Virus record (IMG/VR): IMGVR_UViG_3300020478_000003
Location: 60,361-124,360 of that record
DNA length: 64,000 nucleotides
Origin: a virus
Direction: 5' to 3' (one strand)
Part shown: positions 1-64,000 of the stretch, piece by piece
How the letters are laid out: every line of letters begins with the position of its first letter
Position numbering within the stretch: the stretch's first letter is position 1
The notes under the pieces: generated by a model
Database searches by the model: none
Seen by the model: the letters and a program-made list of their open reading frames with translations, nothing else
Told to the model about the DNA's origin: nothing
Position numbers and translations under genes: made by a program

Positions 1-2
1 CT

Positions 3-254
3 GATGATGTTGACAAAACTCCTGCTAAAGAATCATACGATGATGAAGAAGATGAGGACGAAGATCCTGTAGGAGAAGACACGGATAAGAGTGAGCCTGG
101 GACACAAGGTGATGATAAAGAATATGCAAAGAAACGTGATGCTGTTCTAAAGAAGTTTGGTGTAACCAGTTGTGCTATGATTAAAGATGAAGCGGAAAAG
201 AAAGCCTGTTTTAAAGCACTAGATGATGCTCACGTTGCAGATCACGAGGAGTAA
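3..254 (+). CDS. 3' end of an acidic head-region protein (partial, runs off the window start)
   Basis: Open frame from nt 3 (DDVDKTPAKESYDDEEDEDED...DHEE) to TAA at 252-254, directly upstream of the next ATG; lies in the prohead core gene region. Confidence 0.6.
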   Translation, partial: DDVDKTPAKESYDDEEDEDEDPVGEDTDKSEPGTQGDDKEYAKKRDAVLKKFGVTSCAMIKDEAEKKACFKALDDAHVADHEE

Positions 255-256
255 AA

Positions 257-832
257 ATGAGTCTGATTAAATTCGGAGATTATCTAGACGAACTATTAAA
301 TGCTCCTATTATTGAAACATTAGGAGAAGATGAAGTAATTGTCGAGTGGGCAGAAGAAGATTGGAATAAATTTACTGTTGCCGAAAAACTTGAACTGGAG
401 ACTGAAGCTAATGGTTGGTCAATGTGGCAAATTGGATCTATTGAAGATCCAGGCAAATCGGGGATGTACATTGTTGCAGAAGATGAGCATATCTGGGAAT
501 ATATTCATCAATTAGAAGAAGCAACCTGTGATGCGTGTGGAGAAGATCCGTGTATATGTAATAAAACTGAAGCAGATATAAATGCGGAAGAATGGCTTAA
601 GGAATACAAAGCTAGAACTACTCAACAACGCAGACAAACGCAGAAAAATAAAGATCGGTTAAAATTTCAAAATCGTAGTCAGAAATTAAAAGATAAAATT
701 GAGCGTAAAAAAGGCGGCAATAAAGTCAAACGTATGAAATTAAGAAAAAAGTGGTTGAAAGTTAACCGTGCTAAAATCGCTAATGCTCAAAAAGTATATG
801 GCGGGAAAGTCAAATCGAAATATACAAAATAG
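257..832 (+). CDS. Putative prohead core protein (gp68-like position)
   Basis: Immediately upstream of gp21; acidic N-half, very basic C-terminus; N-terminus IKFGDYLDE resembles a capsid-targeting motif. Confidence 0.55.
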   Translation: MSLIKFGDYLDELLNAPIIETLGEDEVIVEWAEEDWNKFTVAEKLELETEANGWSMWQIGSIEDPGKSGMYIVAEDEHIWEYIHQLEEATCDACGEDPCICNKTEADINAEEWLKEYKARTTQQRRQTQKNKDRLKFQNRSQKLKDKIERKKGGNKVKRMKLRKKWLKVNRAKIANAQKVYGGKVKSKYTK

Positions 833-839
833 GAGTTAA

Positions 840-1481
840 ATGAGATTAATATCGGAAATTACCGAAAATGTAGAGTATATTCAAGAAGCTAACGGAAAGG
901 ATCTCTATATAGAGGGTGTTTTCTTGCAGGCGGACGTAAAAAATCGCAATGGCAGAATGTATCCTAGCAAAGTTATGGAGAAAGAAGTCAAGCGATATAC
1001 AAAAGAATATATTGATAAGAAACGAGCGTTTGGTGAACTAGGACATCCTGAGGGACCAACTGTCAATTTAGATAGAGTTTCGCATATGATTACTGAATTG
1101 ACTCAAGATGGAACAAATTGGAGAGGAAAAGCTAAAGTAACTGATACTCCACACGGAAATATCGTTAAAAGCCTTATCAAAGAGGGAGCCCAACTTGGAG
1201 TCTCTTCTCGTGGTATGGGTTCGCTTAAAGCGAATAAAAAAGGATATCAAGAAGTGCAAGATGATTTCTATCTTGCTACAGCCGCGGATATTGTCGCGGA
1301 CCCATCTGCTCCTGATGCTTTCGTAAATGGTGTTATGGAAGGAAAAGAGTGGGTATGGGATAATGGAGCAATCAAAGAAAAAGAGATTGCAAAGTATAAT
1401 AAAATAATCAAAAAGACGCCGAAAAATCGATTAACATCGATTGAAGCAACAATTTTTGAAGATTTTATGAATAAGTTGTAG
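840..1481 (+). CDS. gp21: Prohead core protease gp21
   Basis: IEGVFLQ, NRNGRMYP, GELGHP, GVSSRGMGSL and DIVADPSAPDAFV motifs typical of T4 gp21. Confidence 0.97.
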   Translation: MRLISEITENVEYIQEANGKDLYIEGVFLQADVKNRNGRMYPSKVMEKEVKRYTKEYIDKKRAFGELGHPEGPTVNLDRVSHMITELTQDGTNWRGKAKVTDTPHGNIVKSLIKEGAQLGVSSRGMGSLKANKKGYQEVQDDFYLATAADIVADPSAPDAFVNGVMEGKEWVWDNGAIKEKEIAKYNKIIKKTPKNRLTSIEATIFEDFMNKL

Positions 1482-1521
1482 TAAAATGGAGACATATTGC
1501 TACGGTTAAACTAATTAGTTT

Positions 1522-1529
1522 TATAAATA
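1522..1529 (+). promoter_or_regulatory. T4-type late promoter (gp55-dependent)
   Basis: TATAAATA ~60 nt upstream of gp22. Confidence 0.85.
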
Positions 1530-1589
1530 TAGTTACATAATCGATTAGAACTAATTTATAGATTAATCAATAGGATTAGGAGAACCCTG

Positions 1590-2717
1590 ATGAAGTTAAA
1601 AACAGAAACTGGCGAAATGTTGGTTTTGGACGAAGAAACCCAAGTCTGGAAAGGCGAGGAAGAAGAGTCCACAACTTCTATTACGGTGTCAGAGGCTGAT
1701 GAACTTTTAGAGAAGGGTGACCTGGAAATGGTTGCTGACTCATCTGAAATTGAAACTGCCGAAGAATCTCTTGAAGAAGCCGGAGAACCCAAAGGTAAAC
1801 CGCTAAAGAAGAAAAAAATAGCGGTAGCTGGTTCAGGCGAAGTCGAAGTCCACGAAGATGATGACGAGGACGAAGATGACGAAGCTGATGGGGACGAGGC
1901 GGACGAAGATGACGATGACGAAGTAGAAGAAACCAAAGCAAAATCTGCCAAAAAAGAAGAAGTGGAATTGGAAGTTGATGTTGATGTTGAAGACGATGTT
2001 AAGGCATTGTTTGATGGTCAAGATTTGACAGAAGATTTTAAGGCACGAACAAAACTCGTTTTTGAGACTGCGGTTAAAGCTAAGGTTAAGGAGAATATTG
2101 CATCTCTTGAAGAAAAGATGCAAGAACAACTTGCCGAACAGACAGCCGCACAACTTGCCGATATTACAGAGAAATTAGATGGTTATCTAGACTATATGAT
2201 TTCCGAGTGGATCGAAGATAATAGCAAGGCTATCGAACACGAGCAGAAAAACGAAATTCTAGAAGGTTTCGTTAGTGGAATGCAGAAGTTGTTTGCTGAC
2301 CATTACATTGAAGTTCCAGATGAACGATACAATGTAGTTGATGAGCAAGCTAAAGAGATTGAAACTCTTAAAGAACAACTGGACGCTGAAATGAATAAAA
2401 ACGTTGAAGCAAAAGGTAAACTTGCTGAAGCATCCGCTGAAAAGATTTTCAGAGAAGTAACAGAAGATTTGACTGAAACACAAAAAGCTAAGATGAAAAG
2501 TCTCGCAGATGGTGTGGAATTTGAAGATGCTGAGACCTTTGCTGAAAAACTCAACACTCTGAAGAAAACTTATTTTCCTTCAGAGGCAGAGAAAGAAGAA
2601 GTTGTTGCAGAAGAGGGTGCTAATGGTACTTCCTCGGAGGTAGTGATGTCTGATGCAATGAAAAAGGTTATGGCTTCACTTTCACAAACACGGGAAACAA
2701 GCATCTTAGGTGCTTAA
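1590..2717 (+). CDS. gp22: Prohead core scaffold protein gp22
   Basis: Acidic coiled coil between gp21 and gp23; LTEDFK..FETAV and LDGYLDY...EW motifs. Confidence 0.93.
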   Translation: MKLKTETGEMLVLDEETQVWKGEEEESTTSITVSEADELLEKGDLEMVADSSEIETAEESLEEAGEPKGKPLKKKKIAVAGSGEVEVHEDDDEDEDDEADGDEADEDDDDEVEETKAKSAKKEEVELEVDVDVEDDVKALFDGQDLTEDFKARTKLVFETAVKAKVKENIASLEEKMQEQLAEQTAAQLADITEKLDGYLDYMISEWIEDNSKAIEHEQKNEILEGFVSGMQKLFADHYIEVPDERYNVVDEQAKEIETLKEQLDAEMNKNVEAKGKLAEASAEKIFREVTEDLTETQKAKMKSLADGVEFEDAETFAEKLNTLKKTYFPSEAEKEEVVAEEGANGTSSEVVMSDAMKKVMASLSQTRETSILGA

Positions 2718-2750
2718 CATCATTTATCAAACTACTAGGAGAAACTGAAA

Positions 2751-3953
2751 ATGTTTTTATCAGAAGAAATTAAAGATAAGTGGCAGCCAGTTATGGAGCA
2801 CGAAGATCTCCCAAAGATCGATGATGCTACCAAACGTGCGATAACACTTCGTCTTTTAGAAAATCAAGAAAAGGCTTTGCAAGAAGCCAACGTTACAGGT
2901 GCTAACGTAGACAATTGGGATCCAATTCTCATTTCGTTGGTACGTAGAACTATGCCTCAGTTAATGGCGTATGATACTATTGGAGTCCAGCCTATGTCCG
3001 GACCTACTGGTCTCATTTTCGCTATGAAATCACACTATACTGGCGAAGCCAGCACAGGTGCTGAAGCATTAACAACTGCCGCTGGTCAACCCGATGTCGA
3101 TTTCTCAGGGAATGACGGTGCAACTCCAGCCACTACTACTTACACTACGTCCGACGGCGAAGCGTTAGGTGGATTTGTTTCAGGTGGAGGAGACTTCAAA
3201 GAAATGTCTTTCTCAATCGAGAAGTCGAGCGTTACAGCCGCTACTCGTGCGTTGAAAGCTAAGTATTCTTTGGAACTTGCTCAAGACCTTAAGGCTATCC
3301 ATGGATTGGATGCTGAGTCAGAATTAAGCAACATTTTGTCTGCTGAAATTCTTGCTGAGATCAATCGTGAAGTTATCGAGAAAATTCTTTCTCAAGCGAC
3401 TGCAGGAGCAGCCGCTGGAACAACTACTGCCGGAACATTTGACGTTGCAGATTCCACTGATAACAGAGGAGCACGTTGGGGTGGTGAGCGTTACAAGTCA
3501 CTATTGATTCAAATCAACCGTGAAGCTAACTTAATTGCTAAGAATACCGGCCGTGGTGCTGGTAACTGGTTGCTTGTAAGTCCAGATGTTGCATCTGCAC
3601 TTGATATGGTTGCCGGATTAGCAGTTCCTAATATGGATGTTGGATCAGGAAATCCAATAGACCAGTCGAAAAGCGTTTTCGCTGGTACTCTCGGTGGAAA
3701 ATACAAAGTTTTCATTGACCAATTTGCTTCCAGCGATAGTGTAACTGTCGGATATAAGGGATCAAATATGTACGATGCAGGGCTTTTCTACTGTCCATAC
3801 GTACCGCTTCAATTGATGAAATCAATTGGTGAGGAAGACTTTCAGCCACGTTTGGGATTCAAGACTCGTTACGGTCTTACTCATAACCCATTCGCTTCTG
3901 GAAGTGATGCGGCTAATCCGTACTTCCGAAAGTTTACTGTTGCAAATCTGTAA
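2751..3953 (+). CDS. gp23: Major capsid protein gp23
   Basis: LISLVRR, GVQPMSGPTGLIFAM, RALKAKYSLELAQDLKAIHGLDAE, FYCPYVPL and FQPRLGFKTRYG motifs. Confidence 0.99.
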   Translation: MFLSEEIKDKWQPVMEHEDLPKIDDATKRAITLRLLENQEKALQEANVTGANVDNWDPILISLVRRTMPQLMAYDTIGVQPMSGPTGLIFAMKSHYTGEASTGAEALTTAAGQPDVDFSGNDGATPATTTYTTSDGEALGGFVSGGGDFKEMSFSIEKSSVTAATRALKAKYSLELAQDLKAIHGLDAESELSNILSAEILAEINREVIEKILSQATAGAAAGTTTAGTFDVADSTDNRGARWGGERYKSLLIQINREANLIAKNTGRGAGNWLLVSPDVASALDMVAGLAVPNMDVGSGNPIDQSKSVFAGTLGGKYKVFIDQFASSDSVTVGYKGSNMYDAGLFYCPYVPLQLMKSIGEEDFQPRLGFKTRYGLTHNPFASGSDAANPYFRKFTVANL

Positions 3954-4014
3954 TAGTAAATAGTTGTAAACAACAACCGTTTACCCATTCCTGTATGGTG
4001 GGTAACTTATTCTA

Positions 4015-4049
4015 AGCCCCGTTATCTTAATAAGATGCGGGGCTTTTTA
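4015..4049 (+). terminator. Rho-independent terminator after gp23
   Basis: AGCCCCG...CGGGGCT stem followed by a T tract; a second hairpin (TTACCCA...TGGGTAA) lies at 3981-4005. Confidence 0.8.
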
Positions 4050-4065
4050 TATTGTAGTGAAGTGA

Positions 4066-4073
4066 TATAAATA
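4066..4073 (+). promoter_or_regulatory. T4-type late promoter
   Basis: TATAAATA just upstream of the gp3 ATG (near-leaderless mRNA). Confidence 0.8.
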
Positions 4074-4078
4074 ATAGT

Positions 4079-4588
4079 ATGGCACAACAAGAACGACTAT
4101 CCCCAGGGAAAATTAATTTAGCCAAGTCAACGAACTATAGGCTAAACATACATATGTTACCAAACGTACAGTTTTGGTTAACTACGTGTAATCTTCCTAC
4201 CTTTTCCGTAAATGAGGTTCCGATTCCTGATCCTGTTCACGGATATAGATATAAACCAACGAATACTTCAACAATAGCTCCAATGACAGTCACATTCCTT
4301 GTGGATGAAGACTATCGAAATTATATGGAAATTTTAGATTTAATGTACAAGGCGGCTGGACCAGATATGTCTAAAAGATATAAAGAAGGAGATGTCACGG
4401 CTTCAGACGGAAGTATACACGTTCTGTCTAATAACAAAAATATTTCTGATGTAGTATTCACATTTCACAATCTTTTTCCTACTATTCTAGGAGAACTCCA
4501 GATGACCAACGAATCAGCAGAACCGTTGCTCACGGATTTAACAATGCAATATGATTATATGACATATCAGAGCGGAACTCCTCTCTAA
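4079..4588 (+). CDS. gp3: Tail completion / sheath stabiliser gp3-like
   Basis: Synteny gp23-gp3-uvsY-uvsW; FLVDEDYRNYMEI and FHNLFPTILGEL motifs. Confidence 0.8.
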   Translation: MAQQERLSPGKINLAKSTNYRLNIHMLPNVQFWLTTCNLPTFSVNEVPIPDPVHGYRYKPTNTSTIAPMTVTFLVDEDYRNYMEILDLMYKAAGPDMSKRYKEGDVTASDGSIHVLSNNKNISDVVFTFHNLFPTILGELQMTNESAEPLLTDLTMQYDYMTYQSGTPL

Positions 4589-4595
4589 AAAAGAC

Positions 4596-4624
4596 TTGAC
4601 ATTTGAATTGAAGTAGTTTATAAT
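4596..4624 (+). promoter_or_regulatory. sigma70-type early promoter
   Basis: TTGACA-17 nt-TATAAT upstream of uvsY. Confidence 0.9.
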
Positions 4625-4632
4625 GGTTCACT

Positions 4633-5040
4633 ATGAAAATTGAAGAACTAGAAAAATTAGTAGAAAAAGACCTCTATATTGACGAAACAATCCTCGCCAA
4701 AGAGTCTCTTTTAACTCCTACCAAGCACAATAAGTATCTAAAGATGCTATTGAGGGAACGATTGAAGTTAAAGCAACTTCAAAATGAACTCAATAAAGTA
4801 TCTCTAGGTAGGACTTGTTATTATAATGGTTCAGATCCTGATCCTTATGAATATGTCCTCAAAGATCGAGAGGTCAAAGACTATGTTAAGGTAGATCCAG
4901 TTGTGATGGAAGCAGAAGCAAAGGTGGCTTTGCAAGACGAAACAGTTAAATATCTTGAAGAAGTCTGTAAAATGTTTGACAAACGTGGATTTGCTATAAA
5001 GAATGCAATCGACTTTATGAAATTTACCGAAGGCGGATGA
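4633..5040 (+). CDS. uvsY: Recombination mediator UvsY
   Basis: ESLLTPTKHNKYL and RGFAIKNAIDFMKF motifs; synteny. Confidence 0.92.
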   Translation: MKIEELEKLVEKDLYIDETILAKESLLTPTKHNKYLKMLLRERLKLKQLQNELNKVSLGRTCYYNGSDPDPYEYVLKDREVKDYVKVDPVVMEAEAKVALQDETVKYLEEVCKMFDKRGFAIKNAIDFMKFTEGG

Positions 5041-5426
5041 GAGAATACTTAAAGAATTATTATGATGCTCCTTGGTCTGATAATAATATAGTCCACGAAA
5101 CCGAAGATATAGTAGTATACAAAGATGGATTTCCTGTCACAGAAGGTCATCTTTTATTTGTACCTAAAAAAGTTGAGCAAAGAAAAGACATTACACGTTG
5201 TTTTGAAATGGCTTATGAATGGGGTGTAAAAGGTATAATGGATTATAAATGGACAGCATTTAACTTGGGTATTAATAATGGAGAAGATGCTGGACAGACA
5301 GTAATGTGGACACACGTACATTTGATTCCACGAAGGAAAGGTGATCTAGGATCTTTTGAAAATGGTACTCCTTATGATCCCGCTGGCGGAATTAGAAATA
5401 TAATTCCAGGAAAGGGAAAATATTGA
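5037..5426 (+). CDS. HIT-family nucleotide hydrolase
   Basis: FPVTEGHLLFVPK and GQTVMWTHVHLIPR (histidine-triad region). Confidence 0.9.
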   Translation: MREYLKNYYDAPWSDNNIVHETEDIVVYKDGFPVTEGHLLFVPKKVEQRKDITRCFEMAYEWGVKGIMDYKWTAFNLGINNGEDAGQTVMWTHVHLIPRRKGDLGSFENGTPYDPAGGIRNIIPGKGKY

Positions 5427-6901
5427 AAGATATCATTGTACATAAAAAGGATGATGTATATTTGAATATTGAATGTGAGGCTGGAATAGCCCACGATTTA
5501 TCAGATTTCTTCACCTTTAGAGTCCCGGGCTATAGATTTATGCCAGCATATCGAAATCGAGCGTGGGATGGAAAAATAAGACTGTTTAATGCGTTTGGTG
5601 GTGAATTATATGTAGGATTATTGCCATACGTGGTCGAATTCGCGGAGAGAAGATCATTAATACTTGAATATCCCACCTTGGTGCCTACTATCACGGATGA
5701 GGAAAATGTCAAGTTTTTTCGTGATTTAGACCCATATGTGGATGGTAAGAGCATAACTCCCTATGATTATCAGATGGATACCGTATTTTATGGTATCAAT
5801 CATAAAAGGGCTTTAATGCTCTCGCCCACCAGTTCGGGTAAGTCATTAATGATCTATGCTTTAGTGGTTTGGTTACTGAAAACTATCGATAGAAAAATAT
5901 TAATAATCGTGCCGACCACTTCGCTGGTTGAACAGTTATATAAGGACTTTGAAGATTATACTACGGGATCATCTTGTGGCTATAACGCTGACCAGACTCA
6001 CAGGATATACGCTGGAAAAGATAAAGATACGGATTGTCCTATTGTAATTACTACGTGGCAATCTATATACAAACTGAAAAAGGATTGGTTTAAACAATTC
6101 GGTGCTGTAATCGGAGACGAAGCACATAATTTTAAAGCCAAATCACTTACTTCCATTCTGACCAAAATGACAGATTGTGAGTATAAATTTGGGTTTACGG
6201 GTACTCTAGACGGTACCCAAACACACAAGTTGGTCCTTGAAGGACTCTTTGGTCCTGTACATAATGTTACGACAAGTAAAGAGTTGATGGATGCTGATTT
6301 GATTGCTCAATTGCATATTGAAGCAATCACTTTGGGATATACAGACGAAGAAAAGAAACTTGTGAAAGGGATGTTATATGCGGATGAAATCGACTGGCTA
6401 GTAAAGTGTCAGAAAAGAAACGAATTTATCTGTACTCTAGCATTAACCAGGGATTCAAATACCCTAATTCTCTATCAATTTGTACAAAAGCACGGTGAAA
6501 AACTGTTTAAATATTTGAAAGAGAAAAGTCCAGACAGACCGGTGTTCTTTGTATCAGGTGAAATCAAGACGGAAGTCAGAGAGGAGATACGTGCAATTAC
6601 GGAAAAATCTGAAAATGCTATCATCGTGGCTAGTTACGGCACTTTTTCGACTGGTATTAATATTAGAAATCTTCATAATATTATTTTTAGCCACCCTGTC
6701 AAGTCTCGCATTAGAAACTTGCAGAGTGTTGGGCGAGGTCTACGAAAATGCGACAACAAAAGCAAAGCAACTCTTTTCGACATAAGCGATGATTTGAGTT
6801 GGAAAAAGCATAAAAATTATTCTCTCCGCCATTTTTTGGAGCGAGTGAAAATATACAATAGTGAAAAATTTGATTACAAACTAAGGAAAATACGATTATG
6901 A
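5423..6901 (+). CDS. uvsW: SF2 DNA/RNA helicase UvsW
   Basis: Walker A SPTSSGKS, DEAH box, QSVGRGLR; WDGKIRLF N-terminal motif; TTG start. Confidence 0.96.
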   Translation: MKDIIVHKKDDVYLNIECEAGIAHDLSDFFTFRVPGYRFMPAYRNRAWDGKIRLFNAFGGELYVGLLPYVVEFAERRSLILEYPTLVPTITDEENVKFFRDLDPYVDGKSITPYDYQMDTVFYGINHKRALMLSPTSSGKSLMIYALVVWLLKTIDRKILIIVPTTSLVEQLYKDFEDYTTGSSCGYNADQTHRIYAGKDKDTDCPIVITTWQSIYKLKKDWFKQFGAVIGDEAHNFKAKSLTSILTKMTDCEYKFGFTGTLDGTQTHKLVLEGLFGPVHNVTTSKELMDADLIAQLHIEAITLGYTDEEKKLVKGMLYADEIDWLVKCQKRNEFICTLALTRDSNTLILYQFVQKHGEKLFKYLKEKSPDRPVFFVSGEIKTEVREEIRAITEKSENAIIVASYGTFSTGINIRNLHNIIFSHPVKSRIRNLQSVGRGLRKCDNKSKATLFDISDDLSWKKHKNYSLRHFLERVKIYNSEKFDYKLRKIRL

Positions 6902-7215
6902 GCCAAGAATATCCATATAAAGGATCTGTTCATCTTAAACATACGGGACACGAATTGATCTGCGATGTTATCAAGGAAACTTCTGCGGGAGTATTACACA
7001 TCAAAAATCCCTGCACTCTCCAGACAGTAGTTACAGGAGATGGATCTAGTCAGATGGCTATGGTTCCATATCTGGTAACAGCCAAAGTGGATGAAGTAGG
7101 TATAAAATTGACGGATGTCCTTTTTGTTACTGAATGTAGAACGGATGTAGCTGAACAACATACCCAAATGTTCAGTTCTGTCATTCTTCCAAAAGCTGGA
7201 GGATTTGAAATTTAA
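6898..7215 (+). CDS. Conserved T4-like hypothetical protein downstream of uvsW
   Basis: Overlapping start/stop with uvsW; size and position typical of marine T4-like phages. Confidence 0.7.
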   Translation: MSQEYPYKGSVHLKHTGHELICDVIKETSAGVLHIKNPCTLQTVVTGDGSSQMAMVPYLVTAKVDEVGIKLTDVLFVTECRTDVAEQHTQMFSSVILPKAGGFEI

Positions 7216-7237
7216 CTTAATTAATGAAAGGAATACC

Positions 7238-7393
7238 ATGGATGCGTGTATGACATTAGCAAATGAATTAATATCTATATCCTCCACCCATATGATCATC
7301 GGAGGAATTATCTTTTCGGGAATGTCATTTTGTTTAGGAGTTATTTTTGAAAAATCCTTTCAGGAAGAACTTGACAATAAAGCAAAAGTTTAG
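7238..7393 (+). CDS. Small membrane protein
   Basis: ATG at 7238 after AAGGA; one hydrophobic segment; C-terminus overlaps a promoter. Confidence 0.55.
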   Translation: MDACMTLANELISISSTHMIIGGIIFSGMSFCLGVIFEKSFQEELDNKAKV

Positions 7394-7399
7394 TATAAT
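7371..7399 (+). promoter_or_regulatory. sigma70-type promoter driving the non-coding structured region
   Basis: TTGACA-17 nt-TATAAT; no sizeable ORF for ~530 nt downstream. Confidence 0.9.
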
Positions 7400-7405
7400 A
7401 TAAAA

Positions 7406-7685
7406 ATTTGCATCAATGTTCGCCGTGGGACGAGACACGGATTCCACCTAGATCAGAACCTAGGTAAGTAGCCTTTGGTGAAGTGAGCAGACTATAATAC
7501 TCGACAAACGGAGTTGAGGTCTGTGTATTGATGTGCCGATGCAAGCACTAAATATACGTAAAAATCGGGTCGGGACTCACCACATAATGGTATTGTCCAC
7601 TAGAGACTTGTGAATCGACACAAGCGAGGCTATCAGGAACCGTAACCTGGCTCTATAAGCTAGGATGTATCTTTTTACCGACTGT
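7406..7685 (+). ncRNA. Putative structured non-coding RNA (family unassigned)
   Basis: Dedicated promoter; GC-richer than flanks; stems CATCAATG/TATTGATG, CCGTG/CACGG, ACCTAG/CTAGGT, CAGAC/GTCTG, CTTGTG/CACAAG, TAGAG/CTCTA, GTAAAAA/TTTTTAC. Confidence 0.6.
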
Positions 7686-7717
7686 ATAAATTCTCTTTAA
7701 ATAAAGACTTTAAAAAA

Positions 7718-7834
7718 TGAAATTGCGAAAGGGCGAAGCCCTTGAGCATCCTGTTTCGAGCAAAGCGAGAAACAGGACTTAGATGTAACTTTTGACTCTC
7801 GGACCTACGGTCCTCGAGAGGCTTCGCCATTTCA
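7718..7834. other. Cluster of tight hairpins (possible origin, cruciform or terminator element)
   Basis: AAGGGCGAAGCCCTT, TCCTGTTTC...GAAACAGGA, GGACCTACGGTCC and GGCTTCGCC, enclosed by TGAAAT/ATTTCA. Confidence 0.55.
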
Positions 7835-7861
7835 GGTTATATAGATATTTACATAAAAGAC

Positions 7862-7890
7862 TTGACTTATTGAATTTAAAAGAGTATAAT
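7862..7890 (+). promoter_or_regulatory. sigma70-type promoter for gp55
   Basis: TTGACT-17 nt-TATAAT. Confidence 0.85.
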
Positions 7891-7932
7891 TAGAAGATAT
7901 ATTGTACTTAATATAATTTTGAAAAATATACT

Positions 7933-8553
7933 ATGGCTAAGAATGATCAAAAAGAACCAGTTGATTTAGATAACCCAACTCACTACATCAATAATAAGGA
8001 TTTTTTACAGGCTCTTATAGATTATCAAAAAGAGATCAAAGAAGCCAAGAAAGCTGGTAAATCAAAACCTTATGTTAGTGATTACATTGCTATGTGTTTC
8101 CTACAGATAGCACAAAGACTTTCCTATAGACCAAACTTTATAAACTACACGTATAAAGATGATATGATATCAGACGGTCTAGAAAATTGTCTGGCTTATA
8201 TGCACAATTTCAATCCTTCGAAGAGCAAAAATCCTTTTGCTTATTTTACACAAATAATATACTACGCATTTTTACGAAGAATCCAGAAGGAGAAGAAACA
8301 ACAATATATTAAGTATAAAGTATATTCCGAACATCAACAGGAGATTGAAGATGAACACGAAAAACTTTCTCCCGATTTCATCAATGAAAAGGGATCTGCC
8401 GATTTTCATATTCATATAAAAGAGTTTATAGACGAAATGGAACGAAAAGAGAAAGAGAAGAAACAGAAACGAGAACAGAAGAAAGCCGAGAGGGAAAGAA
8501 AAATACAAATAGAATCTACTCCTGAAAACAATCTTGAATTCTGGATGCAATGA
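7933..8553 (+). CDS. gp55: Late-transcription sigma factor gp55
   Basis: HYINNKDFL, RPNFINYTYKDDMISDG and NPFAYFTQIIYYAFLRRIQKEKKQ motifs. Confidence 0.97.
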   Translation: MAKNDQKEPVDLDNPTHYINNKDFLQALIDYQKEIKEAKKAGKSKPYVSDYIAMCFLQIAQRLSYRPNFINYTYKDDMISDGLENCLAYMHNFNPSKSKNPFAYFTQIIYYAFLRRIQKEKKQQYIKYKVYSEHQQEIEDEHEKLSPDFINEKGSADFHIHIKEFIDEMERKEKEKKQKREQKKAERERKIQIESTPENNLEFWMQ

Positions 8554-9602
8554 AAGTAGCAGTTATTACAGATACACATTTCGGTGCAAGATCAGATAGT
8601 CAAGCATTCTCTGATTATTTCTATAGGTTTTGGACGAATACTTTTTTCCCGTATTTGAAAGAACACGACATAAAAACGATTATCCATTCGGGAGATTTGA
8701 TGGATAGACGAAAATATGTCAATTATGATACCCTAGATCGGATGAGAAAAGAGTTTATTGGACCGATGATTGAAGACAAAATTGTGATGCACACAATTGT
8801 CGGAAATCACGATACGTATTTTAAGAATCACGCTCGGCTGAATTCAGTCGAACAGTTATTTGATATAGACGGAATTCCTGATAATGACACATTTCATACA
8901 CCAGTTATCGGTTATTCTGAACCCACAGAACTAACATTACCAGACGGATATAAAGTAGATTTGATACCTTGGATTGCTTCAGAAAATGAAGAGCAAATTC
9001 TTGATTTCATCAAAAAATCTAAGAATCAAATATGTTTTGGACATTTTGATCTATCGGGATTTGAAATGATGAAAGGGGTAAAATCTATGTATCATTCAAG
9101 AAGTCCAGAATTCCTTAATAAATATGATACTGTATACTCTGGACATTTCCACACAAAATCAGACAATGGACACATTTATTATCTCGGTAATACGTATGAG
9201 ATTACTTGGGCTGATTATAACGACCAAAGAGGGTTTCATATTTTCGATACTGAAACTCTAGAATGTGATTTTATACCAAATCCGTATAAAATGCACAGTA
9301 AGATTATCTATGAGGATAAGCCAATCGATGTCGAGCCATATGCTGACCAGATTGTCAAGATCATCGTGGATAAGAAAGAAGATATTGAACTATTCACTAA
9401 TACTGTGGACGCATTGGAAAAACGGTGTGAAATGATCAATATCATTGAAGACCACGGTCTATTATCTTCTGGTCAAATTGAATTTGAATCAGAAGATACC
9501 ATCACCACGTTGGAAAAATACGTGGATAATTTGAGTATAGATAATACTAAACAAGTGAAAAAGATACTCCACGAAGTGTATGTGGAAGCATTATCAATAT
9601 AG
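8550..9602 (+). CDS. gp47: Recombination endonuclease subunit gp47 (Mre11/SbcD-like)
   Basis: Metallophosphoesterase motifs DTHFG, GDLMD, GNHD and SGHFH. Confidence 0.96.
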   Translation: MKVAVITDTHFGARSDSQAFSDYFYRFWTNTFFPYLKEHDIKTIIHSGDLMDRRKYVNYDTLDRMRKEFIGPMIEDKIVMHTIVGNHDTYFKNHARLNSVEQLFDIDGIPDNDTFHTPVIGYSEPTELTLPDGYKVDLIPWIASENEEQILDFIKKSKNQICFGHFDLSGFEMMKGVKSMYHSRSPEFLNKYDTVYSGHFHTKSDNGHIYYLGNTYEITWADYNDQRGFHIFDTETLECDFIPNPYKMHSKIIYEDKPIDVEPYADQIVKIIVDKKEDIELFTNTVDALEKRCEMINIIEDHGLLSSGQIEFESEDTITTLEKYVDNLSIDNTKQVKKILHEVYVEALSI

Positions 9603-9610
9603 GAGATATT

Positions 9611-9781
9611 ATGACTAAAGAAAAACTCAATTTACCTAAAACCACTCCAATGGAGAATCCCAATCCATTCGCCGAAGAAGAAGTAACTATTGAAGTCGAA
9701 TTGGAAGATTCTCCTCTCACATCCGCTGTTAGAACTATATTAGAAAAGACTAAGGAAAAGTCTGACTACAGATCCTTCTAA
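9611..9781 (+). CDS. Small hypothetical protein (56 aa), not in the ORF track
   Basis: AGGAG SD, ATG 9611, TAA 9779-9781; fills the gp47-gp46 gap. Confidence 0.65.
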   Translation: MTKEKLNLPKTTPMENPNPFAEEEVTIEVELEDSPLTSAVRTILEKTKEKSDYRSF

Positions 9782-9786
9782 AAATA

Positions 9787-11448
9787 ATGATAAAATTTAA
9801 AACTGTTCGTTATAAGAACTTTCTGTCCACTGGTAATAAAGTGTCGGAAGTTCGTATAGATGACACACGTACATCTTTAATTATTGGTCAAAATGGTGCT
9901 GGTAAATCTACATTTATGGATGCCATATCCTTTGGGCTGTTCGGTAAACCTTTCCGCAAAGTCAAACTAGACCAACTAGTCAATTCTATCAATAAGAAGA
10001 ATTGTATGGTTGAACTAGAATTTGAGAATGGCGGAAAGGAATATCTGATTAAACGTGGTCTTCGCCCAGCAAAATTTGAAATATATGTTGATGGAGAAAT
10101 GAATGACCAAATGGCTTCTGCACGAGACAGTCAGGATTTCTTGGAACGATATGTTCTGCGAATGAATGAAAAAGCATTTCGACAGATAGTTGTTTTGGGA
10201 TCAGGATCGTTTATTCCATTTATGAGACTTGGAGCAGGAGATCGGAGGGCTATTATTGAGGATCTTCTTGATATCCAAATTTTCTCTCTTATGAATGATA
10301 TTGTTAAGCAACGAATATCGGATAATAGTACCAGATTAACTGGAGTAGAACATCAAATAGAACTATTGGATCAGAGTATCAGACTCCAAGAGGAACATCT
10401 TAAAGAGATTCAAGATAATAATGCAGAAGCCGTAAAAGAGAAGAAAGCGGAGCTGAAAAAAGCTAAGAAACAAATCGAAGGAATTAAAAACGAAATTGAG
10501 GAACTTCAAGATCAGGTACAAGATTATACTCCTCATAAGAAAAAGCACCGAAAACTTGAAGAATATAAAGCTAAAATTACATCAAAGCAAACTCATATAG
10601 TGGGTCAGATACAACTGGTCAATGAAAATTCTGAATGTCCTGAATGTACACAGGAAATAACGGAAGAACATAAGACCAAGGTGACCGAAAAGTTAGGAGG
10701 AAAAGCAGATGAATTGAAAGTGGCTATTTCCGATATTGATACAGAGATAACAGACCTTGCGGACCGAATAGATAAGATAGAGGATATCTTGACCAGAATA
10801 TCGGAAAAGAATAACTCTATAATGGGTATTAATGAATACATAACACAAATAGAAACCGGTCTTGTTGAATCAGCTAAAAAGCCCAAAAATGATCAAGCAG
10901 AACTAACAAAAAGTAAAGAGGATTTGGATAAAGCCAGATCCAATAAATATGACATACAGGATCAAAAACATCATTTGAATACGGTGCAAGAACTCCTAAA
11001 GGATAGTGGAATAAAAACGCTTATTATAAGAAATTATCTTCCACTTATCAATCAGCTAATCAACAAGTATCTTTCGGCATTAAATTTTTACATCAATTTT
11101 CAGCTAGATGAGGCGTTCATTGAAACGATTAAGAGCCGAGGTCGAGATGCTTTTCAATACGGATCATTTTCAGAAGGAGAGAAACTCCGAATTGATTTAG
11201 CCCTATTATTTACGTGGAGAGAAGTGGCGAAATTGAAATCTTCAGTAGCTACAAATCTTTTAGTCCTGGACGAAATATTTGACAGTAGTTTAGATTCCAC
11301 TGGTGTTGAGGATTTCTTGGGAATTCTGAATTCTCTTGGAGATGATACTCACGCTTTTGTGATATCCCACAAAGGAGATCAGATATTAGACAAATTCGGT
11401 AGAGTAATTTCGATTGAAAAAGAAGGAAATTTTTCTAGGATCAGTTGA
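9787..11448 (+). CDS. gp46: Recombination endonuclease subunit gp46 (Rad50/SbcC-like ATPase)
   Basis: GQNGAGKS Walker A, CPEC zinc hook, FSEGEK signature, LDEIFD Walker B. Confidence 0.97.
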   Translation: MIKFKTVRYKNFLSTGNKVSEVRIDDTRTSLIIGQNGAGKSTFMDAISFGLFGKPFRKVKLDQLVNSINKKNCMVELEFENGGKEYLIKRGLRPAKFEIYVDGEMNDQMASARDSQDFLERYVLRMNEKAFRQIVVLGSGSFIPFMRLGAGDRRAIIEDLLDIQIFSLMNDIVKQRISDNSTRLTGVEHQIELLDQSIRLQEEHLKEIQDNNAEAVKEKKAELKKAKKQIEGIKNEIEELQDQVQDYTPHKKKHRKLEEYKAKITSKQTHIVGQIQLVNENSECPECTQEITEEHKTKVTEKLGGKADELKVAISDIDTEITDLADRIDKIEDILTRISEKNNSIMGINEYITQIETGLVESAKKPKNDQAELTKSKEDLDKARSNKYDIQDQKHHLNTVQELLKDSGIKTLIIRNYLPLINQLINKYLSALNFYINFQLDEAFIETIKSRGRDAFQYGSFSEGEKLRIDLALLFTWREVAKLKSSVATNLLVLDEIFDSSLDSTGVEDFLGILNSLGDDTHAFVISHKGDQILDKFGRVISIEKEGNFSRIS

Positions 11449-11576
11449 TGAAAAATTGGTTCGAGGAGATAATCATATTTTGTTTCACTTACGGATGGTT
11501 TTTCGGTTTAATCCCCATTATTTTAGGAATAATCGGAGCAATATTTTATAGTTATAACCCAAACACAGGATATTGA
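11448..11576 (+). CDS. Small membrane protein (42 aa), not in the ORF track
   Basis: TGATG coupling to the gp46 stop; MKNWFEEIIIFCFTYGWFFGLIPIILGIIGAIFYSY... Confidence 0.55.
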   Translation: MKNWFEEIIIFCFTYGWFFGLIPIILGIIGAIFYSYNPNTGY

Positions 11577-11619
11577 TTATGGGGGCCCGGTGTGTCGTAC
11601 CGGCGGCACGCCCTCATAA
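11577..11619. terminator. GC-rich stem-loop (probable terminator or processing site)
   Basis: TTATGGGGGC...GCCCTCATAA outer stem with inner CCGGTG/TACCGG. Confidence 0.5.
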
Positions 11620-11643
11620 AAATGAAAAAAGATCAAAAAAGAC

Positions 11644-11672
11644 TTGACAATTTGTTCCCACCTCTGTAAAAT
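11644..11672 (+). promoter_or_regulatory. sigma70-type early promoter
   Basis: A-tract, TTGACA-17 nt-TAAAAT with TG just upstream of the -10. Confidence 0.85.
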
Positions 11673-11708
11673 GGTATATGAAAATGAGAGATTAACAGAA
11701 AGGGGAAA

Positions 11709-14045
11709 ATGGGAAAACATAATCGAGTCGTTAATATCGAATCCAAGAATGTCTTAGCCAAGCTGATGGCTACCGAGAACATTCACGTAGAACACAAAAA
11801 AGTCTCAACCGCATCTTTTGATGTCAAGAATCGTAGACTTATTCTACCCATCTGGAAAGATATGGACCACACGATGTATGAGGGTCTGATTGGTCACGAA
11901 GTTGGTCACGCCTTATACACCCCTTACGAAGAATGGGCAGAATTCGCAAAGAAAAATTCCCATCTCAAAGCCTACGCTAATATCCTCGAAGATGCTCGTA
12001 TCGAGCGTAAAATGAAAATCAAATATCCAGGGATGAAAAAGACATTTTTTGAAATGTATGATGCCCTTGCAAGACAAGATTTTTTCGGTACCCACGGTCG
12101 TGATCTTGGAGAATACGGATTTGCTGACCGACTTAATTTGAGTTTTAAAATCGGTGCTTTAGCGGAAGTTCCTTTCTCGGAAGAAGAGGAGGAGTTCCGT
12201 GGTCGTGTATTGAAAGCCGAGACATTTGAAGATATCCTTGAATTATCAAGAGAACTCGGAAAGATGGCGAAAGAAGAAGCCGAAACAAATATGGAAGATA
12301 TGGAGATGAGTGATTCCGGCGATGAAACCGAGTCTAATGAAGATGAAGACGTGGAGCCAAGTGGCTCAGCTCCATTCCCTATGCCTACCCCTCCTGAATC
12401 AGAAGAAAACGAAGAAGAGGAAGATTCTGGTGCAAGAGCCGATTCTGATGAAGAAAAAGAAGAGGGAAATAATGAAGGAAATTGCAAAAGTGATGAATCG
12501 GACGGAGAAGGGGAAAAGAAAGAAAGTGAAACCGGAGACGAAGGGGATGAAAAGTCTGATGAACCTAATCACTCGGCAAGTGGAAATTGTGATGCTGAAA
12601 TGACGGATCCTGAAGAAAATGATGATCTCCCAGAAGCAGAAACACAAAAAGCCTGGGAAGAGGCGATGGAAGAAATGAATGATGCGGAAGCAAAAGAGCC
12701 AATCTACTTGGATCTCCCAAAAATTAATCCTTACAAATCAGTTGTTCCTTGGAAAGATATTTTTGAACAGTTAAACGAACATTGGAGCAAAAATGAAAAT
12801 TTCTCCACATATCGATTCCATTGGGAAGAAGCTGGTGCAGATAAGTGGAAAAAGGAAGAGGAAAATGCTTTCAGAACTTGGAAAAAGGACACCACTCAAA
12901 TTGTCAACTATATGGTCAAAGAATTTGAAATGAAGCAAGCGGCTACTGAATATCGCCGAACTTCAATTAGCAAAACCGGTGTTCTGGATATGAATAAACT
13001 GCATAAATACAGAACAGATGAAGATATTTTCAGGCGTGTTGCTTCGGTCAAAGATGGACGAAATCACGCTTTATTGATGTTTATTGATTGGTCAGGGTCG
13101 ATGCACGGCAAGATGGAAGCCACAGTAAAGCAGACCCTAACACTTGTTATGTTTGCTAGAAAAGTTGGAATTCCTTTCAGAGTTTATTCTTTCAGTAACT
13201 CCGGTGGAATTCTTGATAAAATCGGAAAGGACACTTACTACAGCCGAGCGGAAAACTCCGCTGTAGATCATTTAGTTCCTGGAAAACTTGGAATGCACGA
13301 ATATTTTAGTGAGAAAATGTCCTCTAGGGAATTCAATATTCAACTTAAAAATATGGCGTTTCTTGGAAAATCAGTAGATTACTCTGGATTATCTCATCCT
13401 GCAGGACACGGAACTTGTTCGACTCCTTTAAATGAGTCAATTTTAGCCGCCACAGAAATGGTGGGAGACTTCAAAAAAGAGACCGGAGCCGAAAAAGTTA
13501 ATGCGATTTTTCTGACTGATGGCGGAGCCGATTACTGCTCTGACTATTGGGATTCTGAGAAACAGGAGAAAAAAGATGTTTACAGTTACCGTCAGTACGG
13601 TTCAGACCACAGAAAGTACCTGGTAATCCGTGATAATGTTACCAAAAGACTTGTTCATACTGACGGAACCCGTGCAAAATTGACTGGAAGTCTCCTGAGA
13701 AATCTTGCGAACCGACATAACATTAATGTGATTGGATTTCATATCACCGATAGTTCAAAGATTAATCGCCAGATTCAATATGAAGCAAGTTATTCAGAAC
13801 ACGCCGAACTCCGATCTTTTGCGAAAAAGCACGGATATGTCCCAATGAAAGAAAGTGGATATGCTACATATTTTCTCGTAAATGACAAGCAATTAGATAA
13901 AGAAGCAAATTTCAATACAGACGGAGTTTCTAATGATGCGGGAGTTGTAGCAAAAGGAAAACTACGTACCCAGTTTCGCAAATTTACTTCAGCCCGTAAA
14001 GTTAACAAAATGATGCTGAACGAATTTGTTGCCCTGGTAGCTTAA
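11709..14045 (+). CDS. Metallopeptidase-like/VWA protein (CobT-like partner of the AAA+ ATPase)
   Basis: HEVGH zincin motif, acidic linker, MIDAS motif DWSGS and FLTDG. Confidence 0.88.
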   Translation: MGKHNRVVNIESKNVLAKLMATENIHVEHKKVSTASFDVKNRRLILPIWKDMDHTMYEGLIGHEVGHALYTPYEEWAEFAKKNSHLKAYANILEDARIERKMKIKYPGMKKTFFEMYDALARQDFFGTHGRDLGEYGFADRLNLSFKIGALAEVPFSEEEEEFRGRVLKAETFEDILELSRELGKMAKEEAETNMEDMEMSDSGDETESNEDEDVEPSGSAPFPMPTPPESEENEEEEDSGARADSDEEKEEGNNEGNCKSDESDGEGEKKESETGDEGDEKSDEPNHSASGNCDAEMTDPEENDDLPEAETQKAWEEAMEEMNDAEAKEPIYLDLPKINPYKSVVPWKDIFEQLNEHWSKNENFSTYRFHWEEAGADKWKKEEENAFRTWKKDTTQIVNYMVKEFEMKQAATEYRRTSISKTGVLDMNKLHKYRTDEDIFRRVASVKDGRNHALLMFIDWSGSMHGKMEATVKQTLTLVMFARKVGIPFRVYSFSNSGGILDKIGKDTYYSRAENSAVDHLVPGKLGMHEYFSEKMSSREFNIQLKNMAFLGKSVDYSGLSHPAGHGTCSTPLNESILAATEMVGDFKKETGAEKVNAIFLTDGGADYCSDYWDSEKQEKKDVYSYRQYGSDHRKYLVIRDNVTKRLVHTDGTRAKLTGSLLRNLANRHNINVIGFHITDSSKINRQIQYEASYSEHAELRSFAKKHGYVPMKESGYATYFLVNDKQLDKEANFNTDGVSNDAGVVAKGKLRTQFRKFTSARKVNKMMLNEFVALVA

Positions 14046-14054
14046 AGGAGAAAA

Positions 14055-14336
14055 ATGATACCCAACACAAAATTTATCAAAAACGAACCCGTTCGTACAT
14101 TGGATGATGATGAGGGAGTCGTTAGTGAAGTTTTTATATCATATCCTACTATATCCGGATTAGCAGATTGGACCGCTCCTCAAGTCCACTATTTAGTTAC
14201 CGTGGATAGAAATCGGGCCGATCTGTATATGGAAGGTGAATTGTCAGATATTCGCCAGCAAATGCTTGATCTGGATTTGGATCCAATTGATGATAATGAT
14301 GCCGATTATTGGTACTCTGAAGTTTATGAAAAATAA
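14055..14336 (+). CDS. Hypothetical protein
   Basis: AAGGAG SD, 93 aa ORF. Confidence 0.7.
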   Translation: MIPNTKFIKNEPVRTLDDDEGVVSEVFISYPTISGLADWTAPQVHYLVTVDRNRADLYMEGELSDIRQQMLDLDLDPIDDNDADYWYSEVYEK

Positions 14337-14349
14337 TGTAAAAAAAGAC

Positions 14350-14378
14350 TTGACATATACCATTGGATTCTGTATAAT
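14350..14378 (+). promoter_or_regulatory. sigma70-type early promoter
   Basis: TTGACA-17 nt-TATAAT with extended -10 TG. Confidence 0.9.
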
Positions 14379-14444
14379 GGTTTATGAAAGATGAGAGATT
14401 GAAGGAATCTCTTTGCTGAATGTCACCTATATGATGGAGTTGAT

Positions 14445-15686
14445 ATGACAAATAAACGAGTTGATGTGAATGAGTTTGGTGCTTGTGCTAAAAAAATGTT
14501 TGGCACTCTTGATGTCACCAAAGCAAATATGGAAGCGATTTCCGCTACTTACAATATTTGCATCCCATCCAAAGTTAAATACGCCGAAGTCGTGTCGAGT
14601 GACCCGATTGTTCGCCGTATCCCAGTTACCGAAGAAGTTGAAGCACCGGAAAGGATTTCAGCTACTACAGCCATTGAGCCGTTGACTGATACCGAACTTG
14701 CTGAACACCAAAAAGCAGTATCGGTTACTTCAATTGTTGCTGAAGCCGAAAGAACTTCAGCCGCTTCACTTGATACTTCCATTTCATTTATTCCTAGAGT
14801 AGACAAATCTTTTGTTGCCTGGGGAAACTGTGGAGATATTAAACGTATTTTAAAAAGCCGACTTTTCTTCCCAGTCTATTTGACCGGGATGTCCGGAAAC
14901 GGAAAAACTTTTGGGATTGAGCAGACTTGTGCCAGTCTTAGTCGGGAAATGATCCGAGTTAACTTTACCGCCGAAACGGATGAAGATGATCTGTTCGGTG
15001 GTTTTCGTCTTGTAAATGGCGAAACAGTTTTTCAATACGGGCCGGTTGTCGAAGCGATGAAACGCGGAGCAGTTTTGCTTTTAGACGAAATCGACCTTGG
15101 ATCTCACAAAATTATGGCGCTTCAGTCTGTCCTTGAGGGAAAGGGATACTTCATTAAAAAGCGTGCCGAGTGGGTTGAGCCCGCTGACGGATTTACAATC
15201 ATCGCAACCGCCAACACCAAGGGTAAGGGAAGTGATGACGGACGTTTTATCGGAACCAATGTTCTGAATGAAGCCTTCCTCGACCGATTCTCAATTACAA
15301 TGTATCAGCCCTATCCTTCGGAAGCCGTAGAGAGAAAAATTCTCTTCAAAGCCGCCGCTGGATTCGGAATTGAATCTGAAGCCGTTGAAAAATTTATTCC
15401 CAATCTTACAATGTGGGGAGACATTATCAGGAAAACTTTTGAAGAGGGCGGAGTGGACGAAATCGTTTCAACCCGTCGTCTTGTTGATATCCTGAAATCC
15501 TTTTCGATTTTCGGTGATCGCGGAAAATCAATCAGAATGGCGATTGAACGTTTCGATGATGAAACCCGAGAATCCTTTATGTCTCTTTATGAGAAAATTG
15601 ATGCCGGTGTCGGACTCGAAAATGTTGAGGGAGGATCCGAAATCGGAACAGATGGCGGAACTGAAGATGACTCCGCAAACGAATAA
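14445..15686 (+). CDS. CobS/MoxR-like AAA+ ATPase
   Basis: GMSGNGKT Walker A, LLLDEID Walker B, TANTKGKG and NEAFLDRF motifs. Confidence 0.92.
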   Translation: MTNKRVDVNEFGACAKKMFGTLDVTKANMEAISATYNICIPSKVKYAEVVSSDPIVRRIPVTEEVEAPERISATTAIEPLTDTELAEHQKAVSVTSIVAEAERTSAASLDTSISFIPRVDKSFVAWGNCGDIKRILKSRLFFPVYLTGMSGNGKTFGIEQTCASLSREMIRVNFTAETDEDDLFGGFRLVNGETVFQYGPVVEAMKRGAVLLLDEIDLGSHKIMALQSVLEGKGYFIKKRAEWVEPADGFTIIATANTKGKGSDDGRFIGTNVLNEAFLDRFSITMYQPYPSEAVERKILFKAAAGFGIESEAVEKFIPNLTMWGDIIRKTFEEGGVDEIVSTRRLVDILKSFSIFGDRGKSIRMAIERFDDETRESFMSLYEKIDAGVGLENVEGGSEIGTDGGTEDDSANE

Positions 15687-15719
15687 CTCCGTGGGGTAGT
15701 TTGAACCCCTCATTCAGCA

Positions 15720-15775
15720 CCCCGGTCGTTTCCTTCCTCCTTTCGCGGCCGGGGATTCTACTTAACAGAAGGGAG
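15720..15775 (+). promoter_or_regulatory. Stem-loop with a pyrimidine loop complementary to the downstream SD (possible pseudoknot)
   Basis: CCCCGGTCG/CGGCCGGGG stem; loop CTCCTTTC can pair with GAAGGGAG at 15768-15775. Confidence 0.4.
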
Positions 15776-15786
15776 ACACTAGAAAA

Positions 15787-15939
15787 ATGGAATACATTAT
15801 AGAAATGATGGATGAAGACGGAGAATCAGAAATGTACGGATTTCCAGATACCGAAAATATGTACAAGTTTTTAGATATGCTCTCGGAAGACGGAATTTGT
15901 ATTGAAGATGTTATAATACCACAGGAGGGATACGTATGA
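15787..15939 (+). CDS. Small acidic hypothetical protein (50 aa), not in the ORF track
   Basis: MEYIIEMMDEDGESEMYGF...; stop overlaps the next ATG (ATGA). Confidence 0.6.
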   Translation: MEYIIEMMDEDGESEMYGFPDTENMYKFLDMLSEDGICIEDVIIPQEGYV

Positions 15940-16319
15940 TGGAAACTTATGCTGAACGACTTGAAAGAGAAAAACGACCTCGGCCTACTATCACGGCTAG
16001 CCCAGAGGACGTGGATGAACACCATCCAATAATGGAACCACAAAAAACTCCCTGGCGTTATGGAGAGGGAGAAGTTTTAAAAGACCTGGAGAATCATATT
16101 AAGGCAACTTATACGAGCCATTATACCACGGCCGATTCTTCAAATGATTTACAGACAATAGATGTATTTGCATATAGAGGAACTCTTGGCTCCACCGCAA
16201 TTGATAATGCAATCAAATACTTAATGCGATATGGAAAGAAAGAGGGAAAGAATGAACGGGATCTTATGAAAGCAATGCACTATTTAATTTTAGCAACCGC
16301 ATATGAAAGGGGAAAATAA
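15936..16319 (+). CDS. DUF3310-like conserved phage protein
   Basis: TYTSHY...NAIKYLMRYGKKEG...DLMKAMHY pattern. Confidence 0.7.
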   Translation: MMETYAERLEREKRPRPTITASPEDVDEHHPIMEPQKTPWRYGEGEVLKDLENHIKATYTSHYTTADSSNDLQTIDVFAYRGTLGSTAIDNAIKYLMRYGKKEGKNERDLMKAMHYLILATAYERGK

Positions 16320-16666
16320 TGGAAATAATCGGTGCAATATTAGGACTGTTTTTTGTAGTAGTGACTCCTCCAGCCCAAGCTGAGAGTAGTCCTTACGTAT
16401 ATGTTAAAGAATATCGAACCTACCTGGAATGCAAAGCGGAGATGAATCCGATATCAGACATTTGTATTGCGGAACCAGAACGATATCTTGGAACCAGAAA
16501 ATACACAAAAATAGGGATATCCCAAACCAGTGTGGAATACACCAATACTTGTACCCGTGTTGAGGGATGTGAAGTAGATACAAATGCAGATTCAATGGAA
16601 GATTATTGTCCTACTTGTGATTCTATTAAGTGGTACGAAAAACTTGACATTGACCCCAAGTCCTAG
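16319..16666 (+). CDS. Secreted Cys-containing hypothetical protein
   Basis: Signal-peptide-like N-terminus ending AQA; 6 Cys. Confidence 0.6.
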   Translation: MEIIGAILGLFFVVVTPPAQAESSPYVYVKEYRTYLECKAEMNPISDICIAEPERYLGTRKYTKIGISQTSVEYTNTCTRVEGCEVDTNADSMEDYCPTCDSIKWYEKLDIDPKS

Positions 16667-16672
16667 TATAAT
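16644..16672 (+). promoter_or_regulatory. sigma70-type promoter for the gp45 operon
   Basis: TTGACA-17 nt-TATAAT overlapping the end of the upstream ORF. Confidence 0.9.
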
Positions 16673-16702
16673 AGGCGTAATTAAATAAAAAAGGAGTATA
16701 TT

Positions 16703-17389
16703 ATGAAATTGAGTGAGAACACCCTGGAGGTCTTGAAAAATTTTGCCTCCATTAATCAATCGATTCTCTTTACAGAGGGAAACAGTATAGATACTGTATC
16801 TGTACAGAAAAACGTACTGGGATCAGCAAAAGTTGCCGAGACTTTCAAATCTTCCAACGGAGAAGATTTTGCAATTTATGATCTTAATGAATTCCTTTCC
16901 ACAATATCATTATTCGATGATCCAGATGTGGAGTTTGGTGAGCAATATGCCACTATCCAAGATAAAAATTCAGTAACTCATTATTGGTATGCAGATAAAG
17001 AAATTATCGTATATCCAACTTCTAAAATTTCGATGCCGTCAAGTGAAGTTGAATTCAAATTGACAGCCGAAACTTATGATAAACTTCAACGTGCAACTGG
17101 TACATTAGCAGTTCCCGATTTGGTTATCCGAAGAGAAGAGGACAAAGTTGTTGCTGAAGTTCTTGACAAACGGAACGACACTTCAAATACATTCAGAGTG
17201 GAAGTGGGTTCTTATATCGGTGGAGAATCTAGTACCGACTTCAAATTCTATTTTTTGACTGAACGGTTGAAGATGCTACCGGGTGATTATGATGTTGAAA
17301 TTTCATCCAAGAAGATTTCAAAGTTGACTTCTTCGGATGGTAAATTAACTTATTGGATAGCTTTAGAACAGGATTCGACTTATGAATAA
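16703..17389 (+). CDS. gp45: Sliding clamp gp45
   Basis: MKLSENTLEVLKNFASINQSI, FAIYDLNEFL and YWIALE motifs. Confidence 0.96.
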   Translation: MKLSENTLEVLKNFASINQSILFTEGNSIDTVSVQKNVLGSAKVAETFKSSNGEDFAIYDLNEFLSTISLFDDPDVEFGEQYATIQDKNSVTHYWYADKEIIVYPTSKISMPSSEVEFKLTAETYDKLQRATGTLAVPDLVIRREEDKVVAEVLDKRNDTSNTFRVEVGSYIGGESSTDFKFYFLTERLKMLPGDYDVEISSKKISKLTSSDGKLTYWIALEQDSTYE

Positions 17390-18332
17390 AGATTTTCTCT
17401 GGGTAGAAAAATATCGCCCTAAGAAAATTGACGAATGTATCCTTCCAGATACTTTGAAAGATACATTTCAGGAGTTTGTGTCAAATGGCGATATGCCGAA
17501 TCTATTGTTAAGTGGTTCTGCAGGAACTGGTAAGACTACTGTAGCAAAAGCCCTTTGTGAACAATTGGGTTATACCACTTTAGTAATCAATGGATCGCTT
17601 GATAGAAATATAGACACGTTACGGAACGATATAGCTACTTTTGCTTCTACTGTTTCCTTTGATGGTGGGAAGAAGTGTATCATCCTGGACGAAGCAGATT
17701 ATTTAAACCCACAATCGTTCCAGCCTGCTCTTCGTGGATTCATAGAACACTTTTCCAAGAATGTACGATTCATTTTAACGTGTAATTTCAAAGATAAGAT
17801 CATTGAACCGATTCATTCTCGGACTACATATATAGATTTTAGAATAGAAAAAAGAGACCTTCCATCCTTGATGGGAGAGTTTATGGATCGGACCATAAAT
17901 ATTCTTGAAACAGAAGATATTAAAATTGAAAGCAAGCCGGCTTTAGCTGAATTGATTAAACGGCACTTTCCAGATATGCGAAGAACCCTAAATGAACTCC
18001 AGCGATATTCAGCTGGTGGAGTCATCGATAAAGGCGTTCTAGCAAGGGTAGGTGAAGCTAATATCGGTAGTTTGATGTCGATGTTAAAGGACAAAAACTT
18101 TACTGGTATGCGACAATGGGTAGTCGACCACATAGATACAGATCCCATTGCTATTTATCGCCAGATTTACGACCAGATGCACCGGTTTTTACAACCGCAG
18201 AGCATCCCACAGGTAGTTCTTATGATTGCGGACTACCAATATAAACAGGCTTTCGTGCAGGATGCAGAAATTAACTTAGTCGCCTTTTTAACTGAGGTGA
18301 TGGCAGAAGCGGAGTGGAAAAATGACGGATGA
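17382..18332 (+). CDS. gp44: Clamp loader large subunit gp44
   Basis: LWVEKYRP, GSAGTGKT, ILDEAD and HSR motifs. Confidence 0.97.
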   Translation: MNKDFLWVEKYRPKKIDECILPDTLKDTFQEFVSNGDMPNLLLSGSAGTGKTTVAKALCEQLGYTTLVINGSLDRNIDTLRNDIATFASTVSFDGGKKCIILDEADYLNPQSFQPALRGFIEHFSKNVRFILTCNFKDKIIEPIHSRTTYIDFRIEKRDLPSLMGEFMDRTINILETEDIKIESKPALAELIKRHFPDMRRTLNELQRYSAGGVIDKGVLARVGEANIGSLMSMLKDKNFTGMRQWVVDHIDTDPIAIYRQIYDQMHRFLQPQSIPQVVLMIADYQYKQAFVQDAEINLVAFLTEVMAEAEWKNDG

Positions 18333-18642
18333 TGTTTTTAATAAAATAGTTTATGATCATAAAATTGATCAGTGGATGATTGATAGGGGAATTAGTGCTA
18401 ATGGAACTGCAATGGGCCAGGCGATTAAAACTCTAGAAGAAACCACCGAACTTTTAGATGCAATAAATCATAATGATGAGAAACTAATAACCGATGCTAT
18501 TGGAGATATATACGTTACTTTGCGAGGAGTATGTCAGGTTTTGGATATCAAATTTGATAAATGTGTAGAAGCCGCATATAACGAAATTAAGGATCGCAAA
18601 GGACATTTATCAGCCGGTGGCGTGTTTATAAAAGAGGAATAA
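18322..18642 (+). CDS. MazG-like NTP pyrophosphohydrolase
   Basis: KTLEETTEL...DAIGD and AYNEIKDRKG motifs. Confidence 0.85.
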   Translation: MTDDVFNKIVYDHKIDQWMIDRGISANGTAMGQAIKTLEETTELLDAINHNDEKLITDAIGDIYVTLRGVCQVLDIKFDKCVEAAYNEIKDRKGHLSAGGVFIKEE

Positions 18643-18643
18643 T

Positions 18644-19024
18644 ATGGCAAATCATTTTCCGGTAGTAACCGAAAAGAAAGCAAGAAAAATCATTGATAAA
18701 GGTGGCAATGTTGTGTTTATACACACCAGAGATAAATGTCCTGTGTGCGATTCTTTCTTACCAAACGTATTGAAACCCGTCTTTGCTGAAGAAAGATTTA
18801 AGGATATTACAGTTTATGAAATTTCGGAAACTATGACATTTCCAGTAGGTCAACATCCTGTAACATATTTCTTTAAAGATGGTCGATGTATTCAGCATCC
18901 AGCTGGTCAGACCACCAGAGAAGTTGTGGAGAATTTATTGGATACGTTTTATCTTGGTAAACCACAAGCACCTCCACCAGTAACTACAGTTAACACTAAT
19001 ATCGAGCCCCCTAAACTTGGCTGA
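18644..19024 (+). CDS. Thioredoxin-fold protein
   Basis: CPVC active site and cis-Pro-like HPVTYFFKDG. Confidence 0.75.
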   Translation: MANHFPVVTEKKARKIIDKGGNVVFIHTRDKCPVCDSFLPNVLKPVFAEERFKDITVYEISETMTFPVGQHPVTYFFKDGRCIQHPAGQTTREVVENLLDTFYLGKPQAPPPVTTVNTNIEPPKLG

Positions 19025-19436
19025 TTTATTTAAAGAAATTTTACCAGATATCAACTACGGACATAAAAATTTGATCCGTACGGGAGATATGGATGAATCA
19101 GAGTATGGAAAGAACTGTTTCATCATTAACCGTGCTTTAAGTATGAATGTTGACACGGTTTTGTACGTAAATGAGATGAATGTAAGATACCAGCTAGACC
19201 CTGTACTTCAGTATGACTATTTTATAAATAGTTTACGACAAAAGAAAAGGTGGTCTAAATGGGCTAAAGCAACTGGTCCATCACCTGCTCTTGAACTTGT
19301 TAAAAGCTATTATAATTATAATGAACAAAGGGCTAGAGAAGTTTTAGACCTTCTCACCGAATCAGAAATTGAGGAAATACGCCTCAGATTATCGAAAGGC
19401 GGTGCTGATGACACAACCAAAAGGAAAACAGAATGA
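19017..19436 (+). CDS. gp62: Clamp loader small subunit gp62
   Basis: FIINRALS, NEMN and QYDYFINSLRQKKRWSKW motifs. Confidence 0.94.
   Translation: MADLFKEILPDINYGHKNLIRTGDMDESEYGKNCFIINRALSMNVDTVLYVNEMNVRYQLDPVLQYDYFINSLRQKKRWSKWAKATGPSPALELVKSYYNYNEQRAREVLDLLTESEIEEIRLRLSKGGADDTTKRKTE
19223..19230 (+). promoter_or_regulatory. Possible late promoter inside gp62
   Basis: TATAAATA upstream of regA. Confidence 0.5.
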
Positions 19437-19845
19437 AGAAGATTATGTAGTAGACTGGGCTCCATCGGATATGGTGGAAATCACGTTCAAGGAAGACGAT
19501 GACTTTTTGAAAATCAAAGAAACACTTACCAGAATGGGAGTGGCATCAAACCGAGAAAAAATCTTATATCAATCTACTCATATATTACACAAACAAGGAC
19601 ATTATTATATAGTCCATTTTAAAGAATTATTTGCCTTAGATGGAAAACCTACTAATCTAACTAAAGTAGATGTTGAAAGAAGAAATGCGATTGTAAACCT
19701 ACTCCAAGAATGGAATTTATTGACAGTCGTAAAACCAGACCAATTGGTTCCAATGGGAAATGTTGGTCAATTTAAGATAATATCGTTTAAAGACAAAGTT
19801 GACTGGCAACTTGTGCCTAAATATAATATAGGAGTCAAATATTAA
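19408..19845 (+). CDS. regA: Translational repressor RegA
   Basis: DDFLKIKETLTRMG and HILHKQGHYYIVHFKELFALDG motifs; ATG 19408 preferred as start. Confidence 0.96.
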   Translation: MTQPKGKQNEEDYVVDWAPSDMVEITFKEDDDFLKIKETLTRMGVASNREKILYQSTHILHKQGHYYIVHFKELFALDGKPTNLTKVDVERRNAIVNLLQEWNLLTVVKPDQLVPMGNVGQFKIISFKDKVDWQLVPKYNIGVKY

Positions 19846-19868
19846 ACGATAAACACAAGGATTATATA

Positions 19869-21224
19869 ATGAACCAATTCGCCAGAAAATTCTCACTTCC
19901 CCATAATGACATTCTAAAAACGGTGATGGACGGACCTGATGATTTTGTCAGGTATGATGTAAATCACCAAGCAGATAATGAGAACTTTTTCTATAACATT
20001 ATCAAGAATGCTCATCCTTCCTACAGAGAAGAAATAGCTGATATCTATTTTGCAAAATCTTTTCATTACGAATTTGGTGGTACCCATAGGCGTTATGGAG
20101 ATGTAATGGGTAAGGAAGCTACCGACAAACAAATCGATAATCTTTTCAAAATACAGGAAGAGTACGATATTCCCATCTCTATGACAATTAATCAGGAGAC
20201 TCATCCTGTAGAAATTTTGACCAACGATGCCGTTAGAAACTCATTTATCAAATATCTTGGAGAATTCTACGAGCGTGGTCTTAGAATGTGTACAATCGGA
20301 AATATTCATTTGATGGGAAGCGGACATTTACAGAAGAATTTTCCAGAAATGAAATGGAAAAATACTGTAAATCATATAATCGTGAATACTCAACAAATGG
20401 TTGACCAACACGCTTTGGGTTATGATTTAATACAGATTGACAGGTCTATCAATAGAAATTTATCCGAATTGAGGAGAATGTCCAAATGTGCGAAAAATAG
20501 AGGAATCACTACTTACCTCTTAGCATCGGAAGGATGTATGCCTTTTTGTCCTTTCAAACAAGAACACGATATTGTCCAACCGTGGATTGGAAGCACAATG
20601 GGGAAAGATTATTTCTTAACTCTAGCAGATATTTCTTGTAATAAATGGAGATTTTCTAGTAGAATGAATCAGCTACCTCGTATTGGAACTTCTTGTGTAT
20701 GGGACACTAACGAGCGGTTCGATATGTATAACGAACTGGTAGATGTTTTCAAGTTTAGCGGAAGACTTAAATCGCCGTTCGCTGGTTCAAGACCAGAATC
20801 ATATGCTTGTTGGTCATATATCGCACCATCTGATAAGAGGGGAGTCCCAGAGGACATTTTTGTTGCTAGATCATTCAAGGATGTTTATGATCTGGGTACT
20901 GGATTCTTGAGTAATTGGAATGGTCTTGGATATGTTACGACTCCGACCGAAGAAGACAAAGAAAGATATTTTATACACTATGAAAAAACTGTACCACGAG
21001 TAAAGGAATACTTTAAAAACATTGTTCATCCTTACAAAACCGAAGCTGGGGTTAAAATGTGCAAGGCTCTTCCGAATTGTAAGAACCAATGCTATGATTG
21101 TCATTTATGTGAAGATGCTTATGGATTTGAACATTTTGATTCATTAGCACAAATTAATAGAACACCAAACTCTGGATATGTCGAAGTAAAGGGTGGTAGT
21201 AATCAGATGACAGAAATTATATAA
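19869..21224 (+). CDS. U32-family (Fe-S) protein
   Basis: IDRSINR, EGCMPFCPFKQEH and DVFKFSGR motifs; C-terminal CKNQCYDCHLC cluster. Confidence 0.65.
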   Translation: MNQFARKFSLPHNDILKTVMDGPDDFVRYDVNHQADNENFFYNIIKNAHPSYREEIADIYFAKSFHYEFGGTHRRYGDVMGKEATDKQIDNLFKIQEEYDIPISMTINQETHPVEILTNDAVRNSFIKYLGEFYERGLRMCTIGNIHLMGSGHLQKNFPEMKWKNTVNHIIVNTQQMVDQHALGYDLIQIDRSINRNLSELRRMSKCAKNRGITTYLLASEGCMPFCPFKQEHDIVQPWIGSTMGKDYFLTLADISCNKWRFSSRMNQLPRIGTSCVWDTNERFDMYNELVDVFKFSGRLKSPFAGSRPESYACWSYIAPSDKRGVPEDIFVARSFKDVYDLGTGFLSNWNGLGYVTTPTEEDKERYFIHYEKTVPRVKEYFKNIVHPYKTEAGVKMCKALPNCKNQCYDCHLCEDAYGFEHFDSLAQINRTPNSGYVEVKGGSNQMTEII

Positions 21225-21227
21225 ATA
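21220..21227 (+). promoter_or_regulatory. T4-type late promoter
   Basis: TATAAATA upstream of the 21258 ORF. Confidence 0.8.
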
Positions 21228-21257
21228 GTATACAAACGTAATATTGGAGAACAACAA

Positions 21258-21995
21258 ATGTCTGAAATAGAAACGGAAGACGGTACGATAGAAGAAGCCG
21301 ATTTTGATTGGGGGTTCTCTTTTTCTGATACTGATGAAGCCGATGCAAATGAAGCGGTTGTAACTAAAACGACACAAGCAATATCGTCCGATTTAGGACC
21401 AATCACTCAAAAACTAGATGCAATAATAGCCCTAATCCCTGCTGAAGGAGTAACAAATACCGAATCCGTAGATGTTGATCTGAGTAGTCTTGAAAATAAA
21501 TTGGATCAAATTATTGCACTTGAAAAGGTAGATGCACTTACCGCTGGTGATATGCCTGATATGACTCCGATTCAAAATAAATTGGATGTGATTGAAGCAA
21601 ATCAAGCTAAAATTTTAGCGAAAGATACCACAGTCAATGCTCCAGAAGTGAATGTAGATTTGAGTAGCATTGAAGATAAACTCGATACAATGGAACAGGC
21701 AGTCAATGAAGTCCGTGAGTTAGATTTTGATGGTGACGGACAAGTAGATTTTGGTGATATCAATAATAATTTAGCCGATCTATTAGCTAGACAGGAAGCC
21801 TCTGAAGCTGAACTGGAAGCAAAAAAGACCGAATTTGAAGAGTATAAAACTAAGAAACTTAAGGCATTGGAAAAATTGATTATTCCACTGCTGAGGAATC
21901 TAAAGAGTAACCCGGATAAAGCATACATACATTGGCCTGGTAGAGCACCAGTATTAGATGCACAGATATCAAAAATACTTGCTTTAACTAGATAA
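21258..21995 (+). CDS. Coiled-coil protein with internal repeats and a conserved T4-like C-terminus
   Basis: DFDWGFSF N-motif, four KLD repeats, DFDGDGQVD motif, C-terminal PLLRNLKSNPDKAYIHWPGR. Confidence 0.75.
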   Translation: MSEIETEDGTIEEADFDWGFSFSDTDEADANEAVVTKTTQAISSDLGPITQKLDAIIALIPAEGVTNTESVDVDLSSLENKLDQIIALEKVDALTAGDMPDMTPIQNKLDVIEANQAKILAKDTTVNAPEVNVDLSSIEDKLDTMEQAVNEVRELDFDGDGQVDFGDINNNLADLLARQEASEAELEAKKTEFEEYKTKKLKALEKLIIPLLRNLKSNPDKAYIHWPGRAPVLDAQISKILALTR

Positions 21996-22378
21996 TGGCT
22001 TACTCCGAAAAAGTATTAGATCACTATGAAAGACCACATAATGTTGGTTCTTTGGACCCTGGGGATAGTAGTGTTGGGACTGGTCTTGTGGGTGCTCCAG
22101 AATGTGGTGATGTTATGAAACTACAGATTAAAGTAGACGAAAATGAAAAGATTGTTGATGCCAAATTTAAAACTTTTGGGTGCGGATCTGCAATTGCGGC
22201 TTCTTCTCTGGCAACTGAGTGGATTAAGGATAAGTCTTTGGACGAAGCAAGTACGGTTCAGAATACTCACATCGTGGAAGAACTTTCACTACCACCTGTC
22301 AAAATTCATTGCTCTGTATTGGCGGAAGACGCTATTAAAGGAGCGATTGCAGATTATAGGAACAAAAACAAACATTGA
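21995..22378 (+). CDS. iscU: Fe-S cluster scaffold IscU
   Basis: MAYSEKVLDHY, APECGDVM, FGCGSAIA and LPPVKIHCS; all three Cys present. Confidence 0.97.
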   Translation: MAYSEKVLDHYERPHNVGSLDPGDSSVGTGLVGAPECGDVMKLQIKVDENEKIVDAKFKTFGCGSAIAASSLATEWIKDKSLDEASTVQNTHIVEELSLPPVKIHCSVLAEDAIKGAIADYRNKNKH

Positions 22379-23040
22379 AGAAAAACATTGAAGATTATGT
22401 TTTTCACAAAAAGAATTTTTTAGATGATGATTTTTGTGAAAAAGCTATAAGTGATTTGAATACGTGCAAGTGGAAGAAACACGGATGGTATATACCGACT
22501 ACATCTTTACCAGTATTTGAAAATATACCTCCGGCTGGAGTAGAAAAAGAATCAGAAGTTATAGATATTGAAAAGATGCACCCTGCCACTTATGCAGGCG
22601 ACCTTATTCAATCAGGAGATCCAGAAATGACTCTCCAGAATAAAGTTGAAGATTTAAACGATGTAATAATAAAAAAATTACGAGGTGCTTTAGAGGAATA
22701 TGTTCGGGGCTTAGATTTTTATTGGTTTAGTGGATGGGAAGGATATACTGGAATAAAATTTATACGATACTTCCCAGGTCAAGAAATGAAAGTTCATTGC
22801 GACCATATTCATTCTATGTTTGATGGTGTACGAAAAGGAGTTCCGATCCTTTCTATTATAGGTCATTTAAATGATGATTATGAAGGTGGTGAAACCTATA
22901 TGTTTGATGACAAAGACGGAGATTTATTGGAAACAGAAAAAGGAGATTTGTATGTATTTCCTTCTTGTTTTCTGTTTCCTCATTATGTTACCCCGGTGAC
23001 AAAAGGAACTAGATATTCTTATGTTAGCTGGGTTTGGTAA
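22375..23040 (+). CDS. 2OG-Fe(II) oxygenase (prolyl hydroxylase-like)
   Basis: HCD...LNDDYEGGE...H.V.PV..G.RYS. Confidence 0.9.
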   Translation: MKKNIEDYVFHKKNFLDDDFCEKAISDLNTCKWKKHGWYIPTTSLPVFENIPPAGVEKESEVIDIEKMHPATYAGDLIQSGDPEMTLQNKVEDLNDVIIKKLRGALEEYVRGLDFYWFSGWEGYTGIKFIRYFPGQEMKVHCDHIHSMFDGVRKGVPILSIIGHLNDDYEGGETYMFDDKDGDLLETEKGDLYVFPSCFLFPHYVTPVTKGTRYSYVSWVW

Positions 23041-23044
23041 GATC

Positions 23045-23258
23045 AGCTGGGCAAACGACACTAAAGCCAGAATCGAAGGGACGGACTTCGATGCCTGTCG
23101 TGAATAAAGTGCTCCACCTAGATGAAGTTAAGAGATTCTCCTCCAAAAGTCCCGACGGTACGTGCCACAGGGTGAAGGAGTAGAAACTAATTGCTACACA
23201 AACACCGAGAGCGGTGATGCAAAAGTTTCTTTCGAGATAGTCTAGGCTCTACCCAGCT
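23045..23258 (+). ncRNA. Putative structured non-coding RNA with pseudoknot (family unassigned)
   Basis: Closing stem AGCTGGG/CCCAGCT; internal ACGACA/TGTCGT, ATCGAAG/CTTCGAT, CCTAGA/TCTAGG, CTCCT/AGGAG, AGAAACT/AGTTTCT, CACCG/CGGTG; loop GGAC complementary to GTCC at 23149. Confidence 0.7.
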
Positions 23259-23288
23259 TTATATTATGACTCAAGACAAATAAAGAAA

Positions 23289-23435
23289 ATGGCTCGATCA
23301 GCTTTTAAACAGGCAAATGCAAAGACCTGGCAATCAGTACCCAAAAGAACTTCAATAGGATGTTCTAGTAATTCCCGACCTAAAAATAAGCATAAGAGAA
23401 AGGGTTGGAAGAAATATAGAGGACAAGGAAAATGA
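23289..23435 (+). CDS. Small basic protein ending KKYRGQGK (48 aa), not in the ORF track
   Basis: MARSAFKQANAKTWQSVPKRTSIG...KNKHKRKGWKKYRGQGK; this C-terminal motif is recalled from marine T4-like phages. Confidence 0.75.
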   Translation: MARSAFKQANAKTWQSVPKRTSIGCSSNSRPKNKHKRKGWKKYRGQGK

Positions 23436-23536
23436 ATCCTTGGAAATGGTATAAGGAGTGGCTGAGTTTTACTGACTACGCCACAATAGCTTTCATCGCA
23501 ACCCTAATAGGAATATATTGGTTATATTTTGATTAG
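23432..23536 (+). CDS. Small membrane peptide (34 aa)
   Basis: ATGA coupling; hydrophobic C-half. Confidence 0.5.
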   Translation: MNPWKWYKEWLSFTDYATIAFIATLIGIYWLYFD

Positions 23537-23547
23537 AGGAGGACCAA

Positions 23548-23718
23548 ATGAAAATGGTATGGTTAATATATCTACAATTTTTGTTTGTTGTCGGACAATT
23601 CAACGGAAAGAAAAACTGGATTGACCGAGAGATACTAAGGTGCTATACGAAATTGGATGAATTGAAGATCAATTACGTTAAGATACACAGGTTCGATGAT
23701 TTCCAAGAACGAAATTAG
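23548..23718 (+). CDS. Small hypothetical protein (56 aa)
   Basis: AGGAGG SD; hydrophobic N-terminus. Confidence 0.6.
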   Translation: MKMVWLIYLQFLFVVGQFNGKKNWIDREILRCYTKLDELKINYVKIHRFDDFQERN

Positions 23719-23863
23719 AATCGTTGATATGGAGCACTATAAAAAATGGGGCTGGGCTAGTTGTTTTGAATGTGATGAAACATTTAAAGACTTAACAGAA
23801 CTAGACGAGCATCAGGAGAAACACGTTATAGAGGAAAAATGTTTGAGTATGAAGGAAGAGTAA
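23696..23863 (+). CDS. Small C2H2 zinc-finger protein (55 aa; alternative start 23729)
   Basis: CFECDETFKDLTELDEHQEKH matches C-x2-C-x3-F-x5-L-x2-H-x3-H. Confidence 0.65.
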   Translation: MISKNEIRIVDMEHYKKWGWASCFECDETFKDLTELDEHQEKHVIEEKCLSMKEE

Positions 23864-24309
23864 AAAGAATTGTTGACGGAGATACCATAGATTCTTACAT
23901 AGATTTGGGATTCAATGTTCACGTTGATAAACGAATCAGATTTATGGGTATCGATACTCCCGAATCTCGTACCAGAGACTTAGACGAAAAAAGATACGGA
24001 CTTGGAGCTAAATATCGATTAACAGAATTGTTGAAAAGTAATGATAATAAATTTATCCTTAAATCATCTGGTACAGGTAAGTTTGGACGAGTACTCGGAG
24101 AAATATTCATCCCTCCAGTGGATGATGATCAAATCGAATTAACTCTTATTAATGGAACAAGATACATAAACGTTAATCAAAAGATGATTGAAGAGGGACA
24201 CGCCGTAGCATATTTCGGTGGGTCTAAACAAGAAGTAAAAGATGCTCTTCTGGAAGCACGGCTGATATCTAGTGAATACGTAGAAAAGAACATAGAACCA
24301 CTTGGCTAA
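23839..24309 (+). CDS. Thermonuclease (SNase-like)
   Basis: RIVDGDT, RFMGIDTPE and GKFGRVLG motifs. Confidence 0.9.
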   Translation: MFEYEGRVKRIVDGDTIDSYIDLGFNVHVDKRIRFMGIDTPESRTRDLDEKRYGLGAKYRLTELLKSNDNKFILKSSGTGKFGRVLGEIFIPPVDDDQIELTLINGTRYINVNQKMIEEGHAVAYFGGSKQEVKDALLEARLISSEYVEKNIEPLG

Positions 24310-24383
24310 TTAGGCTAATGTATGTACAACTAATTAAGCTAATGTATATACACTAAGTATATACTAAGTATATACTAATTAAA
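24306..24383. repeat. AT-rich short direct and tandem repeats
   Basis: CTAATTAGGCTAATGTATGTACAA / CTAATTAAGCTAATGTATATACA followed by CTAAGTATATA x2. Confidence 0.7.
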
Positions 24384-24397
24384 TTGAGGTTTATATT

Positions 24398-25006
24398 ATG
24401 AAAGATGGTGTAGTACTGGATCTTGAGACCTTAGGTAGTGTTAATAATTCAGTAATTTTATCAGTTGGTATGGTCGCAGTGGACTCTACCAAAGATTATA
24501 CGTTTGATGAACTGATTAAAGACGGTTATTACGCTAAACTGGATGTCAAGAGTCAAGTTGATGCTGGAAGAAAAATTCATAAAGATACTCTCCAGTGGTG
24601 GAGCGAACAAGGAGAAGCCGCTCAACATATATTAAAACCCTCCCCCAAAGATATGCACTGGTCTAAGTTACGAGAGGATATGATCTCGTGGCTCACCGAT
24701 CAAGGCGTAGATACCCATAAAGTAAAAGTCTATTCACGAGGATCCCACTTCGATTTCGGTCTTTTACACGATCTCTTTCGCATTACAGAAGGTGTAGGTC
24801 AAGATGATCTACCTTGGCGTTACTGGAATATCCACGATTCAAAAACAGTAGTGTTTACATTACTTGGACGGGATGTCTGGGATATGGGAGTAGAGCCTGA
24901 AGGCTTTATTCATCACGATTGTCTCCACGATGCCGCGAGAGAATATTTAACAATACAGTCCGCTCTTTATATGTTTCAAGACACATTATCGGGAGATCCA
25001 TTTTGA
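24398..25006 (+). CDS. dexA: DEDDh 3'-5' exonuclease (DexA-like)
   Basis: VLDLETLG, SRGSHFD and HDCLHDA motifs. Confidence 0.75.
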   Translation: MKDGVVLDLETLGSVNNSVILSVGMVAVDSTKDYTFDELIKDGYYAKLDVKSQVDAGRKIHKDTLQWWSEQGEAAQHILKPSPKDMHWSKLREDMISWLTDQGVDTHKVKVYSRGSHFDFGLLHDLFRITEGVGQDDLPWRYWNIHDSKTVVFTLLGRDVWDMGVEPEGFIHHDCLHDAAREYLTIQSALYMFQDTLSGDPF

Positions 25007-26616
25007 AAAATATTGTCGTAGTAGGTGGAGGATCAGCAGGATGGATGACCGCTACTACTTTATTACATCAATTTCCAGATAAAAAAATTACGCTTGTAGA
25101 ATCACCTAATGTTCCTAATATAGGAGTAGGAGAAAGTACGGTCGATGGTAGTCAGAGCGGATTTTCTGGTATTGTTGATTGGCTAAGATTGGTGGAAATT
25201 GAAGATAATGATTGGATGCCCCATTGTGATGCTATTCATAAACTAAGTATCGGATATAAGGATTGGTATAGAAAAGACTCTGGGATATTTCATTTCCCAT
25301 TTGGTCCAGAATATCTTCAGCATAATAATTATGGATTTAAACTGAACGATTGGCACCTCAAAAAAATATTTTATCCTGAAACTCCATTAAGTGATTATGC
25401 AGAGACTTTTTATCCAGGAATGGCTTTAATAAATCAGAACAAAGCAATTCATTATGATCCACCATTTTGGAAAAAAGCTGATATTGAGGTTCAGCAATAC
25501 TCAGGATGGTCTTATCAATTTGATGCTACTAAATTTGGATTCTATTTAAGAGACCGATACTGCAAAGCTAGATATGCTGAAAATTTTACTCATATTCAAG
25601 CAGAGGTATTAGGAATACCTCAAAATGATGAAGGTATTAAATATCTCATATTGGACAATGGACAAAAACTTGAAGCAGATTTGTTTGTAGACTGTACTGG
25701 ATTCAAATCGTTATTATTGACTAAAACCTTTGAGGTAGAATTTGAATCCGTAGAAGATTTCATTCCCAACAATTATGCTTGGGCTACAAAAATTCCTTAC
25801 AAAGATCCAGAGAAACAAATTGTGAATTATACAATGTGTTCAGCTATTGAGAATGGTTGGATATGGGAAATCCCGTTGTGGTCTAGAATGGGTGCTGGGT
25901 ATGTATTCTCAGATAAATTCGTTTCTACAGAACACGCTTTATGTGAGTTTAAAGCAGAACTACAGAAAAAGGGATATGAAGATGCGGAAGAATTAGATTA
26001 TCACCTGATTCCAATGCGATGTGGTATTCAAAAAAGATTGTGGGTTAAGAATGCTGTTGCTATTGGACTATCGGCAGGATTTGTTGAACCACTACAATCT
26101 ACTGGATTACAGACTATATATCAATTTCTCTTTAATTTGGTTCGTGCATTATCTAGAGGTCGAATAGGTGAATGGGACAGAAGAGAATTTAACACTAAAT
26201 GCCACGATCATTTTTATGCTTTTGGAGGAACCGTTGCTCTTTTATACTCATTAAGTCATAGAGATGATACGGAATATTGGAGAGATATTCAGACCGGGCT
26301 CCATTATCCAGAAAATTTATTTACGGAAGGTCACACACCTGGTTTTCCTAGAATGTTTACTCGTTACTATGACGAAAGAAATAAACAACTGGAGTTTAAT
26401 TTGGGAAGTGCAGTACACGCATTGTCTGCCGGTATGAATTGGAATCCAATATATAAATTGAATCCAGCTTTGTCGGGTGAAGATATAGAAAAGACAAAAG
26501 AGTGGGTGGAAATTTTTATACAACAAACCGACGAAAGAAAAAGGAAGTGGAATGATGAGATAAAAGAATTTCCAAGTCCATATCAATACTCAAAAGACAA
26601 TATTTACAATGGATAA
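25003..26616 (+). CDS. Flavin-dependent tryptophan halogenase-like protein
   Basis: GGGSAG FAD motif, IGVGEST, conserved Lys in CDAIHKLSI, FVDCTGF, WIWEIP, GFVEPL; TTG start at 25003. Confidence 0.9.
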   Translation: MKNIVVVGGGSAGWMTATTLLHQFPDKKITLVESPNVPNIGVGESTVDGSQSGFSGIVDWLRLVEIEDNDWMPHCDAIHKLSIGYKDWYRKDSGIFHFPFGPEYLQHNNYGFKLNDWHLKKIFYPETPLSDYAETFYPGMALINQNKAIHYDPPFWKKADIEVQQYSGWSYQFDATKFGFYLRDRYCKARYAENFTHIQAEVLGIPQNDEGIKYLILDNGQKLEADLFVDCTGFKSLLLTKTFEVEFESVEDFIPNNYAWATKIPYKDPEKQIVNYTMCSAIENGWIWEIPLWSRMGAGYVFSDKFVSTEHALCEFKAELQKKGYEDAEELDYHLIPMRCGIQKRLWVKNAVAIGLSAGFVEPLQSTGLQTIYQFLFNLVRALSRGRIGEWDRREFNTKCHDHFYAFGGTVALLYSLSHRDDTEYWRDIQTGLHYPENLFTEGHTPGFPRMFTRYYDERNKQLEFNLGSAVHALSAGMNWNPIYKLNPALSGEDIEKTKEWVEIFIQQTDERKRKWNDEIKEFPSPYQYSKDNIYNG

Positions 26617-27202
26617 ATTAATCGATTTTATCAAAATATATGACAAGGCTCTTCCAGATGAAATGTGCGATAGCATTATAAAAGCCTTTGATAAGGACGA
26701 AGAACATCATATAAAATCAACAACAGGAGAAGATGTTTCCGATTCTTATCGAAATGCGATTGAACTGAACACCACAAAACGAGCGGAGAAATCTACTCGG
26801 TGGAAAGTCATAATGGAAATTCTGACTAAACTAGCCGCATCTCAATTTGAACGATATAAACACGACCTAATAGTGAATGGATATCCTCAAGAATTATTCT
26901 TCAAACCAATTACACTTGAACAATTCAGGATGCACCGATATGATCCTAATAAACACTATTACAATGAGCATATTGATTCGATTAATGTTCCTTCATCCAG
27001 AAGGATGCTTGTGATGTTATATTATCTCAATACAGTAGATAAAGGTGGCGAAACTGTTTTCCGCACACTTGATAAACGAGTATATCCCATAAAGGGAAGA
27101 CTTCTTGTTGCTCCTACTTGGTTCGGTTATCCGCACAGTGGAGAAACTCCTTTCACCGAAACGAAATATATGATTAAAACTTACATTCATTATCCAGAAT
27201 GA
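26609..27202 (+). CDS. 2OG-Fe(II) oxygenase
   Basis: HID...YLNTVDKGGET...HSG...KY. Confidence 0.88.
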   Translation: MDKLIDFIKIYDKALPDEMCDSIIKAFDKDEEHHIKSTTGEDVSDSYRNAIELNTTKRAEKSTRWKVIMEILTKLAASQFERYKHDLIVNGYPQELFFKPITLEQFRMHRYDPNKHYYNEHIDSINVPSSRRMLVMLYYLNTVDKGGETVFRTLDKRVYPIKGRLLVAPTWFGYPHSGETPFTETKYMIKTYIHYPE

Positions 27203-27792
27203 AATACTTAGATTTATTTGCTTGTCCTGTACAAATAACAGAGCAGAAATTAGACATAGATTCTTTGATTGATTTTTCTTATGAAATGAAAGACAAAGAT
27301 CCAGAGGGAGTACATCAAACAAATATTGGAGGATGGCAAAGTAAAGATATTATTAATGAAAAACATCCAGAATTTGTGAAACTCAAAAACAAAATTGAAG
27401 AAGCCGCCAATGCTTATCATACCAATATAGATTTGAAAAAGAATGAAGAACAGATTATTGTAAATATGTGGATTAACATAAACGGAAAAGGACATCTAAA
27501 TGATTATCATTGCCACCATTATTCAGTTTTATCTGGAGCATTTTATTTAAGACCAGGTAGTGCACCGATAGTCTTTCAGCATCCCTATCGTTATATTAAT
27601 TCATTCTACTGGGAGACAAATATGATCTCAAAATGGAATCCAGTAAATTCAAGTGTTTTTACAATATTACCAGAAGCAAATAATCTTATTATATTTCCAG
27701 CGTGGATAGAACATAAGGTTCTTATGAATATGGAAGACACAGAGAGAATTTCGTTTTCTTTTAATACACACCTAAAATTAAAAGGAGAATAA
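27199..27792 (+). CDS. Putative 2OG-Fe(II) oxygenase (TIGR02466-like)
   Basis: WININ, HCH, LSGAFY, IFPAWIEHKV and RISFSFN motifs. Confidence 0.85.
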   Translation: MKYLDLFACPVQITEQKLDIDSLIDFSYEMKDKDPEGVHQTNIGGWQSKDIINEKHPEFVKLKNKIEEAANAYHTNIDLKKNEEQIIVNMWININGKGHLNDYHCHHYSVLSGAFYLRPGSAPIVFQHPYRYINSFYWETNMISKWNPVNSSVFTILPEANNLIIFPAWIEHKVLMNMEDTERISFSFNTHLKLKGE

Positions 27793-27793
27793 T

Positions 27794-28240
27794 ATGCCGT
27801 ATCTAGCAATAAGTGAATACAAAATGTTTGGTTATGAATGTGACCATTGTGGTAAAGAGTGGACAATGAGTCTTCCAGGCAGAGATTCAAGAAGATTAGA
27901 AAATGATGGATATTTTTGTCCATATTGTGGTACGAAACACACACCTAAAGCTGAACCAGGAGCTCCGACCGACAAAGTAGTAATCCCACCAATCGCAGGA
28001 TTTGCGACTGATTTAGAAACTGGATATGTTGATCCAGAAGATGATCGGAATGCTTTTGCTGTGGCTAAACCCTCATTTACGATTAAGTCTGGAGAAAAAA
28101 CAGCCGAACAACTCAAAAAGGAAGATCAAATAACCTCCCATAATTGTCCTGATGGAGGATGGTGGAACCCAATCACAAAGAAATGTCAGGGTGAGGGGGT
28201 TGGTCATAATTTAGAACTTGACATTGAAGAGCAGTCCTAG
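27794..28240 (+). CDS. Zinc-ribbon protein
   Basis: CDHC...CPYCG plus C-terminal CPDGGWWNPITKKC. Confidence 0.65.
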   Translation: MPYLAISEYKMFGYECDHCGKEWTMSLPGRDSRRLENDGYFCPYCGTKHTPKAEPGAPTDKVVIPPIAGFATDLETGYVDPEDDRNAFAVAKPSFTIKSGEKTAEQLKKEDQITSHNCPDGGWWNPITKKCQGEGVGHNLELDIEEQS

Positions 28241-28246
28241 TATAAT
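28218..28246 (+). promoter_or_regulatory. sigma70-type promoter for gp43
   Basis: TTGACA-17 nt-TATAAT; ATG only ~10 nt downstream. Confidence 0.9.
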
Positions 28247-28255
28247 GATTACATT

Positions 28256-30745
28256 ATGAGATTTTATACTTATGTTGGTACACTTGGAAATAAGGTTCTT
28301 GTTCGTGGAGTCAATACTGAAACAGGTAACGACTTCATAAGAAGAGAAGACTTTCATCCCACCATTTTTGTTGAGGGTAAGAAGGGTGACACTCCCTATC
28401 GTACCTTGGATGATAAAAAAGTCTATAGGATGTCCCCTGGGAACATCAAAGAAACTAGAGATTTCATCAAGCAATATGAGAATGTAGATGGTTTTGGTAT
28501 TCACGGGAACGATAATTTCGCCCTGCAATATACCTGTGATGAATGGAAAGGAGATGTTGATTATGATATCTCTAAGATTCGCATCTGGAATCTCGATATT
28601 GAAGTTGATTCTGAAAAGGGGTTTCCTCAACCCGATAAAGCTACTTCAGCTATTAATGCAATAACCATATATGATTCAATAGAAAATGTTTATTTTACCT
28701 GGGGTCTTGGTTCTTGGGAAAATAATAGAGAAGATATTCGTTGTGAGTATTTTCAAATGGATACTGAAGAGGAATTGCTTTTGCATTTCCTCGACTTATA
28801 TCAAAAATCACCACCACATATTTTGACAGGATGGAATATTGAACATTTCGATATTCCGTACTTGATCAATCGATTAACTAGACTTTTCGGTAATAAAGAA
28901 GTTAAACGACTTTCTCCGTTTAGCTGGATTAAAGAACGTAAAATTAAACAATTGTATGGTAAAGATTCCATAGTATACGATATATATGGAGTTGCTACTA
29001 TGGATTATCTGCGACTCTATAAGAAATTTGCAGTCGGAGGAATAGCAGAATCCTATCGATTAGATCATATAGCCTTTATTGAATTGGGTGAACGTAAGAT
29101 TTCATATAAAGAAGCTGGTTCCCTATTCAAACTTGCCAGAACAGATCATCAAAAATTTATAGATTATAACATCAAAGATGTGGAACTGGTTCAAAGAATC
29201 GATGATAAACTAAAGATCATTGATTTGGGTATTACAATGGCTTATGATGCTAAAGTCAATTTTGTTGATGTATTCGGTACTGTTAATATCTGGGATGCGA
29301 TTATTTACGACCATTTGAGAAAGAAGAATATTGTATGTCCCACTAAAACTTCCCACTCGAAAGAACGAACTTTTACTGGTGCTTATGTTAAAGAACCAAT
29401 AGCTGGATTTCACGATTGGGTAGTTTCGTTTGATTTGAATTCTCTATATCCACATTTGATTATGCAATACAATATCAGTCCTGAGACAATTGTTGGTCAT
29501 AAGTCCGATATAGATGTGGAGAATCTTTTGACTCAAGAAGCAGATTTATCGGATGTTCACGAAAAGGGTTATGCGGTTGCTCCCAATGGAACAATGTATC
29601 GAAAAGATAAGAGAGGGTTTCTTCCAACTCTAATGGAAGAGATTTATTCTGACCGAGTACTCTATAAGAAAAAGATGCTAGATGCCCAACAAAGAAAAGA
29701 AGAGGGAGATGATGTCGGTAACGAAATTAGTAAAAATCTGAACATTCAGATGGCTAAGAAAATTCAATTAAATTCTGCTTATGGTGCTATTGGTAATCAA
29801 TGGTTTAGATATTATGACTTACGTAATGCTGAAGCCGTGACTACCGGTGGACAGTTAGCAATTCGCTGGATTGAGAAAGCCTTGAATGATTTTCTGAACA
29901 AGTATTTAGAGACTGATAATTACGATTATGTGGTAGCTATTGATACTGATTCGGTCTATCTCCGTCTTGGAAAGTTTGTCAATAAATTCATCAAATCTGA
30001 TAATAAGAATAAAATAATAGACACTCTTGACAAAGCAATCAAAGAAGCATTTGAACCTATGATTGCCAAGTCTTATGCAGACCTAGCAGATTACGTAAAT
30101 GCTTATGAACAGAAGATGTTTATGGGTCGTGAAGTTATTGCTGATAAGGGTGTTTGGACGGCTAAGAAACGTTATGCTCTTAATGTACACGATTCCGAAG
30201 GAGTTCGTTATAAAAAACCAAAGATGAAAGTTATGGGTATGGAGATTGTTAAATCTTCTACTCCTTCTAATGTTCGTGGTAAGCTGAAAGAAGCAGTAAA
30301 TATTATGTTAACTGGCTCAGAACGTGAATTACAAGAGTTGGTGCATAAATATAAGAAAGAATTCCGTACTTTAGATATTCCCGATATTGCATTTCCGAGG
30401 GGATTGAGTGATTATACGAAGTATGAACACGCCGATAAGTCTGTGCCGATCCACGCACGAGCGGCTAAAGTATATAATGCTTTACTGAAAAAACACGATA
30501 TTAAGAATGCAGAGAAGATTGGAGATGGTTCTAAGTTAAAATTCATTTATTTGAAAACGCCGAATCCTTTTAACTCAAATGCGATTGCATTTCTAGATGG
30601 GCTCCCACCAGAGTTTGAAGTAGAACGATGGGTCGATTATGATACGCAGTTTGAAAAAGCGTTTATTTCTCCTCTTGAAGGAGTTCTCCAGCCAGTCGGT
30701 TGGGATTGGGAAGAGAAAAGTTCGCTTGAATCATTTTTTGGATAA
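28256..30745 (+). CDS. gp43: Family B DNA polymerase gp43
   Basis: DIEV exonuclease motif, SFDLNSLYP, KIQLNSAYG, IDTDS; C-terminal clamp-binding SLESFF. Confidence 0.98.
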   Translation: MRFYTYVGTLGNKVLVRGVNTETGNDFIRREDFHPTIFVEGKKGDTPYRTLDDKKVYRMSPGNIKETRDFIKQYENVDGFGIHGNDNFALQYTCDEWKGDVDYDISKIRIWNLDIEVDSEKGFPQPDKATSAINAITIYDSIENVYFTWGLGSWENNREDIRCEYFQMDTEEELLLHFLDLYQKSPPHILTGWNIEHFDIPYLINRLTRLFGNKEVKRLSPFSWIKERKIKQLYGKDSIVYDIYGVATMDYLRLYKKFAVGGIAESYRLDHIAFIELGERKISYKEAGSLFKLARTDHQKFIDYNIKDVELVQRIDDKLKIIDLGITMAYDAKVNFVDVFGTVNIWDAIIYDHLRKKNIVCPTKTSHSKERTFTGAYVKEPIAGFHDWVVSFDLNSLYPHLIMQYNISPETIVGHKSDIDVENLLTQEADLSDVHEKGYAVAPNGTMYRKDKRGFLPTLMEEIYSDRVLYKKKMLDAQQRKEEGDDVGNEISKNLNIQMAKKIQLNSAYGAIGNQWFRYYDLRNAEAVTTGGQLAIRWIEKALNDFLNKYLETDNYDYVVAIDTDSVYLRLGKFVNKFIKSDNKNKIIDTLDKAIKEAFEPMIAKSYADLADYVNAYEQKMFMGREVIADKGVWTAKKRYALNVHDSEGVRYKKPKMKVMGMEIVKSSTPSNVRGKLKEAVNIMLTGSERELQELVHKYKKEFRTLDIPDIAFPRGLSDYTKYEHADKSVPIHARAAKVYNALLKKHDIKNAEKIGDGSKLKFIYLKTPNPFNSNAIAFLDGLPPEFEVERWVDYDTQFEKAFISPLEGVLQPVGWDWEEKSSLESFFG

Positions 30746-30750
30746 AAAAT

Positions 30751-31197
30751 ATGGCTAAAATAGATTTAGATGGAGTAGCTAGTGCTTCGGCTGCCAAAAG
30801 TTGGGAAGGTTTTACCAAAAATTTTCAGGAAAATATTGCTAATCTCAGAAACAGAGCAAAGTTTGGTCAGATAGAATCCGATCAAGAATTCTCTTTAGAT
30901 GAAGATGGATATATTATCGGAAGTATTTGGTCAGAAGCAATTGCGGCTCAATTAATGGATTTAAATGGATTTCAGGCTACAACCGCCCGCATAGACACTT
31001 TAGTTGAAGCACGAGAAATTTATGGAGAAGCATCCGTTCCTACTGACCACACCTTAGTTGCTACAGTTATGGGAGTAGAAACAAAGCAATTTTTGAAAAT
31101 GTTCCCGAAATATCCTATCATTTATTTCACCAGATGGGGTAACCTACGAAAGCCTTTCGATTTACAGAAACTAAGAGATAATCCAGTCACGGCATAA
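30751..31197 (+). CDS. DsrC/TusE-like protein lacking the C-terminal cysteines
   Basis: LDEDGYI...WSEAIA...FLKMFP..P...GNLRKP aligns by eye to the DsrC/TusE fold; no Cys anywhere in the protein. Confidence 0.65.
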   Translation: MAKIDLDGVASASAAKSWEGFTKNFQENIANLRNRAKFGQIESDQEFSLDEDGYIIGSIWSEAIAAQLMDLNGFQATTARIDTLVEAREIYGEASVPTDHTLVATVMGVETKQFLKMFPKYPIIYFTRWGNLRKPFDLQKLRDNPVTA

Positions 31198-31202
31198 AAG
31201 AC

Positions 31203-31231
31203 TTGACATTACACCTTAGTTAAAGTATAAT
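31203..31231 (+). promoter_or_regulatory. sigma70-type promoter for uvsX
   Basis: TTGACA-17 nt-TATAAT. Confidence 0.9.
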
Positions 31232-31264
31232 AGTGACAATTTAAATTATAGTATGGAGAATTAA

Positions 31265-32371
31265 ATGAGTGATAATATTGTTGCACAAAAGCGTTTGATG
31301 GAACGCCTGCATAAAGCAGGTACCATTAAATCGACACAATTAACAAAGTCCTCTCTATTCAAAGAGAAAGACGAAATCCCCACAGCCGTACCAATGGTCA
31401 ATGTTGCATTAAGCGGCAGACTTGATGGTGGTTTAACAAGTGGTCTGACAGTCCTTGCCGGCCCATCAAAACATTTCAAAACAGCATTTGGTTTATTGAT
31501 GATGAAGGCTTATATGGATAAATATCCAGAAGCCATTTGTCTGTTCTATGATTCTGAATTCGGAACTCCAGAACATTACTTCACTTCGTTGAATATTGAA
31601 ACAGACAGAGTTATACACATTCCAATTAAGAATGTGGAAGAATTGAAATTTGATCTTGTCAAGCAGTTGGAAGAGATTGAGCCCGAGGACAAAGTATATG
31701 TTTTAGTTGATTCTATTGGAAATCTAGCCTCTAAAAAAGAGGTTGATGATGCTAGGGATGAAAAATCTGTTGCAGATATGACACGGGCTAAACAATTAAA
31801 ATCTCTGTTTAGAATGGTAACTCCGTATTTAGCAATGAAAGATGTTCCATTAGTTGCAGTCAATCACACATATCAAACTCAGGAAATGTTCTCGAAAGCG
31901 GTTGTATCCGGTGGTACTGGAGTCTATTATTCCGCAGATAATATTTGGATTATCGGTCGACAACAAGACAAGAAGGGAACAGAAATTCAAGGATATCATT
32001 TTATTATCAATGTTGAAAAATCTCGATTTGTCAAAGAGAAATCTAAAGTACCTATTTCCGTAACGTGGGAAGGAGGTATTAAAAAGTGGTCTGGATTATT
32101 AGATGTAGCACTTGAGGGTGGATTTGTTGTTAAACCAACAATGGGATGGTATTCAAAAGTTAATATGGAGACAATGGAACCCGAAGCAGAGAAGGTTCGT
32201 GCGTCCGATACAGATACTAAAGATTTTTGGTGTGGACTTATAGATCATCCGAAATTTACGAAGTATGTCGAAGATACTTATGCTATGGGAGGAGAAGGAT
32301 TACTTCAAGCAGAAGATCCAGAACCAATGCCGGTTGAGGCTCTAATTCAAAAGAAAGTGGAAGATGAGTAA
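31265..32371 (+). CDS. uvsX: RecA-like recombinase UvsX
   Basis: AGPSKHFKT, FYDSEFG, DSIGNLASKKE and SGGTG motifs. Confidence 0.97.
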   Translation: MSDNIVAQKRLMERLHKAGTIKSTQLTKSSLFKEKDEIPTAVPMVNVALSGRLDGGLTSGLTVLAGPSKHFKTAFGLLMMKAYMDKYPEAICLFYDSEFGTPEHYFTSLNIETDRVIHIPIKNVEELKFDLVKQLEEIEPEDKVYVLVDSIGNLASKKEVDDARDEKSVADMTRAKQLKSLFRMVTPYLAMKDVPLVAVNHTYQTQEMFSKAVVSGGTGVYYSADNIWIIGRQQDKKGTEIQGYHFIINVEKSRFVKEKSKVPISVTWEGGIKKWSGLLDVALEGGFVVKPTMGWYSKVNMETMEPEAEKVRASDTDTKDFWCGLIDHPKFTKYVEDTYAMGGEGLLQAEDPEPMPVEALIQKKVEDE

Positions 32372-32642
32372 ACAAACGGTATCCGATGTCTTTTATATAA
32401 GAACTTCGGACAAAACAACTTTTGCAATATATGATTTGACTTTAAATGATGATTGTGATATAATGTCCTTTGGATATAATTTTATAGAACCAAAGGATAT
32501 TCCTAAAGAACAATATGAGGAAGAAGTATCGAACATAGTAGAAAAAACCGTGACTGAAGCTATTAGAGAAGAAATTGACAAAGCAGAAGGATCATTAAAA
32601 AGTTTAGATACTGTATCTGTACAGAAAAACGTAGAATGGTAA
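32364..32642 (+). CDS. Hypothetical protein at the gp40 position
   Basis: Between uvsX and gp41, as gp40 is in T4. Confidence 0.55.
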   Translation: MSKQTVSDVFYIRTSDKTTFAIYDLTLNDDCDIMSFGYNFIEPKDIPKEQYEEEVSNIVEKTVTEAIREEIDKAEGSLKSLDTVSVQKNVEW

Positions 32643-34039
32643 ATATTGAAGAAACGATAATATCAAATCTTTTATATAATGAAGAGTACGCCAGAAAAGT
32701 TATTGTATTTTTAAAGGATGAGTATTTTATGGATGCTACTGATAAAGCGGCATTCTCAGAAATACAAAAATTTTGGACAAAATATAATAACGTTCCGACA
32801 AAAGAGGCGCTCCTAATTGCAATAGATGAAAGAGGAGATTTAAGTTCCACAATATATGAAGAAGTACAAGCATTAATCAAGGGACTTGGAAAAACAGAAA
32901 GCAATTATGATTGGCTCCTGGACGAAACTGAAAAGTTTTGTAAAGACAAAGCCGTCTATAATGCTATTATGGAGTCAATAGAGATTATTGATGGAAAACA
33001 TAAGAAGAAAAAGAACGATGGTATTCCCGACTTATTGTCCGATGCTCTAGCCGTATCATTTGATACACATATAGGACACGATTTTCTAGAGGATTCTGAT
33101 GAAAGATTTGAATTCTATCATACACGGGAAGAGAAGATTCCATTTGACATTGAATATTTGAATAAAATTACACAGGGAGGAGTTACCCGTAAATCATTGA
33201 GTGTTCTTATGGCTGGAACTGGTGTCGGTAAGACAATTGGTATGTGTCATATGGCGGCATCGAATCTGACTATTGGAAAGAATGTTTTATACGTTACGAT
33301 GGAGATGGCTGAGGAGAGAATTGCGGAAAGAATCGATGCAAATCTACTCGATATCGAATTGAATCGATTGAAAGATTTGACCAAAGTGATGTATGATCGG
33401 AAGATGGAGCAACTCAAAAAGAAAGTCAAAGGAAAGATAATTATTAAAGAATTTCCTACTTCACAAGCACATACAGGTCATTTCAGACACTTGTTAAATG
33501 AATTGGCGTTAAAGAAAGATTTCAGACCAGATATTATTTACATTGATTATCTTAATATTTGTGCTTCCCAGAGATTAGCTGGTTCCAATTCTGTTAATTC
33601 ATACACATATGTCAAAGCAATAGCAGAAGAACTCAGAGGTCTGGCAGTCGAATTTAACGTGCCCATTTGGTCTGCTACTCAGACCACACGTTCAGGTTTC
33701 GGTAGTTCAGATGTAGGACTAGAAGATACATCCGAATCATTTGGATTACCTGCAACTGCCGATCTATTTCTTGCTATTATTCAGACTGAAGAATTGGAAG
33801 ATTTGAATCAAATAATGATAAAACAGTTGAAAAATAGACACGGAGATATCGCTATTAATAGACGGTTTGTTGTTGGAATTGATAAAGCTAAAATGAAATG
33901 GTACGATGCCGAGCAATCTGCTCAAGAGGACATTATCGGAACTACTTCTGTTACCTCTGGTCCTCGCTCATATTCCTCTGAGGAATCACAATTTTCTGGA
34001 GCTAATAAGAAACAAGCCTTTAAGGACTTCAAAATGTAG
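32636..34039 (+). CDS. gp41: Replicative helicase gp41
   Basis: AGTGVGKT, IDYLNIC, AEELRGLAVE and SESFGLPATAD motifs. Confidence 0.97.
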   Translation: MVNIEETIISNLLYNEEYARKVIVFLKDEYFMDATDKAAFSEIQKFWTKYNNVPTKEALLIAIDERGDLSSTIYEEVQALIKGLGKTESNYDWLLDETEKFCKDKAVYNAIMESIEIIDGKHKKKKNDGIPDLLSDALAVSFDTHIGHDFLEDSDERFEFYHTREEKIPFDIEYLNKITQGGVTRKSLSVLMAGTGVGKTIGMCHMAASNLTIGKNVLYVTMEMAEERIAERIDANLLDIELNRLKDLTKVMYDRKMEQLKKKVKGKIIIKEFPTSQAHTGHFRHLLNELALKKDFRPDIIYIDYLNICASQRLAGSNSVNSYTYVKAIAEELRGLAVEFNVPIWSATQTTRSGFGSSDVGLEDTSESFGLPATADLFLAIIQTEELEDLNQIMIKQLKNRHGDIAINRRFVVGIDKAKMKWYDAEQSAQEDIIGTTSVTSGPRSYSSEESQFSGANKKQAFKDFKM

Positions 34040-34050
34040 TATACGATTCT

Positions 34051-34058
34051 TATAAATA
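34051..34058 (+). promoter_or_regulatory. T4-type late promoter
   Basis: TATAAATA heading the putative internal-protein cluster. Confidence 0.85.
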
Positions 34059-34093
34059 TGTAGGTAAAGGTTTCATATTTTAGAAAGAATATT

Positions 34094-35407
34094 ATGCTGA
34101 AATTTAGGTCGTTTATCCCAGAAGGGAAAGCAAGTCCAGAACAAAAAGAAGTTAAAGATTATATCAGTACGTTATTGACTCCACTTGGTATAAAGGTGAC
34201 TGGTGGAGCAAAAGCTGGAACGACTTGGCATATTAGAGCCGCAGTTGGGACAGACCCCAAAGCCTTTTTCGATCAATTTTCTGAAGTTACAATAAAAGAT
34301 AGCGCCGAAAGCGTATCTGGTACGTATGATACGTATGAAATCACCGTTAAAGGTGTAGGTACCGCATTGTTTGTTAATCAAACACGATCGGCTGGTGCTG
34401 GTGCAGAAGCCTCCCTTACTACTAAGCAATTAACTCCAGATGCTTTTATGCTTGGAGGACAAGAGGTTACTCCCGCTGAAATTAAAGCCCAAGTATTAAC
34501 TTCTATTAAAACGATGGCGAAGTTGGGTGATAACACAAAAGCATTTTTAATAGACCTTTTAGACAAAGCAAACGAAAGAGGAAACAGTATTGACATATCA
34601 GATATTCTCCCTAATCCTGCAATGTCAAAAAGAGATTTAGCGACTATATCAAAAGATTATGGAGAAATTCTTGCTGGAATATGGGCTTGTAGAAACATAG
34701 GATTCAGAAAAGTATATTTTCCCTCAGCAATAAATGAACCTCTTGCAGATTTCTTTGGAATTAAAGGTAGATTAAGATATCCTATTTCAGTAAAATCTGG
34801 TGGGGGAAGTTCTACTACAGTTAAAAATTTGACAGATGTTCTGGAACAGCATATGCAAGATCCAGAATATATAAAGGGATTTTCTACAACCGAAAAAGCA
34901 TTATTAGATGTATTATTCGTTCTTAAAGATTCTTCCGTAATGGAAGGTATTGTTGAAGCAAATAAGATATTGGTAACGCCAGGAATTAAAGCCCTTTCAA
35001 AAGCAATGGGAGTAAGATCAGCTTCCCTAAATCTCAATACTATTAGCAATTGGTTAGACTCATTTAAAGCTAATTCCCAAATCAAAAATGCTCTGGATGG
35101 TTTTTATGATGCTATGGGTAAATATGTTGATAAAAATAGCTGGAAGAGATTAAAAGGAAAGGGTATCATTGGATTTGTAATTGGTCCAATGGGACATCAT
35201 CTTACAGAAGTGTTGACAAAAGAATATAATACCGAATTGACTACTATGGTTCGTCAAATCACATTGGTTCAATTGAATATTGATGTTAAGAAAACCGCAT
35301 TGGTTGCTAAAAGAGAGAAATTCAAAAATCTGAAATTCAAATTCAGTTGGGGAGGTGGAGCTCCTAATCCGAATAGAAATAAGATAGGATTCAAAGTAGG
35401 AAAATGA
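34094..35407 (+). CDS. Putative virion internal protein with a PD-(D/E)xK-like nuclease region
   Basis: N-terminus MLKFRSFIPE (CTS-like); YGE...PLADF...ISVKS pattern. Confidence 0.55.
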   Translation: MLKFRSFIPEGKASPEQKEVKDYISTLLTPLGIKVTGGAKAGTTWHIRAAVGTDPKAFFDQFSEVTIKDSAESVSGTYDTYEITVKGVGTALFVNQTRSAGAGAEASLTTKQLTPDAFMLGGQEVTPAEIKAQVLTSIKTMAKLGDNTKAFLIDLLDKANERGNSIDISDILPNPAMSKRDLATISKDYGEILAGIWACRNIGFRKVYFPSAINEPLADFFGIKGRLRYPISVKSGGGSSTTVKNLTDVLEQHMQDPEYIKGFSTTEKALLDVLFVLKDSSVMEGIVEANKILVTPGIKALSKAMGVRSASLNLNTISNWLDSFKANSQIKNALDGFYDAMGKYVDKNSWKRLKGKGIIGFVIGPMGHHLTEVLTKEYNTELTTMVRQITLVQLNIDVKKTALVAKREKFKNLKFKFSWGGGAPNPNRNKIGFKVGK

Positions 35408-35616
35408 AAAAATTTTCAAAGTATCTAGAAGAAGCATCTAAGTATATTGTTTCCAAAAATCCACACGACAAGAAGTGGTATGTTATGGGTCACGTTGGGA
35501 ACAACAAATGGATGCCAGTTTCTAATGGATTTAAAAACAAAACTCAAGCACAGAAGTGGGCGAAGAGCCAAGATAATGTGGACGCCGCCGCCCGTGGAGA
35601 AGTAGGTGCTGTATGA
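35404..35616 (+). CDS. Small putative internal head protein
   Basis: N-terminus MKKFSKYLEEA (CTS-like). Confidence 0.65.
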   Translation: MKKFSKYLEEASKYIVSKNPHDKKWYVMGHVGNNKWMPVSNGFKNKTQAQKWAKSQDNVDAAARGEVGAV

Positions 35617-36878
35617 AAAAATTTAGCACATACTTGAAAGAGCCTACCAATGTAGGTCGTTATCTCATAGAGGTAAAACTCAAGCATTTAGAGCATTTGG
35701 AAGATGCTTTGTTTAATGCTGGTTACGAAGGTGGAGTTGAGGCTCTACGTATGCTAGAAGAGATAATAGAAGCATTACAAGGAAATGCTACGAAGGGTAT
35801 TAATATTCAGAGCAAAGTTGATGGTGCTCCATCAATCATTGCCGGAACTAATCCAGAAAATGGAAAATTCTTTGTAGCTACAAAAGCCTTATTCAACAAG
35901 ACTCCAAAGATCAATTATACAGATGAGGATGTTGATGCTAATCACGGTCACGCCGCAGCCTTAGCCTCGAAGATGAAACTTGCTCTAAAGTATTTTCCTA
36001 AGCTGAAAATACCAGGAATATGGCAGGGTGATTTTATGTTTGATGCTTCTGATTTGAGAAAAGAGACTATTGATGGAGAAAAGATGGTATCGTTTACTCC
36101 GAATACCATCACCTATGCGGTCCCATTAGATCAGCCTCTAGCTAAAAAAATTCTAAAAGCGAAAGTCGGTGTTATCTGGCACACTTCATATAATGGAAAT
36201 ACTATTGCGGATCTATCCGCAGTATTCAAAGTAAATGTTCCGAGTCTAGCTAAAACGAGTGATGTGTGGGCCGGAGACACAGATTTTAACGATGTATCAG
36301 GTACCGCCACATTTACTCAAGCAGAACATAAAGCGGTTTTGAAACGAATTGTGGACGCACGAGCATTTCTAAATCGATTGTCCAAGAAAGGAATGAAAAT
36401 TCTTTTTGGAGATACCGATATAGCATATAACTTAAACATCTACATTAATGACTTGACCAGACAAGGTAATAAATTCTCAGGAAATAAACAAAAGGCTCTT
36501 GCTGGATATATCGATTTCACAAGAGCAAGATATAAGAAGATGGCGGATAAATTGAAATCTGCTAAAGCTAAAGAGAAGAAAATGGCTGAAGCGGAAGCGA
36601 TAGTCAAAACACTCAATTCGGACAGAAAAATTGGTGGTACTCTTGCGTGGGCGATGGAGTGGCACGATGTTGTTTCTGATATCAAATTGATGTTAATTAA
36701 GAAGATGGAACAAGTTAACAGCATTCCAGCGTTTATGAAAACAGCAAGTGGATATGAAGTGACTGGTCCTGAGGGATTTGTTGCTGTAGATCATATGAGC
36801 AATAGTGCAATCAAGTTAGTAAATAGATTGGAATTCAGTAGAAATAATTTTAACGCTATTAAGAGTTGGGGAAAATGA
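35613..36878 (+). CDS. Conserved T4-like protein (DUF6267-like) with ligase-type nucleotidyltransferase motifs
   Basis: HLEHLED; KVDG (motif I), QGDFM (III), EGFV (IV), IKLV (V); CTS-like MKKFSTYLKE. Confidence 0.7.
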   Translation: MKKFSTYLKEPTNVGRYLIEVKLKHLEHLEDALFNAGYEGGVEALRMLEEIIEALQGNATKGINIQSKVDGAPSIIAGTNPENGKFFVATKALFNKTPKINYTDEDVDANHGHAAALASKMKLALKYFPKLKIPGIWQGDFMFDASDLRKETIDGEKMVSFTPNTITYAVPLDQPLAKKILKAKVGVIWHTSYNGNTIADLSAVFKVNVPSLAKTSDVWAGDTDFNDVSGTATFTQAEHKAVLKRIVDARAFLNRLSKKGMKILFGDTDIAYNLNIYINDLTRQGNKFSGNKQKALAGYIDFTRARYKKMADKLKSAKAKEKKMAEAEAIVKTLNSDRKIGGTLAWAMEWHDVVSDIKLMLIKKMEQVNSIPAFMKTASGYEVTGPEGFVAVDHMSNSAIKLVNRLEFSRNNFNAIKSWGK

Positions 36879-37081
36879 TTAATCATAAAATAGCTGGTTT
36901 AGCATTCGGAATATTAGGAGTCATATTTTTGGTTCTAGAGAATTCACATATGGGACATTCAGACGGAATGGCTATGAGTCATTCTACAAGTTTTTTAGGT
37001 ATGAGTGAAATGAGTTGGATGTGGTTTTCAATGGCAGTAGTACATTACTTAATTAAAGATTGTTCTTGCAAAGGAAAATAA
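36866..37081 (+). CDS. Small two-TM membrane protein with a His/Met-rich loop
   Basis: Two hydrophobic segments flanking HMGHSDGMAMSH. Confidence 0.65.
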   Translation: MGKMINHKIAGLAFGILGVIFLVLENSHMGHSDGMAMSHSTSFLGMSEMSWMWFSMAVVHYLIKDCSCKGK

Positions 37082-38103
37082 TGTTAACTTACGAAGAATA
37101 TCTAGAGGAAGCTAAGAACAAACCCGTAGTATTTACGTTCGGACGATTCAATCCCGTGACCAATGGACACGAAATAGCAGTTAATGATATTATCAAAAAA
37201 GCAAAGGGTGGAACCCCAATGATATTTACTAGTCAGTCCCACGACAAGGACAGAAATCCTCTGACCTATAATGACAAGACAAAATATTTGAAGAAATTTT
37301 GGGGTAAAATGGTAGTGAAAGATACCTCAATCAAAACTGCTTTTGATGCTCTTAGGTGGTTATCCGACAAAGGATATAAAGACGTAACATTGGTGGTAGG
37401 TTCTGACAGAGTAGCTAAATTCAGACAATATATCACTCCATATGTCAAACATAAAGATAAGAGCAAGTCTTACGAATTTGACAAATTTGAGGTTATACAA
37501 GCTGGTGCGGCTCGTGGTAAAGGAAATGCTATGAGTGCTACGCTTATGAGGAAAGCCGCCAAAGATGGAGATTTTGAATTCTTCAGTAAGGGTGTTCCAT
37601 CAATGTGTTCCAAAAGAGATGCAAGAGCAATGTATGATGATGTTCGAGATGGTATGGGTATTCGAGAGGAATATCTTGAATTTGGAACAAAGAAAACAAC
37701 GAAAAAGTATAAAGAATGGACTCCCGGACAATCGTTTGTCGAGGAGATTACAAGTGTAGACTTAAAACAAGTAGAAGCATTTGCCGACAAGATTTTCGCC
37801 AAAGTCGGAATAGATGTGGAATTTACTAGACATTTTTTAGAGAGAGTTAACGACAAGCGAAACGGAAAACAAATTAATGTCGCAGAATTGATCAGATTAT
37901 TCAAGGAGACATACAAGAAACACGGAAAGAATATACCTAAACTTGGTACGGATGCTCAAGCGGTGTTAAACGACACTCAAACAGACCTCAATCTTCCGTT
38001 TGTATTAAAATGGGATCGAAAACTAGAAGTATTTGATCTTGTTTCCAAGACCATAATGCGTAAGAAAGATTTCAAAACCTCTAACCCCAAGTTAAAAGTA
38101 TAA
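37081..38103 (+). CDS. HxGH-type cytidylyl/adenylyltransferase-like protein with an extra C-terminal domain
   Basis: FGRFNPVTNGH, VGSDR and MSATLMR motifs; CTS-like MLTYEEYLEEA; C-domain FTRHFLERVNDKR. Confidence 0.8.
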   Translation: MLTYEEYLEEAKNKPVVFTFGRFNPVTNGHEIAVNDIIKKAKGGTPMIFTSQSHDKDRNPLTYNDKTKYLKKFWGKMVVKDTSIKTAFDALRWLSDKGYKDVTLVVGSDRVAKFRQYITPYVKHKDKSKSYEFDKFEVIQAGAARGKGNAMSATLMRKAAKDGDFEFFSKGVPSMCSKRDARAMYDDVRDGMGIREEYLEFGTKKTTKKYKEWTPGQSFVEEITSVDLKQVEAFADKIFAKVGIDVEFTRHFLERVNDKRNGKQINVAELIRLFKETYKKHGKNIPKLGTDAQAVLNDTQTDLNLPFVLKWDRKLEVFDLVSKTIMRKKDFKTSNPKLKV

Positions 38104-47327: not shown

Positions 47328-47747
47328 ATGAATAAGCAGGAAACTGAATGGGATAGAGTTATGCGGGCTTACCATAAAGGTAATGCAATGCGACTCAAAG
47401 AACTCAAAGCCAAAAGAGAACGGCACCGGGAAGTATATGAATCAAAGGGAGAAAAATCTACCTGTGAAGAAATTCAAGCTATATTTAAAGCCGGTGGATT
47501 TATTATTGATGTAAGAAATCCTGTTGACTATATATCAGGTGGTAAAATACATAATGCAGTTAATGTTCCAATACACGAAATAATAAATTGGTGCAATGCG
47601 AATGAAGAAATAAATTATGATACAGAAATTCTTCTGTATTCAAATACCGGAAATATGGCTGGATCAGCTAAACAAATGTTAGAAGCACATCTATATACCA
47701 ATGTGACTAATATCGGTACACACAAATGGTATACACTTTGTAGCTAA
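47328..47747 (+). CDS. Rhodanese-domain protein with Ser at the catalytic Cys position
   Basis: IIDVRNPVDY...IHNAVNVP...LLYSNTGNMA...TNVTNIG. Confidence 0.8.
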   Translation: MNKQETEWDRVMRAYHKGNAMRLKELKAKRERHREVYESKGEKSTCEEIQAIFKAGGFIIDVRNPVDYISGGKIHNAVNVPIHEIINWCNANEEINYDTEILLYSNTGNMAGSAKQMLEAHLYTNVTNIGTHKWYTLCS

Positions 47748-47764
47748 ACTTTTCAATATGTCGT

Positions 47765-47772
47765 TATAAATA
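47765..47772 (+). promoter_or_regulatory. T4-type late promoter
   Basis: TATAAATA upstream of 47798. Confidence 0.75.
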
Positions 47773-47797
47773 CGACTTGAAAGATAGGAGTATTTTA

Positions 47798-47941
47798 ATG
47801 ATAATAGTAAATATGGACTGCGATGACTGTCAAGGAACCTGTACAGTCGAACACGATCTTGAGGAAACATTATATGAAGTAGAATATTGTCCTTTCTGTG
47901 GTGCGGAAGATATTCAAATAGAAATAACTGAGGAAGAGTGA
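47798..47941 (+). CDS. Small zinc-ribbon protein (47 aa), not in the ORF track
   Basis: AGGAG SD; CDDC...CPFCG. Confidence 0.7.
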   Translation: MIIVNMDCDDCQGTCTVEHDLEETLYEVEYCPFCGAEDIQIEITEEE

Positions 47942-48513
47942 TAATTGGAATCGACTATTCAATGACTTCACCCGCAGTTTGTGTGGGAACGATTCCTTTT
48001 AGATATGATACCTGTAAGTTTATGTTCATCACGAAAAACAAGAAACTTGATGGACCTCACTCCCCAAACATCGTCGGACACTCTTTATACGAGTATACAG
48101 ACAATCTAGAAAGATTTACAAAACTTGCTAATATGACCGTAGACTGGATAATCTCTCAGTCTTCAACCATATGGCAACTAACTGGAGTTACCCCAAATTC
48201 TATTGGTATAGAAGGATATGCTTTCGGTGCTAAAGGACAAGTATTTAATATAGGTGAAAACACCGGAATACTAAAATATAAATTAGCCGAAAGGGTATCT
48301 GATGATATTAATGTTCATTCCCCTACCACAATCAAAAAATTCGCAACTGGAAAAGGAAACGCTAATAAAGAATTGATGTACAAAGCGTTTGTTGATGAAA
48401 CTGGAGACGACCTTGCTCAATTGTTTGAATTCGATCCTTACACGGGACAATCCCCTGTCTCTGATATTATAGATTCTTATTATATAGCCAAATACCAGCA
48501 TTCAAACTCATAA
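47938..48513 (+). CDS. RuvC-like Holliday junction resolvase
   Basis: IGIDYS, IEGYAF, KKFATGKGNANK and DIIDS motifs. Confidence 0.85.
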   Translation: MIIGIDYSMTSPAVCVGTIPFRYDTCKFMFITKNKKLDGPHSPNIVGHSLYEYTDNLERFTKLANMTVDWIISQSSTIWQLTGVTPNSIGIEGYAFGAKGQVFNIGENTGILKYKLAERVSDDINVHSPTTIKKFATGKGNANKELMYKAFVDETGDDLAQLFEFDPYTGQSPVSDIIDSYYIAKYQHSNS

Positions 48514-48524
48514 ATATCTATATT

Positions 48525-51500
48525 ATGAGTGAAGAACCCCAACAAGTTATTCAAGAAGACATATTTAAATATGATCCGATTACCGAATGGAATAATCTAG
48601 TAATCGAATTCGGAATGCCGTCTACGGATGGTAACCTGCGACTTACTGAAATCTGTTTGGCTGCCGAATCTTGTCTAGAAGCCTCCAATAACGCTACAAA
48701 ATTATCTTTTACAGATATCGCCTTTGAACCAGCAAGATCCTCTCCTGTTCAAAAAATCATAAGAACTCTTTTTGGAGAAGAAACCGGTATAGAGATAGAA
48801 ACTTACGCGGCTGTAGAAGCTGGAGTTGCGTATTTTATGAGTCCTCCCGTTTCAGTTGATATTGCTATATTAGAAAAACATTGGGCAGTAGAAGTTATCA
48901 ATCAAAAAATGGATATTAGTTTTAAGCCTTGGTTTGATGATATCTGGACAGATCCTTATGAAGAAAAACTCGTAAGAAATGCTACCTGGCATCGAAGATG
49001 GACAATGAATCCACTTGCAGTCGGAAATGTTGTGAGGGGTAATAGACCTATTACCGGTAATTGGGATACTGATGGAGAACCATATTGGGAAATAACTTGG
49101 GAAGCAATCGATGTGGGTAAGTGTAGTTATGGTGGAGCCATCGATCAGTTATCTTGTGAATCAACACAGATTCCAGGAGGTGGATTTTGCAGACAAGCAA
49201 ACATTGATCAACCACGTGTTACTAGTGGACAATACATAGCCACCTGTACAGATCCTCAATACACGACAAGAACGACCTGTATGAATGCCACCATATCATT
49301 TTGTTCTGATCCACAATGGGTAACTCAATTAGATTGCGAAAGTCAAATACCAGCAGAAACTTGGTCAACGGTCAATGCGGGAAATACTTGGGAAGTACAT
49401 CATCAAGTGTATAATGATGTAGAGGAACTTCTCCCGATAACTGAAAGTCTTTGCGAAGGAACATATGGTGGTGGAACTTGGTATTCTTCTCAGAATTGGA
49501 GTGGTGGTGATTTGATTCCTGGAAAATGCTATTACACTCATCCATCTTACAGTTATCAATGGTATGTCCACTCCCAGATTGAAACAAGAGAAGAATGTAT
49601 GGTCACGCTCTCCGCTTATTCAAACTGGGATCCATACTATAGAATGTGGATAGAACAAACTAATACGTGGACACAAGAATATGCAAAATGGAGACCATCT
49701 CAGTCTACTATGAATTATCATAAACATTATAATATATTAACCCACGATAATCATAGAAAATGGCCGGGAAAACACGTAACAAATATACACAATATGATGG
49801 GTACCACGCATCGAATGTATTATAGTGATGTTGGTGGTAGTTGGGGTAATGGTCCTGAAGTTGGTCGATCTTCTATTGCGACTTGGGTTACTAACACATT
49901 TGACTGGCCGGACAATGATCATACCTTTGATTATTGTTACGATTCAGGATGGAATCCAATTTCTGAATGGTCTCCTCCTGATTATAATGATCAAGGAGTA
50001 GCCTGTCTAGCCGCAGGAACTTGTAGTAATGCTTCATATAATAACGATGAATCCACTTGCTTATCTTTTTATGTCTGTTCTGCAGGAGGTTTTACTAATG
50101 AATCTGATTGTATAAATCATCACGTATGTTCTGATTCTCAATGGACCAATGAGAGTTCTTGTCTCAATGAAGGTACTTGTTGGATAACTATAAATTTTAA
50201 TGGATGGCATTTTACTGTTCAAGCCCATAATTACACTAATAATCCAGGTGGATGTGCCGCAATTGGAGGTGGATTCCTCCCTGCCGGAAATACCTGGAAT
50301 AATGCAGGATATTCTTGGGTTCACGAATTTACTTGGAACAGCCATAATTATCAATGGTCGACTCAAGTTCCATATATTGAAGTTGATGTTCCACCAAATC
50401 CTGAATATTACTGGAATCTTTCATTTCCAGCACACACATTTGTAAATACTAACGATAGTATGGTTGGAGCTGAATTTGGATATAATACTGTATCTTCAGG
50501 ACAACAACCGAATTTTTCTAAGATTCGATGGAAACCACCCCAATATAACTCCAATGAGTGGGATAAAACTTATTTTAGACCTGATAAATTTAGAATTTAT
50601 CGTGCTCCTTATTTTTCTCCACTTAATTTGCAGTTAACAGATTCCGATTACGAAGCAGATATGTGGAAACTTGCAGGAGAAGTTATATGTACTGATGATT
50701 CAGCTTACCATTATTTTTATGATTCTCGGGAAGATATGATGAAAGAAAATTTAGCCGCTTTCCAAGGAGCATATTATGCTATTACCGCAGTATGGGAAGA
50801 TTGGAATTTTAAAAGAGGATGGAAACTTGACCGATTAGATGGTATTTACGGATATCATTGGGATCCTCGATATTATCAAACTTGGTCATCTTATATTAGC
50901 TTAACTCATCCGCAAGGTTCACAATATGGAACCTATCACGTTGATGGAACTTGCTCCAGTTATAATACTACATATCTAGATCAAGCATCTTGTGAAGCCG
51001 CTGGTACTTGTTCTGATAATCAGTACACAGACGAAGCAACTTGTGTAATCTATGGAACCTGTTCTAATAATTGGAATACAGGTGCAGGATGGCCGTGGCA
51101 GAATCAAACAGATTGTGAAAATGGAGGCTTCTGTAGCGGAAACTCTAATTATCACAATAATAAAGCAGGATGTCTTGCTTGGGGAACTTGCTCAAATTCT
51201 GGCTATAACAATAATGAAACCCTATGTCTACAATGGGGATATTGTTCCGATTCTCAATATAATAATCAAGGACCAGAAATGTGTTTGGCTCCGGGGTGGT
51301 GTAGTGACGGAGTTTCTCCAGATAAAACTACTTGTGAAAATTTAGGATTCGTATGGAATTCCAATAATAGTTGGAGTTCAACGTATAACTGGTATCCGAC
51401 CTACACTTGGCTTCAAGAAACTTGGACTATGAATACCTGGAATAATTCTGGTTATTGGTGGATCCCTGGAACCTGGAGTGGTAATTATAACAATGTTAGT

Positions 51501-52034
51501 TTAGATGTGGTTGAGAATACGTTGAATACTAATGGTGCATCCTGGTCAGGATACGAAAATGCTATTAAAGTTGGTAACATTGGACAATATAGAACTTATA
51601 GAGCATCAGGATATTTCAAAGCACCTGTAACTGGAACATACACATTTGAAATCAAATCTGATGATGCTTCTTTTATGTGGATGGGTAACAGTGGTGAGGA
51701 TCTTTTGATGCTAACCATCACGAGAGATGAGATGAACTATCTATGTGGCGCTCCTGCCCAGCACGGTGATAGAATTAATCTCGGACAAATCTATCTTACA
51801 GAAGGTGATGTATATCCTATGCTTGCTTATATGGAAAATACCGGAGGACCAGGCACTTTTGATATTAGAATGAAGATTCCAAGTGGTAATTGGAATAGCA
51901 ATGCAGGGGATGAATGGAGATATGTAGCCCCTTATGTGATGCCTGGAGATGCAGATCCGCTTGTCGAGGGAGATGGACAAACAGTAGAGGGGAAATGGGC
52001 GGCAACCTCTGTTTATGCTTATTATACTGACTGA
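48525..52034 (+). CDS. Large Cys/Trp-rich repeat protein with a C-terminal PA14-like domain (putative virion fibre/adhesin)
   Basis: About 13 C-S-x(8-17)-C units; GYFKAPVTGTYTFEIKSDDAS...HG...YP PA14 signature; CATAAATA late-promoter variant at 48509. Confidence 0.75.
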   Translation: MSEEPQQVIQEDIFKYDPITEWNNLVIEFGMPSTDGNLRLTEICLAAESCLEASNNATKLSFTDIAFEPARSSPVQKIIRTLFGEETGIEIETYAAVEAGVAYFMSPPVSVDIAILEKHWAVEVINQKMDISFKPWFDDIWTDPYEEKLVRNATWHRRWTMNPLAVGNVVRGNRPITGNWDTDGEPYWEITWEAIDVGKCSYGGAIDQLSCESTQIPGGGFCRQANIDQPRVTSGQYIATCTDPQYTTRTTCMNATISFCSDPQWVTQLDCESQIPAETWSTVNAGNTWEVHHQVYNDVEELLPITESLCEGTYGGGTWYSSQNWSGGDLIPGKCYYTHPSYSYQWYVHSQIETREECMVTLSAYSNWDPYYRMWIEQTNTWTQEYAKWRPSQSTMNYHKHYNILTHDNHRKWPGKHVTNIHNMMGTTHRMYYSDVGGSWGNGPEVGRSSIATWVTNTFDWPDNDHTFDYCYDSGWNPISEWSPPDYNDQGVACLAAGTCSNASYNNDESTCLSFYVCSAGGFTNESDCINHHVCSDSQWTNESSCLNEGTCWITINFNGWHFTVQAHNYTNNPGGCAAIGGGFLPAGNTWNNAGYSWVHEFTWNSHNYQWSTQVPYIEVDVPPNPEYYWNLSFPAHTFVNTNDSMVGAEFGYNTVSSGQQPNFSKIRWKPPQYNSNEWDKTYFRPDKFRIYRAPYFSPLNLQLTDSDYEADMWKLAGEVICTDDSAYHYFYDSREDMMKENLAAFQGAYYAITAVWEDWNFKRGWKLDRLDGIYGYHWDPRYYQTWSSYISLTHPQGSQYGTYHVDGTCSSYNTTYLDQASCEAAGTCSDNQYTDEATCVIYGTCSNNWNTGAGWPWQNQTDCENGGFCSGNSNYHNNKAGCLAWGTCSNSGYNNNETLCLQWGYCSDSQYNNQGPEMCLAPGWCSDGVSPDKTTCENLGFVWNSNNSWSSTYNWYPTYTWLQETWTMNTWNNSGYWWIPGTWSGNYNNVSLDVVENTLNTNGASWSGYENAIKVGNIGQYRTYRASGYFKAPVTGTYTFEIKSDDASFMWMGNSGEDLLMLTITRDEMNYLCGAPAQHGDRINLGQIYLTEGDVYPMLAYMENTGGPGTFDIRMKIPSGNWNSNAGDEWRYVAPYVMPGDADPLVEGDGQTVEGKWAATSVYAYYTD

Positions 52035-52045
52035 TGATAAATGTC

Positions 52046-52074
52046 TTGACAAATCTATTTTATGTCTGTATAAT
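52046..52074 (+). promoter_or_regulatory. sigma70-type promoter
   Basis: TTGACA-17 nt-TATAAT with extended -10 TG. Confidence 0.85.
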
Positions 52075-52164
52075 ACTTACATTACCAACATCAAAAACTA
52101 TGTTGATTGGACTTTTTTACGCATATATCTATATGCACCTACTTTTAAATTACTGGTATTAATT

Positions 52165-52374
52165 ATGGAAAAAACGAAAAAAATGGGAGATGGAGTATGC
52201 TGTCCCGTAGGAGAAGAATGCCCACCAGAACCTCCTAAACCCGAAGATATAACTGGATCTGTAAAACAATATGTTAATCCTTATGCGATTCCCTATGTTC
52301 AGAGTGACCATTTAAAGAATCTCATTAAGAAAAAAGAAGCACTTGACAAGAAACAGAGACCGCCAAAAATATAA
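52165..52374 (+). CDS. Hypothetical protein (69 aa)
   Basis: Start moved to ATG 52165 because the promoter lies inside the track ORF's 5' extension. Confidence 0.55.
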   Translation: MEKTKKMGDGVCCPVGEECPPEPPKPEDITGSVKQYVNPYAIPYVQSDHLKNLIKKKEALDKKQRPPKI

Positions 52375-52922
52375 TGTATAAAGTGATTGATAAGTTTTTA
52401 GATGATGATTGTTTTCACAAAATAGCATCTCTTACAGAACAAGTACCTTGGTATTTCCAGAAAACTGTTGCTACACAGAACGATATTGGAGATAATATAT
52501 TTTTGATGTCTCATATGTTCTACGCCAAAAACTCTCCTGTTAGTCCTTTCTATGAAAAACTAATTCCGTTAGTAGAGAAATTAGGAACAGACAGTTTAAT
52601 ACGAATAAAAGCCAATCTTTATCCAAATACAGAAAGATTGCACGAACACGCAATGCACCAAGATTTTGAATATCCAAATACGGCAGCCCTATTATATTTG
52701 AATACTTGTGATGGATATACTAAATTAAAGGATGGTACAAAAATTTCAAGCATCGCAAATCGATTACTAATTTTTGATTCAAGCGAAGATCATTGTTCAA
52801 CCACTACAACGGATGTTCCTGCGAGATTTAATATCAATATAAATTACATTATGCCTCCGAAACATCCTACTCAAAAATACAGGAGACTCCAGCATCCTGA
52901 ATTAAGAGAATTTAGAACTTGA
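52374..52922 (+). CDS. 2OG-Fe(II) oxygenase-like protein
   Basis: RIKANL, HQD, YLNTCDGYT, H.ST and R.NININY motifs. Confidence 0.8.
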   Translation: MYKVIDKFLDDDCFHKIASLTEQVPWYFQKTVATQNDIGDNIFLMSHMFYAKNSPVSPFYEKLIPLVEKLGTDSLIRIKANLYPNTERLHEHAMHQDFEYPNTAALLYLNTCDGYTKLKDGTKISSIANRLLIFDSSEDHCSTTTTDVPARFNININYIMPPKHPTQKYRRLQHPELREFRT

Positions 52923-52947
52923 CAATGACCAGCAATTAACGTATAAT
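52919..52947 (+). promoter_or_regulatory. sigma70-type promoter
   Basis: TTGACA-17 nt-TATAAT. Confidence 0.9.
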
Positions 52948-52990
52948 GTCTATATGAAGTGAAAAATCAATCAATTCTTTAAGGAGAAAT

Positions 52991-53467
52991 ATGGCAGAGA
53001 CATATAAGATTTTGATCACGGAGGACAATGCAGAGAAGGAGCTAACCCGTGAGGATATAGTTGAAATGCTCTACAATGATGTAGCAACCGTTACATTTAC
53101 CAAAAAAGATGGGACTGAAAGAGTGATGGAATGTACATTACTCCAGAAAGTTTTAGATGAACGAGCACCAACAATAGCTAAAAAGGATGATCCAGAAGAA
53201 GTAAAAGAACAATATACAAAAGATTTCAAAGAGTGGTTTAAGCCGATTGCGAATCCTGATGAAATAGAAATCGTACCGGTTGTAGATAATGTACCACAGC
53301 CAAGCAAAAGAGAACCGAATCCACATACTATTGCAGTATATGATATACCAGCAGACGGCTGGAGATCATTTAGACTAGACTCTATCAAGAGTATAGGGTT
53401 TCCTACCAGTATTTACACCGACGACGGAATAGTTTATCCAACGGAGTTTGGTAATCCACAATTATAA
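52991..53467 (+). CDS. WYL-like/SH3-fold phage protein
   Basis: VTFTKKDGTERVMECTL...VYD....WRSFRLDSI. Confidence 0.75.
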   Translation: MAETYKILITEDNAEKELTREDIVEMLYNDVATVTFTKKDGTERVMECTLLQKVLDERAPTIAKKDDPEEVKEQYTKDFKEWFKPIANPDEIEIVPVVDNVPQPSKREPNPHTIAVYDIPADGWRSFRLDSIKSIGFPTSIYTDDGIVYPTEFGNPQL

Positions 53468-53479
53468 TAAGGATCGTCT

Positions 53480-55303
53480 ATGACAATGAGAAAGAACGAT
53501 ATTAAAGTTCTTTCCGAGGTCGAACACGTCCTTCTCCGCCCAGGAATGTATGTCGGGGACACCACTTTGGGGTCCCACGACAAATGGGTGATGAAGGATG
53601 GTTCAATCGTGAAGGAAAAAGTGAAAATTGTACCAGCTTTTCTCAAGCTATTTGATGAAATTGTGTCAAATAGTATTGATGAGGGATTCAGGACAGATTT
53701 CAAATTTGCAAACGAGATTAAAATTTACGTAGAAGATAATGGGAAAATAACGGTCATTGATAATGGTCGTGGTATTCCCGTTGTAGATATTCCAGATTTG
53801 GGTAAAACTCAAGCCGAATTAGCATTCACTAATTTACGTGCTGGAGCTAATTTTGAAGATGATGGTCACGTTTCAATCGGAACACACGGACTCGGTTCTA
53901 CTTTAGTCAATATTTTATCAAAGAAATTCATAGCCCATACCGATGACGGAAAGAAGCATTTCCGACTACATTGCGGACACAATCTGTCCGAAATTGATAC
54001 AGAGATAACAAAGACCAAAGGTGTTGTTGGGACTAATGTTTCATTTTTCCCAGACTTTGAGAAACTCGGTATGAAAGCAATTGATAATGACCACAAAAAC
54101 CTGATTGAGAAGCGGGTTTATGATTTAGCAGTATGTTTTCCAAAGATACGATTTAAATTTAATGGTCGGGTCGTTCAAGCAAGCACATTCAAGCAATATC
54201 TTAAAAAAATTGGTGACCACTTTGTTGAACTAGAAACAAGTAAGTTTAAAGTGGCTGTTCTTCCAGCCGAAACATACGAACACATATCGTTTATTAACGG
54301 TATTGATACCTTCGGTGGTGGAGTACATAATGATATAGTTTCCAATGATATTAGCTGGACTCTGAAAGAAGCAATCAAAAAGAAGCATCGGATCGCAGTA
54401 AGGGCTTCGGATATAAAAAATCATCTATGTTTCGTTACTATTACGAATTCTGTGGGTGATCCAAAATTTGATTCTCAGACAAAAGAACGCCTGACTAACA
54501 ATGCAAATGATATCAAACCCATATTCGACGGTATTCTTGATGAAAAATTTATCAATAGAATTCTGAGGAATGATGAGTTAATCCAACCCATTATTGAAAC
54601 TCTTCTGCTTAAAAAGCAATTGGCTGATGCAAGAGCATTGAAAAAAGCCAATAAGGGAATGAAGAAAAAGAAAGTTGCTTCCCACATATCAGCATCTTCC
54701 AAATATCCTGAAGATAAGATACTGTTTATAACAGAGGGTCAATCCGCAATTTCCAATCTAATTAATGTAAGAGATACAGAAACCCAAGGTGGATTTCCAT
54801 TGCGAGGGAAAGTACGTAATGTAAGAGAATTGAAACCCACCGAGATTATGAAAAACAAAGAATTATCTGAACTGATGTCCATCATAGGACTAGAACTCGG
54901 TGAACCAGCAGAAGATTTGAATTATGGGACCATTGGAATTCTAGCGGATGCTGATTTCGATGGATTCTCTATAGCCGCCCTTTTAATCAATTTCTTCTCT
55001 AACTGGAAAGAACTGTTTGAGGATGGGCGAATATTGTTGATTAAATCTCCAATTGTCATTGCTAAGAAGGGTAAGGAAGTCAAAAGATTCTATGATCTGG
55101 AAGACTATGCAAAGGAATCGCTTGACAATAGCTGGTCAATTGAGTATAATAAGGGGTTAGGAAGTTTATCAGTAGAAGAGTACGATTTAATGATTAATGA
55201 TCCAATGACGGAAGTTATTAATTATGACGGTGAAGGAGATATTTCACTGGAAACTGCATTCGGAAAGAATCCTCTTCCGAGAAAACAATGGTTAATGCAA
55301 TGA
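53480..55303 (+). CDS. gp39: Type II topoisomerase ATPase/TOPRIM subunit (gp39+gp60 fused)
   Basis: EHVLLRPGMYVG, EIVSNSID, DNGRGIP, TEGQSA, PLRGK, DADFDG and YNKGLG motifs. Confidence 0.95.
   Translation: MTMRKNDIKVLSEVEHVLLRPGMYVGDTTLGSHDKWVMKDGSIVKEKVKIVPAFLKLFDEIVSNSIDEGFRTDFKFANEIKIYVEDNGKITVIDNGRGIPVVDIPDLGKTQAELAFTNLRAGANFEDDGHVSIGTHGLGSTLVNILSKKFIAHTDDGKKHFRLHCGHNLSEIDTEITKTKGVVGTNVSFFPDFEKLGMKAIDNDHKNLIEKRVYDLAVCFPKIRFKFNGRVVQASTFKQYLKKIGDHFVELETSKFKVAVLPAETYEHISFINGIDTFGGGVHNDIVSNDISWTLKEAIKKKHRIAVRASDIKNHLCFVTITNSVGDPKFDSQTKERLTNNANDIKPIFDGILDEKFINRILRNDELIQPIIETLLLKKQLADARALKKANKGMKKKKVASHISASSKYPEDKILFITEGQSAISNLINVRDTETQGGFPLRGKVRNVRELKPTEIMKNKELSELMSIIGLELGEPAEDLNYGTIGILADADFDGFSIAALLINFFSNWKELFEDGRILLIKSPIVIAKKGKEVKRFYDLEDYAKESLDNSWSIEYNKGLGSLSVEEYDLMINDPMTEVINYDGEGDISLETAFGKNPLPRKQWLMQ
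55122..55150 (+). promoter_or_regulatory. sigma70-type promoter embedded in the gp39 coding sequence
   Basis: TTGACA-17 nt-TATAAT ~150 nt upstream of gp52. Confidence 0.75.
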
Positions 55304-56589
55304 ACATAACTGAACTAATAAACGGACAATATAAAGATTACTCAAAATACGTCCTGTATTCACGGGCTATTCCTCATATGATTGATGGTCTCAAACCATC
55401 TCAGCGGAAGATACTTTATACGGCACTAAAAACTGCTAAAAATAGCCGTATCAAAACCGCCTCATTGAGTGGGAATACCATCTCACAAGCGAATTATCAT
55501 CACGGTGATGCTTCCTTAAATGAAGCAATTACAAAGATGGTTCAAGTACACTCAAATAATATTCCATTACTTGAGGGTGAAGGGAGTTTCGGATCGAGAT
55601 TAGTACCTGATGCCGCCGCACCACGATACACGTATGTCAAAATGAGCAAAAATTTTGATGCTTATTTTGCTGATACAATGGTAGCCGATAAAAGCATTGA
55701 TCCCGAAGATCCAGAACCAGCATTCTATTTACCCATTATTCCGTGGGTTCTAGTAAATGGAGTCAAAGGAATTGCAGTCGGATTTGCTACAGAGATACAA
55801 CCACGATGTCCAAAAGAAATTGCAAGATTATGTCAAGCATATCTTAATGGTAAAAATATAGACAATGAACTCCTACTTCCGGAATATCCTGAATTCTCTG
55901 GAGTTGTATGTGAGGAAAATGGTGAAGTGTGGTGTGAAGGAGCATTCAATCTAACAGGACACACCAAACTGGAGATAACTGAAGTTCCTATTGGATATAC
56001 CAGAGAAACATATGTCCAAGTCCTTGATAAATTAGAGGACACTGGTAAGATTGTCTCCTATACAGACAAATGTGATAAGTCGGGATTCAAGTTTGAAGTA
56101 ACATTAAAGCGTGGTAAGCATTTGAAACATCACCAGATTGTCTCCCTATTTAAATTACGAAGAAAGATTAACGAGAATATAACCGTTATTACTCACGAAG
56201 GGAAACTGAAAGTCTACGATTCTCCTATAGGTATCATTAAGGACTTTTGTGATTATAGGATTCTCAAGTATAATGAACGATATAAGTATTTAATATCAGA
56301 AGGATCCGAAAATCTTAGGGTCATTCAGGATAAGATTAAATTCATTCAAATGATTATTGATGGGAGATTAGACTTCAAAAACAAAAACCGTCAAGCAATC
56401 AAAAAAGACTTGACAATTCACTTTGAGGAGCGTATAATAGACACACTTATAAAAATGCCTATTTACTCTCTTTGTCAAGATGAAAAAGATAAACTGGTCA
56501 AAGAGGGAGAGGATCTGCATAAACAGATTCAAGACTGGAAAGTAATCGATACGACTAAAGAATTTATTAAAGAACTGAAGAGCCTATAA
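55300..56589 (+). CDS. gp52: Type II topoisomerase breakage-reunion subunit gp52
   Basis: RAIP..IDGLKPSQRK, YHHGD and AAPRY (catalytic Tyr) motifs. Confidence 0.95.
   Translation: MNITELINGQYKDYSKYVLYSRAIPHMIDGLKPSQRKILYTALKTAKNSRIKTASLSGNTISQANYHHGDASLNEAITKMVQVHSNNIPLLEGEGSFGSRLVPDAAAPRYTYVKMSKNFDAYFADTMVADKSIDPEDPEPAFYLPIIPWVLVNGVKGIAVGFATEIQPRCPKEIARLCQAYLNGKNIDNELLLPEYPEFSGVVCEENGEVWCEGAFNLTGHTKLEITEVPIGYTRETYVQVLDKLEDTGKIVSYTDKCDKSGFKFEVTLKRGKHLKHHQIVSLFKLRRKINENITVITHEGKLKVYDSPIGIIKDFCDYRILKYNERYKYLISEGSENLRVIQDKIKFIQMIIDGRLDFKNKNRQAIKKDLTIHFEERIIDTLIKMPIYSLCQDEKDKLVKEGEDLHKQIQDWKVIDTTKEFIKELKSL
56410..56438 (+). promoter_or_regulatory. sigma70-type promoter embedded in the gp52 coding sequence
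   Basis: AAAAAAGAC-TTGACA-17 nt-TATAAT. Confidence 0.8.
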
Positions 56590-56735
56590 TGGATTTTGTA
56601 GATGAAATACCAGAAGAAGCCGAAAGACCAGAACTTGTTCAAGCTATTAAGGAGCTGATTGTGGAAATTCGAGAACTTAAAGAGGCGATAAGGGAAATAA
56701 ATGCTCCGCCATCGGAAAGCGGTGCGATATTGTGA
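56589..56735 (+). CDS. Small coiled-coil protein (48 aa), not in the ORF track
   Basis: TAATG coupling to gp52; GTGA overlap with the next gene. Confidence 0.6.
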   Translation: MDFVDEIPEEAERPELVQAIKELIVEIRELKEAIREINAPPSESGAIL

Positions 56736-57043
56736 AATGGATTCTACTAGTTTATATACTAACACCCAACCCAGGATTTGAAGCATTTGACGGACTTACT
56801 GGAGAATTCTCACAAAGACGAATGGAATTTGTGATGGAATATGAACATTGTGCTAAAATGCAACTTCACATTAATTATATTCATAATTTCGTAGGAATTA
56901 CTCCATATCCATTTGTGAAATCGTTATACACAACTCATATAACGAATGGCGAAAAGGTATTAGGACGGTGTATATATGCTGATCCAGAAAATGTTCCCAA
57001 ATGGGCAGAAGACTTTTTGGGAGTTCCACCAACCGAGAATTAA
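56732..57043 (+). CDS. Hypothetical protein
   Basis: Coupled ORF, hydrophobic N-terminus. Confidence 0.6.
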   Translation: MKWILLVYILTPNPGFEAFDGLTGEFSQRRMEFVMEYEHCAKMQLHINYIHNFVGITPYPFVKSLYTTHITNGEKVLGRCIYADPENVPKWAEDFLGVPPTEN

Positions 57044-57045
57044 TT

Positions 57046-57891
57046 ATGATATTGATTGATTTCAATCAGGTAATGATTGGAAATTTGATGATGAATGCAA
57101 AAACTCAGGCTGATGTATCTGAGGACCTACTACGACATATGATTTTGAATACGCTTCGGATGTATAGGAAGCAATTCAATAAACAGTACGGAGAGATAAT
57201 CATATGTAATGACAGCCGACACTACTGGAGAAAGGATGTATTTCCTCTGTATAAAGCAGGCCGGAGTGAAGGTCGAGAAAAATCCCCATTTGACTGGGAA
57301 ATCATCTTTAAAATCTTTGACCAGCTACGGGAAGATTTGAAAGAGCATTTTCCCTATAAATTCATAGAAGTGTTAGGTGCTGAAGCGGATGATGTTATAG
57401 GAGTAATATGTAAATATCATCACGCCGAAGAAAAAATCCTAATTCTTTCCTCCGATAAAGACTTTATTCAACTACACAAATACAAAGGAGTCCAGCAATA
57501 TTCTCCTATGCAAAAGAAGTTTGTTCGACATCCTTCTCCACAAGCATATCTCAAAGAGCATATTATACGAGGAGATAGGGGTGACGGTATACCAAATTTC
57601 CTTTCTGCGGATGATTGTCTTGTAGAAGGAATTCGACAAACCCCAATTGCGAAGAAAAAACTTGATGTCTGGTTGACTAAGAAACCAGAGGAGGTTTGTG
57701 TAAATGATGAAATGTCTGAACGTTGGAGAAGAAATGAACAACTCGTGAATCTAGATAAAATTCCCGAAACCCTCGTTAGTGATATAGAAAACGCTTATAA
57801 TAGAGTACCTCCAGGTAGTCGAAATAAACTATATAATTATTTTGTTATGAATAGGTTGTCTAAATTAACCGATGTGATTACGGATTTCTGA
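57046..57891 (+). CDS. rnh: RNase H / 5'-3' exonuclease (T4 rnh)
   Basis: ILIDFNQ, YWRKDVFPLYK, EADDVIG, SSDKDFIQL and GDRGDGIPN motifs. Confidence 0.95.
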   Translation: MILIDFNQVMIGNLMMNAKTQADVSEDLLRHMILNTLRMYRKQFNKQYGEIIICNDSRHYWRKDVFPLYKAGRSEGREKSPFDWEIIFKIFDQLREDLKEHFPYKFIEVLGAEADDVIGVICKYHHAEEKILILSSDKDFIQLHKYKGVQQYSPMQKKFVRHPSPQAYLKEHIIRGDRGDGIPNFLSADDCLVEGIRQTPIAKKKLDVWLTKKPEEVCVNDEMSERWRRNEQLVNLDKIPETLVSDIENAYNRVPPGSRNKLYNYFVMNRLSKLTDVITDF

Positions 57892-57892
57892 T

Positions 57893-59269
57893 ATGAATGA
57901 CCAAGAAAATGTACGTAAAATTATGGATGATTGGGTTCCAGATATTCTAACGGAACTTGAAAGCGACAATTCACGTTTATTCAAGGAGGAAATCCTCCGA
58001 AAGAACCTGGATAACGAGACTCTAAAGCGTGTCCTGAAAGCCGCTCTTGATCCCTATACTCAATATTATCAGAGAAAAATTCCTAAATATAGTCGAAAAG
58101 AAGATCAACCCATTAAGAGTTTGAACTGGGCATTATCAGGACTAAAGCAATTGACCAGTAGGGAATATACTGGAAACGCCGCCATTGATCACCTTCAAAA
58201 GATTCTCAGCTTAGTGACTGAAGAAAATGCTGAAGTTATTAAACGAGTGGTAACGAAGGATTTGAAGTGCGGAGTATCTATTGCTACAGTAAACAAGATA
58301 TTTGGTAAAGATTTTATCAAGACATATCCTTGTATGCTTGCATCCGCATTCAATCAAAAGGCTTTTGAAGCTATTAAATATCCTGCTCTGGTACAGACAA
58401 AAATGGATGGTATGAGAGCAAATATTATCATTGATTCAGAAGGTGTGGTAGATGTACGGTCCAGAAATGGTAAACAAATCGCATTATCTGGTCATTTCGA
58501 TGAATTTGTAAAAAATGTATTCTACAAATCACCTACCCTAGCAAATTTAGATACATTTCACGGTGCAGTACTGGATGGTGAATTGCTTGTATTAGATGAG
58601 AATGACCTCTATATCCTTGACAGAAAAACGGGTAATGGGATTCTAAATAAAGCAGTAAAAGAAACTATAACTCCAGAAGAGACTAAACGGGTTAGATTCG
58701 TATGTTGGGATATGATTCCTTTAGAAGACTTCAAGGAAGGATTATGTAAAATACCTTATTTTGACCGACTAGATGTACTCCGAGAAAGAATGGATGGGGT
58801 ATATAATGCTCAGGAAAATCACCTCATTAGTATCTTGCAGACCGAAACAGTCGGAGATTATGCTGGGTGTGAAGAGATTTTCAATGAAGCATTGGAAGCA
58901 GGTGAAGAAGGAGTTATCGTAAAGAATGGAGATTCCCCTTGGGAAGATAAGCGTTCTAAATATCAAGTGAAGATGAAAGCCGAACTCGAGGCTGATTTAC
59001 TTGTAGAAGGAGTCGTAGAGGGTACAGGAAAATACGCTGGACAAGTAGGATCTCTTGTATGTACGACAAAAGACGGAAATCTTAGAGTTAATGTTGGATC
59101 AGGCCTGAGTGATGAACAACGAAAGAAGGATCCAGACGAATATATAGGAAAGATAGTTTCCGTTAAATATAATGAAAAGATCAAGGATAAAAATAGCGAT
59201 TATTGGTCGTTATTTTTACCTATATTCCAGGAATTGAGATTAGATAAGACTGTAGCGGATAACTTATGA
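57893..59269 (+). CDS. gp30: ATP-dependent DNA ligase gp30
   Basis: KMDG, LDGEL, EGVIVK and SLFLP motifs. Confidence 0.95.
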   Translation: MNDQENVRKIMDDWVPDILTELESDNSRLFKEEILRKNLDNETLKRVLKAALDPYTQYYQRKIPKYSRKEDQPIKSLNWALSGLKQLTSREYTGNAAIDHLQKILSLVTEENAEVIKRVVTKDLKCGVSIATVNKIFGKDFIKTYPCMLASAFNQKAFEAIKYPALVQTKMDGMRANIIIDSEGVVDVRSRNGKQIALSGHFDEFVKNVFYKSPTLANLDTFHGAVLDGELLVLDENDLYILDRKTGNGILNKAVKETITPEETKRVRFVCWDMIPLEDFKEGLCKIPYFDRLDVLRERMDGVYNAQENHLISILQTETVGDYAGCEEIFNEALEAGEEGVIVKNGDSPWEDKRSKYQVKMKAELEADLLVEGVVEGTGKYAGQVGSLVCTTKDGNLRVNVGSGLSDEQRKKDPDEYIGKIVSVKYNEKIKDKNSDYWSLFLPIFQELRLDKTVADNL

Positions 59270-59778
59270 AATGGCTTTCTACTCAAGAGAATTTTCTAGA
59301 ACCAGATCATTTCCAACATCTGCAAACGATAATGTTTGGGGAAGAACTTCCTTGGTACTATATGGAGAATATAGATTCCCTGGATGATGTAGATAAGTTT
59401 CAATTCGTTCATTGTTTTTATGACCACGAACGTGGAATAACATCTAAATATTATGATTTATTCAGTTTCATTTTCGATAAGGTAAACGCTAAAAAACTCT
59501 ATAGAATAAAAGCAAATTTAATCACAAGAACACCTAGAAAAGAGATAGGTATATTTCATACTGATATTCCATCTAATCTTAAAAGTCCACAAGATGAGTA
59601 TACCACTTCAATTTTGTATATGAATACAAATGATGGATATACTGAATTTGAAAATGGACATAGGGTAGAGAGTGTAGCAAATAGATTCATTACCTTTCCA
59701 GAAGTAACGAATCACCGTGGTACCTCCTGTACAGATAAAAAGACTAGAACTGTAATTAATTTTAATTATTTAACCTGA
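59266..59778 (+). CDS. 2OG-Fe(II) oxygenase-like protein (paralogue of 52374)
   Basis: RIKANL, HTD, YMNTNDGYT, HRGT and RTVINFNY motifs. Confidence 0.8.
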   Translation: MKWLSTQENFLEPDHFQHLQTIMFGEELPWYYMENIDSLDDVDKFQFVHCFYDHERGITSKYYDLFSFIFDKVNAKKLYRIKANLITRTPRKEIGIFHTDIPSNLKSPQDEYTTSILYMNTNDGYTEFENGHRVESVANRFITFPEVTNHRGTSCTDKKTRTVINFNYLT

Positions 59779-59787
59779 GGACAGACA

Positions 59788-60057
59788 ATGCCTGTATTAG
59801 TAGACAACGTACCGAGTTTCCCTGGGAAAAACGTGTATAGTGTTAAACATAAGCCCACCAAAAAAGTGGTAGCAGTTGGTTTTGACAATAAAATGGATGC
59901 TAAAGATAAGCGAAACGACTTGTCTAAAGACATTTGGGAAAAATGGAACAAGAAGGATAAGCAGACCAGAGGTCCTAAACCCTTTCCCTATATCGTAATT
60001 AAAGGGGAAGATCATCCACGATACAATATCTATAATAGCGATGGGGAAGAAACTTAA
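59788..60057 (+). CDS. Hypothetical basic protein
   Basis: GAGGA SD; 89 aa. Confidence 0.65.
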   Translation: MPVLVDNVPSFPGKNVYSVKHKPTKKVVAVGFDNKMDAKDKRNDLSKDIWEKWNKKDKQTRGPKPFPYIVIKGEDHPRYNIYNSDGEET

Positions 60058-60349
60058 AACAGGAAGAAATCCCTGGACAGGGAAGAAATATATTATCAGA
60101 GAAGGCGAAGAAGAGTGTCCTGATTGTAAAGAGGAATCAGGTGCTTGGGATACCGTTAAATCAGTAGGAGGTTATTTGAAAAGCGAATCAAAAATTCTTT
60201 CAGACAAAAGACTAGCAATTTGCGAAAAATGTCCTCACTCTAAAGACTTGTATAACCGCGGATGGATCAACTATTGTAATATCTGTGGTTGTATGCTCAA
60301 AGTTAAAACCCGATTAAAATCTAGTAAATGTCCAGACGGAAGGTGGTAA
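60041..60349 (+). CDS. Cys-rich zinc-binding protein (DUF6171-like)
   Basis: RLAICEKC...CNICGCMLKVK...CPDGRW. Confidence 0.7.
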   Translation: MGKKLKTGRNPWTGKKYIIREGEEECPDCKEESGAWDTVKSVGGYLKSESKILSDKRLAICEKCPHSKDLYNRGWINYCNICGCMLKVKTRLKSSKCPDGRW

Positions 60350-61357
60350 ATGGATTATGAATCTGCAGGCGTAAGTCTCCAAGAGCAAAATCTATTCCAT
60401 TTTAAACTGTACAATAAGATGAATTGGCTTGGTGGTCACGTCGGATCATTCGATGTGGGTGCTGATTTTGTTGTATGCAGTACAGACGGAATAGGTTCAA
60501 AGATTAAGTTATATGATGAAAATAAAGACAAGAAAGGGGTATCCATTAAAAACCTCGGTAAAGACCTTGTCTCAAACGTATTCAATGACATTGTTACCTG
60601 TGGTGCAAAACCTCTGTTTATGAATGATTATCTAATGGTACCTAAAATGGATGATCTATATCTAGAACTGATAGACGGGATCAATGAAGGATTGAAGGAA
60701 ATACAATGTCCTGTCCCTCTCCTAGGAGGTGAAACTGCTTTACAACCCGATGCAAATCCTTTCGATATAGCTGGTTTCGGAATAGGTGCTTGTCCCAAAA
60801 CAAAATACATAGACGGAAGTGCTATCAAGGAAGGGGATATGATGTTAGGTTTAGCATCTAATGGATTCCATTGCAACGGATACACGCTTATTAGAAAAGT
60901 CTTTAATGAGTATACCTGGGATATTACTAAGGGAGATGACGGAAAACAGCAACTATTAGTGGATCTCCTGAGACCCACAAAGTCGTATGTAAACACAATC
61001 CTTGATATTACTGACAAATTTACAGGTCTGATTCACGGTATTTCACATATAGCTGGTTTCGGAAGAGACAATGTCCTTCGTCTCCTTGGAGAAAATCTAA
61101 ATCTAAGACCAACCTGGACTAATGATTGGATCAAACCACCTGAATTTGATCGGATTCAAGAGATGGGTAGAATATCAGATCAAGAAATGAGAAAGGTTTT
61201 TAATGACGGTATCGGTATGGTACTGATTGTGGATCCCAATGGGATCAACGATATTATATCTGAACTTCAGCATTTAGGTGAGGAAGTTTTTGTTTGTGGA
61301 AAAATTGAACAACGATTCGTACAGGTGAAAAATGAAGAAACAGGAAGATACAACTAA
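60350..61357 (+). CDS. purM: Phosphoribosylaminoimidazole (AIR) synthetase
   Basis: Y..AGV, STDGIGSK, ND..TCGAKPLF..DY, GGETA and SNGFHCNG motifs. Confidence 0.88.
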   Translation: MDYESAGVSLQEQNLFHFKLYNKMNWLGGHVGSFDVGADFVVCSTDGIGSKIKLYDENKDKKGVSIKNLGKDLVSNVFNDIVTCGAKPLFMNDYLMVPKMDDLYLELIDGINEGLKEIQCPVPLLGGETALQPDANPFDIAGFGIGACPKTKYIDGSAIKEGDMMLGLASNGFHCNGYTLIRKVFNEYTWDITKGDDGKQQLLVDLLRPTKSYVNTILDITDKFTGLIHGISHIAGFGRDNVLRLLGENLNLRPTWTNDWIKPPEFDRIQEMGRISDQEMRKVFNDGIGMVLIVDPNGINDIISELQHLGEEVFVCGKIEQRFVQVKNEETGRYN

Positions 61358-61496
61358 ATACCAGAAAGAAGAGAAAAAGGTTCCTCAACACGTTATAGAC
61401 GAAGCGGTAGCCGATGCTTCCAGAGAACGTGCTAAAGAACTAAAACAAATGGAGATGTTTGATTCTGAAGATTGGAATTGGAGCGGATTCAGGTAA
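61332..61496 (+). CDS. Small hypothetical protein (54 aa), not in the ORF track
   Basis: MKKQEDTTKYQKEEKKVPQHVIDEAVADASRERAKELK...; AGGTG SD. Confidence 0.55.
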   Translation: MKKQEDTTKYQKEEKKVPQHVIDEAVADASRERAKELKQMEMFDSEDWNWSGFR

Positions 61497-61512
61497 TGAG
61501 AATGAGGTAAAA

Positions 61513-61842
61513 ATGAGAATTTTTCTAGCACTATTAATAGGATTGTGGGCTTTGCCGGTACTAGCCCACGATAACGAAACACAAAAATTTAATGGGAATT
61601 ATCCCACACTTCAGGTCAGAGAACTGTGGCAAGTATGCAGTATGACATTCCAGGGTAAACATCCAGGACTCCCTCAGCAACTACGCTGGTTAGTATGCGA
61701 CTGTTATACGGACATTATACGAAGAGATTATACCCCGGAACAAGCGGCTAGACAAGGTGAAGGCTTAGATGAGAAGGAATTAACAGTAACTTTGATCCAA
61801 GAATGTAACGGATTACTCCCTGCACCCGACGACCACATATGA
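61513..61842 (+). CDS. Secreted protein with W..C...CDC motif
   Basis: GAGG SD, signal peptide ending VLA; paralogous to 62839-63258. Confidence 0.7.
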   Translation: MRIFLALLIGLWALPVLAHDNETQKFNGNYPTLQVRELWQVCSMTFQGKHPGLPQQLRWLVCDCYTDIIRRDYTPEQAARQGEGLDEKELTVTLIQECNGLLPAPDDHI

Positions 61843-62045
61843 TAAAGAAAATTTTGCAAATCATAGAGAACCTGCTAAAGCCAGTTCCTACTGATAAAAA
61901 AGCTGAAGATAGCTGGAACGAATCGGACATATATGATGATGCCGACGAAGATCCTTTCGATTCTAAGGGACATATGAATCGACTGAAAAAACTCCATCAG
62001 GATGCAAGAAAATCAACTAAACGTAACCCTAACCATCCTAATTAA
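61839..62045 (+). CDS. Hypothetical protein
   Basis: ATGA-coupled ORF. Confidence 0.55.
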   Translation: MIKKILQIIENLLKPVPTDKKAEDSWNESDIYDDADEDPFDSKGHMNRLKKLHQDARKSTKRNPNHPN

Positions 62046-62048
62046 TGA

Positions 62049-62246
62049 ATGAAACCTTGGTTTAATACAGCCCTTATTCTAGCACTTACCCTTATCTGGA
62101 TAGTGATAGGATATCAGCTACACACAAGATTGAGTAATTTGGAGATGATACAAAAAGTACAGAGACACCAAGAAATTAATACACTAATGCGACAGGAACC
62201 AACTATAGGGAATCCTGAAAATATTTACCGAAGAAAGGGTTTTTAA
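62049..62246 (+). CDS. Small single-TM protein
   Basis: N-terminal TM followed by a helical segment. Confidence 0.6.
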   Translation: MKPWFNTALILALTLIWIVIGYQLHTRLSNLEMIQKVQRHQEINTLMRQEPTIGNPENIYRRKGF

Positions 62247-62250
62247 AACA

Positions 62251-62457
62251 ATGTATGGAGGACTTGGAATGAAAGCAGGGGATTTAGATTATTATGCTCA
62301 TCCTGATAAACAACAAAAGGAGAAAAAAGTGGAACCCAAATATGTATTATTAGTTGATAATGGAACTTACGCTGAAGATTCCCTCTTGAAATTAATGTGG
62401 ACTGTACTCACCCACCGTCTTCACCACTTTGTTCGTGGTGAAGGATGGACTGATTAA
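62251..62457 (+). CDS. Hypothetical protein
   Basis: 68 aa ORF in a tightly packed run. Confidence 0.55.
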   Translation: MYGGLGMKAGDLDYYAHPDKQQKEKKVEPKYVLLVDNGTYAEDSLLKLMWTVLTHRLHHFVRGEGWTD

Positions 62458-62502
62458 ACTACTAATCTGTGCGAGGGCAATGCGCCCGGGAGAGGGTGGG
62501 GA

Positions 62503-62826
62503 CTAATGCTGAGAACCCTCGATCCGATGATGTCCAAACCAATATTGAACAGCATCCTTCTGACTAATAACCAACATACCTGTTATTGCTGATACTAGAT
62601 CCCTTGAACTGTCAGGGACCACCTGGTAGAATAGCAAGAATAACATTAATATTAATAAACAAAACTGGGATAGGGTTACTACGACCCTAGCGGCGAAATG
62701 CAATCTCCGTTGCAAATCCTGCTCCGTAATCTCCATCTTTTCACCTTCAAATAGTGCATCAAGAATCTTTTCTTTAGCAGTTTCCTCGTGGTGGTCCTTA
62801 TGACCATAATATTTACTATTACTCAT
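62503..62826 (-). CDS. Two-TM membrane protein (holin-like)
   Basis: Two TM segments ending VQYWFG; downstream of a minus-strand late promoter. Confidence 0.55.
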   Translation of the reverse strand: MSNSKYYGHKDHHEETAKEKILDALFEGEKMEITEQDLQRRLHFAARVVVTLSQFCLLILMLFLLFYQVVPDSSRDLVSAITGMLVISQKDAVQYWFGHHRIEGSQH

Positions 62827-62838
62827 ACAACGACATAC

Positions 62839-63258
62839 TTATAAGAGTTTCGGGATTGTCTTCTGATTGTAGGTAGAATTCTGCTTTAGAGCCTCTCCTC
62901 TACCCAATTTTTCCATTATTTTAGCGTTACAAGCGGTCATTAACTGATGTCCCATTGCTTCAGCCTGAGGTTTAGTCAAAGTTCCCAACTCGGATTGTTT
63001 ATACTTGGATCGCATCTCATCCACATAACAATCGCATATAGCGGCTACCATATTAGGTGGTATCTGTGGAGCTTTAAAAGCGTGAGTTTGAGAGCAAATT
63101 GCCCATATGGACCTGAGTTGGAGAACATCATAGTCTCCTGCATATTTAGGTGGTTTTGGAACGACTGGCTCTGGTTTCTTGACAAATTCGTAGTTACATC
63201 CTATGAGAGTCAACCCAGACAGGACCACGAACATTAATTTCAACATATGTTTCATCAT
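62839..63258 (-). CDS. Putative lipoprotein with W..C...CDC motif
   Basis: Lipobox LIGC; GAGGAGG SD on the minus strand; paralogue of 61513. Confidence 0.7.
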   Translation of the reverse strand: MMKHMLKLMFVVLSGLTLIGCNYEFVKKPEPVVPKPPKYAGDYDVLQLRSIWAICSQTHAFKAPQIPPNMVAAICDCYVDEMRSKYKQSELGTLTKPQAEAMGHQLMTACNAKIMEKLGRGEALKQNSTYNQKTIPKLL

Positions 63259-63308
63259 ATGACCTCCTCGACTTAAAATAATGCGAAATAAAACTCTATT
63301 CCGTTATA

Positions 63309-63316
63309 TATTTATA
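63309..63316 (-). promoter_or_regulatory. T4-type late promoter (minus strand)
   Basis: TATTTATA is the reverse complement of TATAAATA; upstream of the only minus-strand genes. Confidence 0.8.
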
Positions 63317-63324
63317 TAAAAGAC

Positions 63325-63353
63325 TTGACATTGACCATCGGAGGACGTATAAT
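63325..63353 (+). promoter_or_regulatory. sigma70-type early promoter
   Basis: TTGACA-17 nt-TATAAT, back-to-back with the minus-strand late promoter. Confidence 0.9.
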
Positions 63354-63398
63354 AGAATCTGAACATAAATGAGATAAATACTCTTGAAAGGGCTTTCT

Positions 63399-63995
63399 AT
63401 GACCAATTTGACAATCAAAGGCGATTTGGACCCGACAATAGACATAGAGAAATTTAAGGACATTGTCGCAAACTACAAGGGAGAGAATTCTTTCATCCTG
63501 GACGTACTATCCAAGGTGAAGAAATACCATACAGCATCCGCTAAACAAATAGCCGCGGTCGTGAAATCCTATGACAGGGATGTAGAATACGCTAAGAAAA
63601 ACGAAGAACGCCTCGCCAGGATGGTGCCCATCCAAGATGGTAAGGGAGAGGTCATTGGTGAAGTAGTTTCCATCAAATCCTATCCTAATGAATACGACTT
63701 CGGGAGATCATACATTTATAAGATGCTCGTAGAAGACTTTAAGGGATATCGTGTATTCGGGACAATTCCTTCCTTTTTCCTCGATGAGGACATAAAGGTC
63801 GGTGATTTTGTCAAGTTTAATGCGAAGCTAAGACAGAAGGAACTAGGGTTTGGATTCTATTCATATCCATCTAAGGGTGTGTTTGTGGATGGGGAAAATG
63901 CTAAAATCGCCAAGGAAGCTAATAAACCAGTAGAAAAGACAGTGGATACCAAAGCTGAAGTAACTAGGGAGCTAATGGACTTCTTATCCGCTTGA
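63399..63995 (+). CDS. Hypothetical early protein with an OB-fold-like C-domain
   Basis: VIGEVVSIK...VFGTIP...VGDFVKFNAKL...FGFY beta-rich pattern. Confidence 0.6.
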   Translation: MTNLTIKGDLDPTIDIEKFKDIVANYKGENSFILDVLSKVKKYHTASAKQIAAVVKSYDRDVEYAKKNEERLARMVPIQDGKGEVIGEVVSIKSYPNEYDFGRSYIYKMLVEDFKGYRVFGTIPSFFLDEDIKVGDFVKFNAKLRQKELGFGFYSYPSKGVFVDGENAKIAKEANKPVEKTVDTKAEVTRELMDFLSA

Positions 63996-64000
63996 TTGAA

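What the first reader, a model, noticed from the sequence alone, without database searches (positions are those of the whole stretch)
23045..23258. Unannotated ~214 nt multi-stem RNA with a likely pseudoknot
Seen: an ORF-free, GC-richer insert between a 2OG oxygenase and a run of small ORFs, closed by a perfect 7 bp stem (AGCTGGG/CCCAGCT). It has at least six nested helices: ACGACA/TGTCGT, ATCGAAG/CTTCGAT, CCTAGA/TCTAGG, CTCCT/AGGAG, AGAAACT/AGTTTCT with TTGC/GCAA, and CACCG/CGGTG. The hairpin loop GGAC(GGA) is complementary to GTCC(C) at 23149. It is not a tRNA cloverleaf or an obvious tmRNA. Inference: a phage ncRNA, ribozyme or riboswitch-like leader. Marine phage motifs such as manA have a similar size, but I cannot assign it.
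Basis: partly seen in the sequence, partly recalled or inferred. Interest (0 to 1): 0.7.

Follow-up and report, generated by a model that had tools for sequence, protein, structure and literature searches.

The report
New structured RNA of marine phages
The stretch encodes a small, elaborately folded non-coding RNA that recurs in many uncultured marine T4-like phages, often beside their tRNA genes, matches no catalogued RNA family, and has no known function.

Summary
Window 23045-23258 (+) is a real structured RNA gene. I found 156 matches (132 distinct sequences) in 150 marine viral and metagenomic contigs. On 36 sequences, 95.5% of pair cells are standard pairs and 32 of 39 pairs show changes on both sides. 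None of 500 shuffles reached any measure. G-U pairs outnumber A-C 111 to 10, so the + strand is the RNA.

The fold is a three-way junction: a closing helix P1, a 5' arm ending in a 7-nt loop GGACGGA, and a 3' arm. The junction strands are nearly invariant. The window carries the long form, with an extra hairpin (P8).

The GGAC/GTCC pseudoknot and the ACGACA/TGTCGT helix are peculiar to the window.

There is no Rfam 15 match, no tRNA or tmRNA, and no match to the T4 rnaC/rnaD locus. GenBank phages and bacterial genomes gave no convincing homologue.

Some copies lie 6-13 nt from tRNA genes, and some follow a perfect sigma-70 promoter. Downstream genes vary. I read it as a stable, trans-acting RNA of the phage tRNA/early-gene module. 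Its function is unknown.

The parts
23045..23051 (+). P1, 5' arm of the closing helix (AGCTGGG)
   Evidence: Pairs with 23252-23258. All 7 pairs show changes on both sides among 36 sequences, and 97% of cells are paired.
23052..23056 (+). J1/2 junction strand CAAAC (family consensus YAAAY, followed by GAC)
   Evidence: AAA.GAC is at least 95% conserved across both subtypes, in 76 distinct full-length sequences.
23057..23114 (+). 5' arm. P2: 23057-23061 with 23109-23114. P3: 23066-23071 with 23094-23101. P4 hairpin: 23072-23078 with 23086-23092, loop GGACGGA at 23079-23085.
   Evidence: Model-based mapping. P2, P3 and P4 all have pairs changed on both sides. The loop plus its closing bases reads GGGACGGAC in 65 of 76 distinct type A sequences.
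23117..23123 (+). P5, 5' arm (CCTAGAT)
   Evidence: Pairs with 23240-23246. 6 of 7 pairs are changed on both sides, and the U-G pair at the end is kept in 30 of 34 cells.
23124..23137 (+). J5/6 strand GAAGTTAAGAGATT; with T23123 it holds the conserved UGAAGUUAAG
   Evidence: UGAA.UU.A is at least 95% conserved in both subtypes.
23138..23180 (+). P6 and its inner parts. CTC 23138-23140 pairs with GAG 23234-23236. CTCC 23141-23144 pairs with GGAG 23177-23180. P7: CCC 23151-23153 with GGG 23170-23172. Apical hairpin 23157-23166 (GGT-ACGT-GCC).
   Evidence: The hairpin pair G-C changes to C-G in relatives, and the U-G wobble is replaced by C-A in two sequences.
23182..23230 (+). P8, an extra hairpin of the long form (AGAAACT/AGTTTCT, TTGC/GCAA, CACCG/CGGTG)
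   Evidence: Present in 17 of 76 distinct full-length type A sequences and absent from the roughly 160-nt short form. Pairing looks compensated by eye, but there is no RNAalifold consensus.
23240..23246 (+). P5, 3' arm (GTCTAGG)
23247..23251 (+). J5/1 junction strand CTCTA (family GCYCUR)
23252..23258 (+). P1, 3' arm (CCCAGCT), followed by a U-rich tail TTTATATTAT
22375..23040 (+). Upstream neighbour: 2OG-Fe(II) oxygenase gene; its stop codon lies 4 nt before P1
   Evidence: PF13640, E 7e-12; phrog_61.
23289..23435 (+). Downstream neighbour: 48-aa Lys/Arg-rich ORF (phrog_516, function unknown)
   Evidence: An ORF with a similar start follows the RNA in the related long-form loci L025, L021 and L148.

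Best explanation
Window 23045-23258 (+) is a gene for a stable, structured, non-coding RNA. It belongs to a family not in Rfam, carried by uncultured marine T4-like phages.

Shown: the RNA folds into a three-way junction. P1 closes it. A 5' arm (P2-P3-P4) ends in a 7-nt purine-rich loop. A 3' arm (P5-P6-P7) ends in a GGU-NNNN-GCC hairpin. The junction strands are nearly invariant: YAAAYGAC, GUGCUCUAC, UGAAGUUAAG, GCYCUR. The window has the long form, with an added hairpin P8. A sister subtype (type B) has the same core but other loops, and can sit in tandem with type A or in its place.

Inferred: the RNA is made either from its own sigma-70-type early promoter or as part of a polycistronic transcript with tRNAs or upstream genes. 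It would be cut out by the host's tRNA/RNA-processing nucleases, protected by its 7-13 bp closing helix. It would then act in trans as a folded binding surface for a host or phage factor, most plausibly one tied to tRNA or translation. It would not regulate the gene next to it.
For: Family and structure:
- There are 156 model matches, 132 of them distinct, in 150 loci.
- There were 0 matches in 918,555 bases of 100 unrelated viral loci. The 8 chance pattern loci and the 20 bacterial loci also gave none.
- 95.5% of 1351 cells are paired, 32 of 39 pairs change on both sides, and 0 of 500 shuffles reach any of five measures. Slid controls give 28-47% paired.
- An independent RNAalifold run on type A gave 31 pairs, 18 compensated. 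On type B it gave 48 pairs, 13 compensated, with the same architecture.

Strand: G-U 111 against A-C 10, so 95.5% of cells pair on + and 88.0% would pair on -. The RNA also has the same orientation as the flanking tRNAs and promoters.

Independent gene:
- A perfect TTGACA-17-TATAAT ends 17-18 nt before the model start in 13 of 119 distinct upstream contexts.
- A complete 177-kb phage genome has exactly one copy.

tRNA module:
- A same-strand tRNA lies within 40 nt downstream in 15 of 121 contexts that have room, with gaps of 3-13 nt.
- A same-strand tRNA lies within 40 nt upstream in 10 of 138, with gaps of 7-8 nt.
- Five more contexts show a 99-102 nt gap to the next called tRNA. In the three whose sequence I read (L022, L153, L172) a tRNA-Tyr-like gene missed by ARAGORN sits just downstream.

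Not a leader: downstream neighbours differ. They are tRNA-Asn, tRNA-Asp or tRNA-Tyr-like genes, a phrog_1574 gene before gp45, or the phrog_516 small ORF.

Interchangeable subtypes: type B occupies the same promoter context as type A in L231, and A-B tandems occur in L024 and L214.
Against: - No transcript evidence. No RNA run holds the stretch, and the one metatranscriptome laid on it gave nothing. This is neutral, not negative.
- In the window's own 124-kb contig (69% complete) there is no tRNA gene at all, so the RNA does not need phage tRNAs next to it.
- About three quarters of copies are not beside a tRNA.
- The 13 promoter cases mostly share one upstream sequence family, so they are not 13 independent events. 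3 of 137 control windows also scored 12 of 12.
- The window itself has only a weak promoter-like site (9 of 12, within shuffle expectation), and the RNA begins 4 nt after the oxygenase stop codon.
- Nothing identifies the binding partner.
- Near-invariant junction nucleotides (22 unpaired positions at least 95% conserved) are as typical of ribozymes and ligand-binding RNAs as of protein-binding RNAs.
Confidence: 0.55

Rival explanations
1. It is a cis-acting leader or riboswitch-like sensor. The conserved junction binds a ligand or protein, and formation of P1 followed by the U-rich tail terminates or permits transcription into whatever lies downstream.
For: The junction nucleotides are highly conserved. 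A U-rich tract follows P1 in most copies, for example UUUUAU directly after an extended 11-13 bp P1. Type A and type B occur in tandem, as some riboswitch aptamers do. In the window and three related long-form loci a small basic ORF starts about 30-45 nt downstream.
Against: Downstream genes are unrelated and include tRNAs at 3-13 nt, which leaves no room for an expression platform. No alternative pairing competing with P1 is conserved: the top covarying pairs are all nested helices. No riboswitch family matched.
Confidence: 0.1
2. It is a new self-cleaving or trans-cleaving ribozyme that helps to cut polycistronic tRNA/mRNA transcripts.
For: The spacing to flanking tRNAs is fixed and short: 7-8 nt upstream and 3-13 nt downstream. 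The unpaired core nucleotides in a compact multi-helix junction are invariant. As recalled, not checked in any call here: HDV-like 'theta' ribozymes beside phage tRNAs have been reported.
Against: No known self-cleaving family matches, even at E up to 10. Most copies are not beside tRNAs. Copies with their own promoter and a closing helix at both ends need no self-cleavage.
Confidence: 0.1
3. It is a building block of an RNA-only multimer, a small counterpart of the phage RNAs ROOL and GOLLD. Those also lie near tRNA islands and form cages.
For: The genomic niche is the same. Passages of bioRxiv 10.1101/2024.12.08.627333 read say ROOL and GOLLD are encoded in phages and prophages, 'often near tRNA islands'. 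The apical loop ACGU of type A is self-complementary and nearly invariant.
Against: Type B has AUGC or AUAC in that loop, which is not self-complementary. The RNA is 160-220 nt, against roughly 580 nt for ROOL (recalled) and many GOLLD members above 800 nt. No covariation supports a loop-loop contact. ROOL and GOLLD are Rfam families, and no Rfam model matched.
Confidence: 0.08
4. It is a 3'-end structure of the upstream mRNA, acting as a stabiliser or terminator, with no function of its own.
For: In the window and many relatives it starts within a few bases of, or overlaps, the upstream stop codon. A U-rich tail follows P1.
Against: A simple stabiliser would not need about 22 near-invariant unpaired nucleotides or two conserved arms. 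The upstream genes differ. Some copies follow a tRNA or their own promoter instead of an ORF.
Confidence: 0.07

Closest known systems
Phage T4 stable RNAs rnaC (species 1) and rnaD (species 2)
   Same: Small RNAs of unknown function from a T4-type phage, lying directly beside a tRNA gene on the same strand. In T4 the order on the transcribed (minus) strand is tRNA-Arg, rnaD, rnaC, with gaps of 1 and 6 nt.
   Different: There is no sequence or structure likeness: model R1 finds nothing in the T4 locus at E up to 1, and nhmmer finds nothing either. T4 rnaC carries a tRNA-like T arm (GGTTCGAATCC, read). The marine RNA has none, and ARAGORN calls nothing there. Sizes are 139 and 119 nt against 160-220 nt.
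ROOL and GOLLD RNAs (Rfam families; phage and prophage RNAs near tRNA islands)
   Same: Phage-borne, elaborately structured RNAs with no known partner or function, often next to tRNA genes (passages read).
   Different: They are several times larger. No match to any Rfam model, these included. No evidence of multimer contacts here.
Candidate structured RNAs predicted from IMG/VR (Fremin and Bhatt 2023, PMC10690425)
   Same: Same source collection and same kind of evidence (covariation). That paper reports 8,495 candidates from IMG/VR, some tRNA-like or overlapping tRNA predictions (passages read).
   Different: The main-text passages I read name no motif of this size beside tRNAs.
manA RNA motif
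   Same: A structured RNA motif of marine phages of comparable size (recalled).
   Different: No match to any Rfam model, manA included, in the window at gathering threshold or at E up to 10 around the site.

Membership tests
Any Rfam 15 family (manA, glnA/Downstream-peptide, riboswitches, self-cleaving ribozymes, RNase P, 5S rRNA, 6S, Y RNA, ROOL, GOLLD and others) | Match to the family's covariance model at or near its gathering score | tested here: not met
   0 matches in the whole window at gathering. At E up to 10 on 22900-23400 there were 5 noise matches, the best 16.3 bits against a cut-off of 47, and none spans the RNA. One noise match on the type A + type B tandem of L024.
tRNA / tmRNA | Cloverleaf or tRNA-like domain with a T arm; a tag reading frame for tmRNA | tested here: not met
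   ARAGORN found 0 genes in the window and 0 in the whole 124-kb contig with tmRNA search on. By reading, there is no T-arm sequence in the family consensus.
T4 rnaC/rnaD-type tRNA-cluster stable RNAs | Location inside a phage tRNA cluster, same strand, a few nt from a tRNA | tested here: inconclusive
   Met in a minority of copies: 15 of 121 downstream and 10 of 138 upstream. Not met in the window's own contig, which has no tRNA.
T4 rnaC/rnaD-type tRNA-cluster stable RNAs | Sequence or structure likeness to T4 rnaC/rnaD | tested here: not met
   R1 and nhmmer find nothing in AF158101 69000-74500.
Riboswitch / cis-regulatory leader | Consistent class of downstream genes and an expression platform that competes with the aptamer | tested here: not met
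   Downstream features differ: tRNAs at 3-13 nt, a phrog_1574 gene, a phrog_516 ORF. No conserved alternative pairing.
Riboswitch / cis-regulatory leader | Ligand-dependent structural change | not testable with these tools
   Needs in-line probing or binding assays.
Self-cleaving ribozyme | Site-specific self-scission | not testable with these tools
   Only the absence of matches to known ribozyme models could be shown.
   The three inner pairs are standard in only 4-11 of 36 sequences for either register. No non-nested pair appears among the 45 top covarying column pairs.

The most novel reading that the evidence does not exclude
This is a new functional class of small phage RNA with a catalytic or ligand-/factor-sensing core. 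Its nearly invariant three-way junction would be an active site or binding pocket. The RNA would act on the tRNA/translation machinery, for example by cutting or docking tRNA precursors or by titrating a host translation or RNA-processing factor. Types A and B would be variants with different specificity.
Probability: 0.12. Interest if true: 0.88.

Novelty: new variant of a known kind. Interest (0 to 1): 0.6.

Why it matters
Phage-encoded structured RNAs with no known function that sit beside tRNA genes are a recurring puzzle. T4 species 1 and 2 have been unexplained since the 1970s (recalled). ROOL and GOLLD were recently shown to form RNA-only cages.

This family is small enough (160-220 nt) for direct biochemistry and structure work. 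It has two interchangeable subtypes with a shared core, which gives natural swap experiments. In some phages it is driven by a perfect host-type promoter, which points to strong early expression.

If its target were found, that would reveal a new way in which marine T4-like phages handle host RNA or translation. If not, it is still a well-supported new family for RNA databases and for phage genome annotation.

Tried and rejected
- Expression: no RNA holder was listed for window 22400-23900. The one metatranscriptome from the same sample, laid at 80% likeness on 22800-23500, gave no contig. This says nothing either way.
- GenBank phages (INPHARED): blastn with the window RNA found nothing. With a short type A and a type B sequence at E up to 10 it found only 29-42 nt noise.
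- Bacterial and archaeal genomes: a pattern scan gave 20 stretches, about what I estimated by hand for chance for that pattern. None matched the family profile or the model.
- The 14-mer CTAGATGAAGTTAA was too unspecific: 117 stretches and only one new family member.
- Only 3 of 18 loci with a related 2OG oxygenase carry the RNA downstream, so the RNA is not tied to that gene.
- T4 rnaC/rnaD: no likeness.
- By eye I considered resemblances to RNase P (CCUAGAUGAA, ACGACA), 5S rRNA (GAAGUUAAG), the sarcin-ricin loop, the glutamine riboswitch (GGACGGA), c-di-GMP-I and group I introns. All were recalled from memory, none is supported by a model match, and several of the shared words are not conserved in the family. 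All were dropped.
- A possible tmRNA-like tag frame starting at GCAAACGAC was dropped: there is no T arm and the frame is not conserved.
- J5/1 pairing with J5/6 was checked by eye and shows no correlated change.
- RNAalifold on the P8 segment gave no consensus.
- Promoter scan of the window: 4 sites against 5.5 expected, so not informative.
- Literature: two full-text searches found no description of this RNA. The supplementary tables of PMC10690425, which could list it, are closed.
- The search of earlier findings was not open.

Full report
**What is at the site**

The window is part of a 124,360-base IMG/VR virus record. It is T4-like, with gp43-type DNA polymerase, gp41-type helicase, gp46-type nuclease and topoisomerase II. 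Its polymerase is only about 49% identical to that of the nearest GenBank phages, which are Synechococcus myophages.

Bases 23045-23258 lie between a 2OG-Fe(II) oxygenase gene (22375-23040) and a 48-aa basic ORF (23289-23435, phrog_516). G+C rises to 0.46, against 0.33-0.39 around it.

On its own the sequence does not fold better than chance: z is -1.52, and 17 of 200 shuffles fold as well. The minus strand scores better (z -2.63). So the single sequence proves nothing.

**Relatives**

- Three of 18 loci with a related oxygenase carry a similar stretch downstream. Two of them have a 99-100% identical oxygenase but a visibly diverged RNA with paired changes.
- Conserved words then served as search patterns. 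A two-block pattern gave 39 viral stretches. Thirty-one were true and 8 were chance matches that the later model rejects.
- A more general pattern gave 23 viral stretches.
- I built a covariance model (R1: 161 positions, 39 pairs) from 26 distinct sequences and a hand-checked structure.
- R1 found 36, 100 and 20 matches in these loci. That is 156 matches in 150 loci and 132 distinct sequences.
- R1 found nothing in 918,555 bases of 100 unrelated viral loci.
- R1 also found nothing in the 8 chance loci, the 20 bacterial loci or the T4 tRNA region.

**Structure**

RNAalifold on the MAFFT alignment predicted 31 pairs, 18 of them with compensatory changes. On the model-based alignment of 36 sequences:
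- 95.5% of 1351 cells are standard pairs.
- 32 of 39 pairs have changes on both sides.
- None of 500 column shuffles reaches any of the five measures.
- Sliding the 3' partners by 1-3 columns drops pairing to 28-47%.

That alignment is fitted to the model, which favours the structure. The independent MAFFT and RNAalifold results agree with it.

G-U pairs (111) far outnumber A-C (10), so the + strand is the RNA. This settles the question left open by the minus strand's better single-sequence energy.

The fold is a three-way junction:
- P1 is 7 bp in the window and extends to 11-13 bp in some lineages.
- A junction strand YAAAY follows P1.
- The 5' arm is P2 (GAC(A/U)C with G(U/A)G..UC), P3 (CCAGG/CCUG plus two further pairs), and the P4 hairpin with the 7-nt loop GGACGGA.
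- A short strand follows the 5' arm.
- The 3' arm begins with P5, then the strand UGAAGUUAAG, P6 and P7, and ends in an apical hairpin GGU-ACGU-GCC.
- The strand GCYCUR leads back into the P1 3' arm.

Window coordinates for each element are in the parts list.

There are two size classes. One is a core of about 160 nt. The other, about 205-220 nt, has an extra hairpin P8 inserted in the 3' strand of P6. The window has the long form, as do 17 of 76 distinct full-length type A sequences.

- The ACGACA/TGTCGT helix exists in the window and is used by its minimum-energy fold. Its 3' arm is not kept in relatives, and it conflicts with the covarying P2 and P3.
- The proposed loop contact GGAC/GUCC holds in the window, but relatives read GACC, GGCC or GCCC there. 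The three inner pairs are standard in only 4-11 of 36 sequences.
- The CCC of that word is the 5' strand of P7.
- A mutual-information scan found only nested helices and lineage-linked positions among its 45 best column pairs.

**A sister subtype**

Just downstream of the type A copy in L024 lies a second RNA that R1 detects weakly (34 bits). It defines type B, with 47 distinct sequences. Type B has the same P1, the same junction strands (AAACGAC, GUGCUCUAC, UGAAAUUUAAG, GCUCUAC), P5, P6, P7 and the GGU/GCC hairpin. Its 5' arm differs and ends in the loop AGGUAGA, and it has its own P8.

RNAalifold on 38 type B sequences, not fitted to R1, gave 48 pairs, 13 compensated, in the same architecture. 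Across 76 distinct full-length sequences of both types from one scan, 22 unpaired and 17 paired positions are at least 95% conserved.

Types A and B occur in tandem in L024 and L214, and together in L209 and L146. Two type A copies occur in L213. Type B sits in L231 behind the same promoter and leader that precede type A elsewhere.

**Context**

Among 146 distinct contexts:
- A same-strand tRNA lies within 40 nt downstream in 15 of 121 that have at least 120 nt of room. The gaps are 3-13 nt.
- A same-strand tRNA lies within 40 nt upstream in 10 of 138. The gaps are 7-8 nt.
- Five more show a 99-102 nt gap to the next called tRNA. In the three whose sequence I read (L022, L153, L172) a tRNA-Tyr-like gene that ARAGORN missed sits just downstream.

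In L081 and L173 the RNA sits between tRNA-Asn and tRNA-Asp. In the one complete genome examined (177 kb, CheckV 100%) there is a single copy. Its order is ORF stop, RNA, 6 nt, tRNA-Asn.

Most copies, however, are not beside a tRNA. The window's own contig has one copy and no tRNA gene.

In 13 of 119 distinct upstream contexts a perfect TTGACA-17-TATAAT ends 17-18 nt before the model start. Most of these share one upstream sequence family. L267 is a different one. Three of 137 control windows also scored 12 of 12.

Elsewhere the RNA follows an ORF's stop codon directly, or the ORF ends inside J1/2. A U-rich tract follows P1 in most copies. In one common arrangement the RNA lies between a 121-aa ORF and a phrog_1574 gene that precedes gp45 and gp44. 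This is the same general region as in the window, where it falls between a cobS-like gene and the polymerase.

**What it is not**

- No Rfam 15 family matches at gathering threshold in the window. None matches at E up to 10 around the site or on an A+B tandem.
- ARAGORN finds no tRNA or tmRNA.
- GenBank phages hold no homologue.
- A type A pattern scan of 185,579 species' genomes gave 20 stretches, about what I estimated for chance. None fits the family.
- T4's rnaC and rnaD, which occupy the analogous place next to tRNA-Arg, are unrelated in sequence and structure.

**How it most likely works**

Shown: it is a conserved, strand-specific, multi-helix RNA with an invariant junction. It is present once or twice per phage genome and sits in varied gene contexts. 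In a minority of copies it is packed into tRNA operons at tRNA-like spacing or placed behind a consensus host promoter.

Inferred: it is a stable trans-acting RNA made early. It would be released from longer transcripts by the same host nucleases that trim tRNAs, or transcribed as its own unit. It would act through its junction and loops as a binding surface.

I put about 0.55 on this reading as a whole. That the structured RNA family is real I hold at above 0.95. The specific partner (translation or tRNA machinery) is a guess.

Rivals and my odds:
- cis leader or riboswitch, 0.10
- new ribozyme, 0.10
- RNA-only multimer like ROOL or GOLLD, 0.08
- mere 3' stabiliser of the upstream mRNA, 0.07

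No transcript data could be obtained.

**Novelty**

The kind is known: orphan structured RNAs of phages, often near tRNA islands. Examples are T4 species 1 and 2, and ROOL and GOLLD (passages read). This family is not in Rfam 15, and two full-text searches found no description.

A 2023 survey predicted 8,495 candidate structured RNAs from IMG/VR (PMC10690425, passages read). Its list is in supplementary tables that I could not open, so the family may already be listed there as an unnamed candidate.

Noticed in passing
L024:4932-5129; also L196, L197, L199 and about 45 metagenome loci: A sister RNA (type B) shares the junction core but has the loop AGGUAGA. One subgroup also has a conserved 5' leader hairpin (GTTCTG-TGAC-CAGAAC). 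It may have an outer helix GUGGG/CCCAC beyond P1.
   Followed up: partly
L022, L153 and L172, just downstream of the RNA: A tRNA-like gene with a GTA (Tyr) anticodon loop, a long variable arm and a terminal CCA-like end is not called by ARAGORN. It would explain the constant 99-102 nt gap to the next called tRNA.
   Followed up: partly
window 23289-23435 (+): A 48-aa Lys/Arg-rich ORF (phrog_516, function unknown) starts 30 nt after the RNA. ORFs with a similar start follow the RNA in L025, L021 and L148. It could be an RNA-binding partner. This was not tested.
   Followed up: no
window 21995-22378, 14445-15686, 24919-26616 (+): Auxiliary genes near the RNA: a NifU/IscU-like Fe-S scaffold (PF01592, E 9e-51), a cobS-like AAA ATPase (phrog_249) and a tryptophan-halogenase-like gene (phrog_2928).
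   Followed up: no
L163:9744-10109 (-) and many related loci: The upstream 121-aa ORF ends inside the RNA's J1/2 strand. UAAAUGA offers stop codons in two frames, so the coding gene and the RNA gene overlap by about 20 nt.
   Followed up: partly
L022, L024, L153, L171, L172 and others, 17-46 nt upstream of the RNA: A perfect sigma-70 consensus promoter with a TG-extended -10 box lies in a conserved 80-nt upstream block. The extended P1 of 13 bp begins about 4-5 nt after the expected start site.
   Followed up: partly
window 23043-23260 compared with L002/L004: The flanking oxygenase protein is 99-100% identical, yet the RNA differs at many positions, mostly by paired changes. This suggests either recombination of the RNA cassette or much faster change in the RNA than in the neighbouring gene.
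   Followed up: no
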